A stretch of 64,000 nt of DNA from an uncultured virus (IMG/VR IMGVR_UViG_2660238363_000004) (IMGVR_UViG_2660238363_000004), one strand, 5' to 3'. Counted from the stretch's first letter, positions 1-64,000 are shown. Notes: generated by a model not told the origin, from the sequence alone. A program made the numbers and translations.

Positions 1-1164
1 TTACGCAAGTTTCAAACCAGCCTGATTTCCTCCTTGTGTCGTATTTGTGTCGCTAGCGCCAAAAATGGCGTCAATTTTGCGTGCGTGTTCGGTCAGGTGG
101 TTCGGCGCCAGGTGAGCATAACGGCGTACCATCTCGATGCTCTCCCATCCTCCCATTTCCTGTAAAACAGAAAGCGGGACGCCGGACTGAATAAGCCAGC
201 TCGCCCAGGTGTGCCGGAGGTCGTGAAAACGGAAATCCTCGATCCCGGCTTTTTTCAACCCGGCGCGCCAGGCGTTATTGTCATCCACCCGCATTTTTCT
301 AACCGCGGGCGTCAGTGTCCCATCAGGACGATGCTTTGCCGTCGTGTGAACAAACACCCATCGGGAGTGCTTCCCTATCTGATCCCTTAATACCCTGCAT
401 GCGGTATCATTCAGAGCTACGCCAATCGCCTTGCCCGCTTTTGCGTTCTCCGGATTTACCCATGCAACCTTTCTCTGCATATCGACCTGCTGCCACTCAA
501 GCCCGATGATGTTTGAGCGACGCAGGCCGGTTGCCAGTGCAAATATCACCACTGGCTTAATGCTCTCCGGCATGCACTCGATCAGCCGCTCAGCTTCCTC
601 TCTGGTCAGCCACCGTATCCGTTTACTGATCGGCTTACGGGTTTTGATTACAGGGGCTGTTTTTATCCAGCCCCAGTCATTCGCCGCGGCCCTGAGAAGG
701 GAACGAATGAAGGAAAGGTGTTGCGCCTTCGTCGCCTGCGAAACCTGCCGTGGTTTGTACTCAGGAACCGGCTTACCCTTCCTCAACGCGGCATCGCGCT
801 TACTCTCCCACACCTGCAGGTGCTTACGGTTGATCATCCCATTAACGGCTTCGTGAACTTCCTCCGCCGTTATCTTCGATACATCACGGCCGGAAAAATG
901 CTGCAGCCAAAACTCAATTTTGGTTTTGTCATCATCCAGCGATCGCTTATGGTCTTTTTCCCGAAGCCACCGGATGCAGCACTCTTCGAAGGTTCTGACG
1001 GGAAGGTCTCCGATCTGGTCAACCCGCCACGCTTCCGCCTTCAGCTTGTCGTGGAGCTCCTGAGCCTGCTTTTTGTCCCCCGTGCCAAGAGATCGCCTAA
1101 CTCTTTTTCCTGACGGCGTAAAGAAATGACAGTGCCACACGCCGCCCCTGAGGGTGATTGACAT
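1..1164 (-). CDS. int: Tyrosine recombinase integrase
   Basis: [18 protein letters not shown] and RYAHL catalytic motifs; N-terminal arm-binding region. Confidence 0.95.
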
Positions 1165-1376
1165 AAAACTTCTCCTTTATGTTCACCCGCGTTCGCGATG
1201 ACAGGATCGCGCGGGGTTTTCAAATATGCAATACACGCAGCCTCGGTCGTTCTGTACTTATTGCCGACCTTGCGGCCGGCGAGCTCCCCAGACTCAATCA
1301 GGCGGTAGATCACCCGCGCAGACACGATGAGCAAATCGGCGGCCTGCTGTGCTGTTATCGGTTTGTCAGACGCCAT
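1041..1376 (-). CDS. xis: Excisionase (HTH_17-like)
   Basis: [26 protein letters not shown] winged HTH; overlaps int start. Confidence 0.8.
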
Positions 1377-1388
1377 ATTTCCTCCCGG

Positions 1389-1631
1389 TTACGCCGCCCG
1401 CTGGGCGCGCAGTTTCTTAATGTGTTCGCTCTGCTCCAGCTCTGCCTTTATCTGCTGGGCCTCTTCGTGAGAGAGCGGCTCGAAGTCATTGTTAAAGCGG
1501 TCTATGCTTGCGGTGTTGATCCGCCCCTGGCGCCAGTAGCGAACCGTCTTGTCGTCGCTGCTGGCGATAATTACCGGCCATCCGTGGCAATCGGCAAAGA
1601 GCTGACCTCTCTGAATTAGTTTGAACATCAC
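1389..1631 (-). CDS. Phage protein, DUF4222-like
   Basis: D.HGWPV...VRYWRQG...IDRFNNDF pattern. Confidence 0.55.
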   Translation of the reverse strand: MMFKLIQRGQLFADCHGWPVIIASSDDKTVRYWRQGRINTASIDRFNNDFEPLSHEEAQQIKAELEQSEHIKKLRAQRAA

Positions 1632-1849
1632 GGCCTCCGGTGTTTACCGCGCAATTCCTCATCTTCCTGACAATCAGCGCAGCGCTGACAACCCGCCACC
1701 AGTTCCCGGCGCCGCTCTGGTATCTCTTCCCCGCAGTCGCAGCAGTGAGTGGCCGAAACTGCCGCATGGTTGATGCGCATGTTCTGGATGGTCATTTCAA
1801 GCCGGCGCTCTGCCAGCTCGTTGGCCTGATCGATGATTTCTGCGCTCAT
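1628..1849 (-). CDS. TraR/DksA C4 zinc-finger protein
   Basis: CCDCGEEIPERRR...CQRCADCQ. Confidence 0.9.
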   Translation of the reverse strand: MSAEIIDQANELAERRLEMTIQNMRINHAAVSATHCCDCGEEIPERRRELVAGCQRCADCQEDEELRGKHRRP

Positions 1850-2682
1850 GCTGCACGCTCCTGTTTCCGCTGTGCTGCCGGGTTAAGCCAAAGGCATTCT
1901 GTACGTACTTTCGTACCGCGCCCGGCGCTGATGCGCGATGCTTTCTCGGTCTTCGCCCAGCCGGATAACATGTCGTTGTAGACCTCAGCGTCGTAACCGC
2001 TGATCATCACCATGCCTGTCATCGTTCTGGCCACAGCGAGCAATTGCTCATGCCCTTCAATCGTCATTTCATGCGCGTAGTATCTATTACCCTGTACGCG
2101 GGTTTCCGGCACATACGGCGGATCGATGTAATGCAGGGTTGTTTCTGCGTCGTGGGCGCGCATTACTGCCAGAGCGTCTTTGTTCTCGATAATGACGCCC
2201 TGCAGGCGCTTACAAACAGCAGCGAGATTCGCTGGGTAACGCGCCCAAAGGTGCGCAGCAGTAGCATATTTGCGTTTGCTGTCGCTGCGGAATCCGGAGT
2301 TACCACCGATACCTGCTGCCGAGCCAAACCCCATGCAGGCGCGAACCACCATGCGGCGGGCGCGTTCGATTTGGTCTGTCGCTGGCTCCTGAGCGTGGCA
2401 GAACTCATCGCGTGAATACGGGGTCAGGCAGCAGGCATCCTGCAGACGCTGGTTTAACTCAGGGTCACGCAACACTCGAAACAGATTCACAACTTCGCCG
2501 TCGAGGTCGTTGTACACCTCTGAATAGCTGCGCGACTTCTGGAGTAATACGCCAGCAGCGCCGCCGAACGGTTCCACATAGCAGACGTGATCAGGCATCT
2601 GCTCTATAATCCACGGCGCAAGGCGGAATTTCCCCCCGTGGTAGCGGATCGCCGGATGCTTAACTTTTACGTCAATTTTCAT
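1846..2682 (-). CDS. DNA adenine methyltransferase (D12/Dam-like)
   Basis: YHGGK, YVEPFGG, YNDLD and YIDPPY motifs. Confidence 0.92.
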   Translation of the reverse strand: MKIDVKVKHPAIRYHGGKFRLAPWIIEQMPDHVCYVEPFGGAAGVLLQKSRSYSEVYNDLDGEVVNLFRVLRDPELNQRLQDACCLTPYSRDEFCHAQEPATDQIERARRMVVRACMGFGSAAGIGGNSGFRSDSKRKYATAAHLWARYPANLAAVCKRLQGVIIENKDALAVMRAHDAETTLHYIDPPYVPETRVQGNRYYAHEMTIEGHEQLLAVARTMTGMVMISGYDAEVYNDMLSGWAKTEKASRISAGRGTKVRTECLWLNPAAQRKQERAA

Positions 2683-3323
2683 GCTGCACCGCCTTCAACG
2701 CGCTTGAACTCGATAACCCAAACCCACGGATTCGAATTCCAGGATTCGTCACCGTAGATTGACGCCCACAGGCGCGCGAACACATCAGCTACACAGTCGC
2801 CACTCTTCATGTCGGCGGTACTGCACCCTTCACGTATCGCATCGCCGTCACTGATACTCTTCAGTCGTTCCACGCGCACATCGGTGATTTCCAGCAGAAT
2901 GCGGCTGGCCCAGCGCGGCATGTGGATAGATGGTCGCCAGCAGCAATGCAGTTCATCATCTGCATCGTAAAACTCTGGTGCAGGCACTCCATCAGCCTTG
3001 TAAACGCAAAATTCGGGCTTCTCAAACGGAGTGGGGTCTTTGCAATAGCTATCCATTAGGTCGTAGTCGAACAGTGGCCCCTGAAACGTCTCTCTTACCC
3101 AGATGCGATCGCCTGGCTTGCCGTAAGGGCAAAAATGAGCGGTGGTGCTGCCATGCTTGTGCCTAAGAGAGGATTTCCAGCCAATTGCTTCTGGGTTGGG
3201 GAATATTCCACGCTCAATGTCGTCCGCTGGTTGTGGTGCCATAATCCGCCGCGTCTGCGTCTTCCGACCGTCGAGAATGGCTCGTACCATTTCAGAGTTG
3301 AAAATCATTCCGCGCTCAGTCAT
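2679..3323 (-). CDS. ASCH/PUA-like phage protein
   Basis: MVRAILDGRKTQTRR...GDRIWVRE...WRPSIHMPRWASR...NPWVWVIEF; ATG at 3323 preferred. Confidence 0.7.
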   Translation of the reverse strand: MTERGMIFNSEMVRAILDGRKTQTRRIMAPQPADDIERGIFPNPEAIGWKSSLRHKHGSTTAHFCPYGKPGDRIWVRETFQGPLFDYDLMDSYCKDPTPFEKPEFCVYKADGVPAPEFYDADDELHCCWRPSIHMPRWASRILLEITDVRVERLKSISDGDAIREGCSTADMKSGDCVADVFARLWASIYGDESWNSNPWVWVIEFKRVEGGAA

Positions 3324-3660
3324 TCCAGGCCTCCAGTTCGTTCTCGATCTCTTCGTCGATTTCGTCGTTGGTAGCGTCTTCGTCCAGGAAGTCACGCGCC
3401 TCTTTCAGGTACTGTTCATGGCGCTCCCGATACCAGGCCGAAAACTCTGGCGTCCAGCCGTTCGGCTCACCGTCATAGTCAACCTTGGCGTTACGTTCAG
3501 CCATGCTCTCGACCATGCTGTAAGCTGTGGTGAGCGCTGCGTCGCGGATATACCCGCGCAGGTCACGCTTACGCCAGTAAGGGTTAACTTTTGAATCGCA
3601 GAAAGGTTTGAATTCCACTTCCCAGCGACGAATGCAACGCGCGTTTAATGACTTGCTCAT
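3316..3660 (-). CDS. Hypothetical phage protein
   Basis: ATG (MSKSLNARCIRRW) coupled to the upstream stop. Confidence 0.6.
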   Translation of the reverse strand: MSKSLNARCIRRWEVEFKPFCDSKVNPYWRKRDLRGYIRDAALTTAYSMVESMAERNAKVDYDGEPNGWTPEFSAWYRERHEQYLKEARDFLDEDATNDEIDEEIENELEAWND

Positions 3661-3878
3661 GATTCCACTCCATAGCGGCCGCTGAGCCGCCCAATAACAC
3701 TGACAAATTTCACCAGGCTGACACCCATCGGCTTTACCTTCTCGTAGTGCTTGCGAAGGATGGGGGGGCATACAGCGTTCCACTTCGGTTTAGGCTTTAC
3801 GCTCATCGCTTTGGTTATCTCTTCTGCGCAGCGACGAGCCTGGGCGCGGAGAGCGTTTTCTTTTTCTTCATGCGTCAT
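3657..3878 (-). CDS. Hypothetical phage protein
   Basis: 73-aa ORF with ATGA overlaps on both sides. Confidence 0.6.
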   Translation of the reverse strand: MTHEEKENALRAQARRCAEEITKAMSVKPKPKWNAVCPPILRKHYEKVKPMGVSLVKFVSVIGRLSGRYGVES

Positions 3879-4531
3879 GCTGCCTCCGTTTTCACTACGT
3901 CGATGGCGCAGCCGGGGATCAGTTCAACGGAAGCGGTGGCGCACTGGTTGCCCCAGTGACTCCAGCCTGGCTCAGCGCTGCGGCTGAAAAGCTCAATCCG
4001 TGGCACTTCGCCGTAGAGCAGCTCCAGGCGGTGGCGAACCTCCCACGGCTTCTCGCTGTGCGCGCCGAGTGGACTGTAGACCACCTGCTTAATGCCAGCG
4101 TGCTTGCGTTCCAGACCAGCGCCGCGGGTGGCGATCAGCACGTCTTCTGTGTTCGCGCGGGTATGATTGCCGCCGTTCATGCGCGTCTCGGCATTCAGCA
4201 GGTCGAGGAAGTCGTAAAAGTCGGCGACCTCTCCCTCTGCCAGGGCCTTGGTAATGCGCAGTTCGGCCAGCTGGTTCAACTTCACCCAGGTGAAGCCCTT
4301 CATCGTGCGCACCGTAAATCCCCAGGCCTCGGCCAGCTCGATCGCCTCCTGGTTGTGGGTGCCGGTGTACCACATCGCCAGCACAGCGTTATCCGCTGCG
4401 AGTTCCCATACCGGGAGCCGCTTCATATCGAGCAGGCTCATGGTGGGGTAGTGGTCGGCGGCTGCGCCGTTGCTGATCGTGTTCCCGTAAGACCAGGCCG
4501 GGTCAGCATAGATAAGTGAGTAGCGTTTCAT
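3875..4531 (-). CDS. MT-A70 family adenine methyltransferase
   Basis: LIYADPAW, HYPTM, HSEKP, RIELFSR and WGNQ motifs. Confidence 0.9.
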   Translation of the reverse strand: MKRYSLIYADPAWSYGNTISNGAAADHYPTMSLLDMKRLPVWELAADNAVLAMWYTGTHNQEAIELAEAWGFTVRTMKGFTWVKLNQLAELRITKALAEGEVADFYDFLDLLNAETRMNGGNHTRANTEDVLIATRGAGLERKHAGIKQVVYSPLGAHSEKPWEVRHRLELLYGEVPRIELFSRSAEPGWSHWGNQCATASVELIPGCAIDVVKTEAA

Positions 4532-4686
4532 CGCGCACCTCTTTTCGTGTCCAGCTCTTCAGCCAGCCTCTGAGCCTTTAAAGGGTTGTTGACCACCTCA
4601 CCCCACGGCATAAGCCAGCCTTTCACTTCTTTCAGAAAGGGAAGGCGCACCGCGCCAACCCTGATATCGTCCTGAGCGTGCTTCAT
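4528..4686 (-). CDS. DUF1317-like small phage protein (52 aa, not in ORF track)
   Basis: Hand translation MKHAQDDIRVGAVRLPFLKEVKGWLMPWGEVVNNPLKAQRLAEELDTKRGAR; coupled to the MT-A70 start. Confidence 0.7.
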   Translation of the reverse strand: MKHAQDDIRVGAVRLPFLKEVKGWLMPWGEVVNNPLKAQRLAEELDTKRGAR

Positions 4687-4697
4687 GCTCGACCACG

Positions 4698-5402
4698 TCA
4701 AAAGGGAATGTCGTCGTCGAAGTCCGGCGGATTCTGGATGTTTTGAGCGTGCTGATTAGCAGCTTGCTGCAGCCGGGAATGAGGTACTGCGTTAGGGTTT
4801 TGCGCATAAGGGTTAGCGCCAGCCTGCTGGCGACCTCCACCAGAAAACTGAGGATTACCCTGGACGCGATCGTCTTTATCTTTCATCGACTTTTCCAGGG
4901 CGGCGATAGCGGTTGCTGCTTCGTTTTCGCTGTATTCGGCATAAGTACGACGAGATCCAGGCTGGAAAACGTGGCGGACTTCGAATTTATAGCCGTCAGT
5001 TCCATCGCCTTTGGTGTACAGGACTTTCTGCAGGAACAGGCCAACTTTCTTGCCAACCAGCGCCGGGCAATGCCACTCAACACCATTTTCGGTTTGCACC
5101 TGTTCAGGCTGAGCGCTTTTAACCTGGGCAGCCCAGAGAAGGGCAGAGATCAACCCCATGCCAAAAGTTTGCTGACCATCTTTCCCGATGTAGTTGATGC
5201 GCAGGTAGTTGGCTTTGGCGCCGTCACTGTCTAGGCTCAGCTCCAGCGCCTGTGACTGACTGCCATCCTTACCGAAGGTATAAATTGCTGAGGTAATGAA
5301 TCCCTCATAAGCGCCAGTTTCGCTAATTCCGCCAGTGGCGCCTGCTTTCTTCGCCAGGCTGGCAGCTTCGGTATTCCATACAAAAGACATTGGCTGGTTC
5401 AT
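4698..5402 (-). CDS. Phage single-stranded DNA-binding protein
   Basis: Q/N-rich linker and SSB-type acidic tail DFDDDIPF; next to Sak4-like ATPase. Confidence 0.7.
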   Translation of the reverse strand: MNQPMSFVWNTEAASLAKKAGATGGISETGAYEGFITSAIYTFGKDGSQSQALELSLDSDGAKANYLRINYIGKDGQQTFGMGLISALLWAAQVKSAQPEQVQTENGVEWHCPALVGKKVGLFLQKVLYTKGDGTDGYKFEVRHVFQPGSRRTYAEYSENEAATAIAALEKSMKDKDDRVQGNPQFSGGGRQQAGANPYAQNPNAVPHSRLQQAANQHAQNIQNPPDFDDDIPF

Positions 5403-5413
5403 GGTTGTGATCC

Positions 5414-6082
5414 TTATAATTCGGTCATAAATTCAGTGATAGCGACATCAACGGCTTTAAGGTCGTTATCCATTTCAGTGAGCCCCGGGAACAGGTCCGG
5501 AGGCGCTTTTGCGGTGTCGTTGTCGTCACCCTTAATCAAAAAAACGTGCTTCCCGTCTTTCTTGATGGCCCGCAGAACGATGGAGAAATACCCCTCAGGC
5601 GTAAGCTTTTCGTTCAACATCTTGCCGGTGGTTTTCATCCTGATTTTCCCGTCCGACTCTTCGGTATGGGCCAGGAAGTAAACCCTGAAGTCGTCCGGCA
5701 GCCGTGTGGCGGCCATAATGATTTGCCACACGTGATCTGCCATTTCCGTAAACTTCTGATACCCGGTCTGGTATGCGCGCATCATGTTTTCGTGTTGCAT
5801 GACGACCTGGAAATCGTCGATAACCAGTACGCGTCTTGTCTTCGAAAGCACCATGCGGTTGATGGAGTCCAGCACCGCATCCCAGGCATCAAACCGGATG
5901 ATGTTTCCACGCTGCACAGAGCCATCCGGCAGCTCTTTCCCGTTGAGCTTCCAGCCGGTAGCGCGGAATGGCAGCATCTTCGGAATGCATTGCAGTAAAA
6001 TCACTTCGTCAGGTGTGAAGTTGCGCAGGCTGTATGACTTGCCGGCGCCGCTATCACCCAGGATGAGTACAGGCGTTCCCAT
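5414..6082 (-). CDS. Sak4-like AAA ATPase / ssDNA annealing recombinase
   Basis: Walker A GDSGAGKS, Walker B LVIDD; exo-ATPase-SSB order. Confidence 0.8.
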   Translation of the reverse strand: MGTPVLILGDSGAGKSYSLRNFTPDEVILLQCIPKMLPFRATGWKLNGKELPDGSVQRGNIIRFDAWDAVLDSINRMVLSKTRRVLVIDDFQVVMQHENMMRAYQTGYQKFTEMADHVWQIIMAATRLPDDFRVYFLAHTEESDGKIRMKTTGKMLNEKLTPEGYFSIVLRAIKKDGKHVFLIKGDDNDTAKAPPDLFPGLTEMDNDLKAVDVAITEFMTEL

Positions 6083-6083
6083 A

Positions 6084-6743
6084 TCAGGCTCCTTTCAGCC
6101 AGTGCTTAACGGTGAATTCCATGTCTTCGTCCAGATCAGTCCCAAGAAGCCAGCGGAGATACCCCTTATCCTCTGTAGCAACCTCCTCAAAAGTTTTTCC
6201 CTTGTGCTTACCGAAACGCATCCGGTAGAGAAGGGAGGGGCTTGCCGATATCTCGCGCATCTCGCGGATCGTCCACTGCGCCTCGCGGCCCATGTACATC
6301 AGCAGCTCTGCGGTGACATAGCAGTCATACAGAGCGCGGTGTGCATAGAGCCCTTCAGGAAGGGTGGGTTTAAGCCCAAGGCGGTAACGCAGGTACTGGT
6401 TGCCATGGCTTTCAAACTCCGGATAAAGCTTTCGCGCCAGCTTCAGCGTGCAAATCCATGGGGCATCAATCTGTGGAAGCTTGCCCTTGTCGAATGCGGC
6501 GTTATGAGCCACATAAACACTGGCCCCCAGGTAGCGGCCGATTACCTCGCTGATGAACGGAGCATCGGCTACCATGTCTTCGGTGATGTGGTGAATGGCC
6601 ATAGCCTCAAAACCGATCGCTTCCGGAGGGCGAACAAAATCGCTCATCGGGTTGCAGATCGCGCCAAATTCAATATCGACGCTGGCGATTTCCACAATTC
6701 CGCCTTCAAAGCTGGTTGTTTCGGTATCAATTACGCGCAACAT
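6084..6743 (-). CDS. 3'-5' DEDDh exonuclease (ExoX-like)
   Basis: VIDTETT, VAHNAAFD and AHRALYD motifs; C-terminal FGKHKG. Confidence 0.9.
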   Translation of the reverse strand: MLRVIDTETTSFEGGIVEIASVDIEFGAICNPMSDFVRPPEAIGFEAMAIHHITEDMVADAPFISEVIGRYLGASVYVAHNAAFDKGKLPQIDAPWICTLKLARKLYPEFESHGNQYLRYRLGLKPTLPEGLYAHRALYDCYVTAELLMYMGREAQWTIREMREISASPSLLYRMRFGKHKGKTFEEVATEDKGYLRWLLGTDLDEDMEFTVKHWLKGA

Positions 6744-6882
6744 CTTTCATCTCCGTATTGGCGTCGCTTACTGCGTCATGTTCGGCCAGTTGCCTGGCCG
6801 CGTTATCGAGGTCTTCTGGCTGCAGGTCATAGGCAACAATCACCATGGCCAGAGCCAGCATTCCGCTTTCCTGACTTACCAT
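6727..6882 (-). CDS. Small hypothetical protein (51 aa)
   Basis: Hand translation MVSQESGMLALAMVIVAYDLQPED...; fills the operon gap. Confidence 0.45.
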   Translation of the reverse strand: MVSQESGMLALAMVIVAYDLQPEDLDNAARQLAEHDAVSDANTEMKDVARN

Positions 6883-7271
6883 CTCGTTCTCCGTGAGGAC
6901 TTCTGGCGCCCAGGGTGTTTAATGAAATATTTCTCGGCGCACCCTTTGTCGTCGCAGAAATGCGCCTGGCGGCTGGTCATGTAGTTCGTGATGTTGCGAA
7001 CGACGCAATCATTCGGATGGCGAAGTGCGTAGCAGTGTTCGCACATGACTGCGTTGAGGTGTTCGGTTGCCGTGGAGAGGAAGATTTTTTCCTCAAAGCT
7101 GCCCGGTACGCCGCGGGAATCGACGTAATCGACCATGTTCTGGGTGATGCCGGCATCGTTGGTAAACACTCCACGACCGACAAGTTTCACGATGTGCCCA
7201 CCCATTTTCAGGCGTGTGCCTGCAGGCAAAGAGGCAAGACGTTCAGAAGTTAAACGCGGTAAAGGTTGCAT
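6876..7271 (-). CDS. Hypothetical phage protein, possible Zn-binding
   Basis: CEHC...C...FCDDKGC; AGGAG RBS upstream. Confidence 0.6.
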   Translation of the reverse strand: MQPLPRLTSERLASLPAGTRLKMGGHIVKLVGRGVFTNDAGITQNMVDYVDSRGVPGSFEEKIFLSTATEHLNAVMCEHCYALRHPNDCVVRNITNYMTSRQAHFCDDKGCAEKYFIKHPGRQKSSRRTRW

Positions 7272-7350
7272 GGTTTACTCCTTAAAAAGGTTGTAAGAAT
7301 CCCGGCACCGTAATGGCTGCCTGATAGCTCAGTTAAATTCTTCGTTTCGA

Positions 7351-7557
7351 TTACCGGCTGAGACCTTGTCCCAACCCGTTCAGATAAACTTCAACCAGCA
7401 AGTCGGTTGTGTAAGTCCGCTCAATCCCGCGATGCAGGTACAGGCGGCCGCGTTTATTTGCTGATGCTGTCCAGGTGCTTTCCCGATGTTTAACGAGCAT
7501 CCCTGGAAGAACGGCGCCGCGGTTAACGGTCTGTGTCCCGTAATGATGACTAACCAT
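7351..7557 (-). CDS. Small early phage protein at the kil position
   Basis: 68-aa ORF in the pL operon; function not assignable. Confidence 0.5.
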   Translation of the reverse strand: MVSHHYGTQTVNRGAVLPGMLVKHRESTWTASANKRGRLYLHRGIERTYTTDLLVEVYLNGLGQGLSR

Positions 7558-7953
7558 TGAACACCCCCGTAACGTGCAGAATTTTGATAATCAACGCTGT
7601 CCAGATAACGCCGCAGATCAGCAGGCAGTAAATCAGTGAACGAATGCCTTGTTTGCTCATGCGACACCCCAGCAAAATTCAAAGCTTACCCATGCAACCG
7701 CAATCACAAGCAGAGCAACCTTTAAGCAGAACCGGTGCCATGCAGGTACTTCGTGTTCTCGGATCATTCTTCAGTACCTCGAAAATTAATCTCATGCAGC
7801 CTGAGAAGCCCACGCCCTTGCGTCACGACGATTAAGCCATGCCAACTTAACCCACAGGTCATGAACCCCATCACCTCGGCGAGTATTGCGGCATTTCTCG
7901 CGGTACCGGAGATACTCGGAATTGCACTCAAGGGCATATTTTTTTGCGGTCAT
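7550..7953 (-). CDS. Three tiny pL-proximal ORFs: 7792..7953 (53 aa), 7657..7767 (36 aa, TM) and 7550..7660 (36 aa, TM)
   Basis: Hand translations MTAKKYALEC..., MIREHEVPAWHRFCLKVALLVIAVAWVSF... and MSKQGIRSLIYCLLICGVIWTALIIKIL... Confidence 0.5.
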
Positions 7954-8031
7954 CTCTTCACCTTTGCCTTATCGCGGCTAACGGAGCGTTGTTACCTATT
8001 ACCGGCGCCAACGTTGTTGTTTGGATGAGTT

Positions 8032-8095
8032 AATTTAAAACCATAGTTGTTTTGTAGTCAACAACAATAGTTGTTTAAATGGCTGACATGGTTTT
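8032..8095 (-). promoter_or_regulatory. pL promoter with OL operators
   Basis: -35 TTGACT on minus strand (8056..8061); AAAACCATAGTTGT (8037) and ACAACAATAGTTGT (8061) resemble the OR sites. Confidence 0.75.
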
Positions 8096-8175
8096 ATTTG
8101 GTTGTTTTTATTGGTTATTTATTTTTGTAAAGCGTGCTGGTAAGCTCAAAAAAAAACGCCAAAGAGGGTAGCGCC

Positions 8176-8379
8176 ATGTCGAATGAGGATGAGTTTTTCG
8201 CAGAAATGCACCCGCAGATTGCGCAGGTTATCGGGATAGCGGTTATGCAACTGCTGGTTGAGAAGCGCGAGCCATCAAGAGAGGCGCTGATAGAGATGAT
8301 TCAGGTGTTGTGGCAGGGTGGCCAGGTAGATCTGGCAGTAGAGCTGGCACTGGATGTGCTGATGCTGAGGGAAGAGTAG
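8176..8379 (+). CDS. Small moron protein (67 aa)
   Basis: GAGGG RBS and ATG at 8176; followed by a hairpin. Confidence 0.6.
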   Translation: MSNEDEFFAEMHPQIAQVIGIAVMQLLVEKREPSREALIEMIQVLWQGGQVDLAVELALDVLMLREE

Positions 8380-8389
8380 GGCAGTAATA

Positions 8390-8425
8390 ACCCGGCGCGG
8401 TGGCCGGGTACTGGTTTTATTTTTA
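8390..8425. terminator. Probable bidirectional terminator
   Basis: ACCCGGC-gcggtg-GCCGGGT hairpin with T-rich tail between convergent genes. Confidence 0.55.
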
Positions 8426-8427
8426 AG

Positions 8428-8973
8428 TTAGTGAAGCTCTGAGGGGGCGTCATGACTCATATCAATTAGTACCTGCACTGGGGCTGGGTCTATATCTGCA
8501 AGTGATTTGACCACTATACCCATTTCTTTGCAGCGGTTGAATACACCTTTGTCATGTGTCCAAACCTCATCTACATTGAGCGCCTTAGCAATGGAAATAA
8601 TTTGCCGGTCGAATTTTACTTTGCTTGCTGTGTCAGATTTCATCATAAGCTTTAACTCTTTTATCGATGGCATCTGAGCGCATTCAATTGCAGATATTTC
8701 ATCAAAGCTAGCAATCTCAAAACAAGATTGTCTCTGAATTAAATTAAGGTGCGTTTGGTGATCTTTCTTATCAATACCAACCAGATACTCAGCTAAAACT
8801 GGGGTAGGTATGATGACGGCTCCGCCACTGCTCTCTACCATATCGATCAGTGCTTCTACCCTTCTCATGGGATCTGGTATTTCCATGCCATTTTCAGGGT
8901 TAGATAACTTGCATCCATCTTTCATTCCTGTGATGGCCTGCACTAAAATGTTAGTATCGAATATTATTCGCAA
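8428..8973 (-). CDS. PIN-domain nuclease
   Basis: IIFDTNIL...IPTPVLAEYL...KFDRQIISIA...VWTHD acidic tetrad. Confidence 0.85.
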   Translation of the reverse strand: MRIIFDTNILVQAITGMKDGCKLSNPENGMEIPDPMRRVEALIDMVESSGGAVIIPTPVLAEYLVGIDKKDHQTHLNLIQRQSCFEIASFDEISAIECAQMPSIKELKLMMKSDTASKVKFDRQIISIAKALNVDEVWTHDKGVFNRCKEMGIVVKSLADIDPAPVQVLIDMSHDAPSELH

Positions 8974-9680
8974 TTTAGCGCCCTTAAAGCTTTTAAGATG
9001 GCTTGAGTGTCATCTTCTTCTGTCCATTGATTACCGGGAGCATTCTGCAATGCTTTAAAAGCAGTCTTCAAATTAGAGCTTTCTAAGACTTCATAGGATT
9101 CAATTATTAATTTTTTTAGCTTCCACTTGCCATCTTTTTTAATCCATTCACTATCACCTGAAACCCGTATTTGCTTGAAAAGCAATGCACCAAGCTTTGC
9201 GGCCATAGCGGGAGTTGCCTCACAGTGATATGTCTCCCCGTTAGCCCCCTCAAGCTTCACTGGCGCGGAGTCATCCTTGCCACCAACGTTGTAAAGTTTT
9301 CCTTGCACCTTGCCTTTCTTTCTTACGACGAAAGGGGCTTCTTCATTGATTGATGGAAAATCAAGAATAGTAACTTTATCCTGGTTGATTAATTTTGCGC
9401 CAAAACCATCTTGAGCCAGCAAAGAAACTAATTTTAAGTAAGAGCTTCCAGATGTTGCAGCTTGTGTCATTGAGCGCTGTATAACTGCATCGTATGACGC
9501 TTGGTTATCCACCCAGGTATTCAGGCACGCCGACCCTTCGCTCACATCCTTAAAGTGAACGGCATCCACCGAACCATAAAGGTCGGATAGAGCTGATAGA
9601 TACTTACCAAGGCGAGACATTGTAAGCTCGTCAGGACTGGTACCATCAAGTTTCAAGGTCAGGCGCTTATCTTTGCCCAT
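8964..9680 (-). CDS. Hypothetical protein, partner of the PIN nuclease
   Basis: 238-aa AT-rich ORF overlapping the PIN start; beta-rich C-terminal half, possibly an OB fold. Confidence 0.7.
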   Translation of the reverse strand: MGKDKRLTLKLDGTSPDELTMSRLGKYLSALSDLYGSVDAVHFKDVSEGSACLNTWVDNQASYDAVIQRSMTQAATSGSSYLKLVSLLAQDGFGAKLINQDKVTILDFPSINEEAPFVVRKKGKVQGKLYNVGGKDDSAPVKLEGANGETYHCEATPAMAAKLGALLFKQIRVSGDSEWIKKDGKWKLKKLIIESYEVLESSNLKTAFKALQNAPGNQWTEEDDTQAILKALRALNCE

Positions 9681-9817
9681 TAATTTATCGAAACCCCAAC
9701 ATCAATTAAAAATCGCCCATTACATATAATCATTGTTGTGCATCACTAGAGAGCCGTCAACGGGTTTGAACCCCTTGCTTCTGATCTCCCAAACACCGCA
9801 TCAGTCCACAGGCATGA

Positions 9818-10507
9818 CTAACCATGCTTCCTGTACGTCTGCGGCATGCTGCCGATCACCTTGCCGAACACGAACACCCGGTTCATCTCGTCTTTTTCGA
9901 TCGGGTCCCAGGCTGCATAGCTCTTGTTATCTGAGATAACCAGCAGCTTGTCCTTCATCTTCTGCAGGCGCTTGACGTGAGCAGTGTCGTCGTACAGGAA
10001 GGCGTATATCCCGTCGCCGTCGAAGCTCTTAACGCTGATGTCGACGAACAGCAGATCGCCAGGCTCAATCGTGCCAGACATGCTGTCGCCCCGGACGTTG
10101 ATGATCCGGATGTTCTCAGCCTTACGCCCATCGAACATGTGCCGGGCTTCTGCTGGCGCATACTCAACCGAGTGGAGGATCTCCACGAACTCCTGATTCA
10201 CAATGCCCGGTCCTGCACTGACGGCCAGATCCAAAATGTCGACCCTGAACACATCATGATTTATGTGTGATGGCTTCTTATCATCGTCACCATCAGCTCT
10301 CATGGCGCCAGTTCCCGAAGAAAGCCACTCAGGCCTCACCCTTAAAGCCTTGGCTATATCGAGCAATTTTGTGGTCTGAGCAGCCCTTCCAGTTTCAATC
10401 TTCTGGATCGCAGCCTGACTAACCCCAACAGCATCTCCCAGAGTCTTCTGGGTCATGTCGGCAGCCTTTCTGGCTTCTCTTAATCGTTCTGCAAGTGTCG
10501 TTTTCAT
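9818..10507 (-). CDS. cI: Prophage repressor (XRE HTH + S24 peptidase)
   Basis: N-terminal HTH, SAG cleavage site, VRGDSM serine and VKRL lysine motifs. Confidence 0.95.
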   Translation of the reverse strand: MKTTLAERLREARKAADMTQKTLGDAVGVSQAAIQKIETGRAAQTTKLLDIAKALRVRPEWLSSGTGAMRADGDDDKKPSHINHDVFRVDILDLAVSAGPGIVNQEFVEILHSVEYAPAEARHMFDGRKAENIRIINVRGDSMSGTIEPGDLLFVDISVKSFDGDGIYAFLYDDTAHVKRLQKMKDKLLVISDNKSYAAWDPIEKDEMNRVFVFGKVIGSMPQTYRKHG

Positions 10508-10518
10508 CTTCTCAATTT

Positions 10519-10584
10519 ACAACCATGGTTTTATAGCGGCAAACGAAAATGGTTGTTGACTAAATACAACTAAGGTTTTATTCT
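10519..10584 (+). promoter_or_regulatory. OR operators and pR promoter
   Basis: ACAACCATGGTTTT (10519), ACGAAAATGGTTGT (10543), ACAACTAAGGTTTT (10566); TTGACT-17-TATTCT. Confidence 0.8.
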
Positions 10585-10611
10585 TTGTTTGTATTTACTA
10601 CGGAGGTTGTC

Positions 10612-10845
10612 ATGAACCCAACCATTAAAACCGCAATTAATATTGTCGGCTCTCAGAAAAAGCTTGGTGAAGCCTGCGATGTTTCTCAGCAGGCGGTTTA
10701 CAAGTGGCTCCACAACAAGGCAAAGGTTTCGCCTGAACATGTAAACAGCATCGTAAATGCAACTAATGGGGAGGTTCAGGCGCATCAAATTAGACCAGAC
10801 CTTCCAAAACTATTCCCTTCTCCGAAGGGCGTTCCGGCCGCCTAA
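10612..10845 (+). CDS. cro: Cro/YdaS-like regulator
   Basis: GSQKKLGEACDVSQQAVYKW...IRPDL; GGAGG RBS; divergent from cI. Confidence 0.9.
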   Translation: MNPTIKTAINIVGSQKKLGEACDVSQQAVYKWLHNKAKVSPEHVNSIVNATNGEVQAHQIRPDLPKLFPSPKGVPAA

Positions 10846-10884
10846 CCAGCGGCCTCCCAATCAACACCAGAGGAAGTATCACAA

Positions 10885-11106
10885 ATGGAGAGTTCAACGA
10901 CACGCAACAAAGTGGAGGCTCGCAGGATAGAAAGCTGGTTACACAGCCAGATAGCTGAACTGGGAACCACGAATATCGCCAAAGTGGCCGGAGTGAATAA
11001 GTCGACGGTGAGTCGCTGGCGGGAAAGCCTGCTGCCGAACATGTCGCTGCTGCTGGCCATCCTGATTTCTAACAGGCCGGGAGAGAAAGGTGATTTTGAA
11101 GCATGA
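10885..11106 (+). CDS. cII: CII-like activator
   Basis: STTRNK...IESWLHSQIAELG...VNKSTVSRW; position after cro. Confidence 0.8.
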   Translation: MESSTTRNKVEARRIESWLHSQIAELGTTNIAKVAGVNKSTVSRWRESLLPNMSLLLAILISNRPGEKGDFEA

Positions 11107-11234
11107 GTGGGAACAGAAAGGCGAAAGCCGCAGTGCGGGAACACTAACGGCTTTCAGGTGCAAAAACGAAGAGGTAATTGCGAGGTAATTATGCCAGGCA
11201 ATTTTGAATATGTAAATCATAGGGAGGGAGAGCA

Positions 11235-11582
11235 ATGACACGTCAATTTTCCATGCAAAAGAGGATTTCTGTTTTTACCAGAGCCTCTGGGAAGTGTGCT
11301 TATTGCGGGCATGCCCTCTCAATCGAAAGAATGCACATTGATCACATTAAGCCAAAGAAATGCGGCGGCAATAATGATCTTAGCAATCTTAATTGCTCCT
11401 GCGGACCATGCAATACAGCTAAAGGTGACAGGGATTTAGAAGACTATCGATTGCAGGTAATGATTAAAAAATCCGCATTCATTGACGTAATCACCTTTAA
11501 GCAATGGCGAGACCTCAACGAAAGGGGGGTGCTTATTAACCTGCCTACCCACTTATTTCATTTTGAGGTTGAGTCTTTATGA
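11235..11582 (+). CDS. HNH endonuclease
   Basis: CAYCG...HIDHIKPK..GGNN..NL..SCGPCNTAKG. Confidence 0.9.
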   Translation: MTRQFSMQKRISVFTRASGKCAYCGHALSIERMHIDHIKPKKCGGNNDLSNLNCSCGPCNTAKGDRDLEDYRLQVMIKKSAFIDVITFKQWRDLNERGVLINLPTHLFHFEVESL

Positions 11583-12304
11583 GCAGAGCAGCAACAGACT
11601 GGGCGTGGGGCCTTGAAATTAAGGCGTCGCAAAAGCTGCTGATGCTCTCTCTGGCAGATCGTGCTGACGAATTGCACTGCTGCTACCCGAGCATACAGCG
11701 CCTTGTAAAAGATACCGGAATGGACAGGAAGACCATTGGGAAGTGGATCAATCAGATGATTGAAGATGGATTTATCAGTGATACCGGAGAGCGTAAAGGC
11801 AAGACAAAACAGGTTCGTGTTCTGCGTCTCAACATTGAGGTTAAAGAAGCCCAAAAACGGAACAGTACCAAATTTGGTAACAATACCAAAAACGGACATG
11901 AAACAAGCCCAATTTTGGACAATAAACGATCCCAAAATTGGGATGCAGAATCAGTCATTGAACCCAACATAGAACCAACTCTCTCTGCGCGAGGGCAGTT
12001 TATCAGCGAGGCTGCAAAGCGACGGATCGGGATTTCACCCAGCGGGGAAATACCTTTCCCTCCTGCTTTCAAGCCATCGGCAGATCACATTGCGATTGCC
12101 TCGGAGAAAGGGATCAACATTGAAACCGAGTTGCTGAACTTTCGTGATTATCACCAGGCCCGCGGCACAAAGCTGATCGACTGGAACTCGGCATTCCGGG
12201 TATGGCTCAGGAACGCGAGAGTTAATCCGCTTTCCGGGCGCCAGAGAAGCGAACCTGATTCCCCACACTGGAACAGCCCTGAAGGCTGGAAGGACTTCAT
12301 ATGA
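11579..12304 (+). CDS. Replication initiator (O-like)
   Basis: N-terminal HTH (CYPSIQRL), central iterons, C-terminal DW...FRVWLRN. Confidence 0.8.
   Translation: MSRAATDWAWGLEIKASQKLLMLSLADRADELHCCYPSIQRLVKDTGMDRKTIGKWINQMIEDGFISDTGERKGKTKQVRVLRLNIEVKEAQKRNSTKFGNNTKNGHETSPILDNKRSQNWDAESVIEPNIEPTLSARGQFISEAAKRRIGISPSGEIPFPPAFKPSADHIAIASEKGINIETELLNFRDYHQARGTKLIDWNSAFRVWLRNARVNPLSGRQRSEPDSPHWNSPEGWKDFI
11851..11941 (+). repeat. Phage origin iterons (5 x CCAAWWWYGG)
   Basis: Copies at 11851, 11868, 11886, 11909 and 11932 inside the O-like gene. Confidence 0.75.
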
Positions 12305-13077
12305 CCGCTCAGCTTATGACCGCGATCAGCAATCGCGATGGTGATGCGCTGGCCAGAATGGCCGCAGGTAGCACGGAGCCGCAGAGGCTTCTCGATTTCG
12401 AAGCTGAAAGGCTGGTTGACTCCCTGTTCCGTCAGCTGAAGCAGATCTTCCCGGCGTCAACGCAAACCAATCTGCGCACCGATGCCGAAGAGAAGACAGC
12501 GAAGCGCCAGTGGATTGCAGCTTTTGCCGAAAACGGGATCCGCACCCGCGAGCAGTTATCCGCCGGAGTGCGACATGCGAGAGCCAGCGAATCGCCGTTC
12601 TGGCCATCGCCGGGCCAGTTCATCAAGTGGTGCAAGGACAGCGGCACCGTGCTGGGAGTGACTCTTGTCGACGTGATGAACGAGTTCCACCGCTACAGCC
12701 GTGAAAAAGGGCTGCATACCGGCGGTGCTGAGCGCTTCCCGTGGTCTCACCCTGTCATGTACTGGGTTGTTACCGATACCCGGCGAGCAATGTACCAGCG
12801 CCAGCTCAGCGAGGCAGAAACCGAGAAATATGCCGCCAAAAAGCTGGAAGACTGGGCGCTGAAAGTCGCCTCCGGAGAAAAAATACCGTCACCGGTTCTG
12901 GCTCTTGAGAACAACCAGGAAGCCATTCCAACAAACCATGTCAGCCGGCAGCAGGGGTTTCACCCTGAAGGCAAAAGCTTCGGATGTATGCCAAGCGCGG
13001 CATCGCTCGGTGCGTTAACTCCGGCTCAGTGGCTGCGGGATGAATACCTACGCGGGAAAGAGAGAGGGCTTATCTGA
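12301..13077 (+). CDS. Replication protein P-like helicase loader
   Basis: LFRQLKQIFPA...KRQWIAAFAENGI...PFWPSPGQFIKWC. Confidence 0.85.
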   Translation: MTAQLMTAISNRDGDALARMAAGSTEPQRLLDFEAERLVDSLFRQLKQIFPASTQTNLRTDAEEKTAKRQWIAAFAENGIRTREQLSAGVRHARASESPFWPSPGQFIKWCKDSGTVLGVTLVDVMNEFHRYSREKGLHTGGAERFPWSHPVMYWVVTDTRRAMYQRQLSEAETEKYAAKKLEDWALKVASGEKIPSPVLALENNQEAIPTNHVSRQQGFHPEGKSFGCMPSAASLGALTPAQWLRDEYLRGKERGLI

Positions 13078-13379
13078 TGAAAAAGAACTCTGGCAGACAG
13101 GCTGTAATCAACTTCATCGGGCAGCACCCTGGTTGCTCATTTCAGGATATCCGCCACGGTACCGGGCTAGACCCGTCCGTTGTCAATTCTGCTTTGTGGC
13201 AGATGAACCGCGATGGACGCGTTAAGCGCGAAGGAGAATATCGTAGCTATCGCTACACCCTTGCAGAGCAGACAGCCGTAACCGAAAGCGATCCGTCTGT
13301 TCAGTACCGCCATCGTCCTGACGGCGCAAACCCAATGACCAAACTGTTTAACTATTGCCTGGCGGGAGTAAGAAAATGA
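13077..13379 (+). CDS. Winged-helix phage protein
   Basis: FIGQHPGCSFQDIRHGTGLDPSVVNSAL. Confidence 0.55.
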   Translation: MKKNSGRQAVINFIGQHPGCSFQDIRHGTGLDPSVVNSALWQMNRDGRVKREGEYRSYRYTLAEQTAVTESDPSVQYRHRPDGANPMTKLFNYCLAGVRK

Positions 13380-13831
13380 ACATCGAAACAGTAAACGAAC
13401 TCATCACCTCCCTGGAGAGTGGAGGAGAGCTGTCAATCAGAGAGCAGAAGTTCCTGAAGCTGGCGAAAGCGTACCAGCAGCTGGCTGCGGAGAATGTGGG
13501 GCTGAAGAATGTATTTAGCCAGAAGGAAATCCCATCCGAAGCAGTCGATGCATTCATGGAAACCGCAGTAATGGATCATGACTGGAATGAAACCTCCGAG
13601 TGGTCATGGGTTGAAAACGAAACAGAGGTTATCCACGCCGTTCTTGACGCACTTAAGCCTGAAACCCCCGCCACCGACCGCATCGTAGCCGGGATTAAGG
13701 CTGATGGGGTGGATGAGTTCGCGGCAAAACTTCGAATTCCTGGTGATGACCAGTTTTTTGACGCTTTAGCAAAAGGGGTTGCACTTGCTGCTGACGACTT
13801 CGCCAAGCAGCTGCGCGAGGGGGCCAAATGA
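13376..13831 (+). CDS. Ead/Ea22-like phage protein
   Basis: LAAENVGLK...TPATDRIVAGIKADGV motif. Confidence 0.6.
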   Translation: MNIETVNELITSLESGGELSIREQKFLKLAKAYQQLAAENVGLKNVFSQKEIPSEAVDAFMETAVMDHDWNETSEWSWVENETEVIHAVLDALKPETPATDRIVAGIKADGVDEFAAKLRIPGDDQFFDALAKGVALAADDFAKQLREGAK

Positions 13832-14031
13832 GCATGAGCAACAGAAAAGCCAGAGCGCTCCTGTCCAGAGGTGGGAAACACTGGTACCTGCGGAAATGGG
13901 TGAGGGTAAGCAATCGCCGCTCAGTCGTCCTGGTGCATTCCTGTAGGCACGTAATGGGTCGTAAGGATAAAAACTCCGCTGCTCAGAACCGCTGGAAAAA
14001 CCACACACACCGCACGGAGCGTGCAGCATGA
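13828..14031 (+). CDS. Basic hypothetical protein
   Basis: ATGA-coupled ORF. Confidence 0.5.
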   Translation: MSMSNRKARALLSRGGKHWYLRKWVRVSNRRSVVLVHSCRHVMGRKDKNSAAQNRWKNHTHRTERAA

Positions 14032-14609
14032 CAACTGATATCACCGAACTGGCGCAGGGCCTGAAAGCGGCAGCAGAGAATGCTATTGGGGCGCATGAAC
14101 GGCTCGCAGCATATCCATATGGTGAGATTATCGATATCTCTCAGCATGAAGGTGAACAGATTGATATCGATATCACAGATATCAATGAGTTCCACGAAGA
14201 AGCCAACCCAGTCAACGTCCTCGCGCTGGTAGAGGCGCTGGAGAAGGCGCAGCAGGTGGACGAAGAGCTTTGCAAGCTGCTTCCTCCAGGCGTTGAGTAC
14301 ATGGACCCACCAGACGGCGGAGATGTAACACCGCTTGAGGGAGTGCGTCGAATGGTGGCTGATTACCGCCAGCGCATCGCCGACCTGGAGTCCCGCACCG
14401 TGAAGCTGCCGGATGGATGGCAATTCGAAGAGTGTGAGGCAGAGGATTGTGAAAACGGCGCTATATTCAGTGTCGGCACTGGCAGTAGAAATATTCACCT
14501 TTGCGATAAATGCGCGCATGAGCCTCAGAATTCTCGCTTGAAGAAGTCTCCGTTATCTAAGCGGCTGCCATTCAAAATGTCAGCTGGCATCAAGGTGGAG
14601 GCTGAGTGA
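14028..14609 (+). CDS. Ead/Ea22-like protein
   Basis: TDITELAQ.LKAAAE...ANP.NVLALVEALEKAQ...LESRTVKLP. Confidence 0.6.
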   Translation: MTTDITELAQGLKAAAENAIGAHERLAAYPYGEIIDISQHEGEQIDIDITDINEFHEEANPVNVLALVEALEKAQQVDEELCKLLPPGVEYMDPPDGGDVTPLEGVRRMVADYRQRIADLESRTVKLPDGWQFEECEAEDCENGAIFSVGTGSRNIHLCDKCAHEPQNSRLKKSPLSKRLPFKMSAGIKVEAE

Positions 14610-14776
14610 TGTGGATCCTCATTATCTGGATGTTCGGCGCTTATGGAAACCCGACCATCACCACCCAAGAGTTTCAAACAGAATCCGCCTGTCGAGCAGC
14701 GTTTGCCGAAGCAAAAAAGGTAAACAATGCCGACGTTTCTCTACGTGGCGTATGCACGCCCAAGGGTGACCAATGA
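14609..14776 (+). CDS. Small hydrophobic-N-terminus protein (55 aa)
   Basis: Hand translation MWILIIWMFGAYGNPTITTQEFQTESAC...GVCTPKGDQ; coupled on both sides. Confidence 0.55.
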   Translation: MWILIIWMFGAYGNPTITTQEFQTESACRAAFAEAKKVNNADVSLRGVCTPKGDQ

Positions 14777-15432
14777 CCAAATCAACCATAACCAGAGAGC
14801 AGTTAATTAAAAAGGCGCAGGAGCAAATTGAGTTTTGCCGTCACACGAAGATAACGGGTGAAGGCCGCGCCCATGTAAACCAATGTGCGGCGTTGTTTGA
14901 AATCGCGCTGGCCGCAATGGACAGCGAGTCTGGGTATTTGCCTCTCGACTACCTGCAGGGACACAAAGACGGTCTGGAATGGGCCGCCCAACTGGCAGAA
15001 GCCAATCACCCTGAAACCGGAGACTGGCTTTACGATGACCCTATCGAGCTGGCAAAAGCCATTCGCAAAGGTCCAGATATGCCGCCAGCGCAGCCGGTAG
15101 CGGACAGCGAGCCGGTGATTGTTGTTGGCGATGATGGAGGGGATGCGCTTTCTTATCGCCGCCTTATCCAGTCCTTTGAGCCTGGCACTAAGCTCTATCT
15201 CCACGCGCAGCCAGCACCGGTAGTTTCAGGATGGATTCCGGTAAGCGAGCGCCTGCCAGAAGAAGGTGGCCGTTACTGGTGCTATGTGGAAGAGCAAAAC
15301 AGCTTGGGGAAATCACACTATCAATGGAACTGTTCATGGAATGGCGATCGGTGGTGGGTTGAAAGCGAGGGCGGCGGGATTGTCACCCACTGGATGCCAC
15401 TGCCAGCCTGCCCCGCAGGAGGTGAAAGGTGA
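14773..15432 (+). CDS. Eaa-like DUF551 protein
   Basis: WIPVSERLP...VTHWMPLP. Confidence 0.75.
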   Translation: MTKSTITREQLIKKAQEQIEFCRHTKITGEGRAHVNQCAALFEIALAAMDSESGYLPLDYLQGHKDGLEWAAQLAEANHPETGDWLYDDPIELAKAIRKGPDMPPAQPVADSEPVIVVGDDGGDALSYRRLIQSFEPGTKLYLHAQPAPVVSGWIPVSERLPEEGGRYWCYVEEQNSLGKSHYQWNCSWNGDRWWVESEGGGIVTHWMPLPACPAGGER

Positions 15433-15668
15433 ATAAGGTCGAACTGCTTCAGAAAATATCGGCACTCGCCACTGAATGCCACACGCTGGCCTGTGAGCTT
15501 GATATTGGTCATGAGCGCACGGAAATGTTCGAAATCTACGGCGTGCTGCACAACCTCGGGCGCCGCGGGTACGCCTGCCAGGTAGGGCGGCGCATGAATC
15601 CGCTGCTCGATTCCTGCGATGACGACGAGGATGAGGAAGATGACGATTGGGATGAGGATGAAGACTGA
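15429..15668 (+). CDS. Hypothetical protein with acidic tail
   Basis: GTG start coupled to the upstream stop. Confidence 0.55.
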   Translation: MNKVELLQKISALATECHTLACELDIGHERTEMFEIYGVLHNLGRRGYACQVGRRMNPLLDSCDDDEDEEDDDWDEDED

Positions 15669-15925
15669 TGCCTAAATCCCCCGCAGAACGTAAAGCCTCC
15701 AGTTGAAATCAAACCCCTCTCCTGAGGGGTTTATCGTATATGCTCATTTTGCTTTTATCCCCGGGAAGGGCGATAATTACCTCGTCAGCCTGAGCAACTG
15801 ACACGATTATCCGGCGCCAAGTGGGGACACATGGCGCACAAAACCTTACAGCAATCCCTGTCACCGATGGCGAAAGCCACCGGCGATTTACTGCATTCAG
15901 CGTTTAGCCTCTGCGGAGGTGAAGC

Positions 15926-16381
15926 GTGAACATCCCTCAATGCGGCATCAAGCTGCACAGCGGCAACTTCAGCGCTATAGGCAAGATTCTTCAGGAGCAG
16001 CTCTCTGACGGGAAATGTCTTCGCCTGCAGGTCAAAGAGTGGCGTGAAAAACGCAGCCTGAGCCAGAACGCACTCAGTCACATGTGGTACGCGGAAATCA
16101 GCGAATACCTGATTAAATCCGGACGTACCGACGCAACTCCTGAGTGGGTTAAGCGCAACCTCAAAAAGACCTATCTCGGCTGTGAAGAGGTGACATACAC
16201 CGACTTCATCACCGGTGAGAAAACCACAACCTGGGAGCCCCGGCATACCTCCGATCTTGATACCGGCGAAATGCACATCTTCCTGACCAAAGTAGAGGCC
16301 TGGTGCGCTCAGTTTGGTCTGGCTCTCACCATTCCACACGGTTGCGAATATCAGCAACTGCAGCAAAAGCAGGAGGCCTGA
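15926..16381 (+). CDS. ninB: NinB/YbcN family protein
   Basis: [17 protein letters not shown]...TSDLDTGEM. Confidence 0.8.
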
Positions 16382-16548
16382 TGAGCAGCCTTCTCGCCAA
16401 AGTAATGGAGCGCGGCATCTTCCGCGTACCGGCGCGCCGCAAGCGCAAGGTAGAGGTTAAGCCTTCCGACATCCCCACCTTTCACTATACGGCTCACCTG
16501 GCAGATGTCCGCTGGCTGCGCCGTGCTGCCAGAAGGAAAATTGCATGA
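16381..16548 (+). CDS. NinE-like small protein
   Basis: [11 protein letters not shown]...[17 protein letters not shown]. Confidence 0.55.
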
Positions 16549-17213
16549 GCCTCTACCGAAGCATTAATGGATCTATCTGGCGCAACATCTGGGTTGTTGG
16601 TGATCTGCATGGGTGCCATACGCTGCTGATGAACGAACTGGAAAGGGTCCGTTTTGACCCATTGTGTGATCTTCTGATCTCGGTAGGTGACCTTATCGAC
16701 CGTGGCGCGGAAAACGTCGAATGCCTAGAGCTAATCACAATGCCCTGGTTCATGGCTGTTCGCGGAAACCATGAGCAGATGATGCTCGACGGACTACGTT
16801 CTTCCTGGAAAGTGGATCACTGGCTCGCTAACGGTGGCGGATGGTTCTTTAACCTTGACTACGACAAAGAGCGCCTGGCTATAGCGTTGACGCATTTGGT
16901 TGCAGGTTTGCCACTTATCATCGAGGTAATAACCGAGGGTAAAAAGGTGGTGGTATGCCATGCTGACTACCCGCATAACGAATACTCATATGGCTGGCCC
17001 GTCGATGCAGAACAGGTGATCTGGAATCGTGAGCGAGTGAGCGCGGCTCAGGATGGGATTGTGAATGAAATATCCGGTGCAGACCTGTTTATTTTTGGGC
17101 ACACCCCGGCACATCAGCCAAGCCAGTATGCCAATCAGATGTATATCGATACCGGGGCTGTATTCTGCGGCCGCCTGACCTTGGTGCAGATCCAAGGTGG
17201 TGAGCATGCGTAA
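16545..17213 (+). CDS. ninI: Ser/Thr protein phosphatase (lambda NinI-like)
   Basis: GDLHG, GDLIDRG, RGNHE, FGHTP and IDTG motifs. Confidence 0.92.
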
Positions 17214-17841
17214 ACCAGCACGTCGTAAATGCGCCCACTGCCGCGAATGGTTCCATCCTGCCCGGGAGGGGCAGGTGGTATGCAGTTTTGAATGCGCCAG
17301 CGCGATCGGCAAAAAACAGACAGCAAAAGCCCGGGAAGCGGCGAAGGCCAGGGCGGTGAAGCGCCAGCGTGAATCCGAGAAGGAGGGGCGCCAGCGCCGT
17401 AAAGCAAGATTGGCTGAGCTCAGACCTAACGGTTACTACAAAGCCCAGGCTCAGAAGGCATTCAACGCCTACATCCGCGCTCGTGATGCTGCTTTGCCAT
17501 GCATCAGTTGCGGCGAGACCAACCCGCCTGATCTGCATGGCGGCCAGTGGGACTGCGGCCACTTCAAAACGGTCGGCGCTTACCCTGAGTTGCGTTTTGA
17601 AGAGCGCAACGCTCATAAACAGTGCAAATCGTGCAATGCCGGGGCTGGTAAGTACACCGCCAAAGAGTCGACGGTTGCTCAGCAATACGAAGCTGGCCTG
17701 GTCGCTCGTTACGGACAGGAGTATGTCGACTGGCTTAACGGACCCCACGAAATGAACAACTACCGCCGGGAAGACTTCATTCGTATCCGCGATGAGTACC
17801 GCGCCAAGCTCAAAGAACTTAAACAGCAGGAGGCAGTATGA
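17206..17841 (+). CDS. ninG: NinG/Rap recombination endonuclease
   Basis: RKCAHC...[10 protein letters not shown]...CISCG...DCGHF...[12 protein letters not shown]. Confidence 0.92.
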
Positions 17842-18123
17842 CAGACGCTGTATTTCTATCGGCATATCTCATTGCGGTGGCCTGCTTCCTAATTAGGGAA
17901 TGGGTTAAGCACAAGAGGCTAAGAAAGAAGATCGGCATAAAGATTAGAGCCATTCGATATGCGGAAAAATACCGAATGCTCAAAAGACTAATGAGGGGTT
18001 AGGAGTATGAATTTAACCGAATCCCAAAGGTACGAAGCCGAAAGCGTAGCCAGAGCCAATCTGCCGCCAATAGCAAAGCACAGCCAGACCAAAACCAACC
18101 AGCCATTAGGAGAAGCAGCATGA
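17838..18123 (+). CDS. Two small ORFs: 17838..18002 (54 aa, TM + basic) and 18007..18123 (38 aa)
   Basis: Hand translations [19 protein letters not shown]... and MNLTESQRYEAESVARANLPP...; coupled to ninG and Q. Confidence 0.5.
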
Positions 18124-18899
18124 ACCTCGAAAGCGCAGTTAAATTTCACTCTCCTAAATCGCCACAGCTTTCAGACGCACCAAGGGCGACCGCGTCAGAT
18201 TCTTTAACTGGCACTGATGTTATGGCGGCATTCGGCATGGTGCAAAGTCGCGCCCCACTTGGATTCAGTGCTTTTAGCGGGAAGATGAATCTGAGCGAAG
18301 TCGATAAAAAGAAAGCTGTTCAGTTGCTAATGCAATACGGGGTAAAGCACTGTGATAAGGTGGCAGCCTTTCGCAAGCTTGAGACAAATGTTAAGGGCAA
18401 GATCCTGCAAACCATCGCAACTTTTGCATATCAGGATTATTGCCGATCAGCGGCCAGCCAGCTTACCTGCTCATGCTGTAAGGGCCGCGGCGTAATCAGG
18501 AGGGAGGAACTGGTGGTTAAGCACCCCGGATGTGGAGAGAAAACGCCTGCAAAAACAGCTAAAGAGCAGGTGGAAGAAACGTGCAAGAAATGTAGTGGCC
18601 GAGGCGTCATATCAACATCCTGCGTGAAGTGCAGAGGGAGAGGTGTGGCAATGGATCGCAAGAAGTCAGAGGAGCAGGGCGTGCCAGTTATGAGTGCTTG
18701 TCGTCAATGTTCAGGGAGGGGGTATGAGCGCCTTCCGGCAGCGTCCTGCTATCGTGCCATCTGCCAGTTTACTGATGCTATTTCACCTGGCGTATGGGAC
18801 AAGGCCGTTAAGCCATTCTATGAGAATTTAATTGCAGAGATTGAAAAGGCGGAATCTTCAGCAAATGCGATCTTATCGAAAGTTACTAGCAAAGTTTGA
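18120..18899 (+). CDS. Q: Late antiterminator Q (Zn-finger type)
   Basis: MNLESAVKFHSPKS...TDVMAAFG, CxxCxGxG repeats; followed by pR'. Confidence 0.88.
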   Translation: MNLESAVKFHSPKSPQLSDAPRATASDSLTGTDVMAAFGMVQSRAPLGFSAFSGKMNLSEVDKKKAVQLLMQYGVKHCDKVAAFRKLETNVKGKILQTIATFAYQDYCRSAASQLTCSCCKGRGVIRREELVVKHPGCGEKTPAKTAKEQVEETCKKCSGRGVISTSCVKCRGRGVAMDRKKSEEQGVPVMSACRQCSGRGYERLPAASCYRAICQFTDAISPGVWDKAVKPFYENLIAEIEKAESSANAILSKVTSKV

Positions 18900-18918
18900 T
18901 TCCGATAACGATTGCAGC

Positions 18919-18947
18919 TTGCAAAATGACGAAAGTTAGAATATCAT
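18919..18947 (+). promoter_or_regulatory. Late promoter pR'
   Basis: TTGCAA-17-TATCAT directly after Q. Confidence 0.7.
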
Positions 18948-18991
18948 CGCCCTAACACTATAAATCCGTGAATTGTTACGGTAAAGAATTC

Positions 18992-19021
18992 AAGCCCGAG
19001 GTTAACGCCTTGGGCTTTTTT
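18992..19021 (+). terminator. tR' intrinsic terminator
   Basis: AAGCCCGAGG-ttaacg-CCTTGGGCTT followed by T run. Confidence 0.8.
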
Positions 19022-19107
19022 ATGCCTGCGATCCGGTCAGGGCTCTTGGGTTGAGACGTGCTGCACGACACGTCGACACCCGCCGCGCAAGAGCCCTGAA
19101 CCAGATT

Positions 19108-19183
19108 GCTGGTTTAGCTCAGCAGGTAGAGCGCCTGCCTTGTAAGCAGGGTGTCGGCGGTTCGATTCCGTCAACCAGCACCA
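19108..19183 (+). tRNA. tRNA-Thr (anticodon UGU), phage-encoded
   Basis: 76-nt cloverleaf, anticodon arm CCTGC-CTTGTAA-GCAGG, GGTTCGATTCC T arm, encoded CCA. Confidence 0.93.
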
Positions 19184-19452
19184 GATAATGGCCTGACCTG
19201 ATAACGGGTTCATACCCCAACTTATCAGGGGCGCTGCTGTAACAGCGTCGCAGGCCGCCAGACCCAGCCAGGGTATTTTCGGTCATCACCGACATTGCTA
19301 TTACCCTCATGCTTATTGCCCGCCTTTTTGCGGGCTTTTTTATTATCAGGTCCCGCGGGAATCATCATCGACACGCTTCGTTGTTAAATCCAGCCGGACG
19401 GGCCTGACCTTCTCACACACAGCTTCCCGATCTTTCATCGGAGGCGGTAACT

Positions 19453-19770
19453 ATGGCTAAGCGTATGCAAGACAAAGAGAGCATTGCCGGGATGTCCTGG
19501 CTGGTTCTGCTGATCATTGCTTGCTGGGGTGGACTTGTCCGCTACCTGATAGATGTGAAGCAGAGCAAGGCAACATGGAGCTTGATCAATGCTCTTGCCC
19601 AAATGGTGGTTTCAGGGTTTACCGGCGTTATTGCTGGCCTGGTGAGCATTGAAAGCGGACTGAGCATTTACATGATTCTGGCAACCGCTGGGATAAGCGG
19701 CGCGATGGGTTCCGTAGCGTTGACCTATTTCTGGGAGCGCCTGACGGGGATTAAAGATGCAAATCAGTAA
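19453..19770 (+). CDS. Holin (three TM segments, possible dual start MAKRM)
   Basis: WGGLVRYL, VVSGFTG and AGISGAMG hydrophobic segments; upstream of lysozyme. Confidence 0.88.
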   Translation: MAKRMQDKESIAGMSWLVLLIIACWGGLVRYLIDVKQSKATWSLINALAQMVVSGFTGVIAGLVSIESGLSIYMILATAGISGAMGSVALTYFWERLTGIKDANQ

Positions 19771-20206
19771 TAACGGTATCGCGCTGATTAAGCGATTTGA
19801 GGGTTGCAGGTTAACCGCATATCCCGACCCGGGCACAGGTGGTGATCCCTGGACGATTGGCTACGGCTGGACAGGGAAAGTAGACGGTAAGCCTATCAAG
19901 CCCGGAATGAAGATTGACGACGCGACAGCGGATCGTCTGCTGCGCACTGGCGTGGTGAGCTTTGACCAGGCGGTAAGCAAGATGCTCAAAGTTACCGTTA
20001 CCCAGAACCAGTATGACGCGCTTGTGTCGCTTGCCTACAACATCGGTACGCGAGCGTTATCCACATCAACGCTGATGAAGAAGCTGAATGCAGGTGATGT
20101 GAAAGGCGCTGCTGACGCATTCCTGAGCTGGAACCGGTCAGGCGGCAAGGTAATGCCCGGCCTCACCAATCGGCGCAAGGCAGAGCGAGAAGTCTTTTTA
20201 TCGTGA
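19757..20206 (+). CDS. Endolysin, GH24 lysozyme
   Basis: FEGCRLTAYPD...WTIGYG...QNQYDALVSLAYNIG...GLTNRRKAE. Confidence 0.95.
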   Translation: MQISNNGIALIKRFEGCRLTAYPDPGTGGDPWTIGYGWTGKVDGKPIKPGMKIDDATADRLLRTGVVSFDQAVSKMLKVTVTQNQYDALVSLAYNIGTRALSTSTLMKKLNAGDVKGAADAFLSWNRSGGKVMPGLTNRRKAEREVFLS

Positions 20207-20219
20207 ATACGGGGAACCT

Positions 20220-20396
20220 ATGAACTATCTCATCAACCGGCTGAAAGAGCCGTCAACCTGGCGCGGCATCATCATGGTCATTGCTGGCGTATTTGGCTAC
20301 CAGATGCCTCCCGGCATTCAGGAAACCGTCATCGCTGGCGGCGTAGCGCTGGCTGGTGTTGTTGGCGCGGTGATGCCGGACAGCGTTAAGAAATGA
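20220..20396 (+). CDS. 58-aa membrane protein at the spanin position
   Basis: Hand translation MNYLINRLKEPSTWRGIIMVIAGVFGYQMPPGIQETVIAGGVALAGVVGAVMPDSVKK; GGGGA RBS. Confidence 0.7.
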   Translation: MNYLINRLKEPSTWRGIIMVIAGVFGYQMPPGIQETVIAGGVALAGVVGAVMPDSVKK

Positions 20397-20464
20397 TCGC
20401 GCGATAAGGCATTACAGAGCCACTTCCAGAGGTGGCTCGATAATGTCACAACGAGGTAAGCCAT

Positions 20465-20608
20465 ATGCGCACTACTGGAATCCTAATGGCGGAAATTACG
20501 CTTCGCCCATACATGAAGCCGCTGCTCATCCTTTCAGTGCTTTTGCGCTGGGGCTGGCTCACTAAGAAGTGTATCCGGATTAGCCCTGCAATTGGCAAGC
20601 GGGTGTAA
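20465..20608 (+). CDS. 47-aa basic hydrophobic peptide
   Basis: GAGGT RBS; MRTTGILMAEITLRPYMKPLLILSVLLRWGWLTKKCIRISPAIGKRV. Confidence 0.5.
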   Translation: MRTTGILMAEITLRPYMKPLLILSVLLRWGWLTKKCIRISPAIGKRV

Positions 20609-20729
20609 TTATAAAGTTCTGCAAATGGTGTCTGAAAAGCGCCATTGACAGAGTTTTATATAAGTTTATTGATGCCTCGGTGTCGAAATTACCGAGCAAG
20701 TATCTTCGGTGGCCAGAGGATTGTTCTGC

Positions 20730-21365
20730 ATGACTGAAAATGAAAATCGCAGACCATTCCCTCCCGTCAACTTCACTGGCGAAAACTGGCTGCCTTATAC
20801 CCGGCTGATCCCTGCCACCGAAATCGGCGAATGGGTAAATCAGAACATCCTCTCCGAAGAGGGCCAAATCCATAACCCTGACCATACGCACTTGGTCGAC
20901 GCTGATGTCGCGTTCATGTGGGCTTCTGGCTCATTCGCCAAAAGCGGGCGCATTGTGCTGGGCCAGTGTGAGCAGGTAATGATGCGAGCAGGAGGTTGGC
21001 AGAAGTCCCGCATGGAACAGCAGATGCATGAATGGTTCGGTCATATACCGAAGTTCATCATCACCCTGGCTGCTGACCACTGCGAGCAATGTAACGATCT
21101 GGAGTTCTGCGCACTGGTTGAGCATGAGCTTTACCACATCGCCCAGGCTACCGATGACTATGGCGCGCCGAAGTTCAACAAAGAGACCGGAATGCCGGTG
21201 CTCAAACTTCGCGGCCATGACGTCGAGGAATTCGTCGGAGTGGTCCGGCGTTACGGCGCCAGCAAAGACGTGCAGGAAATGGTGGATGCGGCTAACAGGC
21301 CGGCGGAGGTTGCTCATATCGATGTTGCCAGAGCTTGCGGGACATGCATGCTGAAGCTGGCGTGA
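20730..21365 (+). CDS. Putative phage metallopeptidase
   Basis: LVEHELYH (HExxH) and GHDVEEF motifs. Confidence 0.8.
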   Translation: MTENENRRPFPPVNFTGENWLPYTRLIPATEIGEWVNQNILSEEGQIHNPDHTHLVDADVAFMWASGSFAKSGRIVLGQCEQVMMRAGGWQKSRMEQQMHEWFGHIPKFIITLAADHCEQCNDLEFCALVEHELYHIAQATDDYGAPKFNKETGMPVLKLRGHDVEEFVGVVRRYGASKDVQEMVDAANRPAEVAHIDVARACGTCMLKLA

Positions 21366-21395
21366 TTTTATACTGCTTTATACGGACGGTGGGTT

Positions 21396-21881
21396 ATGGC
21401 TGCACTAAAACCAGAAGTGAGAGCCTTTATCGTTCAAGAGCTCGCTTGCTTTGATACGCCATCCCAAATCGTCGAGTCTGTACAAAAAGAGTTCAAGGTT
21501 CAGGTGACGCGCCAGCAGGTGGCATCTCATGACCCGACAAAGGTGGCAGGGAAAGGTTTGGCTCAAAAATGGGTCGACCTCTTCAACCGAACCCGAGACC
21601 GCTTCCTCAACGAAATATCCGACATCCCGATCGCCAACAAGGCCTATCGCCTACGCGTCCTGCAGCGAATGTCTACGACTGCCGAAGGTATGAAAAACCT
21701 CGGCATGACAGCTCAGTTACTGGAGCAGGCGGCAAAAGAGGTTGGCGATGCCTACAGCAACAAGCAAAAGGTCGAGCTGACCGGTAAAGACGGCGGCCCG
21801 CTGAATCAGGTGACGTACACCGCTGAAGACTATGCGAAGGCCCAGCAGAAGCTGGAGGGAAGGTTAGAAGGGCTGGACTGA
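21396..21881 (+). CDS. terS: Terminase small subunit (DUF2280-like)
   Basis: LACFDTPSQ...IPIANKAYRL...ELTGKDGGP; precedes terL. Confidence 0.85.
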   Translation: MAALKPEVRAFIVQELACFDTPSQIVESVQKEFKVQVTRQQVASHDPTKVAGKGLAQKWVDLFNRTRDRFLNEISDIPIANKAYRLRVLQRMSTTAEGMKNLGMTAQLLEQAAKEVGDAYSNKQKVELTGKDGGPLNQVTYTAEDYAKAQQKLEGRLEGLD

Positions 21882-21882
21882 T

Positions 21883-23559
21883 ATGAGCGGAATTATCGAA
21901 TGGGATGACCTGTCATTCCCGGAGCGCGTGATCATCCGTTCAAAGTCCACGAAGTCATTCCTGAACTTTACCCGGATATGGTTCGAGCTGATTCAGGGTG
22001 ATCGGCTGCTGGTTAACTGGCATCACCGCCTGATGGCTTCGAAAATTGATGATCTGCTTGCCGGGCGCCTTGTCCCGCGAAACCTGATTATCAACATCCC
22101 GCCCGGCGGTACAAAAACAGAGTTCTTCTCCATCCACTTCCCGGCGTATGTCAACGCCCTGGTGCAGGAGAAGCGGCTTAAACGCTTTCGCAACCTGAAT
22201 ATCTCTTTTGCTGACACGCTGGTAAAGCGTAACAGCCGGCGCACCCGCGACATTATCGCCAGCCGTGAATATCAGGAGTTCTGGCCCTGCTCGTTTGGTG
22301 TCAACCAGGCAGAAGAGTGGGAGATAAAGGACGAGCGAGGACGCTCTATAGGTCAGACGGTATCGCGCTCAAGCAACGGTCAGATCACCGGTGGTCGTGG
22401 TGGATACTACGGACCAGAGTTCTCCGGCATGGTGATGCTGGACGACTACAACAAGCCGGTGGACATGCTCAGCGAGTCCCGACGCAAAAGCGCGAATACG
22501 CTGCTGGTAAACACCATCCGCTCACGTCGCGGCGATAAGTCGAAAGAGCACCCGACGCCATTTGTAAGCATTCAGCAGCGCCTGCACACCGACGATGCAA
22601 CGGGCTTCATGCTTGCCGGCGGAATGGGCGTGCCGTTTCACCATGTCGCCATACCAGCCATGATCGACGAGAAGTACATCCAGTCGCTCGATGAGCCATG
22701 GCGTTCGCTTTGCTGGGAAACGGTCAAAGATACCGATTCTGTGGTCGTTGGTGGCGTTCGCTACTGGTCCTACTGGCCGCAGATGGAAGACGTTAACGAC
22801 CTCCTGCAGCTGTGGGAAAAGGATCGCTATACCTTCCTGTCGCAATACCAGCAAAACCCGATGGCGCTGACTGGCGGGATCATCGACACCAGCTGGTTCA
22901 GAACGTACACCACCCTGCCGAAACTTACGCACCGTGCCGTGTATGTCGATACGAACAGCGGGAAGGTAGAGGACTGGCTGGATTACACCGTGTTTACGCT
23001 GGCTGGCATGGGCGTGGACGGGAATCTGTACATCATCGACGTCGTTCGCGGCCGGTGGGACCCGGAAGACCTCCTGAAGAAAGCGGAAGAGGTTTGGGAA
23101 AAGTGGCGCCTCTCTGGCTCCATGCGGGTTATGCCGCTGCGTCATATGGCCATTGAAGAGAAGCAAGCCGGACAGGGCCTCATCACCACGCTGAAAAAAC
23201 GTAGCCAGACCCCAGGACAACTCGCCATCCCGGTGAGGGAAATCCCGCGCGGCACCGGGCAGAACAAGCTTGTTCGCTGCCTTAACGTCATCCCCCAAAT
23301 CAAAACCGGGAAAGTGTTTGTCCCCGCGACGCACACCGACGACGGACAGAAGCTTTCCAGCATCTTCTACGAGGACGGCACGATCGCAGGCTCAACGGAG
23401 TGGGTTCTGACGGCGATGACGGAATGCGCTGCTTTCTCCGCTGATGACAGTCACGACAACGACGACATCCTCGATACCTGGATGGACGCAATCGACGACA
23501 ACCTGATTTCCGGCCCGCAGCCGATGGTTATCGACCCGAATCAACTCAGGAGAATTTAA
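21883..23559 (+). CDS. terL: Terminase large subunit
   Basis: INIPPGGTKT Walker A, MLDD Walker B, QQRLH, YQQNP, nuclease YVDT...HDNDDILD. Confidence 0.92.
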   Translation: MSGIIEWDDLSFPERVIIRSKSTKSFLNFTRIWFELIQGDRLLVNWHHRLMASKIDDLLAGRLVPRNLIINIPPGGTKTEFFSIHFPAYVNALVQEKRLKRFRNLNISFADTLVKRNSRRTRDIIASREYQEFWPCSFGVNQAEEWEIKDERGRSIGQTVSRSSNGQITGGRGGYYGPEFSGMVMLDDYNKPVDMLSESRRKSANTLLVNTIRSRRGDKSKEHPTPFVSIQQRLHTDDATGFMLAGGMGVPFHHVAIPAMIDEKYIQSLDEPWRSLCWETVKDTDSVVVGGVRYWSYWPQMEDVNDLLQLWEKDRYTFLSQYQQNPMALTGGIIDTSWFRTYTTLPKLTHRAVYVDTNSGKVEDWLDYTVFTLAGMGVDGNLYIIDVVRGRWDPEDLLKKAEEVWEKWRLSGSMRVMPLRHMAIEEKQAGQGLITTLKKRSQTPGQLAIPVREIPRGTGQNKLVRCLNVIPQIKTGKVFVPATHTDDGQKLSSIFYEDGTIAGSTEWVLTAMTECAAFSADDSHDNDDILDTWMDAIDDNLISGPQPMVIDPNQLRRI

Positions 23560-25080
23560 GTGTGGTGGTTTAAAAAGAAAGAAGTCGCCGCGCCTGAGCC
23601 GGCAAAAGAACCGGAAGCCCCGAAGGTCGGGATCAGGCCAGAGGCCGTGGCCGAAGTCCACGCATTACCGAAAAGAAAGTTTCAGCGCTACGAACCGCCG
23701 AAAGGGGTGATCCCCGAGGCTATCAAAAGCGCCGTTCTGGCAATGGACTCCACGCCTTACGATGACCTCAATGCTGCATATGGCGGTTACGGCTACGGCG
23801 ACTTTGATAGCTTTCCCGGCTACCCGTATCTGTCCACGCTGGCGCAGAAGCCTGAATATCGCAAGATGGTCGGCACCATCGCGGAGGAAATGACCCGCAA
23901 ATGGATAAAGCTCAAAACTGTCGGCGATGAAGACAAGGCGGATCGGGTAAAGCAACTCGAAGAGGCCATGAAGCGGTTTAAGGTTCGCGAGCGCTTTAAA
24001 GAAGCCGCAGAGCATGACGGCTACTTTGGCGGTGGACAGATTTACATCGACGTTCGTTCGCCGCGGGGAATCTCCGCATGGATGGACGACAACGAGCTGC
24101 AATCGAAGCTCTTCATGAGCGACAAGAAAATCACGAAAGGCAGCCTGCAGGGGTTCAGGGTCATCGAGCCTATCTGGACCTATCCGGGGATTTATAACTC
24201 CGACAACCCGCTGAGCCCGGATTTCTACAAGCCGACTCAGTGGTTTGTCATGGGCCGGACCGTACATGCAAGCCGGATGATTGATTTCGTCTCGCGGCAG
24301 GTGCCTGATCTGCTGAAAGCATCGTATAACTTCCGCGGCCTGTCTCTCTCGCAGATTGCCGAGCCATACGTCAATAACTGGCTTCGCACCCGCGACAGCG
24401 TCAGCGACATGATTCACTCGTTCTCAGTTCCGGTAATCGGAACAAATATGAGCACGATTCTACAGGGTGGTGCGGCAGATGGCCTTCTGGCAAGGCTTGA
24501 TGTCTTTAACCGATGCCGCGATAACCGTGGCGCATTCGCAAAAGACAACAACCCTACCCAGCCAGAAACGGTTGAGTTCGTTAACGCTCCGCTTAACGGT
24601 CTGGATGCCCTGCAGGCCCAATCGCAGGAGCAGATGTCAGCAGTATCGAGCATCCCGCTGGTCAAACTATTGGGCATTACGCCCAACGGTCTCAATGCAT
24701 CGTCTGACGGCGAAATCCGCGTTTTCTACGATTACATTCACGCCCTGCAGCAGTCTGTTTTCAAAGACAACCTGAAGCGTGTGATGGACATCATTCAGCT
24801 CTCTGAGTTTGGCGACATTGATGATGGGATCACCTTCGACTTTGAGCCGCTGTACGAGATGAGCGCTAAAGAGCGGGCGGAAATCCGCAAAGTAGACGCG
24901 GACACTGACGCTGTCTATGTGGCTGCCAGCGTACTTTCAGGCAACGAAGTCCGCGAAAAAATCGCCGGTGACCCGGACTCGCCCTATCACTCTCTGGACC
25001 TGAATGATGACCTCGAAATCGAAGACGACTACGACGAAGAGGAAGAAACAGACCCTGACGATAAGGGCGGTTCATCCTAA
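23560..25080 (+). CDS. Portal protein (DUF1073-like)
   Basis: Follows terL; VHASR and IPLVKLLGITP.GLNASSDGE motifs. Confidence 0.85.
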   Translation: MWWFKKKEVAAPEPAKEPEAPKVGIRPEAVAEVHALPKRKFQRYEPPKGVIPEAIKSAVLAMDSTPYDDLNAAYGGYGYGDFDSFPGYPYLSTLAQKPEYRKMVGTIAEEMTRKWIKLKTVGDEDKADRVKQLEEAMKRFKVRERFKEAAEHDGYFGGGQIYIDVRSPRGISAWMDDNELQSKLFMSDKKITKGSLQGFRVIEPIWTYPGIYNSDNPLSPDFYKPTQWFVMGRTVHASRMIDFVSRQVPDLLKASYNFRGLSLSQIAEPYVNNWLRTRDSVSDMIHSFSVPVIGTNMSTILQGGAADGLLARLDVFNRCRDNRGAFAKDNNPTQPETVEFVNAPLNGLDALQAQSQEQMSAVSSIPLVKLLGITPNGLNASSDGEIRVFYDYIHALQQSVFKDNLKRVMDIIQLSEFGDIDDGITFDFEPLYEMSAKERAEIRKVDADTDAVYVAASVLSGNEVREKIAGDPDSPYHSLDLNDDLEIEDDYDEEEETDPDDKGGSS

Positions 25081-25840
25081 CGCTGGCGTCGAAGCATGGT
25101 ACCGCCGACAGCTTGATAAGCAGGTGCAGGAAATGCAGGCATCTGTTGTCTACTGGCTGTCGGCAAACTATCGGGCCAGCGGCGCGGCTGTCGCCATGGA
25201 TGCATCACCTGCAGTGATGATGCGGAATGCCATGCAGAAACTGGCAAAGCGCTGGACGCGGCGGTTTGATGACATGGCGCAAAAGCTGGCCGACAGGTTC
25301 GCTAACGACGCCATGAAAAACGCGGATGCTTCACTGGCCACAGCCTTCAAAGACGCGGGGTTTACTGTCGAGTTCAAGATGACCTCGCAGATGAATAACG
25401 CTCTTCAGGCGACCATCGCCGAGAATGTCGGCCTTATCCGATCCATCCCCGAGAAGTATTTCACCGAGGTGGAAGGGCTGGTTATGCGGTCGGTAGCGCG
25501 TGGGCGCGACCTGTCCTATCTCACCGATGAACTCCAGAAGCGATATGGGATTACTCGAAACCGTGCGGCGTTCATAGCGCTTGATCAAAATAACAAAGCC
25601 ACCTCGGTATTGCAGATAGCAAGGCAGCGCTCCCTTGGCATCGTCGAAGGTGAATGGGAACACTCCGGAGCGGGTAAAGAGCCAAGGCCGGGACATGTAG
25701 CTGCAGGAAAACGAAAACAGCGATTTCGGCTTGATAAAGGGTGCTATATCGATGGTGAGTGGATATTCCCCGGGCAAAAGCCAAGGTGCAAATGTACGCA
25801 TAGGATAGTGATCCCTAATGCGTTCTTGCCCGCAAAGTAA
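25004..25840 (+). CDS. Head morphogenesis protein (Mu F / SPP1 gp7-like)
   Basis: ENVGLIRSIP...RAAFIALDQNNKA...PG..PRCKC. Confidence 0.85.
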   Translation: MMTSKSKTTTTKRKKQTLTIRAVHPNAGVEAWYRRQLDKQVQEMQASVVYWLSANYRASGAAVAMDASPAVMMRNAMQKLAKRWTRRFDDMAQKLADRFANDAMKNADASLATAFKDAGFTVEFKMTSQMNNALQATIAENVGLIRSIPEKYFTEVEGLVMRSVARGRDLSYLTDELQKRYGITRNRAAFIALDQNNKATSVLQIARQRSLGIVEGEWEHSGAGKEPRPGHVAAGKRKQRFRLDKGCYIDGEWIFPGQKPRCKCTHRIVIPNAFLPAK

Positions 25841-25871
25841 ATAAGCAGCTCATTGTATAAATTTGGGATAG

Positions 25872-27044
<1,173 letters not shown>

Positions 27045-27045
27045 C

Positions 27046-27528
27046 ATGGCAGGTTTTCAGACACGAATTAACCAGTATCCGGCCCCCGGCGTCGAAGGGG
27101 CCTTTGCTGGCACCAACCCTCACGCGACCTATCAGGCTGGCGAGGGCGCCCTGGTTGCTGGCGAGGATGGCCTGACTGTCGGCCGCTTCGCCTGGGACGT
27201 TGACGGTGTGGCTTCCAATGCCGGTAGCGGTGTTCCGTCTGGCTTTGTCCATCGTGATGGTCAGGCCTCGATCACCGTTTGGCTGGGTCAGGCATCCATG
27301 CTTATCCAGCCCGGCCGCGAAATCACCCTGATGGTAGCCGGTGACTTCTGGGCCAAAACGTCAACCGCTGCCACCCGCGGGCAGAAGGTTTTTGCATCCT
27401 TGACCACCGGTGAGGTGCAAGTCGCCGCAGCCGGCGCAACCGTGGCCGGTTTTATCGAGACTGCATTCTATGCCGCAAGCGATTGTGACGCTGGCGAGCT
27501 GGTCAAAATCAGCACCTGGAGCAAGTAA
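27046..27528 (+). CDS. Capsid cement/decoration protein
   Basis: Lies between protease and capsid genes; Ala/Gly-rich. Confidence 0.7.
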
Positions 27529-28565
27529 TGAACGAATTTCAGCGACACTACGCCGCAGCCAGCGGGAAATATGGCATTGTGCTGCCCGGCGCGAAGGACT
27601 ACCTGAAGCCGGAGTTTGCGGAGAATTTCGCGCTGGCGATGGATGCCCAGCCGCAAATGGTTACTGCAAATAACGCCGGTATCCCGGCCTACTTCACGAA
27701 CTATGTCGATCCGGAACTTATCCGCGTTCTCGTAACGCCGATGAAGGCCGCCGAGATTATCGGTGAAGTGAAAAAAGGCGACTGGACGACGCTGACCTCG
27801 CAGTTCCCGATCGTCGAGTCGACTGGTGAAACCAGCGCTTACGGCGACTTCAACAACAACGGCATGACGTCCGCCAACGTCAACTGGGTACCGCGCCAGT
27901 CGTTCCATTATCAGACTCACACCCGCTGGGGTGAGCGCGAGCTGGACATGTACGGCGCCGGGCGTATCGGCTATGCCGCCGAGCTTAACGTGGCCTCTGC
28001 GCTTGTGCTGAACAAATTCCAGAACAAGTCCTACTTCTACGGCATCGCCGGGCTGGAAAACTATGGTCTGCTCAACGATCCGTCTCTGAGCGCTCCGGTG
28101 ACGCCGGCGGCGACTGGTTCCGGCGGTAGCGTTACCTGGGCAACCAAAGACGGGCAAGCCGTATATGACGACATCTCCGGTCGTCTCTATAAGCAACTGG
28201 TCTCTCAGACCAAAGGCCTCGTAGAGCGTACCGATCGCATGGTGCTCGGTATGTCGCCGGAAATGGAAGTCAACCTGACCAAGACGAACCAGTACAACGT
28301 GAACGTCACCGATCAGCTGAAGAAAAACTTCCCGAACATGCGTATCGAAACCGCTGTTGAATACAGCACCGACGCGGGCGAGCTTGTGCAGCTGATTGTT
28401 GAGCGTCTGGGTGAGCAGGACACCGCTTACGCAGCGTTCACCGAGAAGATGCGCGCCCACGCTGTCGTGGTGGAAGAGTCTTCCTGGCGGCAGAAAAAAT
28501 CCGGTGGCACCTGGGGTGCAATCATTCGTCAACCGCTGGGCATTGCCAGCATGATCGGGGTGTAA
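27528..28565 (+). CDS. Major capsid protein (DUF2184-like)
   Basis: 345 aa; YGLLNDP and [11 protein letters not shown] motifs; position. Confidence 0.85.
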
Positions 28566-28566
28566 C

Positions 28567-28893
28567 ATGGCCGAAACAGTAACAGTAGGATGCAAACTGC
28601 CGAACGGCCTGATCCTGGAGCAGGGCGCGTACAAAGTGGAGCTTAACGGCTCCAACTCCTCTCTCGTTGTCGGCGGCTACGGCCTGACCGAAAACGTGGA
28701 CAAGGAAGCCTTTGAGGCGTGGCTGGCAGTACATGCTGATCAGCCATACGTTCGCAAAGAGCTGGTATTTGCCCAGGCGAAAACCAGCAGCGCTCAGGCG
28801 AAAGCGAATGAAAACGCTTCGGAGAAAACTGGTCTGGAAGGTCTGGATCAGAACAACCCGGCCCCGGGCATTGAGAAGGCGGACAAAAAATAA
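28567..28893 (+). CDS. Virion-associated hypothetical protein
   Basis: [11 protein letters not shown]; follows capsid gene. Confidence 0.6.
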
Positions 28894-29336
28894 TGGCGAT
28901 CGTTGTCTTTGATGTTGCCGCATTTCGTGAGCGTTATCCGGAGTTCGATGCCGTAAGTGAAACGCTGCTTAATGCGTACTTCACGGAGGCAACGATTTAC
29001 CTGAATAACACGGACAGCAGCCCGGTAAAAGATATCTCTATCCGGGCTCTTTTCCTGAACATGCTGGTTGCGCACATTGCGGCGCTGAATTCAGGCGTAA
29101 ACGGCGAAAAGGCTTCTGGTCTGGTTGGCCGCGTGGCAAGCGCATCTGAGGGGTCAGTGTCAGTATCAGCTGACGCAGGCCCCTCAAGCGAAAGCTCCTG
29201 GTGGTATAAGCAGACTACTTACGGGTCAGCTTACTGGGAGGCCACGAAGCCTTACAGGACAGGTTTTTATGTCCCTGGCTCATCCCCTTCGATGTACCCT
29301 GGCCATTATAACCGCCGTTCTTTCATCCGGAGGTAG
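28893..29336 (+). CDS. Head-tail adaptor (DUF4054-like)
   Basis: FRERYPEF...EGSVSVS...QTTYG..YW. Confidence 0.8.
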
Positions 29337-29338
29337 CT

Positions 29339-29902
29339 ATGGATGGAATGTCAGGCGGCGATAAGCTGATGGAGCACCTGCAGTCTATCGCAAAGGGGCT
29401 GTCCTCTGGCGATGATTTGAAGGTGGGCTTCCTTGAGGGGGCTAAGTACCCCGACGGGACGCCGGTAGCACTTGTGGCAGCCACCAACGAATTTGGCGGC
29501 ACTGTAAAAATCCCGGCGCATACCCGGGATTTGAACTTTTACGTTCGCCGTGACGGCGTTTCGCGCTTCGCAAAGCCATCAAAGGCCAATTTCGCGCAGT
29601 CAGTAATGATACCCGAGCATATCGTTACGATCCCATCCAGGCCGTACTTCAGGAAGACCATTTCTGAACATGGTCCGGAGTGGGGCGGAGAGCTCGGGAA
29701 GCTCATGAAGGCAAACGATTTTGACGCCCGCAAGAGCCTGGCGCTGATGGGGGAGCGGATCAAGGGGCAGATTCAGTCGTCAATCATCGCCTTTTCTGAA
29801 CCGCCGAACGCAAAAAGCACGGTCGACAAAAAAGGGTTTAATGACCCGTTAATCGACTCGGCCCACATGCTGAACTCGGTCGACTACGAGGTGAAAGAAT
29901 GA
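29339..29902 (+). CDS. Neck/tail completion protein
   Basis: NEFG...IPSRPYFR...PLIDSAHMLNSV. Confidence 0.7.
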   Translation: MDGMSGGDKLMEHLQSIAKGLSSGDDLKVGFLEGAKYPDGTPVALVAATNEFGGTVKIPAHTRDLNFYVRRDGVSRFAKPSKANFAQSVMIPEHIVTIPSRPYFRKTISEHGPEWGGELGKLMKANDFDARKSLALMGERIKGQIQSSIIAFSEPPNAKSTVDKKGFNDPLIDSAHMLNSVDYEVKE

Positions 29903-30267
29903 ATCTTCATTCTATAGTGCGAAACGCCATTAGCGCGGTTAATCCTCGCGTCGAGGCGCAGATTTACCGCTCGATCGGCCCAACCAAAAATCCGGATTAC
30001 TCGACCTCTCCGGGATTCGCGCCGCCGGTAACGATGATGGTGCAAAAGCAGGCGCTGAGTCAGGCTGATATCAGGCACATGGATAACATGAATATCCAGG
30101 GTGTGCTGGTTAGTATCTGGACGGATGGCAACTGGTGCGGGATTAACAGGGAGCGGCAGCAGGGCGGCGATAAGTTCGTTATCGGCAATGAAACGTGGCT
30201 GGTTGTGGATGTGCCTGAAATCTGGCCGGACTGGACGAGGGTTATCGCATGTCAACAATTGACGTAG
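29899..30267 (+). CDS. Head closure/neck protein
   Basis: Position in neck module. Confidence 0.6.
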   Translation: MNLHSIVRNAISAVNPRVEAQIYRSIGPTKNPDYSTSPGFAPPVTMMVQKQALSQADIRHMDNMNIQGVLVSIWTDGNWCGINRERQQGGDKFVIGNETWLVVDVPEIWPDWTRVIACQQLT

Positions 30268-30800
30268 GCCTGCAGGTCACTGAAAGCGATCTGTTTAAGG
30301 CGACTGGCGATTTCCTTTCTGTCCTCTTCCCGGAGGCAGAGATCACGCAGACTCAGCAAAATCAGACCCCCATGCCGAAAGGCGGCTTCATTACTATGAC
30401 GCCGCTTTTTCTGACGGACCTCTCAACCAGTGCTGTCAATTACGAGTATGACGGCGTTAGCGATTACGGGCGGGCAGAACTTCGCCGCGTTGATGAATGG
30501 CAATGTCAGCTCGATTTCTACGGAGATCAGGCGCAAAACAATGCCACCATCTTTTCGCGCATCGCCCGCTCCGAATTCGCATGCACCTGGTTCAGGGAAA
30601 ACGCAAATATCCTGGTGCCGCTATATTCCGGCCCCCCGCGGCAAACCTCGATGATCAACGGCGAGAAACAGTGGGAATCCCGCTGGACGCTTGAATTCCA
30701 CGCAAACCCGCTGATTGTCGTCAGCGTTCCTCAGCAGTTTATGACAGGCGCAGATGTGATATCGCAGCCGGTCGACGTGAGATTTCCTCCGGAGAAATAA
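30249..30800 (+). CDS. Tail terminator protein
   Basis: Precedes sheath gene; QLDFYG motif. Confidence 0.65.
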   Translation: MSTIDVGLQVTESDLFKATGDFLSVLFPEAEITQTQQNQTPMPKGGFITMTPLFLTDLSTSAVNYEYDGVSDYGRAELRRVDEWQCQLDFYGDQAQNNATIFSRIARSEFACTWFRENANILVPLYSGPPRQTSMINGEKQWESRWTLEFHANPLIVVSVPQQFMTGADVISQPVDVRFPPEK

Positions 30801-30803
30801 TAA

Positions 30804-32285
30804 ATGGCAATTTCGCTATCAAAAATCGCCCAGATGCTTCCCGGCGTACTGAAGGCGACAGGGACAGCTATTGATCTCAATGGCCTGTTCCTGACCGACA
30901 GCGCATACGCGCCGGTTGGTGCAGTACCCTCATTTTCCAGTGCGGATGAGGTAAAGGCGTACTTCGGCAGCGCGTCGATTGAGTACACCGCCGCGGTGCT
31001 GTATTTCGCCGCATTCACCGGTAAAACACAGATGCCTGGCAAGCTGTATTTTAGCCGATTCAATACCGCAGCAGTGGCGGCATTCCTTCGTTCCGGATCG
31101 CACGCCGCGACCACGCTGGCACAGCTCAAGTTGCTTTCGGGTACGCTGACTCTGACCGTTGACGGCACGGAGGAGACTTCTGCGGCTATCAACCTCAGCG
31201 GCGCCACCAGTTTTGATAACGCGGCAGAGCTGATTGAAACCGGCATTGGCTCCTCGGTTGTAGTGACCTGGGATAGCGTGCTGAAGAAATTCATCATCAC
31301 CTCTGCCACCACAGGCGTGGATAGCACCATTACCTTTGCCGATGAAGGTACGCTGGCTACAGGTCTTAAACTGACCGAAGCGACCGGCGCGGTGATCTCC
31401 CAGGGTGCGGCGCCGGCAGTAGTTGACGATATCTTTACTGCCATTCTGGCCAAAGAGCAGGACTGGGTAACATTCTCCACGACGTTCGCTGTAACCAAAG
31501 ACCAGGCCAATGCGTTTGCGCTCTGGGCAAACAGCCAGAACCACCGCTTTGCCTATGTCCCATGGGACGCATCAGGAACTGCAATCGTGGCGGGCAGCTC
31601 GAATGCACTGGTGTATGACATCATCAACACCTACGCCTACAACGATACCTGCCCCGTGTATGGTTACCCGAACCACGCAGCAAACGCGATGGGGTTTGTG
31701 GCCGCGCTGAACTTCACGCAGGCCAATGGGCGCTGTTCGCTGAATGGCCGTCAGGTGTCCGGCCTATTGCCGATGATCAGTAACGATACTGATTACGAGG
31801 CTGCCAAGGCCAACGGCTATAACTTCTACGGCAACTATGCCTCGAATGCCGTCGAAACGAATCAGTGGGCGCCCGGTTCTATTACCGGTGATTATGCGTG
31901 GCTTGACGCCTGGGCTGGTCAGGTATGGGTAAATGCTCAGCTTCAGGCAGCTCTCGTTGCGCTGTTCCAGCAGGCGAGTAATCTGCCCTATGCTGCAGCC
32001 GGAAAAGCTCGCATTGAATCGTGCATGAAGCCGACCATTGAGCAATTCAGGGCATGGGGTGGCATGACTGCAGGCACCGATCTTGACCAGTCGCAGATCG
32101 ACCAGATTAACGCCATCGCTGGCGTCGATGTTACGGATTCGCTTCTGGCTGAAGGGTATTACGTCTATATCGGCCCGTTCACCCCGGCAATGCGCGCCGC
32201 GCGTACCAAGCCAACGGTTTACTTCTGGTACACCGATGGCGGGATCATCCAGGGTATCACCGTTAACAGCGTGGAGGTGCAGTAA
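30804..32285 (+). CDS. Tail sheath protein (DUF3383-like)
   Basis: 493 aa; NGYNFYG and WYTDGG motifs; position. Confidence 0.85.
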   Translation: MAISLSKIAQMLPGVLKATGTAIDLNGLFLTDSAYAPVGAVPSFSSADEVKAYFGSASIEYTAAVLYFAAFTGKTQMPGKLYFSRFNTAAVAAFLRSGSHAATTLAQLKLLSGTLTLTVDGTEETSAAINLSGATSFDNAAELIETGIGSSVVVTWDSVLKKFIITSATTGVDSTITFADEGTLATGLKLTEATGAVISQGAAPAVVDDIFTAILAKEQDWVTFSTTFAVTKDQANAFALWANSQNHRFAYVPWDASGTAIVAGSSNALVYDIINTYAYNDTCPVYGYPNHAANAMGFVAALNFTQANGRCSLNGRQVSGLLPMISNDTDYEAAKANGYNFYGNYASNAVETNQWAPGSITGDYAWLDAWAGQVWVNAQLQAALVALFQQASNLPYAAAGKARIESCMKPTIEQFRAWGGMTAGTDLDQSQIDQINAIAGVDVTDSLLAEGYYVYIGPFTPAMRAARTKPTVYFWYTDGGIIQGITVNSVEVQ

Positions 32286-32728
32286 TGGCCGGTCAAAATA
32301 TTACGTCGGCAGACGCCATCATTGAGCTGGTAATCGCTGAGCTCTACCCGTCAGGGTTTAACCTGGAGCAGTTCGAAGCGCAAAACATCTTCGAAATGGG
32401 TGATACCGATATGGCAGAGTACCAGCGTACTGCTGACGGTAAACTGCTGGGCGGTTTTGTTTATGGTGATCTGCCGTGGACATTCCATCTGGCTGCATCA
32501 TCCCCGTCGATTAAGTACATCGACAACTGGCAAACCACGCAGATGACCACGCGGTCTGTGCTGCGTGTCAATGGTACGGTGATCCTGCCGTCGCTGGGTA
32601 AAAAGTACATCATGACTAACGGTATCCTGCAGCGCGCACGCCGCATGCCGTCTGCCGGCCGTGTTCTTCAGCCGGTAACTGGACTCATCCAGTGGGAAAC
32701 TGTCACCCCGGCAGACTACTCAGCATAA
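32285..32728 (+). CDS. Tail tube protein
   Basis: 147 aa directly after sheath; followed by terminator at 32736..32761. Confidence 0.75.
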   Translation: MAGQNITSADAIIELVIAELYPSGFNLEQFEAQNIFEMGDTDMAEYQRTADGKLLGGFVYGDLPWTFHLAASSPSIKYIDNWQTTQMTTRSVLRVNGTVILPSLGKKYIMTNGILQRARRMPSAGRVLQPVTGLIQWETVTPADYSA

Positions 32729-32910
32729 AAAAAATCAGCCCGGCTAAGTCCGGGCTTTTTTATACCCGCAATACCCCGCGCTTCACACGCGCACATCACA
32801 ACACAGAACCTTTCAGGATGACCCTTGAGGATACCGGTTTGGCTATCGGTGCCTTTCTGTGGGCCGGATTCCTGTGTGACAAGGTTCATCACTAAAAGGT
32901 AATTACCGAG

Positions 32911-33666
32911 ATGTCTAATATCATCCCCATGAATTACGATGACCGTTCATTTCCTTTTACTGCTGACTGCTGGTTCAATGCCACGGTTGCCGCAAAGCAT
33001 CACGGCAAGCTACCAAAGGACTGGCTAAAGACTGAGGCGACAAAAATTTATATCGCCGAATTGGCTGAGGAGCTTGGAATTGCTGGCTCCGGCGTAAAAG
33101 AGGATTTTTCTCCCCTTTTAGTCAGAGTGGAGAAAGGGCGAAACGGCGGGACCTGGCTTCATCCGGAGTTGGCGGTGGAGTTCGCCCGCTGGTTGTCAGT
33201 AAAATTCGCCCGAGCCTGTGACCGACACATTAAAAATCTGCTACTGAGTAAAAACTTCCAGCTCACCGAAGATCAGATTGTCGGCCTGATGGTGTGCCAG
33301 CAACCAACGTCCTGGGAGAAGCGCTTTAAAGACCCGTTCTACCAGGCGCTGTCGAAAATGTCCGGCCTTCCTTACTTTGGTCATGTCGGTGGTTGCCCGG
33401 CGCTGTTCGGTCAGATCACCGCTCGATGGGTGTACGGTGTCGCACTTCCCGATTATGTCTATCAGGCAGCCAAACAAGCCGCCGGGGACAGCAAGGAGAA
33501 GATTCACCAACATCTTAAGCCTGATGCACTGGAGAAGGTCGAGCAGCAACTGATCGCCGTTACCAACATTGCCAGTTGCAGCATTGACCAGAAGGACTTC
33601 GAGGCCCGTTGCATGGCCGCGTTTCCCGTTAAGGGTCAGATGAAACTGCTGTATGCGGCGGCGTGA
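32911..33666 (+). CDS. KilA-N + P63C domain protein
   Basis: WFNATVAAK...GGTWLHPELAVEFARWLS; WEKRF..PFY...KIHQHL. Confidence 0.85.
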   Translation: MSNIIPMNYDDRSFPFTADCWFNATVAAKHHGKLPKDWLKTEATKIYIAELAEELGIAGSGVKEDFSPLLVRVEKGRNGGTWLHPELAVEFARWLSVKFARACDRHIKNLLLSKNFQLTEDQIVGLMVCQQPTSWEKRFKDPFYQALSKMSGLPYFGHVGGCPALFGQITARWVYGVALPDYVYQAAKQAAGDSKEKIHQHLKPDALEKVEQQLIAVTNIASCSIDQKDFEARCMAAFPVKGQMKLLYAAA

Positions 33667-33808
33667 TGACTAAAAATACACAATCGCTCGATAAGAAAAT
33701 CCAGAATGCAATTTTGCATTCTGGACACAAAACCACAGATTCGTGGTTTTTGAATGGCCCACTACGGTGGGCTTTTTTATTGCCAGATAACTCATTCAGG
33801 AAACAAAA

Positions 33809-34285
33809 ATGGCTCGTAAAAGCATCGTATTCACGGTTGAAGCAGATAACCGTGACAAGGGTAAGCAGTTCAAAATCACCGAAATGCCGGCGAGAAAGGC
33901 CGAAGAGTGGGCGATCCGCCTGGCGTGCGCCGTGATTGGCGCCGGCGTTACCGTTCCAGACAATATGATGATGGCCATCGGTGCTGCGGTGGCGCCGGCA
34001 CCAGCCGAGGATAACGCAGAAGCTCGCGAGCTGTACGAAAGCGTGATGGCCAGCGGCATGGCAGGCCTCGCTCAGTGGGGTATCACTTCACTGGCTAAAG
34101 TTCCGTTCGCACAGTCAAAGCCTCTGCTTGATGAGTTGCTTGGCTGCGTGAAATTCCTCGGCGGTAACGGTATCGAAACAGCGCTTGTTGACGAAGGTCA
34201 GATCGAAGAAATCAGCACCTGGTCGCGCCTGAAAATCGAAGCCTTCAAACTCCATATCGCTTTTGTAGCAGCCACCGCAAGTTAG
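33809..34285 (+). CDS. Tail assembly chaperone (gpG-like)
   Basis: RDKGKQFKITEMPA; upstream of tape measure; open -1 frame extension to 34506. Confidence 0.75.
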   Translation: MARKSIVFTVEADNRDKGKQFKITEMPARKAEEWAIRLACAVIGAGVTVPDNMMMAIGAAVAPAPAEDNAEARELYESVMASGMAGLAQWGITSLAKVPFAQSKPLLDELLGCVKFLGGNGIETALVDEGQIEEISTWSRLKIEAFKLHIAFVAATAS

Positions 34286-34486
34286 AAATCCCCTTATCCG
34301 TTCCTGAAGATTCAGATCGCGGCTTTATACAGTATGCGAATGTACCGCGCACCATCGCCGCGGTGATCTCCGGGAAGATGGCAAAACTCCACGAACTGGA
34401 CACGGTGTACAGCGTTCAGGATATGTGGTGGCTGATTGAAATAATGACCGTGGATAACACCAACAGAGCTATAGCGGAGAGTGATC

Positions 34487-36412
34487 ATGGCAGCAACGGT
34501 AATTGACGCCCTCCTGATTACGCTGGGCCTTGATACGTCTGACTTCCGTAAGGGGCAGAAAGACGTTAGCGACGACCTCAAGAAGCAGCGTGAGGATGCG
34601 AAAAAAACTGCCAAGGAAATGGCGGAGCAGGGGAAAAAGGCAGCAGCATTCTTCAGCAGCATAAAGACGGAATTGCTGGCACTGACTGGCGTTACCGTTA
34701 CTGCCGGCGGCCTGATGAGCTTTGTGAAAAGCACTACTTCCGGCCTGATGGATTTGTCGATCCAGTCGAAAGCGCTGGGGATGAGCGCTAAAGAGCTTGA
34801 TGGGTGGGCGAAATCTGCGGAGGCTGCTGGCAGTTCAGCTGAAAAGATAACAAATGTTCTAAAGGGGTTTCAGGACGCTAAGCAGGGAGCAACATTTGGC
34901 GACTTTACCAATCCTCTATATGAGGTAGCGCCGATACTAAGGCGCTTAACAGGGGTTGAGATAAATACATCAAAGGATGATGTTCCAACCATTGCGAGAA
35001 AGGTTTTCTCTGCCCTTCAGAAAGTAAAAAATCCAGCCATGAGGCGCGTATTGGCAGAAAGGGTTGGCATTGACGATGCGACCCTTCAGCGCAACCAGGA
35101 AGGACAATTCCTGCCTGACGTTGATCGCCTGACTAAAAGCTCTGGCATTACAGACGCCTCAACCAAAGGCGCAAAGGAATTTACAGCCGCATGGGCGGAA
35201 TTAAACCAGAGCCTCGAAACCACAAAAAACCAGTTTTACACGTTCCTTATTCCGTATGTGCGCGACTTTAACGTCGTGCTCCGCGACCTTTCCAACTGGA
35301 TGAAGTCACATCCTGAGGAGATGAAACAAAAAGTCGATGCTTTCTTTGGTGCAATTGAGAGCGGCGCAAAGATGGCAGATAAAGCAGCGCAAGCGGTTGG
35401 GGGTTGGGAAAATGCGATCAAGCTACTCATCGCCTTAAAGGTTGCTACATGGGTGATGGGGATAACAAAGGTATTTACTGGATTGTTCGCCCTTACACCA
35501 CCTGCGTGGTTTGTCGCTGCTAGTGCTGTGGGTGTAGGGGCTTATCAGAACATATCGAATGCCGCAACCAAAGCAGACCATACTGATTCTCTTTGGGAGT
35601 CAATAAAACAGCGCTGGTCTGCAGGTGGTTGGTATAACAACCAGCAAAACATGCAAGCTGTATCACCGGAGCAAAGAAAGAAAGATCAGGATGAGCGCTC
35701 ATTCTGGGAATCAACTAAAAATCTTCTTTCACAGGCTGTGAATGCATTAATATCTCCGGCTGGGGCAGCATCCATGCAGCCAAATATTGTTGGCGGATAT
35801 CAGCCAAACGTCCCGCTTAACGCAAAGGCTGCTCGCCTTGGCGCCAAAGGAAAGGCTTTTCTTCAGGCAATGGCTGGCGAATTCGGGGCGCTGGAAGGTA
35901 AATATGGACTTCCGGCCGGACTGCTGTCTTCGGTAGCCGCTACTGAATCAGGTGGTGATCCGTTTGCGGAGTCGAAGGCCGGAGCCAAAGGCTTGTTCCA
36001 GTTCATGCCTGGCACGGCAAAGGACATGGGGCTCAAAGGTCGTGATGTTTTCGATCCCCACAAATCTGCAGATGCCGCTGGAAGATACCTGCGCTTTCTG
36101 CTGGATGCCACCGGCGGCGATCTGGAAAAAGCTCTTGCCTCCTATAACTGGGGGCTCGGAAACGTCCAGAAGAAAGGCATGGATAACCTGCCGTCGGAAA
36201 CTCGCAATTACGTCCCTAAAGTCATGGCCGGAATGCGCCCCGGCGCCGGGATGGCCGTAGACCGAGCGATGCCAGGGCAGTCCGGTGCGACTTATCAATT
36301 TTATGGCACCAAAATCACCACTCAGGCCCAGAACGTGGAACAGCTTACCAGTGACATCAAAAAGCACGGCGACAACCGCGTCATGCTAATGGCTGGCTAC
36401 TCAGGACAATAA
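34487..36412 (+). CDS. Tape measure protein with C-terminal lytic transglycosylase
   Basis: Helical Ala/Lys-rich body; ATESGG...GAKGLFQFMP...ALASYNWG SLT motifs. Confidence 0.9.
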   Translation: MAATVIDALLITLGLDTSDFRKGQKDVSDDLKKQREDAKKTAKEMAEQGKKAAAFFSSIKTELLALTGVTVTAGGLMSFVKSTTSGLMDLSIQSKALGMSAKELDGWAKSAEAAGSSAEKITNVLKGFQDAKQGATFGDFTNPLYEVAPILRRLTGVEINTSKDDVPTIARKVFSALQKVKNPAMRRVLAERVGIDDATLQRNQEGQFLPDVDRLTKSSGITDASTKGAKEFTAAWAELNQSLETTKNQFYTFLIPYVRDFNVVLRDLSNWMKSHPEEMKQKVDAFFGAIESGAKMADKAAQAVGGWENAIKLLIALKVATWVMGITKVFTGLFALTPPAWFVAASAVGVGAYQNISNAATKADHTDSLWESIKQRWSAGGWYNNQQNMQAVSPEQRKKDQDERSFWESTKNLLSQAVNALISPAGAASMQPNIVGGYQPNVPLNAKAARLGAKGKAFLQAMAGEFGALEGKYGLPAGLLSSVAATESGGDPFAESKAGAKGLFQFMPGTAKDMGLKGRDVFDPHKSADAAGRYLRFLLDATGGDLEKALASYNWGLGNVQKKGMDNLPSETRNYVPKVMAGMRPGAGMAVDRAMPGQSGATYQFYGTKITTQAQNVEQLTSDIKKHGDNRVMLMAGYSGQ

Positions 36413-36415
36413 CTC

Positions 36416-37258
36416 ATGTCGTTTTCTCTGAATGTCTCGACAGTGCTATCCGCCATTCAGGGAGGAAGCCTGTTATCCGTCCTTAACAGCGCCCTGTCGC
36501 CAACCTACCGGATCACCTATAACACCGTTGACAAGTCGCTTTTGACGGCTGCAGCCGGGCAGGAGGTTTTCGCTCCTTCCGGCTGGGTTAGCGTTGATCG
36601 CTACGGTGATGCTAACGTGACGAAGGGGCCGGTTGAAAATGGGCAGTATACTTCGTACAACAAGGTCCGGCAGCCATCGGAATTAAGGGTGATCCTGGCA
36701 CTTGAGGGATGGACTGCATATACAGGTGCGCTTCCAAACCTGACAAACTTATCTCTTCTTAGCCGAAGTAATTTCATTCAGAAACTGGATGAGATGAAAA
36801 ACACGGCCAGCACCTACAACATCGAGACGCCGGACACGGTGTATTACAGCTACGATCTGACCCACTTCGATTATTTTGTGGGGTCATATCGAGGGCAGAC
36901 GTTGTTGATGGCGAACTGCACCTTCGAAGAGATAATGGATAGCGGTGAAGTAATTATCGCTAACGGGGTTTCCGGTAAGGCTCCGACAGATAACGACAAA
37001 ACAAACAATAAGGGCGCTGCAAAAACAGAGGTAATCACTGCTTCAACTAAAGAAGTAACGCTTACTGACGCAAAAAACGCGTGGACAAGCGGGAATACAT
37101 CGCTATCAAGCGCCCTTGATCTTACCGGGAGTGCCATAGTTTCAGGTGTCAATTCGGCGGCCAAATCAGTATCTCAAGTATGGGATAACTCATCAACAGC
37201 GGTCGCAAAACAGATCAAAAGCACGGTGGCTGATTTTCTTAAAAATAAGGTGATGTGA
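36416..37258 (+). CDS. Baseplate/tube initiator protein
   Basis: PVENG..SYNKV..P; follows tape measure. Confidence 0.65.
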   Translation: MSFSLNVSTVLSAIQGGSLLSVLNSALSPTYRITYNTVDKSLLTAAAGQEVFAPSGWVSVDRYGDANVTKGPVENGQYTSYNKVRQPSELRVILALEGWTAYTGALPNLTNLSLLSRSNFIQKLDEMKNTASTYNIETPDTVYYSYDLTHFDYFVGSYRGQTLLMANCTFEEIMDSGEVIIANGVSGKAPTDNDKTNNKGAAKTEVITASTKEVTLTDAKNAWTSGNTSLSSALDLTGSAIVSGVNSAAKSVSQVWDNSSTAVAKQIKSTVADFLKNKVM

Positions 37259-37259
37259 C

Positions 37260-37565
37260 ATGCAGGAAATTAGCTTATCACCGTCACTTTCTCAAAAGGT
37301 GTATGTCACGCTTGGTGGCCAGAACTGCGCGATAAAGCTTCATCAGCGCTCAACTGGATTCTACATAGACCTGTATGTTGATGACACTGCAATTATGCAG
37401 GGTGTTCTCTGCCTTAACTGTATATACCTTGTCAGATATAAGTATCTTGGATTTAAGGGAGATCTCATTTTTGTAGACACAAAAGGAGATTCCGATCCGG
37501 TTTATGACGAAATAGGGACACGCTTTAAACTTTATTATGCGTCAAGTGATGAGGTGGACCGATGA
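37260..37565 (+). CDS. Small baseplate protein
   Basis: LGGQNC...YLGFKGDLIFVDT; position. Confidence 0.65.
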   Translation: MQEISLSPSLSQKVYVTLGGQNCAIKLHQRSTGFYIDLYVDDTAIMQGVLCLNCIYLVRYKYLGFKGDLIFVDTKGDSDPVYDEIGTRFKLYYASSDEVDR

Positions 37566-38428
37566 GTTACAAGGAAAGAGAGTTAACGGTTGAGTTTACT
37601 CTGGCCAATGGCACCTTTGATGGTAAAAAAGGTAACACGCTCATAGCCGAAGGGTTCAAGTGCGAGCTTTCTGTTTCGGCTTATGGGGGAGCTACCGGGA
37701 CGATGATGGAGCTTAGCCTGTGGGGCTTATCCCTTGATAACATGGCTAAGCTAACCACAAACTCAGAGAAATTCTTTGATGAAGAACAGAATTCAATCCG
37801 AGTTTACACAGGTGACGTGTGTGTGTTTACTGGGACAATAGTTGCATCTCGAATAAACTTGAACCAAGCTCCTGATGCCCCAATTGAGATAACAGCGTCA
37901 GCAATAGGAAAGGAAAAGTTAATACCCTGCGAACCAACCTCAATAGAAGGTGACATATTGGTATCCGATATGATAAAGGCGCTAGCGGCCAAGGTTGGCC
38001 TGAAGTTCGTAAATGTTGACGTTAAGGCAGTACACAGCAACCCTTACTACGAGGGAAATGCTATAGAGCAGATACAGAAAATTGCTGCTGATCACAATAT
38101 TACTGCAGATATAGATTTTGGCACCGTGACAATTTACACGGGTGATAACCCTATCGACTCAGTAGTGCCTTTCATTTCTCCTGAGAATGGATTAATTGGG
38201 TATCCAATATTCTATAACTTTGGTATTAATTTTCGTTGCATATACTCACCAGCGGTTCAGCTAGCTCGAAAAATAAAACTTGAGACATCTCTTCCTCACG
38301 CGAGTGGAGAATGGGTTGTTCAGCATGGAACTACTCATTACCTTTCATGCAAAGTGCCTGGCGGATTATGGGAGACCTTTGTTGTCGCTTATCCGGGATT
38401 TATTTTAGGGGATGGGTATGCTAACTAA
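37562..38428 (+). CDS. Baseplate hub protein
   Basis: 288 aa; ISPENGLIGYP; position. Confidence 0.7.
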   Translation: MSYKERELTVEFTLANGTFDGKKGNTLIAEGFKCELSVSAYGGATGTMMELSLWGLSLDNMAKLTTNSEKFFDEEQNSIRVYTGDVCVFTGTIVASRINLNQAPDAPIEITASAIGKEKLIPCEPTSIEGDILVSDMIKALAAKVGLKFVNVDVKAVHSNPYYEGNAIEQIQKIAADHNITADIDFGTVTIYTGDNPIDSVVPFISPENGLIGYPIFYNFGINFRCIYSPAVQLARKIKLETSLPHASGEWVVQHGTTHYLSCKVPGGLWETFVVAYPGFILGDGYAN

Positions 38429-39005
38429 TCAGAAGCCGATGGATGTGTCGTGCCAGGGGAACGCTGTTCTTTCGCTTATAGCCGGAGCCATAAAGGGCTG
38501 CGTATTTGCCGATATCGTCTTAGTCAAAAAAGTGAATGGGAAGACCCTTACCGTTTTTCCTCTGGTTACTGGAACAAACGCTTCTGGCGGATCGATTGCA
38601 AACCAGGATATTTACAATGTCCCATTCATTCAGTATCAGGCTGGAAATAGTTCGGTAAAAATGACGCCCAGAGTAGGCGACATTGGCCTGGTGATTGCCT
38701 GTGATAAAGACATCACAAATGTGAAAAAAACTAAAGGCGGAGGCCCTCCACCAACTCAGCGGCGCCACTCATACTCAGATGCTGTTTACATCACGGCTAT
38801 AGCCAGTTTGAACGATGAACCCACGGAGTTTGCTGAGTTTACAGGCAGCGGCATAAACATACAGAGCCCTGGAGTGGTTAACATAAACGGCCTGAAAGTC
38901 CATCCGAACGGACAGCTTGAGCTTGTCGACGGTTCTATCGTTGATGGGCATACTCATGGTGGGGTAGTATCAGGAGGAAGCCGAACCGATCCTCTGGAGC
39001 CGTGA
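38412..39005 (+). CDS. Baseplate spike protein
   Basis: PRVGDIGL...DKDI; C-terminal HTHGGV metal-binding tip. Confidence 0.85.
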   Translation: MGMLTNQKPMDVSCQGNAVLSLIAGAIKGCVFADIVLVKKVNGKTLTVFPLVTGTNASGGSIANQDIYNVPFIQYQAGNSSVKMTPRVGDIGLVIACDKDITNVKKTKGGGPPPTQRRHSYSDAVYITAIASLNDEPTEFAEFTGSGINIQSPGVVNINGLKVHPNGQLELVDGSIVDGHTHGGVVSGGSRTDPLEP

Positions 39006-39358
39006 TGATGATTAAACATTCCTTGCTATTCTCAATTCTGCTAATAACCACCACTCTTTCATATGCAGAGACGCTTGATGATTTTTTCAATAAAAATAAA
39101 GATCTAAACAATGATATTGAGATTAGATTAGCTATAAAAGAGAAAGCATCTCAACTTGCTTTGTCAGAGGCATATGATGAGGGAGCAAATGACCTCTCTG
39201 CCAGGAGTGGCAGGCTGATGCGGGAGGATGGCGGTAGTTATGCTAGATATGCGGTCAAAACTCTTGTTGATGCTTGCAATAACATTGGCCCGTATCAAAG
39301 CATGCTTGACGATCAGGCATGCAAAAGGCTAGAAGGTAAGGTTGCTGGCATAAAATAA
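39002..39358 (+). CDS. Secreted/periplasmic moron protein
   Basis: Signal-peptide-like MIKHSLLFSILLITTTLSYA; AT-rich; terminator at 39361..39388. Confidence 0.65.
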   Translation: MMMIKHSLLFSILLITTTLSYAETLDDFFNKNKDLNNDIEIRLAIKEKASQLALSEAYDEGANDLSARSGRLMREDGGSYARYAVKTLVDACNNIGPYQSMLDDQACKRLEGKVAGIK

Positions 39359-39371
39359 TGAAAGCCCACCG

Positions 39372-40025
39372 TCAGGTGGGTTTCTTTTCTTCGATGAAAG
39401 TATCGCATTGATAAGCTTTGGTAGCATCTACCTTGCCATCTATAACCCTAATTAAAGATTCATCAAAATGAGGACACCAGTGGATGCCTTGGGATACGGC
39501 GTGTGCCTGGTACTGTTCGGTCAAGCTGGCATCAATCAAAGGGTCGTAGAATCCACTGCTGACTAATTTGCACGGCAGGATGGCTTCTAATCCATCTCTG
39601 TTCACCATGCTTAATGAGTGAAGGACGTATGGGCGAAGGAAGGAGGCGTTGCTTACTCTAGTTTGGCAGTGTGCTTTTTTGTTGATGCATTGGAAGGATT
39701 CGATCATACAGGATAAAACCTGATAACAACTAAGTGGTGGTATAACGTTGCGTCTAGCTATCACTGAGAACCCCTTCCATGAGCTTGCAATGTTTATGAT
39801 CTCCATAGATAAATCGCATTGCCGAGAGGATGTTAAATCAGAAACACACAAAATAACCTCTCGACCATTAACTGAACCCCTTGCAGATGCCATTAAGCTT
39901 GATAGCTTCTCAACTAAAGGAAAATTTTGTGATTTGCTTAATGGAATAATCAGAACAAGACCATTTTCAGACAAATCATTCAAGTCAATATTAGTTAATG
40001 ATTTGAGGTTTTCTGGAAGAGTCAT
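39372..40025 (-). CDS. Hypothetical Cys-rich protein coupled to mnt-like gene
   Basis: 217-aa AT-rich ORF with ATGA overlap. Confidence 0.7.
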   Translation of the reverse strand: MTLPENLKSLTNIDLNDLSENGLVLIIPLSKSQNFPLVEKLSSLMASARGSVNGREVILCVSDLTSSRQCDLSMEIINIASSWKGFSVIARRNVIPPLSCYQVLSCMIESFQCINKKAHCQTRVSNASFLRPYVLHSLSMVNRDGLEAILPCKLVSSGFYDPLIDASLTEQYQAHAVSQGIHWCPHFDESLIRVIDGKVDATKAYQCDTFIEEKKPT

Positions 40026-40258
40026 TTTTCTTCCTTTTTATACATTTTCGAAAAAGTCTCAAGAAGAGCATCCCTGAAGCGATCGGCTTCTTGCTTGGCA
40101 AACTCAGCGCTATTGAATGACCGGCCATCCACGGCATCTTCAATTATTTGAATAATTTCCGCATTCATTGATCGACGGTTGCTTTGGGCTCTAGCCTTAA
40201 CTTTTGCCTTTAACTCATTGGAAATTCTTATATTTATCTGCGGCTCTTCACGTGACAT
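40022..40258 (-). CDS. mnt: Mnt-like Arc-family repressor
   Basis: MSREEPQINIRI...RRSMNAEIIQ ribbon-helix-helix. Confidence 0.8.
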   Translation of the reverse strand: MSREEPQINIRISNELKAKVKARAQSNRRSMNAEIIQIIEDAVDGRSFNSAEFAKQEADRFRDALLETFSKMYKKEEK

Positions 40259-40346
40259 ACCACCTCCATAACATAGTGGTGATATTACTATTGCACTACC
40301 GCAACCACAATGGTATAACGGTTATACCAAAATGATAGGAGGAAGT

Positions 40347-40514
40347 ATGATCGTTTCATCTAAAGCACCGAAGTACAACATGAGAATACCAGCAGATGTA
40401 AAGGAAGCCATTGAAAAAGCAGCAGAGGAAGCGGGGAGGTCAATCAATACCGAAATGGTTATGAGACTTATAGATAGCCTCAAAAAAGATGGGTTATTTG
40501 TGCCTCAGAAATAG
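40347..40514 (+). CDS. arc: Arc-family repressor
   Basis: PKYNMRIP...[12 protein letters not shown]; palindrome TGGTATAAC-G-GTTATACCA at 40311..40329. Confidence 0.8.
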
Positions 40515-40515
40515 C

Positions 40516-40581
40516 GAAGCCCAACGGTGGCTAGACCGTCAGGCTTCTACATCGAAAAAATCCAGAGAAGGAAGTATCGAC
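40516..40581 (-). ncRNA. Sar-like antisense RNA region (arc-ant intergenic)
   Basis: GAAGCC..ACGGT..ACCGT..GGCTTC hairpin at the P22 sar position. Confidence 0.45.
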
Positions 40582-41529
40582 ATGACAAGTATAGCAATTC
40601 TTGAAGCAGTTAACACCTCTTACGTGCCGTTCAATGGGCAGCAAATCATCACTGCTATGGCGGCAGGTATGGCTTATGTGGCAATGAAGCCTGTCGTTGA
40701 AAACCTCGGCATGAGTTGGTCAACTCAGCAAACAAAACTGATGAAACAACTGGAAAAATTCAACTGTGTTCATATGAACATGGTTGCTGCCGACGGCAAG
40801 TTGCGCAAGCTTTTGTGTCTCCCACTGAAAAAACTCAATGGATGGCTGTTCAGTATCAACCCAGAAAAAGTGCGTGCTGATATCCGTGACAAACTGATCA
40901 AGTACCAAGAGGAATGCTTTACCGTTCTGCATGACTACTGGACTAAAGGTGAGGTCAAGAACCCACGCAAAAAGACCACGGTCGATGAAAGAACGCCACT
41001 TCGGGATGCCGTTAACATGCTGGTAAGCAAAAGGCACATGATGTATCCGGAAGCTTACGCGATGATTCATCAGCGCTTTAATGTGGAGAGTATTGAGGAT
41101 TTAGAGGCGACTCAGATTCCCGATGCTATCGAGTATGTTCATCGTGTTGCGCTGGAAGGTGAGTTTCTCGGTAAACAGGAAGCACTACCCGCTCCGAAGC
41201 TGGATATTCACTACCCAGCAGACTGGTGGGATCAGTTCCCGCTCCTTCAGCGTGAAAGAAAAATTCAGAAATCCACAGCGGTTGGAGGTTATCAGTTCCC
41301 CGTAAGGCTGCTTTATGGATTTGAGGATGAATCACCTTCGGCGATCAGTAGCCTCATAAGCAAACTGGCGATGCAGGGATACGACGTGAGTGCGGTCAAG
41401 ATGGAATACTTGGCTCATCGTCATTACGCAGAGCGGATGTATCAGAAACTATCCAGAATTGCTGAAATCAGTGGCTCGGTATTAGGCAGTAGCATTACCT
41501 TGAATATTCAGACACCTATGCGCTCTTAG
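40582..41529 (+). CDS. ant: Antirepressor (P22 Ant N-terminal domain)
   Basis: [12 protein letters not shown]...[18 protein letters not shown]...[13 protein letters not shown]. Confidence 0.9.
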
Positions 41530-41584
41530 CTGTGGTAAAGCTGAGTATATAATTAACTACCTACAAAATTTTTGTAGGTCACGC

Positions 41585-41610
41585 AAACCTCGCTTCGGCG
41601 GGGTTTTTTT
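41585..41610 (+). terminator. Intrinsic terminator after ant
   Basis: ACCTCGC-TTCG-GCGGGGT followed by T run. Confidence 0.75.
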
Positions 41611-41623
41611 ATGGGCGAAATCC

Positions 41624-41980
41624 ATGAAAACAATCTCTCTCAAACTCGATCCCGACACCTGGGACCTTGTCCTTGATGAGCTGGGTAATATCGCCACGGT
41701 AGAAAACCCCTACGCCTGCGCTCAGGACGTAGCGACGGCATGCCTGGCTATACGCGGCGAGTGCATTTACGAAAAAGACACCGGCGTTAATTACAAAGAG
41801 CTGCTTAACGTTAAGGCCAGCACCGGCGCCATGGCGGCCGCGCTTCAGGTTGAAGCGTTGCGGATGAGCTATATCGCGCGCGCTGAGCCGACGCTGATTA
41901 ACAACCGAGATACGCGCCGCACTACCGGCGTTATTGCGATCGTGGATACCAACGGCCTGGATTCCAGCGTCACCCTGTGA
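41624..41980 (+). CDS. Baseplate wedge subunit
   Basis: WDLVLD..GNIA...AQDVA...GE.IY; precedes baseplate J. Confidence 0.7.
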   Translation: MKTISLKLDPDTWDLVLDELGNIATVENPYACAQDVATACLAIRGECIYEKDTGVNYKELLNVKASTGAMAAALQVEALRMSYIARAEPTLINNRDTRRTTGVIAIVDTNGLDSSVTL

Positions 41981-41987
41981 GGAAAAA

Positions 41988-43220
41988 ATGACGACAATCT
42001 CTACGGCGGTACCGGCCGTGACCTTTTCCACCACTGGCCTTGATGTTCCAGATGAGGGAGACATTCTTGCCGGGCGTATAGCAGATATTGGTTCTGCATT
42101 CGGGACGGCGATGAGCACGAACCTCAAGACGCCGCAGGGGCAGCTGGCTGTCACTGATACTGCAATCATCGCAGACAAGAACGATCAGCTTCTGGCTATC
42201 GTCAACAACATGAACCCGGACTTTTCCTCCGGCAGATTTCAGGATGGCATCGGCAGGATTTACTTCCTCGATCGCATTGCTGCTGCGGGTACGGTTGTAA
42301 CGGCCACATGCTCCGGCGTACCGGGGACGGTGATCCCGGCACAGTCCTATGCAACCGACGATAACGGTTATATGTACGTGTCCCTGGCGGCCGGAACGAT
42401 AGGTGCAGACGGGACGGTAAAGATCGAGTTCCAGAACCTGACTACCGGGCCGATAGCTTGCCCCATCGGTACGCTGACAAACATCTATGTCGCGGTAAGT
42501 GGCTGGTCGAGTATCACCAACGAGACTGCGGGTGTGCCGGGCTCGAATGTTGAAGGGCGATCTGCATTTGAGTATCGCCGTCGCCAGTCAGTGGCACGTA
42601 ACGCCTTTAACACAGCAGCGGCTGTACGGGCTGCTGTCCTGGAAGTCGACGGGGTGCTTGATGTTTATGTCATCGACAACAAAGAGCCGACTTCCGTCGA
42701 AAAAGGTTCCACGAATTACACACTGCTGGCCAGCTCGATTTATATCGGGGTTTATGGCGGGGCAGTGGCTGACATTGCAGCGGCCATCAATAAAAAACTC
42801 CCCCCGGGCACCATTATGAACGGTGACACCACCGGAACCGTGCAGGATACCGAAAATTATGACGCCCCTTATCCGGAGTACACCTACAGGTGGAAAACGC
42901 TGGATGCGGTGAGCGTTCATATCAAGGTGGAATACGAAGCGAATGATGGCCTTCCATCAGATATCAACGCGCAGATCAGAACGGTCGTCCTGAATGCCTT
43001 TACCGGCGCAGATGGCGGTACCCGGGCGCGTGCCGGCGCGCGAATTTATGGCAGCCGGTATATCGGCCCCATCCAGGCGCTCGATGCACAGAACATGAAC
43101 GTTCTTTCTGTCCAGATCTCTCTGGACGGAACCACCTGGTCTAGTGCGCTGACTATGGGGATAGATCAGGAACCGACCCTCGATACGACAAACATCATAA
43201 CGGAGGCGGTAAGTGAATAA
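41988..43220 (+). CDS. Baseplate J/gp47 family protein
   Basis: TPQGQLA...GRFQDGIG...FEYRRRQSV. Confidence 0.85.
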   Translation: MTTISTAVPAVTFSTTGLDVPDEGDILAGRIADIGSAFGTAMSTNLKTPQGQLAVTDTAIIADKNDQLLAIVNNMNPDFSSGRFQDGIGRIYFLDRIAAAGTVVTATCSGVPGTVIPAQSYATDDNGYMYVSLAAGTIGADGTVKIEFQNLTTGPIACPIGTLTNIYVAVSGWSSITNETAGVPGSNVEGRSAFEYRRRQSVARNAFNTAAAVRAAVLEVDGVLDVYVIDNKEPTSVEKGSTNYTLLASSIYIGVYGGAVADIAAAINKKLPPGTIMNGDTTGTVQDTENYDAPYPEYTYRWKTLDAVSVHIKVEYEANDGLPSDINAQIRTVVLNAFTGADGGTRARAGARIYGSRYIGPIQALDAQNMNVLSVQISLDGTTWSSALTMGIDQEPTLDTTNIITEAVSE

Positions 43221-43800
43221 TGTCGACTGGACGATCTACGCGCAGTACGTGAACTCAACCAGCCTGCGGTCACTGATTGACACCTTTAACGCTTCTGTAG
43301 CACCAGAGGACTGGATAGACACGTTCTATGACCTCGTATTCAACATCGAGACCTGTGGTGATTACGGGCTGATGTGCTGGGGTAAAATCGTTGATGTAGA
43401 GCGTTTGCTGACTGTGACGCCATCCCAGCAGTTTCTGGGATTTGGCGAAGCGACCAGTACTCCGGCAGAACTCACCGACCCGCAACCCTTTAACCAGGCA
43501 CCTTTCTATACCGGCGTACAGGACACGAATACTGTCGTCCTGACCAATGACGCATACCGCAAGCTGATCATGTGCAAAGCGATGGCGAACATCAGCGACT
43601 GCACTGTGCCGGTCATGAACCGCATGCTGATGTACATGTTCGGCACCAGCGGGCGGGCTTACGTGCGTGACGATGGCAACCATGTCATGAGCTACGTATT
43701 TGAGTTCCAGCTTTCCGAATCTGAGCTGGCCATAGTGCAAAGCTCCGGCGCGCTTCCTTCCCCTCCCGGGGTAAAAGTTAACATCGTTCAGGAGGTCTGA
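43213..43800 (+). CDS. Baseplate protein (DUF2612-like)
   Basis: QYVNS...WGKIVDV.R...YRKLIMCKAMANI...LPSPPGV. Confidence 0.8.
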   Translation: MNNVDWTIYAQYVNSTSLRSLIDTFNASVAPEDWIDTFYDLVFNIETCGDYGLMCWGKIVDVERLLTVTPSQQFLGFGEATSTPAELTDPQPFNQAPFYTGVQDTNTVVLTNDAYRKLIMCKAMANISDCTVPVMNRMLMYMFGTSGRAYVRDDGNHVMSYVFEFQLSESELAIVQSSGALPSPPGVKVNIVQEV

Positions 43801-43801
43801 A

Positions 43802-45097
43802 TTGAATAATTCAGCCATACCGTCACGTCTGACGGTTGTCTTTTCTGTGAGCGGCGATAAAAACACGATCCCGGTCAATTCCACCTCTGAAACGCTGGCT
43901 GATGGCCTGGCGGCGATGGATTCCGGCTTCCCGCCGCTGACCCGCATTGCACTCTCTGCCGGCGGTAAACCGCCGAAGGGGCAGGACTTTAACGGCATAT
44001 TTAATGACGTTTACACGCGCCTGCAATGGTCCGCAGCCGGGATGGGGTACCCCTTTAACGCAGATTTCAGAACTGCCATTTCAGGCTATCCGAAAGGTGC
44101 GGTGATCCCTTCCAGCGATTACTCGGTGTCGTGGCTAAACACCATTGACTCCAATAACACCGCACCGGAAAAAACCGACGCCACGGCATCTGGCTGGATG
44201 CCTTCATGGGGATGCGGGGCGGCCAGCATTTCAATATCGACGGCTAACGTTAACGCCACCGATCTGCAGGCTGCTAACCCACGGCTAATTCTCACCGGCG
44301 CGCTAACTGGCAACCGGGTCCTATATCTCCCTCCCTGGGTGAAAGACTGGACCATCGAAAACAACTGCACCGGCAGCGCTTACTACGTTCAGTTAAGTAC
44401 CAGAGCGGCGGGCGCAACGGTTGTCAGCAAGCCAGGCACAGTTACTCAAATCCACTCTGATGGAACCAACGTAACTTCCCTTTCGAAGCCTCATGGAAAC
44501 ATCGCTTACGCAGTCAACGGGACATATTCGTTCGTCGTGCCTGCAGGGGTGACGCGTATTCGTTACACCGTGACGGGTGCAGGCGGATCCGGAAGCGGTT
44601 GTCAGGCGTCCTCCTCAAGTGAGTCCTATAGCGGTGGCGGGGGCGGGGCTGGCGGCACAGCTTTAGGCTGGCTGGACGTTGTTCCGGGAACGACCTTATC
44701 CGTTGTCGTCGGCAAAGGTGGTGCAGCCGTATCAGGAGCCGTGTCCGGCAATGACGGCGGCGACTCTTCTTTGGGTGGGATCATCTTCGGCCGCGGTGGG
44801 AAAAAATCCAACAAGGCCAGCATCGTGAACAGCGCCGGGGGTGATGGCGGTATTGCGTCAGGTGGCGATATCAACATTCAGGGTGGTACCGGTCAGGATG
44901 GCCAGGCTGCGAGCAACATGCTAACCGGTTCTGGCGGTGCTTCGTTCTGGGGTGGTGGTGGACGTAGCGGCGCAACCGGCGGTGTGAAAGGGAAAGCAGC
45001 AGGATCTGGCGGTGGTGGTGCTTACGATATTGATTTCAGCGGAATAGCTTACACATCCGGCGATGGCGCCGATGGCATTGTGCATATCGAGTGGTAA
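43802..45097 (+). CDS. Tail fibre protein with glycine-rich C-terminal domain
   Basis: GFPPLT...GGKPPKGQDFNGI, ISGYPKGA; VPAGVTRI...GAGGSG...GADGIVHIEW. Confidence 0.85.
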   Translation: MNNSAIPSRLTVVFSVSGDKNTIPVNSTSETLADGLAAMDSGFPPLTRIALSAGGKPPKGQDFNGIFNDVYTRLQWSAAGMGYPFNADFRTAISGYPKGAVIPSSDYSVSWLNTIDSNNTAPEKTDATASGWMPSWGCGAASISISTANVNATDLQAANPRLILTGALTGNRVLYLPPWVKDWTIENNCTGSAYYVQLSTRAAGATVVSKPGTVTQIHSDGTNVTSLSKPHGNIAYAVNGTYSFVVPAGVTRIRYTVTGAGGSGSGCQASSSSESYSGGGGGAGGTALGWLDVVPGTTLSVVVGKGGAAVSGAVSGNDGGDSSLGGIIFGRGGKKSNKASIVNSAGGDGGIASGGDINIQGGTGQDGQAASNMLTGSGGASFWGGGGRSGATGGVKGKAAGSGGGGAYDIDFSGIAYTSGDGADGIVHIEW

Positions 45098-45111
45098 TAA
45101 CAGGAAAAATT

Positions 45112-47241
45112 ATGGCGACTACCGACACACAGCAAACGGCACAGTTCGCGGCAGAGGCGTCCGTGAGTGCCGCAGAGGCAAAGCAGTACCTGATCGAGGT
45201 CCAGCAGGGCTATCAGGATATTAGCGCCACCACTCAGGAAGCGATTAATGCAGCCACAGCGGCAGAGGCGGCGAAGAGCGCCGCAGAAACTGCTGAGCAA
45301 AATTCATCTACTTCGGCCGCTTCCTCATCCGAATCGGCAACGGCAGCCGCAGGTTCAGCTGCACAGGCTGAAGAGTACGCAAATAACGCTTCTGACTACG
45401 CACAGAATAAGTTCACGTTCTATAAAACCTCAAGCGATCCAGATGGCACCATTGCAGGTCTGGCAGCAACGACTGACGGCCAGTCGTTCTGGGTAGCTCA
45501 GGGGCCGGATGCGCTCTCTGCTGCATGGCAGTATCAAAACAAAGCAGGCGTGGCCGTATTGCAGGCAAAGCAACCAGGCACGGCAGCTGTAACCGGGACA
45601 ATTCGCGAATTTCCCTCGCTGGCGGATGCACAGGCTGATGCAGACGCTGGGAATATTCCGGTTGGGTCAAATGCATATTATCGCAGTATCAATGACGACA
45701 CACTCGCTATTGAGGTCATGAACGTTGACGGAACGCTGCAGCCTACCGGACGTCAGATGCCCTCAACGTGGATATTTGCAGGGGTAAGATTTCTTAGTGG
45801 ATACGGAGATGAAAAATTCGTAATCATAGGCACTGATTATCAGGTCCTTGAATATGGCAATGATAGCGACAGAATGCGCGATGCTGGGGCAGATATCAAG
45901 TATGGGTACGGGATTCCAGGCAAGCCATTATCTGTAATGGGAAGCGATAACCAGATGGCATCTTTTTTAACTACCGATTCTTTAGAAGATGCCGGATGTT
46001 CTATTTTAAAGGGCTACTCATCTTCGCCATTCGCTATTCTCGGAAGCGACGATCAATTGCTACTGCCGGGGTCAGGAGGTTCTCAGGCGGCATCAACCTT
46101 GCCAGAGACTGGTCTTCTTGATTACATGATCGCGATGCAGGAGCGGGCATATACAGGAGGATACCTCACTATTTTTTGTCAGGGTGACTCTCTCACTGCA
46201 GGCACAGGTGGGTTGGGTGCCATTGACGCTATGTACAGCCTTTTTGCAGCAACTCTTGGGCATGGTGGTATCGGTTATTTTGCACCGTCAAACAATAACA
46301 CAGCTTCCCGAGACTTGCTGAATATGGAGCTTGTTTACACTGGTTGGGTGGATAACCAGACCTACGGGAAAAAATGCGCGCCATTGAGTTTTGCTCTAGT
46401 GCCGTGGGCTGGACGAACAAACCTTTTTTTCCGCGTAAAAGACGCGTCACGAACCAATCCAATCTATCAGCACGACGTTGTCGAGGTTGGCTTTACTGGC
46501 ACCGGAGACGCTGGAACATCTAGTCAGTTCCGGTTCCGTGCAACCGACAGGAATGACGATGGTTCCACCGGCCCGGCGGGTTCAGGGGAATGGCAAACAG
46601 CCACAATACCGAATAACCCTGAGGGTAGCGAAACGATAACAATCGTTAGGGTGGAGGGCCTGGGGCCGAACTCAGGTCGATTCGCCCTGGAAATTGAACC
46701 TCCCGCATCTGGTCAGGCAGGTTATCCTGCGCTGATAAGCTTCAACTGCATCAACTCCGCTGGCGGTGTGCGGGTTATCAGGTACGCAAGAGGCGGTGCA
46801 ACATTTCAGTATTACCTGAATCAAACAGCGTCTTATCAGCAATACTGGATACAATATTTTCAGCCTGATGTCGCGTTTATTAATCTTGGGGAAAATGATT
46901 ATGCTCTTTCTGACACAGATTTTCTCAACGGATATAGTGCAATAGTTGAACGTGTTCAATCAGCGATGCCTAAATTGCCAATTTTCCTTGAGCGCTGGTA
47001 TAGCGACAATCACATTAAGCGTGAGAGCGTTTTTGATAATATCCAGTCAACCTATAAAATGCTGGGATTCAATGTAAGAGACCTTATAAAGAATTCTAAT
47101 TTTGCATTTCAGAACGGCTATGCATATTCGACAACAAATCCCGCAGACCCACACCCTAACGCCAGAGGTGCCAGAATTATCGGCGCGTATCAGGCAAAAC
47201 GAGTACTGCTGAACTACGCCGTACAATCCCTAAGAAAATAA
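45112..47241 (+). CDS. Tailspike/receptor-binding protein with SGNH (GDSL) hydrolase domain
   Basis: Ala-rich N-terminus, DPDGTIAGLAAT anchor; QGDSLTAG, RGGAT, NLGEND and DPHPN blocks. Confidence 0.8.
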   Translation: MATTDTQQTAQFAAEASVSAAEAKQYLIEVQQGYQDISATTQEAINAATAAEAAKSAAETAEQNSSTSAASSSESATAAAGSAAQAEEYANNASDYAQNKFTFYKTSSDPDGTIAGLAATTDGQSFWVAQGPDALSAAWQYQNKAGVAVLQAKQPGTAAVTGTIREFPSLADAQADADAGNIPVGSNAYYRSINDDTLAIEVMNVDGTLQPTGRQMPSTWIFAGVRFLSGYGDEKFVIIGTDYQVLEYGNDSDRMRDAGADIKYGYGIPGKPLSVMGSDNQMASFLTTDSLEDAGCSILKGYSSSPFAILGSDDQLLLPGSGGSQAASTLPETGLLDYMIAMQERAYTGGYLTIFCQGDSLTAGTGGLGAIDAMYSLFAATLGHGGIGYFAPSNNNTASRDLLNMELVYTGWVDNQTYGKKCAPLSFALVPWAGRTNLFFRVKDASRTNPIYQHDVVEVGFTGTGDAGTSSQFRFRATDRNDDGSTGPAGSGEWQTATIPNNPEGSETITIVRVEGLGPNSGRFALEIEPPASGQAGYPALISFNCINSAGGVRVIRYARGGATFQYYLNQTASYQQYWIQYFQPDVAFINLGENDYALSDTDFLNGYSAIVERVQSAMPKLPIFLERWYSDNHIKRESVFDNIQSTYKMLGFNVRDLIKNSNFAFQNGYAYSTTNPADPHPNARGARIIGAYQAKRVLLNYAVQSLRK

Positions 47242-47251
47242 GGAATGCACC

Positions 47252-47929
47252 ATGGCAATTTGTACTTTTTTACAGGTTCCAAACGCCGTTAATAGCGGTA
47301 TTCAGTCCACCTATACCGAGCGCGATGATAAAACAGCCAGGTGGAACCCATCGCACTATTTTGACTGGCGAGTATCAACTCTTGCAGACCGCGCTGGCGA
47401 TATGAATATTGCACTAGGTTCTGCAATCTCAGCGTCGACGCTGAATGGAATCAAGACGATGAAAAGTGCGCTAACCGCAAATGGTGGTGTCACATCTGAG
47501 AACGTCTATCCGACCACTGCAGCAAACGGCTATTGCTACGCCTTCGCTTTCAAGCGAGATAACGCCACACAAGCTACCTTTTTAATCGCGGGGCCCCATC
47601 TGCGGCTGCAGGCACAGACAGATAACAAACTATATTATTACAAAACCGGGTCATCTACCCAGCAGGGAGGGGTGGCCTTATCCACAGGCATTGACCTTGT
47701 GATCGTGAACTACGACCCGGTAACTGACACTGAGACGGTGTATGTCAATGACGGCACCATGGCAGTGCCCGCTGCATCGTCTATTACCTACCAGAATGCT
47801 CCGCTAACGCTGGCGGCAACTGCCGCGAATAACGTTAACTATGCAGAGGTCCTTATCTTTTCAACGTCAAAATCGATATCTGAAATTTCACAAATAAAAT
47901 CATACTATAGAGACCAGTACGGCAACTGA
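47252..47929 (+). CDS. Beta-rich (ConA/LamG-like) tailspike partner protein
   Basis: VIVNYD...TVYVND...YAEVLIF; follows the spike gene. Confidence 0.5.
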   Translation: MAICTFLQVPNAVNSGIQSTYTERDDKTARWNPSHYFDWRVSTLADRAGDMNIALGSAISASTLNGIKTMKSALTANGGVTSENVYPTTAANGYCYAFAFKRDNATQATFLIAGPHLRLQAQTDNKLYYYKTGSSTQQGGVALSTGIDLVIVNYDPVTDTETVYVNDGTMAVPAASSITYQNAPLTLAATAANNVNYAEVLIFSTSKSISEISQIKSYYRDQYGN

Positions 47930-47940
47930 TTGTCAACCGC

Positions 47941-47977
47941 TTGATCTTCCCTTCTAATAAAACTACTGTATATAAAA
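47941..47977 (+). promoter_or_regulatory. SOS promoter and left part of a LexA box split by the IS
   Basis: TTGATC-17-TACTGT; removing the IS and one TSD copy gives TACTGTATATAAAAACAGT. Confidence 0.85.
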
Positions 47978-49293
47978 GGGTCTTCCCTTGTTGTGGTGGC
48001 TGAAGGCATGATAATGGCGTATTAAATCGCCAGAGGTCACCACCATGGACGAAAAGTCCCTCTATGCACATATCCTCAACTTGTCAGCTCCGTGGCAGGT
48101 AAAGTCTCTTTCTCTCGATGAAAATGCCGCTTCTGTTACCGTTACTGTCGGAATCGCTGAAAATACTCAGTTAACCTGTCCAGCCTGCGGGAAATCCTGC
48201 CCCGTTCACGATCACCGGCATCGTAAATGGCGCCACCTCGATACCTGCCAGTTCGCCACGATAGTTGAAGCCAGTGTGCCCCGTGTTATGTGTCCGAAGC
48301 ATGGATGCCAGACTTTGCCTGTTCCGTGGGCGGGGCCCGGCAGCCGGTATACGCTGCTGTTCGAATCATTCGTGCTTTCATGGCTGAAAATCAGCACTGT
48401 TGATGCGGTCAGGAAACAACTCAAACTGAGCTGGAATGCCGTTGACGGCATTATGACCCGCGCGGTTAAACGAGGTCTTGCACGCATAAAAAAGCCGTTA
48501 GCAGCCCGGCATATGAATGTGGACGAGGTCGCTTTTAAAAAAGGACATCGTTATATAACGGTGATCTCCGATCGTGACGGGCGGGCGCTGGCTTTAACGG
48601 ATGATCGAGGTAAGGAAAGTCTTGCCGGTTACCTCAGAACCCTGACTGACGGACAGCTGCAGGCCATTAAAACGCTCTCAATGGACATGAATGCGGGCTA
48701 TATAAGAGCCGCGCGCATCCACTTACCGTGTGCAGTTGATAAAATCGCCTTTGACCGCTTCCACGTAGCGAAACAGCTGGGTGAGGTGGTGGATAAAACC
48801 CGCCAGAATGAACATCCCCGTCTTCCGGTTGAAAGCCGCCGTCAGGCCAAAGGTACCCGCTTCCTGTGGCAGTACAGCGACAAATGGATGACTGAGTCCC
48901 GGCAGAAAAAGCTGATGTGGCTGCGGGAACAGATGCAGCAGACAAGCCAGTGCTGGACACTGAAAGAGCTGGCCAAAAATATCTGGGATCGCCCCTGGAG
49001 CACAGAACGCAGGAATGACTGGTTGCAGTGGATATCGCTGGCGTCTCAATGTGATGTGCCGATGATGAAAAACGCAGCGAAAACCATCAAAAAACGGTTA
49101 TATGGAATACTGAATGCGATGCATCATCGTGTCTCGAATGGTAATGCAGAGGCGCTGAACAGCAAGATCAGACTGCTGAGAATAAAAGCCAGAGGATACA
49201 GGAACCGGGAGCGCTTTAAGCTGGGAGTGATGTTCCACTATGGAAAACTGAATATGGCGTTCTGAGTCTTCCCACCATGATCGGGGAAGACCC
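47978..49293 (+). mobile_element. ISL3-family insertion sequence (1316 bp, ISKox3-like) with 8-bp target duplication
   Basis: Terminal IRs GGGTCTTCCC / GGGAAGACCC; ATATAAAA at 47970..47977 and 49294..49301. Confidence 0.93.
48045..49265 (+). CDS. ISL3 family transposase
   Basis: CPACG zinc finger, VDEVAFKKG, SMDM, FDRFHV and NGNAEALNSKI motifs. Confidence 0.95.
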   Translation: MDEKSLYAHILNLSAPWQVKSLSLDENAASVTVTVGIAENTQLTCPACGKSCPVHDHRHRKWRHLDTCQFATIVEASVPRVMCPKHGCQTLPVPWAGPGSRYTLLFESFVLSWLKISTVDAVRKQLKLSWNAVDGIMTRAVKRGLARIKKPLAARHMNVDEVAFKKGHRYITVISDRDGRALALTDDRGKESLAGYLRTLTDGQLQAIKTLSMDMNAGYIRAARIHLPCAVDKIAFDRFHVAKQLGEVVDKTRQNEHPRLPVESRRQAKGTRFLWQYSDKWMTESRQKKLMWLREQMQQTSQCWTLKELAKNIWDRPWSTERRNDWLQWISLASQCDVPMMKNAAKTIKKRLYGILNAMHHRVSNGNAEALNSKIRLLRIKARGYRNRERFKLGVMFHYGKLNMAF

Positions 49294-49306
49294 ATATAAA
49301 AACAGT

Positions 49307-51215
49307 GTGCGCCGGGAGACCGGTAGAGATCAAGGGGTGAAAGTCCCCGACCATTGAAGGACCAGCAATCCACAAGGTCCCCGAGTCATGCGTTGCATAC
49401 CGCGAGGTATGGGGTGAAGCGTTGACAGGGGTGTTGACAGGCCAGCCATTGAGCCACGAAATGTATATTAAATTACCGGGTGCCGACGTTGTACTGTTAA
49501 CGGAAGGCAACATCATAGGGTGCGATACTGCGAGTGCCACATGGACCCGGCGGGGTCTGAGACCCTGGCATGTCAATACGATCTCTACGCGGGAACCGGG
49601 AGATCTCCCCTCTGACCATCTGCCAGTGTCGGGGATGGCCCGCACCGGGAAGACGAGGAGTCATAGCCGGTGATGTACGGAGAGGAGAAGTCGGACTCGC
49701 TCATAGTAGCGGCGAAGCAGGCGAACAACCCGAAAGGAGCGGAGTCAGTGGAGCGAAGGAGCGGGGCCAAGGGGAACGCGGAACAGCCACACATGCGCCG
49801 GACACAGAGCCGGGAAAGCATGTCACAGAGGCTGTCACGCGTGCGGGAAGCTGCGAAGCAGCGGAAGAAAGAACGGTTTACAGCATTGTTCCACCTGCTG
49901 ACAGTCGAAGCACTGGAAGCCGCATTCCTCTCCCTGAGCAGGAAAGCGGCCGCCGGAGTGGATGGCATCAGGTGGATGGACTACGCCGGAAACATGAAGA
50001 ACAACATAACAGATCTGCACCGGAGGCTACATCAGGGCAGCTACAGGGCGCAGCCCGGCAGGCGTCACTACATCCCAAAAGCGGATGGAAAACAACGCCC
50101 GCTCGGCATCGCCTCGCTGGAGGACAAGATCGTCCAGTATGCGCTGGTGAAAATCCTGAACGCAGTCTATGAAAACGACTTTATGGGGTTCTCATACGGG
50201 TTCAGACCCGGGCGAAGCCAGCACGATGCACTGGACGCACTGGCCACAGGGCTGGTACGCACTAACGTAAACTGGGTACTGGATGCCGACATCAGTCAGT
50301 TCTTTGACAGGGTGAGCCACGAATGGCTGATCAGGTTCACAGAGCATCGGATCGGCGACCGGAGGGTAATCAGGCTCATACGTAAGTGGCTCACAGCCGG
50401 GACGTCGGAGGAGGGTCAATGGCGAGCAACGGAGGAAGGCACCCCACAGGGTGCGGTCATCTCACCGCTGCTGGCAAACATATACCTCCACTACGTCTTC
50501 GATCTGTGGGCGCATCAGTGGCGACGTCGCTATGCCACAGGCAATGTGGTAATGGTCAGATACGCCGATGACATCGTCATCGGGTTCGACAAACGATACG
50601 ATGCCCGGCGCTTCCGTATAGCCATGCAGCGCAGACTGAGGGAGTTCGGACTCACGGTTCACCCGGAGAAAACCCGTCTGATGGAGTTCGGCCGCTTCGC
50701 TGCCGAAAACCGTGCCATCAGGGGAAAAGGCAAACCAGAAACGTTCAACTTCCTCGGGTTCACGCACATCAGCGGGAAAGATCGCAACGGCAGGTTCATG
50801 CTGATACGAAAGACCCGCCGGGATCGGATGACGGCAACTCTGAAAGCCATCAAAGACGGTCTGCGAAGGCGCTGGCATTACTCAATCCCCGAACAGGGAA
50901 AATGGCTCAGGAGAGTGGTGCAGGGATACCTGAACTATCACTCGGTACCGGGCAACTTCCCCACCATGCAGAAGTTCAGGACACACGTAACAAACCTCTG
51001 GCGCCGGGCGCTCAGGCGCAGGAGCCAGAAGGATGATACGACCTGGACGAAAGCAAACAAACTGGCAGCCGCATGGCTACCAGGGGTTCGGGTTCTTCAT
51101 CCATGGCCTGTGGAGCGGTTCACCGCCAGACACCCGAGGCAGGAGCCCGGTGCGTAAATCGCGCACGCCGGGATCTGTGCGGGGGGTATCCGGTAACGGG
51201 TATCCCTACCGCGAC
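49307..51215 (+). mobile_element. Group II intron (RT/maturase, no En domain)
   Basis: 5' GTGCG; domain V GAGCCCGGTGCG...CGCACGCCGGGATC; domain VI ending CTACCGCGAC. Confidence 0.92.
49670..51157 (+). CDS. ltrA: Group II intron reverse transcriptase/maturase
   Basis: YIPKADGKQRPLGI, SYGFRPGRS, GTPQGAVISPLLANIYL, RYADD and FNFLGF motifs. Confidence 0.96.
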   Translation: MMYGEEKSDSLIVAAKQANNPKGAESVERRSGAKGNAEQPHMRRTQSRESMSQRLSRVREAAKQRKKERFTALFHLLTVEALEAAFLSLSRKAAAGVDGIRWMDYAGNMKNNITDLHRRLHQGSYRAQPGRRHYIPKADGKQRPLGIASLEDKIVQYALVKILNAVYENDFMGFSYGFRPGRSQHDALDALATGLVRTNVNWVLDADISQFFDRVSHEWLIRFTEHRIGDRRVIRLIRKWLTAGTSEEGQWRATEEGTPQGAVISPLLANIYLHYVFDLWAHQWRRRYATGNVVMVRYADDIVIGFDKRYDARRFRIAMQRRLREFGLTVHPEKTRLMEFGRFAAENRAIRGKGKPETFNFLGFTHISGKDRNGRFMLIRKTRRDRMTATLKAIKDGLRRRWHYSIPEQGKWLRRVVQGYLNYHSVPGNFPTMQKFRTHVTNLWRRALRRRSQKDDTTWTKANKLAAAWLPGVRVLHPWPVERFTARHPRQEPGA

Positions 51216-51234
51216 GTTTATCGGAGGGAAGAAC

Positions 51235-51474
51235 ATGCTTCGACAGTCAGACATCGCCGCGGCTTTCCGAGAGTCGGTATTGCGCAACGCCAAAGGCTAC
51301 CAGTACCTGCACACCCGCGACTTCGTTACCGCGCTGCGCCAGCATGGCATCCACTTTTCTGAGGTGGAAGCTAACGCCTGGATCGCGCGAGAGCAAACGT
51401 ATTTCGTCGATAAGACGCCTGACCATAGCGAAAACAGGTTGTGGATGATGGCCAACATGGGGAGGGTTCTGTAA
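51235..51474 (+). CDS. Small SOS-cassette protein (79 aa)
   Basis: GGAGGG RBS in the 3' exon; MLRQSDIAAAFRESV...ENRLW. Confidence 0.7.
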   Translation: MLRQSDIAAAFRESVLRNAKGYQYLHTRDFVTALRQHGIHFSEVEANAWIAREQTYFVDKTPDHSENRLWMMANMGRVL

Positions 51475-51791
51475 TGGGCTTTCCATCACCGGCGACGGAC
51501 TACACGGAACAGCGATTAACGGTTAACTCGATCTGCAATGTCGGTCCAAATACGCTCGTCTTCGAGCAATCTGGCGGTTACGTTGTGCTGGATATCTCCC
51601 TGAAGCCAAAGCAGGGAAGCCAGCTGCTTATCCAGCACGGTGGCGGGACGGAACTTGCCACGCTGAGAGGAAAGTCACTGATAACCGATGATGGCGAAGC
51701 GATCGAGGGGGATGCTCTGGACGATGTCACTGTCGTCGGTGTCGTGACATTTACTATCTGCGATGTGCGCCATGACAACGCGGTTGTTTAG
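51474..51791 (+). CDS. UmuD-like (degenerate S24) protein
   Basis: MGFPSPATDYTEQRL and VVGVVTFTI; catalytic GDSM motif not seen. Confidence 0.65.
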   Translation: MGFPSPATDYTEQRLTVNSICNVGPNTLVFEQSGGYVVLDISLKPKQGSQLLIQHGGGTELATLRGKSLITDDGEAIEGDALDDVTVVGVVTFTICDVRHDNAVV

Positions 51792-51824
51792 TTGCTGTCG
51801 ATGAGGGAAAGAGCACGTGGCGGC

Positions 51825-51897
51825 TGTGTCGTAGATGTGGCGTGACAGGAATGCACGATAAATACAGGGATGTATTCAAACGACACGAAACGACACA
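51825..51897. repeat. Probable integrase arm-type sites (TGTGTCG / CGACAC)
   Basis: Copies at 51825, 51836, 51881 and 51891; same heptamer twice at 35..52 in the int 3' end. Confidence 0.55.
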
Positions 51898-51958
51898 AAA
51901 CCGGATGCGAACGCGGAAAACATGTGTGATTACAGTGTGTTATTTAACGCTCTACTTT

Positions 51959-52003
51959 CTTCTAAGCCGTAGGTCACAGGTTCGAATCCTGTAGGGCGTA
52001 CCA
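51959..52003 (+). pseudogene. 3' half of tRNA-Arg(UCU): prophage attR and probable satellite attL
   Basis: CTTCTAA anticodon loop, GGTTCGAATCC T arm and CCA; no 5' half upstream. Confidence 0.85.
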
Positions 52004-52169
52004 TTCTCACTTCTCTTAACGTCTCCTGAAGTCTACTAAATCCAGCATGCACGCGGTATTCGCCAATATCTCATTATCTCAACGTCTACTATGGTCTATT
52101 GAAATCCACATTCATGTGGGGGTACATTTGGGGGTAGATTCCTGTTCAATGAAATGAGATACCCCCAAA

Positions 52170-53384
52170 ATGAAGCTCACAGCCCGCCAGGTCGACACAT
52201 CCAAGCCTAAGGACAAACCCTATAAGCTGTCTGATGGTGGCGGTCTTTACCTGTTGGTGAACCCCAATGGCTCGCGATACTGGCGCCTGAAGTACCGCAT
52301 CGCTGGTAAAGAGAAACTACTGGCGTTGGGGGTATATCCTGATATCACTTTGGCGGAAGCCAGACAGAAACGCGCGGATGCAAAAAAGGTTCTCGCTGCT
52401 GGTGGTGATCCAGGGCAGGAGAAGCAGGAAGAGAAACAAGCGAAAGAGCAGGCCGTGGCAAACAGCTTTGAGCGCCTGGCGATGGAATGGCATTCCCATA
52501 AAAGCACATCGTGGTCAGAAGGCTATGCCGAGCATCTCCTGATGTACCTGAAGAAGGATATCTTCCCCTTCATCGGGCAAAAGGCGATTACGGATATCAG
52601 CCAGGTTGAAATGCTTAACGTCCTGCGAAAGATGGAACAACGCGGCGTTCTGGATAAACTCAAGAAAACCCGTCAGGCCTGCCGGCAGATATTCACCTAC
52701 GCCATTATTACCGGTAGAGCTGAGCACAACCCTGTATCCGATCTGGCTGGCGCGCTGAAGTCGCCCAAGCAACAGCACTACCCACACCTTTTAGTCGACC
52801 AGATCCCGGATTTTCTCCGTGCGCTAAGTGAATACAGCGGTAGCACAATCACCCGCAACGCCACCCGACTGTTAATGCTTACCGGGCTCAGGACAATTGA
52901 GCTCCGTGCCTCTGAATGGGTTGATATCGACTTTGACAAAGGCGTTTGGAATATCTCCGCAGAGCGAATGAAGATGCGGCGCCCACATCTCGTGCCTCTC
53001 TCGAGCCAGGTTCGCGAGTTGCTGGAAGAGATCCGCCAGCTTACCGGGCGAGGGAAGTATGTTTTCCCCGGACGGAATGATGCCAGCAAGCCAATGAGTG
53101 AGGCCAGCATTAACCAGGTGATTAAACGAATCGGTTATGACGGTAAAGCGACCGGGCACGGCTTCCGCCACACCATGAGTACCATCCTCCATGAACAGGG
53201 ATATAACACCGCCTGGATTGAAACGCAGTTGGCCCACGTCGATAAGAACTCAATCCGCGGGACGTACAACCACGCTCAGTATCTGGACGGCCGGCGGGAA
53301 ATGCTCCAGTGGTATGCCGACTATATGGCGGCGCTTGAGAACGGTGAAAATATGGTTCATGGCTCGTTCGGGAAACGTGCCTGA
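52170..53384 (+). CDS. int: P4-family integrase
   Basis: YKLSDGGGLYL, LGVYPDITLAEAR, TGLRTIE, HGFRH, QLAH and YNHA motifs. Confidence 0.95.
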   Translation: MKLTARQVDTSKPKDKPYKLSDGGGLYLLVNPNGSRYWRLKYRIAGKEKLLALGVYPDITLAEARQKRADAKKVLAAGGDPGQEKQEEKQAKEQAVANSFERLAMEWHSHKSTSWSEGYAEHLLMYLKKDIFPFIGQKAITDISQVEMLNVLRKMEQRGVLDKLKKTRQACRQIFTYAIITGRAEHNPVSDLAGALKSPKQQHYPHLLVDQIPDFLRALSEYSGSTITRNATRLLMLTGLRTIELRASEWVDIDFDKGVWNISAERMKMRRPHLVPLSSQVRELLEEIRQLTGRGKYVFPGRNDASKPMSEASINQVIKRIGYDGKATGHGFRHTMSTILHEQGYNTAWIETQLAHVDKNSIRGTYNHAQYLDGRREMLQWYADYMAALENGENMVHGSFGKRA

Positions 53385-53528
53385 CTGGATGCATAGACAG
53401 TATATGCAGACGATAGTAGACTTAGGTAGACGAACAAAGAATAGGCTATGTCTAGGCTGATCCCCGAAAACCCGTACACCTCTGCGGGCTGGCATAGCCG
53501 CCAAAATCAGAGGGCGTGAGGTGGCGTT

Positions 53529-54287
53529 ATGGTCGTGTCTGTCGCGCAGTTATTGGCAGAGAAAAATAGTGTTATTTCTTTCTCGGATACAGTTTCCTTT
53601 ATATTAGAAGACAATGATTTTCTAAATTTTCATGATGTTGTTCAGTTTATTTATAGGAATTTCAATCTTGTAAGTGATGATGTTTCTAATTGCTTGGCAA
53701 GTTGTTCTTACGATAGAGTTAAAGGAGTGTCTGAGTCTGATGAGATTGCAGCAGAAAGCCTCGAGACATTAGAGTACTTGATATCATCAAACTGGATATC
53801 AGGTATAGAAAATGAAGGGCAAGGTGGATATTTTTCTATTTATAATAACGAAGGGTATGAAAATGGTTCGCGTAAGGACTTTTTCTTTCGTAAGAATGAA
53901 TTGATTCATGTGCTTACTACTGCCGGGATTACATTCAGATTTAATGAACAACTTGATAATGAAAATTCAGCAGAAAGCAGTGTGCAGGAATATGAAAAGA
54001 GAATTAAAATATTATCGGATGAAAATAAAAAATTAAAAAGCGAAGTTGATGAACTAAGGCATGATAATCCCAAGTATCTTGGTGTGTTTAGAGACGACGA
54101 TCCATTATTAATTGCTATCAACATAAGGAATGTTGAGTGGGAATTATTTGATGAGAATAATGCTCGAGTCACGACGCCATCTGCAGATTATGTAATCGAG
54201 AAGTTGAAAGAGCAATATGGAATGTCACATGCACTTGCTAGTGCCATTGAAAGAGTTGCCTGCCCAATTGTTAGAAAGGCGTCTTAG
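53529..54287 (+). CDS. Putative satellite repressor
   Basis: Between int and alpA; coiled coil plus C-terminal HTH-like ..SHALASAIERVACP. Confidence 0.55.
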   Translation: MVVSVAQLLAEKNSVISFSDTVSFILEDNDFLNFHDVVQFIYRNFNLVSDDVSNCLASCSYDRVKGVSESDEIAAESLETLEYLISSNWISGIENEGQGGYFSIYNNEGYENGSRKDFFFRKNELIHVLTTAGITFRFNEQLDNENSAESSVQEYEKRIKILSDENKKLKSEVDELRHDNPKYLGVFRDDDPLLIAINIRNVEWELFDENNARVTTPSADYVIEKLKEQYGMSHALASAIERVACPIVRKAS

Positions 54288-54553
54288 TTCGTTTGAGTAC
54301 CACCATGAGTCATGATGTATCATAGATGTCAGTCCTTGATACATATCTCACATATCAATCTACCCTAACCCATAGGGTAGAATAACTCAATAAATCAGCC
54401 ACCTACCTTAACCCTAAGGGTGAAATCTATCCTGAGTCCCTTACCCTCAGGGTAAAATGTACCTAAATACCCTTAACCCTAAGGATATAAAAACATCGTC
54501 TTTTTTATGCAATGATATACCTCGTAAACCGCAATAGACGTTACGAGGTAAAT

Positions 54554-54754
54554 ATGGCTCAGTCATTGATAAGATTTTCTGAAGTACAACGAAGAACTGG
54601 ATATAGTAAAGCGTGGTTATATCGCCTCATGGAGCAGAACCGATTTCCTTCTGCAATAAAAATTGGTTCGCGCTCAATTGCTTTCATCGAAAGTGAAATA
54701 GATGATTGGATTAATCAACGTATTGCTGAGTCACGCGGTGAGTTGTCCGAATAA
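54554..54754 (+). CDS. alpA: AlpA family regulator/excisionase
   Basis: LIRFSEVQRRTGYSKAWLY...FPSAIKIGSRSIAFIESEID.WI. Confidence 0.92.
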   Translation: MAQSLIRFSEVQRRTGYSKAWLYRLMEQNRFPSAIKIGSRSIAFIESEIDDWINQRIAESRGELSE

Positions 54755-54849
54755 TTAAAGAGTAACATGGACTTTTCTGTGGGGCTGGTGGTGTTGCAGA
54801 AAGATAGTGTGAATATTTAATTCTCTACTGTGTAGCGGAGCGAGGATAA

Positions 54850-55452
54850 ATGAAAACTGAAAAATTCAGATTCAATTCTGAGGGCGTCTCTCAGCCTGTG
54901 GCTAGCCAGAAAAATATATTCAAGGCTGAAGTGAATGATATTTCAGTCATTAAATTCGAGAGGCATTCCGTGCGCATTGTGAATGTCGATGGTGAACCGT
55001 GGTTTGTCGTTTCTGACGTTTGCCAGGCCCTAGAAATTAGCAACCCAACCAGTGCTGTTACTTCTTTGGATTTCGATGAGGTAATGACCCTAACTTTAAA
55101 TGAGGGGCATTCAGGTAAGCGTGGCGGAGCACGTAGTTGGAATATGGCCGCTGAGTCAGGTTTCTACAAACTGATCGCTCGCAGTCGCAAGGCCACCACT
55201 CCCGGCACGTTCGCCCACCGCTTCAGCAACTGGGTATTCCGCGAGGTTGTGCCTTCTATCCGTAAAACTGGCTCCTACGGTGTGCCGTTCGCGCTCCTTA
55301 ATGACCATACCCGCCGCAAAGAGCTTTACACGAAGAGGGCCAGCCGGTGCGGTAAAGACCTTCAGTCATGCAAAGGTGAGAAAGCTCGCCTGGCCGCCGA
55401 AGAAATCGAGCTGTGGCGTAAGTATCAACCTGACTTGCTGGAGGTTCATTAA
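54850..55452 (+). CDS. BRO-N domain antirepressor-like protein
   Basis: DGEPWFVVSDVCQAL...ESGFYKLIARSRK...WVFREVVPSIRKTGSY. Confidence 0.88.
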   Translation: MKTEKFRFNSEGVSQPVASQKNIFKAEVNDISVIKFERHSVRIVNVDGEPWFVVSDVCQALEISNPTSAVTSLDFDEVMTLTLNEGHSGKRGGARSWNMAAESGFYKLIARSRKATTPGTFAHRFSNWVFREVVPSIRKTGSYGVPFALLNDHTRRKELYTKRASRCGKDLQSCKGEKARLAAEEIELWRKYQPDLLEVH

Positions 55453-55631
55453 TGGCTAATTCCACCAGCACACCGTTGCCAAATCACGCATATCACGACG
55501 CGCAGGGCCAGACGGTGAGCGTCGTCTCTGTAGCGCACAACCGCGTGACGTTCTATCGCGAGGGCTACCAGTTCCCTTGCGTACAGACCATTGACCGATT
55601 CATGAAGGAGTACGTGGAGGTGAAACAATGA
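55452..55631 (+). CDS. DUF4222-like protein (59 aa)
   Basis: Hand translation ...VAHNRVTFYREGYQFPCVQTIDRFMKEY; coupled on both sides. Confidence 0.65.
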   Translation: MANSTSTPLPNHAYHDAQGQTVSVVSVAHNRVTFYREGYQFPCVQTIDRFMKEYVEVKQ

Positions 55632-56365
55632 TTACTAGTATCCAAGGTAATAGCCTCTCTATGGCTGGCCTGTTAGCAAATGTTAGCACTTTGCGAGTGC
55701 TGCGAAGCCACGGGAATCTGTCGAAACCTGTCACTTTGCGGGTCACTGAAGGTGGTGCGCAAAATGCCGGGTGGAATTTCTGGAATAGGAATAGCGATTC
55801 CTTTAACACCTGCAGTAAAAATTTTTGCGAGTCCATAAAAAATGGCTTGATGTTCTACGTCATCCAGGTCTATGGTTATTGTGCACCAGCAAAATCTGGT
55901 GCCGGGATTGGCGTCTCGGAGAGTTTACAGGCGACCTATGACGCGCCATGCGTCTTTTTTTGTGTCGTTAATTCAGTACACCCTTTTTTCTGCGTTGCGG
56001 GTATAATCCGCGTCGCTCACAAAATAATGGTGGGCTGGATGGGGGCGGAGAAATCCGCGCCGGTTTCCTGTAACGCCGGTTACGCCAACCCTGTTCAGTC
56101 CACCACCAGCGAAATTGGCGTTTCCGGTGGTGGGTTTCAGACCCAGTTACAGGAGGCTGCCACCATGGCTACTACCCCTACCCCTACCCAAAATCCACAA
56201 TTTATCTGGATCATCGCTGCTATACGACGTGATAGCCAATTCGTCACTGTAAAAATCTTCCACGTTACCGCAGTCTCTGAACGCGAAGCCCGTCGCACTT
56301 TAGTGCGTGATCATATTTGTTTTTTCGCTGGCCGCATCCGTCTGACGGAGGTGGATCATGCGTAA
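55628..56365 (+). CDS. icd: Ash/Icd-family ORF; Icd-like product probably starts at 56165
   Basis: MVGWMGA...GYANPVQSTT.EIG and MATTP...SEREARRTL...FFAGRI; AGGAGG before 56165. Confidence 0.75.
   Translation: MITSIQGNSLSMAGLLANVSTLRVLRSHGNLSKPVTLRVTEGGAQNAGWNFWNRNSDSFNTCSKNFCESIKNGLMFYVIQVYGYCAPAKSGAGIGVSESLQATYDAPCVFFCVVNSVHPFFCVAGIIRVAHKIMVGWMGAEKSAPVSCNAGYANPVQSTTSEIGVSGGGFQTQLQEAATMATTPTPTQNPQFIWIIAAIRRDSQFVTVKIFHVTAVSEREARRTLVRDHICFFAGRIRLTEVDHA
56028..56108 (+). ncRNA. C4/CI-type antisense immunity RNA
   Basis: TGGTGGGCTGGATGGG...CCCTGTTCAGTCCACCA stem; ACGCCAA (56082) complements TTGGCGT at 55908 and 56115. Confidence 0.8.
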
Positions 56366-56579
56366 TAACTGCCTCCCTACAGCGATCGCCGAGAAGCCTT
56401 ATCTACTCGATGAACTCACCTACGAAACAGAATGTGTGTTGGCAATCCTAAGAACAATTAATGATGTCAGCGATCCACACACCAAAAGCCACCTCGTAGA
56501 CTCCGCCGAACTTATTGGTACTCAGTTGTTGAAAAAGCTAGAGCACAACGCACGTCTGGAAGATGGTGATTGCGAATGA
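56358..56579 (+). CDS. Hypothetical protein
   Basis: Coupled ORF between icd and primase. Confidence 0.55.
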   Translation: MRNNCLPTAIAEKPYLLDELTYETECVLAILRTINDVSDPHTKSHLVDSAELIGTQLLKKLEHNARLEDGDCE

Positions 56580-59332
56580 AAAATATCGACCTCATCCGTG
56601 AAGTTACCCAAGCTGCAGCAGATCGCTGGCCTACGGTTCTGGCTGGGCTGCATATCGATGTGCCTGATTCACCGCGTCGGCACGGCCCGTGCCCGGCCTG
56701 CGGCGGTTCGGATCGCTTTCGTTTCGATGATGGTGGCCGTGGCAGCTTTATCTGTAACCAATGCGGCGCCGGTGATGGTCTTGACCTAATCAGAAAGGTG
56801 AACAAATGTGATACCACGGAGGCCGCCAGACTGGCGGCGGAGGTTCTGGGTATTGATTACCGGGTAGATGAACGCAACGAGGAAGCCGTCCGCCAGCGCC
56901 GGGAGCAGATGGAGGCTGAACGCCAGCAAAGGGAGCAGGTTCGCCAGCAGAAGGCATCAGAGGAAGCTGAGCAGCGCCAGTCTGTGTTTGTGGGCCACTG
57001 GCAGAGGCTCACAAATGCGGCCGCATCCGGAGAAAGCCAATACCTGACAGGGAAAGAACTAAGCGGATTCACGTTCCCGATCCTGGCGGACGGCAGCTTG
57101 CTGCTGTCGCTGGTGGACGATACCGGCACAGTAACAGCTGCGCAGACCATTACACCACAGGGTGAAAAACGTCTTCTGACCGGCTCGGCGAAGCGAGGTG
57201 CATACCATGCTGTAAACGTAGCAGACGCACCGCAGAGTGTTTTAATTGCTGAAGGGCTGGCAACAGCCTTATCTGTCCATCTGATACGCCCGGAAGCACT
57301 GACGGTATGCGCCATAGACGCTGGCAACCTGCAGCCCGTCGCCCAGGCCATGCATCAGCGTTACCCGAATGCGCAGATCATCATTGCTGCCGACAACGAT
57401 ATTAAGCCCGGAGAGCCAAATACAGGCAAAGACGCTGCGGAGAAAGCTGCAAAGGCCGTCTCTGGATGGGTGGCTTTACCACCAACGGTGGAAAAGGCCG
57501 ACTGGAACGACTACCACCAGCAGCATGGCCTAGAAGCCGCTACAACGGCGTTTAAGAATTCGATGTATCAACCGCAGGAGCCTGAAGTGTCCGCGAAACT
57601 GCAAGTGATCAACGGAGGGAAGAAGGGCGCATCAAAACCTGAATCCCTGCGACCTCATGTCGAAAGCCGTGTTGACGGTGTTTATTGGGTTGAGCCCAAA
57701 TCAGACAAAGATACCGGGGAAATCATCAGCCGTGAAAGCTGGTTGTGCTCTGCTCTGGAGGTTGTCGGTATTGGCATTGATGACAGTAAAACCCGGTATT
57801 TGATCCTGCGCTGGCAGGCATTAGGTTCGAAGGGGGACACCGTCCAGGCGATACCACTTGCTGATATCGGTGAGCGTGAGGGATGGCGAACGCTCAAGTC
57901 GGGTGGGGTAAACGTCACAACCAAAAGCGGTTTACGTGCAACGCTAGCCGACTGGCTGCAGAGCTGTGCCAATGGAGAGGTATGGCGCATTGCGCATGCT
58001 ACGGGCTGGCAGTGTGGCGCCTATATCATGCCCGATGGTGAGATCATAGGTACGCCAGAACAACCTGTGCTGTTTAACGGGCGGAGTTCTGCCGCGTCCG
58101 GATACAGCACCAGCGGTACTGTTGAGAGCTGGCGGGAGAGTGTAGGGCGTCTGGCCTTTGGCAACTATTCGATGATGACTGGCGTGTCCGCAGCGCTGGC
58201 AGCTCCTTTGATTGGCCTTGCTGGTGCGGATGGATTCGGTATCCACCTCTACGAACAGTCGAGTGCCGGTAAGACCACCACAGCGAATGTAGCCTCCAGT
58301 CTTTACGGCAACCCGGATATGCTACGTCTCACTTGGTACGGCACTGCGCTGGGACTGGCGAATGAAGCTGCCGCACACAACGACGCGCTGATGCCGCTAG
58401 ACGAAATCGGCCAAGGCGCTGATCCGGTGGAGGTCTACAAATCTGCCTACGCGCTATTTAATGGTACGGGTAAGCTGCAGGGTGCGAAGGAGGGAGGGAA
58501 TCGTGATCTGAAGCGCTGGCGTACTGTGGCCATCAGTACCGGTGAGATGGATCTGGAAACATTCATCGCCAGTGCCGGCCGTAAGGCTAAAGCGGGCCAG
58601 CTGGTTCGCCTGCTGAATGTTCCGATGCGTCGGGCAGTACGCTTCCATGAGCATGCCAATGGTAAACACCACGCCGATGCCCTCAAAGATGCGTACCAGC
58701 ATCACCACGGAGTAGCCGGGCGTGAGTGGGTGAAATGGCTAGCTGACCACCAGCAAGAGGCGGTAAGTGCTGTCAGGGCAGCGGAAGAGCGCTGGCGTAG
58801 CCTGATCCCATCGGATTACGGGGAGCAGGTCCATCGTGTCGGTGCCCGGTTTGCCATTCTGGAAGCCGCACTATTGTTAGGTAAAGTGATCACCGGCTGG
58901 GATGAGCAGACGTGTCGGGATGCTATTCAGTACAGCTATAACGCCTGGCTGCGTGAATTTGGGACCGGAAACAAAGAACATCAGCAGATTATCGATCAGA
59001 CCGAGGCATTCCTGAACGCCTACGGCATGAGCCGTTTTGCGCCGTTTCCTTATGACCCATCCAGTCTGCCAATATCCAACATGGCGGGATACCGGCAGAA
59101 AGGTGGTCACGAGTCTGACCCAATGGTGTTCTACACCTTCCCCGCAGCCTTCGAAGGGGAGATTGCCCGCGGCTTTAATGCTCGTCAGTTTGCCGAAGTA
59201 CTGAAGAAAGCTGGCATGCTAACGCCTCCGACGTCAGGCCGGGGGTTCCAGAGAAAGTCACCACGCATTGATGGGCGACAGATTCGGGTTTATGTCCTGC
59301 AGTATTTGCCGGACGATGACCAATCAGAGTAA
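56576..59332 (+). CDS. Primase-helicase (Zn finger + TOPRIM + DUF927)
   Basis: HGPCPACGGSDRF, AEGLATA, AADND, DWND, SSAGKTT and PLDEIG motifs. Confidence 0.92.
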   Translation: MKNIDLIREVTQAAADRWPTVLAGLHIDVPDSPRRHGPCPACGGSDRFRFDDGGRGSFICNQCGAGDGLDLIRKVNKCDTTEAARLAAEVLGIDYRVDERNEEAVRQRREQMEAERQQREQVRQQKASEEAEQRQSVFVGHWQRLTNAAASGESQYLTGKELSGFTFPILADGSLLLSLVDDTGTVTAAQTITPQGEKRLLTGSAKRGAYHAVNVADAPQSVLIAEGLATALSVHLIRPEALTVCAIDAGNLQPVAQAMHQRYPNAQIIIAADNDIKPGEPNTGKDAAEKAAKAVSGWVALPPTVEKADWNDYHQQHGLEAATTAFKNSMYQPQEPEVSAKLQVINGGKKGASKPESLRPHVESRVDGVYWVEPKSDKDTGEIISRESWLCSALEVVGIGIDDSKTRYLILRWQALGSKGDTVQAIPLADIGEREGWRTLKSGGVNVTTKSGLRATLADWLQSCANGEVWRIAHATGWQCGAYIMPDGEIIGTPEQPVLFNGRSSAASGYSTSGTVESWRESVGRLAFGNYSMMTGVSAALAAPLIGLAGADGFGIHLYEQSSAGKTTTANVASSLYGNPDMLRLTWYGTALGLANEAAAHNDALMPLDEIGQGADPVEVYKSAYALFNGTGKLQGAKEGGNRDLKRWRTVAISTGEMDLETFIASAGRKAKAGQLVRLLNVPMRRAVRFHEHANGKHHADALKDAYQHHHGVAGREWVKWLADHQQEAVSAVRAAEERWRSLIPSDYGEQVHRVGARFAILEAALLLGKVITGWDEQTCRDAIQYSYNAWLREFGTGNKEHQQIIDQTEAFLNAYGMSRFAPFPYDPSSLPISNMAGYRQKGGHESDPMVFYTFPAAFEGEIARGFNARQFAEVLKKAGMLTPPTSGRGFQRKSPRIDGRQIRVYVLQYLPDDDQSE

Positions 59333-59361
59333 AAGCATTCTTTCATGTGTGTAGTTTAGGT

Positions 59362-59472
59362 GTTGGTTCAGTTGGTTCAGTTGCCTCAGTAGTTATATAT
59401 ATCTGTTTAATAAGGTTTCATGTTTGAAAATTGAACCAACATTGAGGCAACAAACCACCATTTTGAACCAAC
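59362..59472. repeat. Satellite replication origin iterons
   Basis: Three direct GTTGGTTCA/GTTGCCTCA copies, an AT-rich spacer, then three inverted copies. Confidence 0.75.
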
Positions 59473-59513
59473 ACTGAATCAGGTACAGGGCATCAGAAGA
59501 GAGGATCACAGCG

Positions 59514-59957
59514 ATGACAGCTCAAATTTCAGCGTATGGCCGGCTGGTGGCCGACCCGCAGACCAGAACAACGGGAAAAGGTACGAACATGGCTATGGCC
59601 CGCCTAGCGGTAGCTCTGCCCTGTAATGCGGCAGATAACGGAGAGGCTACTTTCTGGTTGGGCGTGATTGCTTTTGGTAAACAGGCCGATGCGTTGGCCA
59701 AACATCGTAAAGGCGACCTTGTCAGTGTGGCGGGCAATATGCAGCTCAATCAGTGGACGGGTCAGGATGGCGGTATACAGCAAGGCTATCAGGTCATTGC
59801 GGACAGTGTACTCAGCGCCAGAACGGTACGACCAGGAGGTAAAGCAGGGCAGCAGGGTCAAGCTACGGATGCTCTGCGCCGTGCCCATGAGCAACAACCG
59901 CCCGCGACCGGGTATGAAGGATTCAACCAGACTCCGCCGTATGAAGATGATTTTTGA
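59514..59957 (+). CDS. ssb: Single-stranded DNA-binding protein
   Basis: YGRLVADP...AFGKQA...KGDLVSVAG...W...; acidic tail. Confidence 0.9.
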   Translation: MTAQISAYGRLVADPQTRTTGKGTNMAMARLAVALPCNAADNGEATFWLGVIAFGKQADALAKHRKGDLVSVAGNMQLNQWTGQDGGIQQGYQVIADSVLSARTVRPGGKAGQQGQATDALRRAHEQQPPATGYEGFNQTPPYEDDF

Positions 59958-60006
59958 TTGAGCTATGTGGTTTAGTTTTTGCTGTTATGAGCCTGAATTG
60001 TATGAT

Positions 60007-60879
60007 TCAGGCTGCTATTTTAATAATTCTTTGAGCGGCTTCGAATGCACTGTTTACAGGAATGAAATTAATATCTTCCTTTAAGGCTAACTCGGTGAGT
60101 TCATTAACATAACCACGCATGCTTGCAACGGTTTTAGGTGGGATCGTTGGATCGTCGAATGAAGGAATACCGACGATAACGTCAAGAGTCTTTGGCTTTA
60201 AAACCATACTGGAGCGAGAAAGTGATTCTAAATCATACACTTTTGCTTTAATAGAGTTAATCGATGCCGATAAACGACTAGGTACCATTAACCCAAAATT
60301 AGACGCATAGATATCATTATAAAACCCAAAGCGCGTGTGCAACTGCGCACTTGATAGCTGGACTCGGGTACCAAAATAATCTGAAAGCTTCGGGTTTAGC
60401 TTTCTGGCTTCGTCAGATATTCTGGTTGACCATTGCTCAGACTGCTTCTGACTAGATCTGTCATCATCTTCTAAGCGTTCTGCCTCAAGGGTTAAAGTAC
60501 CTAGGCTCGCTGTTAGCCTGACAGCCTGCCTTAAGATCCCTGATAAGCTATCGTCGAGAGCGTCTGAATTTTTTGAAATTGCGAAACCAGAAATCGGTGG
60601 AGCCCAATGTTCTAAGTTAATGTGGGATTCTAGGTGAGAATGGAGAGAGCTTCTCACCCAAGATACCATTGATTTGATTGATTCTGATTTGGTCCCGTAG
60701 ATTGAATCGAGAACCTCATCTCTGATGGACTGTATGATTTCATGCTTACCATCAACTCCCCGAGCCACAATGATTGCATTAATTCGTTCGCCTGAACCGA
60801 TGATGGGCTCAAAGGACACTGACCACCACTTACCTGCGTAGGTTGGTTTAGCTGGGAACAGTGAGATGTCAAATGTCAT
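60007..60879 (-). CDS. Hypothetical partner of HipA-like kinase (DUF3037-like N-terminus)
   Basis: ATGA overlap with kinase stop; EPIIGSGERINAIIV. Confidence 0.6.
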   Translation of the reverse strand: MTFDISLFPAKPTYAGKWWSVSFEPIIGSGERINAIIVARGVDGKHEIIQSIRDEVLDSIYGTKSESIKSMVSWVRSSLHSHLESHINLEHWAPPISGFAISKNSDALDDSLSGILRQAVRLTASLGTLTLEAERLEDDDRSSQKQSEQWSTRISDEARKLNPKLSDYFGTRVQLSSAQLHTRFGFYNDIYASNFGLMVPSRLSASINSIKAKVYDLESLSRSSMVLKPKTLDVIVGIPSFDDPTIPPKTVASMRGYVNELTELALKEDINFIPVNSAFEAAQRIIKIAA

Positions 60880-61637
60880 TGAAACATGTCCGTTTGAGAG
60901 ATGCATAGCCTAGATCTTATCAGAGTCTCGATTGATGACAATCTCTCGGTTAGAAAAGCTAAAATTTGAGCGATCACCGCATCGGGAACATACATTGTTG
61001 CCTGAGCGCTAGACATTACATCTTCCAAATTTAAAGCTCGATACATGGGGGTAATCATCTGTGAGGCGGTTCGTAAATCGCGGAATTTTTCTAATTCGGA
61101 TTTGAATGAGAATAGAGCTCTCAAGATATTGTTATCGATTGCCGGTTCGCTAGCAGGCAGCCCTTCTGGGAGCGCGAGCCCATGGTCAATGAATAAAAAA
61201 TCATCACATCCATCATAAAGAATGTTACCAACATTTCTGTCATGATTGGCAATCCATTCATCGAAAACGCCAACATCTAGGGATGCTTTAAAATTCTGTA
61301 GTTTTTCGTATGCTTGACTGCAATCGGCGTACCGCCGAAAACTAGGATAATCCGCATCTTCAGAACCATACATCAGTGCATGCTGCCCTGGTGGGATAAC
61401 ATCCAACGTAGTGTTATCTGCGAGAACGAGGAAGGGCTTAGGAATTGGTATTCCTAGCTCTCTACCAAGAATAGCGCAGAATGCTTCCACGCAAATTTCC
61501 CGGGGATCAATGATCTTCGCAAACACTACAACCGTATTCGTTGCTGTTCTGACATGGGCTTTCCACGTCTGGTTTATGTTGCTATCACTAAACAATGTAG
61601 CCCCGGGTAAGAGGGTTGCTATCTCAATATTGTCCAT
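60876..61637 (-). CDS. HipA-like Ser/Thr kinase
   Basis: FAK lysine, EAFC glutamate, FDEWIANHDRNVGN catalytic loop, IDHG. Confidence 0.88.
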   Translation of the reverse strand: MDNIEIATLLPGATLFSDSNINQTWKAHVRTATNTVVVFAKIIDPREICVEAFCAILGRELGIPIPKPFLVLADNTTLDVIPPGQHALMYGSEDADYPSFRRYADCSQAYEKLQNFKASLDVGVFDEWIANHDRNVGNILYDGCDDFLFIDHGLALPEGLPASEPAIDNNILRALFSFKSELEKFRDLRTASQMITPMYRALNLEDVMSSAQATMYVPDAVIAQILAFLTERLSSIETLIRSRLCISQTDMFQ

Positions 61638-61891
61638 ATCTAAGCCAAGATTTCCTACAGTACCCCTGAGAATATACAGAATACTCCCCTAGACATATCC
61701 TGATAAATGATCAGTGATTCATAATCAATCCGTCTGTAGTGATTTACTGATTTTGGCTACTCGTACCGAGGTTGTATGCTCAGCTTGGAACAAAACCTAG
61801 TCGTTCTGTTCATGCTGTTGGCCATCACTGCGTGGCAGTTTCAACGCTACATGTAAAATCAAAAGCCTCATCAAAATGCCCATATTTTATT

Positions 61892-61980
61892 TATAGGCAG
61901 AAACGGTGTGTTCTGGCTATGTATGGCAGGAATGGTGTGTCCTGCCTATCTATGGGCAGGTTTGACATGTTCTGGCTATG
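61892..61980. repeat. Three tandem ~30-bp imperfect palindromic repeats
   Basis: TAT(a/g)GGCAG...TGT(t/c)CTG(g/c)CTAT units at 61892, 61922 and 61951. Confidence 0.7.
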
Positions 61981-62012
61981 TATAGACACATCAGGGTTGA
62001 TATCTCTTAGTG

Positions 62013-62558
62013 TTAACTTGCTGCGCTGGGAGGTAGCGGGTATCTCAGGTCGATTTGTGGCGCATCGCTTAGAAGCCGGCCAGATCTTGCCATCAGGTAT
62101 CCGGCTATTTCTTCAGGCGTCAAATCTACATGGAGCATGTCTTCATTCTGGAACCATTCATTAGGCCAGTAGATGAGATCGGACGGATTGGCATCAAAGT
62201 TTATCTCCAGCAATCCCAGTGCCTAGCTTTGTTCCGATTCCTTGCCTTCAGCATTGCACACGAAACTAATTATCTGAACGAGTTCATCCCAGGTTAAATC
62301 CGCAACGTATTTCTCCTGATTAAATGCCATCCGGGTAAAGTTCTTTGCGTCGGTCCATGAGGAAAAGTCACGGAAATCAGAGAATTCATACGGATTAACT
62401 ACCTGCCTGTTCCAGTCATCAATCATCGCTTTAAGCTCTTCATCATCTTCGTCAGCACCACTATCAATTTGCGACAGCATTTCTTCGGCTGCGTCCGTTA
62501 GTTCTTTAAGTTTCTGGCGATTTATCTTGGCTGGCTTAAAACGTTCGGGTAAGGGCAT
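62013..62558 (-). pseudogene. ~181-codon immunity-protein-like gene with an in-frame amber stop
   Basis: ORFs 62223..62558 and 62013..62213 share one frame across TAG (SEQS*ALGLLE); LTWDELVQII and NPSDLIYWP resemble colicin Im motifs. Confidence 0.75.
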
Positions 62559-62756
62559 CAGGTCTTCCTTGTTAAGTTGAGACTCAGCGGCGACAAGTCA
62601 TTACGCAATCTTCGTTAAGTACTCCTCAAAAGTCTATAAAACAATCAATTTCCTTTCTGATAACGATCGAATTTATTCTTTCATTAATTGCAATATAAAC
62701 AATGATCATTTCATTAAGTGAAATTAAAATAACTGTATAAATATCAGGAGGTGGTC

Positions 62757-62924
62757 ATGTCAAAACAGTCCGTCAAACCTGTCTTGCTCAGCGAGGCACA
62801 AATTCAGGCAATCAGAAAAATTCAGGAAAAGCAGCGCCAGCAATCAGGTATCGGCGTTGCGCCAACTATCCATGAAATCGCAAGGGGGCTGGTGGACAAA
62901 GCCTTGCAACAGCATTTGGGCTAA
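62757..62924 (+). CDS. Small ribbon-helix-helix-like protein (55 aa)
   Basis: AGGAGG RBS; MSKQSVKPVLLSEAQIQAIRKIQE...APTIHEIARGLVDKAL. Confidence 0.65.
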   Translation: MSKQSVKPVLLSEAQIQAIRKIQEKQRQQSGIGVAPTIHEIARGLVDKALQQHLG

Positions 62925-63012
62925 AGGCTCTAACTTGTTGATACAAAGCAAAATAACTAACTGCTTATTATTCATGCAGATGTTAAGTGTTTTAGGGTTA
63001 ATAAAGGTAACT

Positions 63013-63198
63013 ATGAAAGCGTATATCCCTGACGAAGATTTGCTTCAGCAAGTTCAGGCACTGGCTGATAAATTGCCACCTGAAGAGCGACTGCTCATTT
63101 TAGAGTTACTTCAGCGTTACAGCACTGTCTACAACGTTGCTCAATCATTCATCCCGGATTATCCATGCGGTGTTTTGGACGCGTTATCCAAAAATTAA
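63013..63198 (+). CDS. Hypothetical protein (61 aa)
   Basis: AAGG RBS, ATG at 63013 (MKAYIPDEDLL). Confidence 0.5.
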   Translation: MKAYIPDEDLLQQVQALADKLPPEERLLILELLQRYSTVYNVAQSFIPDYPCGVLDALSKN

Positions 63199-63218
63199 GA
63201 CCATAGGGAGTGCTTGTT

Positions 63219-64000
63219 ATGCCAATAGTACCAACTGTACAAGGTCGCCAAGTTGAAAGCCGCGGCGTGCAGACCGGAGGGTTTCAGGCCGTCGCTCAGC
63301 CAAATATTGGAGATGCCATTCTTGGTGCTGGAGAGCAGGCCTTGAATGTATTTGGCGAGGCTAAACAAAAGGCTAATGTTGCCATGGCGCAAAATGCGTC
63401 ACTTAAGCTAAGCCAGACCGAAGAGGAGTTAAAAACTCAGTTGTATGGACTGCAAGGACAGAATGCCTTAGGGAAAGGGCATGAGTTCACTCAAAAATAT
63501 AATGAGCAAGTTCAGACATTATCTGACTCTCTTCCTGATGACGCCTCCAGACAAATGTTTTTGCAGCAAGCAAGATTGCAGCAGGTTCAATTCCAAGGAA
63601 ATGTTAACAGATATGAGATAGGTCAAATAAACTCTTTTGAAAATGATCAAGTAAGTGCAACCAGGAAGTTACAAATACAAAAAGAAGCTGATGCATGGGA
63701 TAACCCGCAGGAAGCCGCGTTAGCTAAAAATATAAGAACAGTTTCAATTGCAAGATATGGTGCAGCCCGCGGATGGTCGCAGGAGCAAATGCTTGCAGAA
63801 ATAGAAAAAGATAACCAAGAGGCGACAGAATTACGGGCGAAAAACTATGCTGTAGCAAATCCAATTGGCTGGCTGGGCGGGAATTTTTCATCAGAAGATA
63901 CTGGCGAATTAGATATGCGCGCCGTTGGACTGGTGGAATCTGGTGGCAAACACCGCAATGCTGACGGCAGTCTTGTAACGTCTCCAGCTGGAGCCCAGGG
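63219..64000 (+). CDS. Internal virion/ejection protein-like ORF with lytic transglycosylase motif, truncated by the window end
   Basis: Hand translation of 260 open codons: MPIVPTVQGRQVESRGVQ...GLQGQNALGKG...YEIGQIN...VESGGKH...TSPAGAQG; AGGGAG RBS. Confidence 0.7.
   Translation, partial: MPIVPTVQGRQVESRGVQTGGFQAVAQPNIGDAILGAGEQALNVFGEAKQKANVAMAQNASLKLSQTEEELKTQLYGLQGQNALGKGHEFTQKYNEQVQTLSDSLPDDASRQMFLQQARLQQVQFQGNVNRYEIGQINSFENDQVSATRKLQIQKEADAWDNPQEAALAKNIRTVSIARYGAARGWSQEQMLAEIEKDNQEATELRAKNYAVANPIGWLGGNFSSEDTGELDMRAVGLVESGGKHRNADGSLVTSPAGAQ

Follow-up and report, generated by a model that had tools for sequence, protein, structure and literature searches.

Group II introns of the Kl.pn.I5 lineage, which lack an endonuclease domain, very likely retrohome into the operators of the SOS repressor LexA, entering between bases 19 and 20 of the 20-bp box. 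The copy from which this was recognized lies in a DNA stretch of 64,000 nucleotides from an uncultured virus (IMGVR_UViG_2660238363_000004), the whole of which is called the window below. The original prediction, made from this single copy, was that the element homes to SOS boxes in general; for the lineage as a whole this is now strongly supported by sequence comparison, with perfect boxes in 80 of the 109 distinct 5' flanks, about 82 clusters of sites, SOS genes as neighbors, and compensatory changes in the exon-binding site EBS1.

The split operator and its surroundings

The features of the window are as follows (positions counted from its first nucleotide).

47930..47958, plus strand: putative sigma-70 promoter of an SOS-controlled operon, read by eye (TTGTCA, 17-nt spacer, TCTAAT)
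47964..47977, no strand assigned: left part of the operator, TACTGT and the 8-nt spacer ATATAAAA; its unsplit form is found in the empty sites L277 and L278
47978..49293, plus strand: insertion sequence (IS) of the ISL3 family, 1316 bp, with a transposase ORF at 48045-49265 and inverted ends
49294..49306, plus strand: right part of the operator and 5' exon contacts of the intron, IBS2 at 49294-49300 (-13 to -7) and IBS1 at 49301-49306 (AACAGT)
49307..51215, plus strand: group II intron Kl.pn.I5/Se.ma.I1, 1909 nt, GTGCG ... CGCGAC
49462..49468, plus strand: candidate EBS2, UGUAUAU, on the unpaired 5' strand of an internal loop of domain I (Rfam alignment and fold)
49493..49498, plus strand: EBS1, ACUGUU, in the terminal loop of the hairpin 49487-49502
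49670..51157, plus strand: intron-encoded reverse transcriptase/maturase, 495 aa, with a GTG start as in RefSeq for identical copies
51143..51212, plus strand: domains V (51143-51175, 2-nt bulge) and VI (51179-51212, internal bulge near the 3' end), from the minimum free energy (MFE) fold
51235..51791, plus strand: genes of the 3' exon, a 79-aa ORF (51235-51474) and a UmuD-like protein (51477-51791)

The IS is flanked by an 8-bp duplication of ATATAAAA (47970-47977 and 49294-49301), so that the spacer of the operator doubles as the left copy of the duplication and IBS2 overlaps the right one. Removal of the IS together with one duplicate restores, as had been proposed, a LexA box, TACTGTATATAAAAACAGT, and the same uninterrupted site is present without the intron in two E. 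coli chromosomes; both the restored and the empty sites carry the motif CTGT-N8-ACAG. The equation of this sequence with the umuDC box proved to be correct, four E. coli chromosomes having an identical box upstream of their annotated umuD. The operator starts 5 nt downstream of the promoter-like sequence, which is likely a sigma-70 promoter, judged from the reading by eye and its conservation at the empty sites; a consensus promoter scan of the empty site under a stricter rule found none.

Downstream of the intron, a ribosome-binding site (GGAGGG, 51223-51228) precedes the 79-aa ORF, which matches phrog_3893 (E 3.9e-40), and the UmuD-like protein matches phrog_3469 (E 1.2e-45). L277 and L278 have the same pair of genes behind their empty operator, and on this comparison it is assigned to the original control of the now split operator. 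Since the IS has split the operator, the intron copy of the window is cut off from LexA control, and the earlier claim that the intron is under DNA-damage control does not hold for this copy. The order of events was probably entry of the intron into the operator of a prophage operon, followed later by the splitting of that operator by an ISCfr12-like IS.

The intron begins with GTGCG directly after the restored box, as first noted; its end, formerly put at 51240, is placed at 51215 by the common end of most of the copies listed and by empty sites, the ends being defined from 275 places in E. coli records. It bears the hallmarks of group II introns, namely the GTGCG 5' end, the GAC 3' end, and the bulged hairpins of domains V and VI, which appear in the MFE fold of 51132-51215 (-44 kcal/mol, z = -3.3); Rfam RF00029 (domains V and VI) gave no match at E<=1 on 51050-51300. 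The segment 49340-49565 is a full-length match to RF02005 (group-II-D1D4-6) at 184.8 bits, with a gathering score of 49. The reference copy of Kl.pn.I5, that of the K. pneumoniae plasmid pK245 (PMC3522654), differs from the window intron at 4 of 1909 nt (99.79% identity), and the RefSeq protein of its reverse transcriptase is shared with other plasmids; Se.ma.I1 is a synonym (PMC6764390). The intron-encoded protein, annotated as ltrA in bacterial records, scores 376.2 bits with TIGR04416 over residues 81-451 (cut-off 300). Its sole Pfam match is RVT_1 (E 4.6e-47), and no endonuclease domain was detected by Pfam or NCBIfam profiles.

Targets and orientation of the intron copies

The LexA operator of gamma- and betaproteobacteria, the SOS box, has the consensus CTGT-N8-ACAG. 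The 109 flanks compared, each of 30 nt, were taken from genomes, metagenomes, and viral contigs, and their enrichment for this motif, which had been proposed as a check, was found: the perfect boxes occupy positions -17 to -2, ending 1 nt before the intron, and 101 flanks have at most one mismatch. The flanks are not all independent events, since related plasmids and phages contributed many of them; once they are clustered, 61 of 82 contain a perfect box, and allowing one mismatch raises the number to 73. The background frequency of the motif is about 1e-4 per position (157 occurrences in 1,307,196 positions), and the association of box and intron is far beyond chance. The insertion point is constant in boxes that differ from each other, in Enterobacterales and Burkholderiales, on plasmids and in phages.

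Genes beside the occupied boxes include umuD, sbmC, tisB, symE, dinI-like genes, cloacin, SRAP, and imuB-type genes, all of them members of the SOS regulon. A single E. coli chromosome (strain 97.3) has six identical copies, at tisB, sbmC, umuD, symE, and two prophage dinI-like operons; further copies occur at a plasmid umuD and at cloacin, and a Burkholderia copy has an SRAP gene on one side and an imuB-type gene on the other. At the other Burkholderiales sites, Pfam searches of crude ORFs gave unrelated or toxin-antitoxin-type genes. Genomes with several identical copies, taken together with the empty sites, imply recent mobility. The box remains intact after insertion and can be invaded again: three tandem arrays of introns were found, one of which combines two different variants.

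The specificity extends to a Burkholderiales relative with 73% nucleotide and 72% reverse transcriptase identity, which has the same target, whereas among distant D1D4-6 relatives (33-51% identity of the reverse transcriptase) none of the nine with a located 5' end is at a LexA box; nine more, in which the 5' end was not located by pattern, were left out.

Both orientations of the intron occur in LexA boxes, and about half of the insertions are antisense, by a crude assignment from ORFs that leaves 16 of 50 sites ambiguous. Landing in a 5' UTR, as foreseen in the original prediction, is thus the case for part of the copies and not always, antisense copies separating the operator from its promoter. 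The orientation seems to follow the direction of replication. All six copies of strain 97.3 point with the replication fork (the origin being placed by gene order), and the sense strand has a positive GC skew in 23 of 31 clusters (binomial p=0.011), a figure confounded by gene orientation; in two further chromosomes, one copy, in an integrative element, is oriented against the fork and one, near the terminus, is ambiguous. An intron without an endonuclease would prime from replication forks, and in that case the direction of the fork would decide between the two equivalent orientations of the palindrome.

Reading of the two half-sites

The right half-site, (A/T)ACAGT, pairs with EBS1. The hairpin CGTT-GTACTGTT-AACG at 49487-49502, singled out in the original prediction, displays in its loop the 6-bp perfect complement of the last six exon bases; checked as was suggested there, it coincides with the terminal hairpin at the EBS1 position of Rfam group-II-D1D4-6, and the MFE fold agrees. 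Among D1D4-6 relatives, including L243 (63% reverse transcriptase identity), loop and exon form the combinations ACUGUU/AACAGT, ACUGUA/TACAGT, CCAGUC/GACTGG, and GGAGAA/TTCTCC, each complementary at six of six positions, and the stem of the hairpin covaries as well among relatives with other targets. At the level of sequence comparison this covariation proves the assignment of EBS1.

Pairing of UGUAUAU with the AT-rich spacer, also foreseen, is well supported as the EBS2 contact: in the best register, -13 to -7, the 50 distinct exons compared would have a fraction of 0.81-0.85 of positions paired. A shift of the register by 2 nt still leaves 0.73-0.78, the AT-repetitive spacer making the register ambiguous, and a G-to-C variant at 49463 has no compensating change in its targets.

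EBS1 and EBS2 together reach only from -13 to -1; the left half-site CTG lies outside, yet it is equally conserved, with 1.6-1.8 bits at each of C-17, T-16, and G-15. Candidate partners for it within the intron RNA were rejected: the second copy of UUGACAGG in domain I (ACAG, complementary to CTGT) is not conserved in the Burkholderiales form (CUGAUAGG), and the first is retained even by relatives that have other targets. No segment of the Kl.pn.I5 RNA was identified as a partner of the left half; in the Burkholderiales form, AUACA of the EBS2 loop could pair with -16 to -12. By exclusion, the left half-site (-17 to -15) is probably also required and read by the intron-encoded protein, in a manner that would resemble the recognition of the distal 5' exon by other group II intron proteins.

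It might be argued that RNA pairing over 13-14 nt is all that the intron needs, LexA boxes being merely the main source of such sequences and the left half a passenger. EBS1 and EBS2 can indeed together cover -13 to -1, T-14 could be contacted by an A located two positions upstream of EBS2, in the manner of the EBS2a-like pairing described for IIB introns (PMC8643678), and a few sites, such as L091 and L086, have no recognizable left half. The information content of the left half, equal to that of the right, speaks against this explanation, and so does the distribution of unoccupied matches. One chromosome contains 29 matches to the right-half pattern (26 in the control); the left half accompanies it with no more than a single mismatch in just 10 of these matches, and the three occupied sites are all within those 10, so that this test lends no support in that chromosome to the boxes being hit as a by-product of right-half matching. 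Moreover, a site that has the same 13 nt but is not a box stands empty in a genome with six copies. We therefore consider pairing alone very improbable as the full account.

Another explanation would place the selectivity after insertion, the intron entering many sites and persisting only where LexA repression keeps it silent and harmless. The available text of Leclercq and Cordaux (2012; PMC3522654) argues that in Enterobacteriales copies of group II introns are strongly selected against, which would favor such a filter, and repression would reduce the cost of a copy. However, the six copies in one genome, which are recent because they are 100% identical, are all at boxes; about half of the insertions, being antisense, are outside the promoter control of the operator; every box was entered at precisely the same nucleotide position, which tandem re-invasions also used. 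Survival of this kind is highly unlikely to have produced the pattern.

Finally, it is scarcely credible that the palindrome is read as a single-stranded hairpin or cruciform, as terminator and attC stem-loops are by class IIC introns: although the target is palindromic and an intron without an endonuclease seems tied to forks, which expose single-stranded DNA, IBS1 falls within the 3' arm of the supposed stem and EBS1 pairing and the hairpin therefore exclude each other, the 6-bp EBS1 and the EBS2 region are unlike those of IIC introns, and boxes with an unpaired arm position (CTGG opposite ACAG) are frequent targets.

Possible SOS control, comparable elements, and the ISL3-family IS

Given homing into LexA operators as the preferred reading, a link to the SOS response can be proposed. 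Sense copies would be transcribed from a LexA-repressed promoter, and cleavage of LexA would then cause the intron to be made just when operators are free; DNA damage would thus both start transcription of the intron at occupied operators and unmask fresh targets. The ribonucleoprotein, reading the right half-site by EBS1 and the left one by its protein, would compete with the repressor. The wider picture, in which LexA operators are a landing pad for unrelated elements, the intron being a damage-gated retroelement in competition with LexA and the IS a convergent user of the same site, is put forward tentatively, as a possibility somewhat short of an even chance. Fourteen RNA runs from four studies contain 0.35-0.46 of the sampled intron words; assembled contigs of four such runs, which by their nature cannot show expression, have the intron at other LexA boxes, and neither exon-exon nor lariat joints were seen in them.

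The intron itself is already catalogued, as a bacterial group II intron of the Zimmerly database. The available text of Leclercq and Cordaux (2012; PMC3522654) gives a homing-site consensus for Kl.pn.I5 from three copies and reports that one genome had no free site; it nowhere uses the words LexA, SOS, operator, palindrome, or promoter, and the SOS operator as a target, with about 80 different boxes, is unstated there. No paper reporting homing to LexA boxes was found in the literature outside subscription journals.

Class IIC introns, too, have a generic regulatory DNA motif and not a single gene as their specialized target, and they share with Kl.pn.I5 the lack of an endonuclease, dependence on single-stranded DNA or replication, and intergenic insertion. 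In contrast to their recognition of a hairpin and an IBS1 of 3-4 nt, with no EBS2, Kl.pn.I5 has a D1D4-6 RNA, a 6-bp EBS1, and an EBS2 region, and its target is read as sequence. Membership in class IIC was rejected in view of the 6-bp EBS1, the well-pairing EBS2-type loop, and the position of IBS1 inside a palindrome arm; no terminator-like site was found at the empty target. RmInt1 and other endonuclease-less introns of the IIB type also lack the En domain, have a protein that reads the distal 5' exon, and insert preferentially into the template strand of lagging-strand synthesis. The likeness to RmInt1 is one of features and not a class assignment, and RmInt1 homes into an insertion sequence, whereas Kl.pn.I5 enters the operator of a transcription factor. 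Yet another specialized lineage, also tied to expression signals of stress genes, inserts inside the codons of one gene family; Kl.pn.I5 differs from it by using, in either orientation, an operator common to a whole regulon.

IS elements, terminators, attC sites, and start or stop codons are known as specialized targets of group II introns; homing of a lineage to the operator that governs a global stress regulon would represent a new targeting strategy. The LexA box is short, present in many copies, conserved in beta- and gammaproteobacteria, non-coding, and wired to a damage-inducible promoter. Its use as a target would explain the frequent position of the intron beside umuDC on resistance plasmids, and it bears on changes in SOS genes, toxin genes (tisB, symE), colicin operons, and prophage induction switches of natural strains. 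If the scheme is true, intron and IS rewire the SOS regulon, uncoupling or silencing umuDC, tisB, symE, colicin, and prophage-induction modules, and resistance plasmids and phages spread this rewiring pair. The hypothesis predicts that expression is gated by the SOS response, that LexA protects targets, and that replication sets the orientation, all of which can be tested in laboratory E. coli.

The IS that split the operator in the window conforms to the ISL3 family in its DDE transposase, its terminal inverted repeats, and the 8-bp target duplication, which is typical of that family. The transposase matches the Pfam profiles DDE_Tnp_ISL3, HTH, and Zn-ribbon and NCBIfam transpos_ISL3 (331.6 bits); a 100% identical copy of the IS is annotated in RefSeq as ISCfr12 family, and identity to ISKox3 and ISEc53 is 85-88%. 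No paper stating that ISCfr12, ISKox3, or ISEc53 targets LexA boxes was found in the literature. Among viral contigs, 27 of 27 copies of the IS abut CTG[T/G] plus 8 nt. Judged from these junctions, the IS is specific for LexA boxes, its duplication being the N8 spacer of the box in every examined case, and the presence of this unrelated element in the spacer of the same operator suggests convergent exploitation of the site.

Disrupted operator and its two insertions

The region of the window that holds the intron is arranged as follows:

47927-47929, stop codon of a phage ORF, with the tail-fibre genes upstream
47930-47958, promoter-like TTGTCA-17-TCTAAT, read by eye
47964-47977, TACTGT followed by ATATAAAA
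47978-49293, ISL3-family insertion sequence (IS) of 1316 bp
48045-49265, IS transposase
49294-49306, second copy of ATATAAAA, then ACAGT
49307-51215, group II intron, from the GTGCG start to the CGCGAC end
Between the intron and the 79-aa ORF, RBS
51235-51474, 79-aa ORF (phrog_3893)
51477-51791, UmuD-like gene (phrog_3469)
52170-53384, integrase

The same neighbourhood, without the IS and without the intron, occurs in two E. coli chromosomes, where the order is promoter, TACTGTATATAAAAACAGTA, and RBS. Since these empty alleles carry TACTGTATATAAAAACAGTA unsplit, the operator restored in the original prediction by removing the IS is exact, and its stated identity with the umuDC box also holds, the same box preceding the annotated chromosomal umuD. 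A stricter consensus rule for the promoter, run on the empty site, returned none. Directly downstream in the window, a P4-type integrase (404 aa), an int-alpA RNA motif (43 bits), and a match to the Hfq-binding sRNA isrK (72.8 bits) are found at 52170-53513 and 55883-55960; together they suggest a second integrative element adjoining the prophage end.

Domain I of the intron is a full-length match to Rfam group-II-D1D4-6 (184.8 bits), and its ORF encodes a group II RT/maturase (TIGR04416, 376 bits) in which no endonuclease domain was detected, as the Pfam search gave RVT_1 alone. In the fold of the terminal 84 nt, a domain V with its usual 2-nt bulge is followed by a domain VI; Rfam RF00029 gave no score on this region. 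The 3' end, previously placed at 51240, is corrected to 51215 because the matches in E. coli records share that end, and the empty sites agree. Of the 5426 genomes, 219 have such matches, at 275 places in all, and 230 of these places are plasmid-borne. Compared with the copy on plasmid pK245, which according to Leclercq & Cordaux 2012 (PMC3522654) serves as the database's reference for Kl.pn.I5, the intron has 4 changes in 1909 positions; Se.ma.I1 is a synonym of Kl.pn.I5 (PMC6764390). In some plasmid copies at the umuD box (e.g., loci L001 and L016), GTGCG is replaced by GTTCA, GCTCA, GTTCG, TTGCG, or ATGCG, and such mutated 5' splice sites suggest that these copies may be splicing-dead.

Occupation of LexA boxes

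An exact 35-mer from the intron 5' end, used as a query, matched 20 loci in species-representative genomes, at least 112 in metagenomes, and 57 in viral contigs. Among the matches listed, there were 202 intron 5' ends, 200 of which had at least 25 nt of flank and yielded 95 distinct flanks, 59 of them with the strict CTGT-N8-ACAGT. In a set of 109 distinct 30-nt flanks, which excludes those formed by the end of another intron copy and those broken by the IS, CTGT-N8-ACAG is perfect at -17..-2 (counted back from the intron start) in 80, has one mismatch in 21, and more than one in 8; the background elsewhere in the same loci is 157 boxes in 1,307,196 positions. When further loci were added and the sites grouped by the 21 nt upstream of the box, 61 of the 82 clusters had a perfect box and 73 had at most one mismatch. 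The logo built from the 5' flanks reads TACTGTATAT..A(T/A)ACAGT followed, across the insertion point, by A, with 1.6-1.9 bits at C-17, T-16, G-15, T-12, T-10, and -4 to -1.

The gene context of the occupied boxes supports their being real operators. E. coli 97.3 (chromosome NZ_CP061758.1) has six 100% identical copies, at tisB, sbmC, umuD, symE, and two prophage operons, each with a small ORF and a DinI-like gene. A copy is present at umuDC in three further chromosomes, plasmid copies abut umuD, and on a small ColE1-type plasmid a copy precedes the cloacin gene. One Burkholderia cenocepacia copy has an SRAP gene on one side and an imuB-type polymerase gene on the other; a search of the neighbours at other Burkholderiales sites found none informative. 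The original observation is confirmed, and the core of its interpretation, homing to SOS boxes in general, is strongly supported by the perfect boxes and the adjoining SOS-type genes. Contigs from public RNA runs have the intron at other LexA boxes, and no exon-exon or lariat joints were seen in these contigs. Genes of hipA-type toxins adjoin occupied boxes in two distant hosts, E. coli 88_1577 (L310) and Trinickia (L012).

Variants of 92-96% identity in E. coli and Klebsiella michiganensis are found at LexA boxes, as is a form from Burkholderiales whose identity is 73% at the nucleotide level and 72% in the RT. Among the other relatives, the nearest (RT 63% over 307 aa) has a different target, and none of nine further D1D4-6 introns with a located 5' end is at a LexA box (18 were examined, 9 being without a placed 5' end). 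In a sample of 301 genomes from the class around Burkholderia, an RT match with E<=1e-60 was observed in 24 of the 300 scored.

No report of LexA-box or SOS-operator targeting by group II introns was found in searches of openly accessible full-text literature. Among the listed papers sharing the terms group II intron and LexA, none concerns such targeting by title or abstract; an integron review with both terms concerns IIC-attC introns. The SOS operator is absent from the specialised intron targets given in the available parts of Waldern et al. 2020 and of the review-style introduction of Gomes et al. 2025, and the words LexA, SOS, and operator are absent from Leclercq & Cordaux (PMC3522654). 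The intron itself is a known one; SOS operators as its class of target appear to be unpublished.

Reading of the target and choice of strand

The predicted EBS1, ACUGUU, lies in the loop of the hairpin 49487-49502 and is complementary to AACAGT; its assignment was confirmed by compensatory loop and exon changes in a domain I alignment with relatives. In the Burkholderiales form, the loop is ACUGUA and the sites have TACAGT at their end; among more distant D1D4-6 introns from the same genomes, three have CCAGUC after GACTGG or GGAGAA after TTCTCC. The hairpin stem also covaries among relatives, and AAAUGUAUAUUAAAUUA is the unpaired strand just before it. The EBS2 candidate UGUAUAU (49462-49468) is well supported, though its register is ambiguous: over 50 distinct exons, its pairing with -13..-7, contiguous with IBS1, was the best register (fraction paired 0.81-0.85), registers shifted by 2 nt reaching nearly as much (0.73-0.78) because the spacer is AT-repetitive. 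The very strong conservation of T-12, A-11, and T-10 fits this pairing, and the homologous segment in a relative, UAGAUG, pairs with CATCTG at -13..-8. By analogy with the EBS2a-IBS2a pair described for IIB introns (PMC8643678), T-14 could have a partner in the A two positions upstream of EBS2. At 49463, the second position of the proposed EBS2, a G-to-C variant is widespread (runs X8 and X12; nine exon types), and no matching change was found at -8 of its targets.

The left half of the box, C-17, T-16, and G-15, lies beyond both pairings and is as conserved as the right half. Genome content does not account for this conservation. In the 97.3 chromosome, 29 matches to the right-half pattern TATNNANACAGT were counted (26 for the reversed control), with a left half of at most one mismatch at only 10 of these; all three occupied sites among the 29 fall within the 10, and a site outside any box that has the identical 13 nt carries no intron. 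The sole RNA candidate for a partner is ACAG in the second UUGACAGG, and its conservation does not extend to the Burkholderiales form. On both grounds, position beyond the pairings and lack of a conserved RNA partner, we infer recognition of the left half by the intron-encoded protein; the distal 5' exon is the region read by such proteins in other introns, according to PMC3522654 and PMC12584367. In the Burkholderiales form, an AUACA in the loop could pair with -16..-12, so that RNA may contribute there.

The palindromic box is entered from either strand. Relative to the SOS gene, the 97.3 copies at sbmC, umuD, and one prophage operon are sense, and those at tisB, symE, and the other prophage operon are antisense; a crude ORF-based call for 50 sites scored about 21 as sense and 13 as antisense, with 16 ambiguous. 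With the 97.3 origin placed by gene order relative to E. coli K-12, all six copies point with the replication fork, and the same orientation was found for the umuDC copies of three other strains. One copy in an integrative element points the opposite way, and another, near hipA, lies so close to the terminus that its orientation is ambiguous. Among clusters with at least 3 kb of flank, GC skew on the intron sense strand is positive in 23 of 31 (mean +0.029; Wilcoxon p=0.0009, binomial p=0.011), statistics confounded by gene orientation. Endonuclease-less introns are known to insert into the lagging-strand template, and the observed pattern fits such insertion; it is suggestive of orientation chosen by fork direction, not gene direction. 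Insertion in the antisense orientation puts the intron between the SOS gene's promoter and its operator. In 97.3, such copies stand beside the SOS-induced toxin genes tisB and symE (NZ_CP061758.1; L229 and L028), where they would part the operators from upstream promoter sequence and may mute the genes.

Survival of the box and its use by the IS

At +1, 44 of the 46 distinct sites have A and two have G. In the window (51216) it is G, where the empty alleles of the same site have A, and G is also found at the sbmC site (L021); either polymorphism or a change made at insertion could account for these. Target recognition lies almost wholly in the 5' exon, and therefore the box survives insertion. 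Three head-to-tail tandem intron arrays, each behind a single LexA box, have a spacing of exactly one intron length (1909 nt in L179/L180, 1915 nt in L017/L020). In L152 the tandem copies are different variants, a sign that an occupied operator was invaded again.

The IS matches a copy annotated as ISCfr12 family at 100% identity, and ISKox3 and ISEc53 at 85-88%. In all 27 viral-contig loci (L250-L276), exactly 8 nt separate its left end from CTGT (26 loci) or CTGG (one locus). A duplication is recognisable at 16 IS loci, 12 of which restore a perfect box with the duplication as N8, one a CTGG box, and three a box with ACAT as the right half; two IS loci have unequal flanks. Because the left end keeps this distance and the duplication coincides with N8, the IS targets the operator spacer, and this ISCfr12-like element, unrelated to the intron, is likewise specialised on the LexA operator. 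Literature searches for ISKox3 or ISL3 targeting of LexA boxes found nothing relevant. Both elements share a box at three different sites of the intron set (the window, L073, and L079). With the IS present, -17..-14 of the window intron is no longer CTGT, and this site type is commonly found with the intron alone (24 loci have the flank in common); therefore the intron likely came first and the IS second. The IS duplication keeps -13..-1, so that the intron retains IBS1 and IBS2. Finally, since the IS destroys the operator and leaves the promoter 1.3 kb away, the window copy is no longer LexA-controlled.
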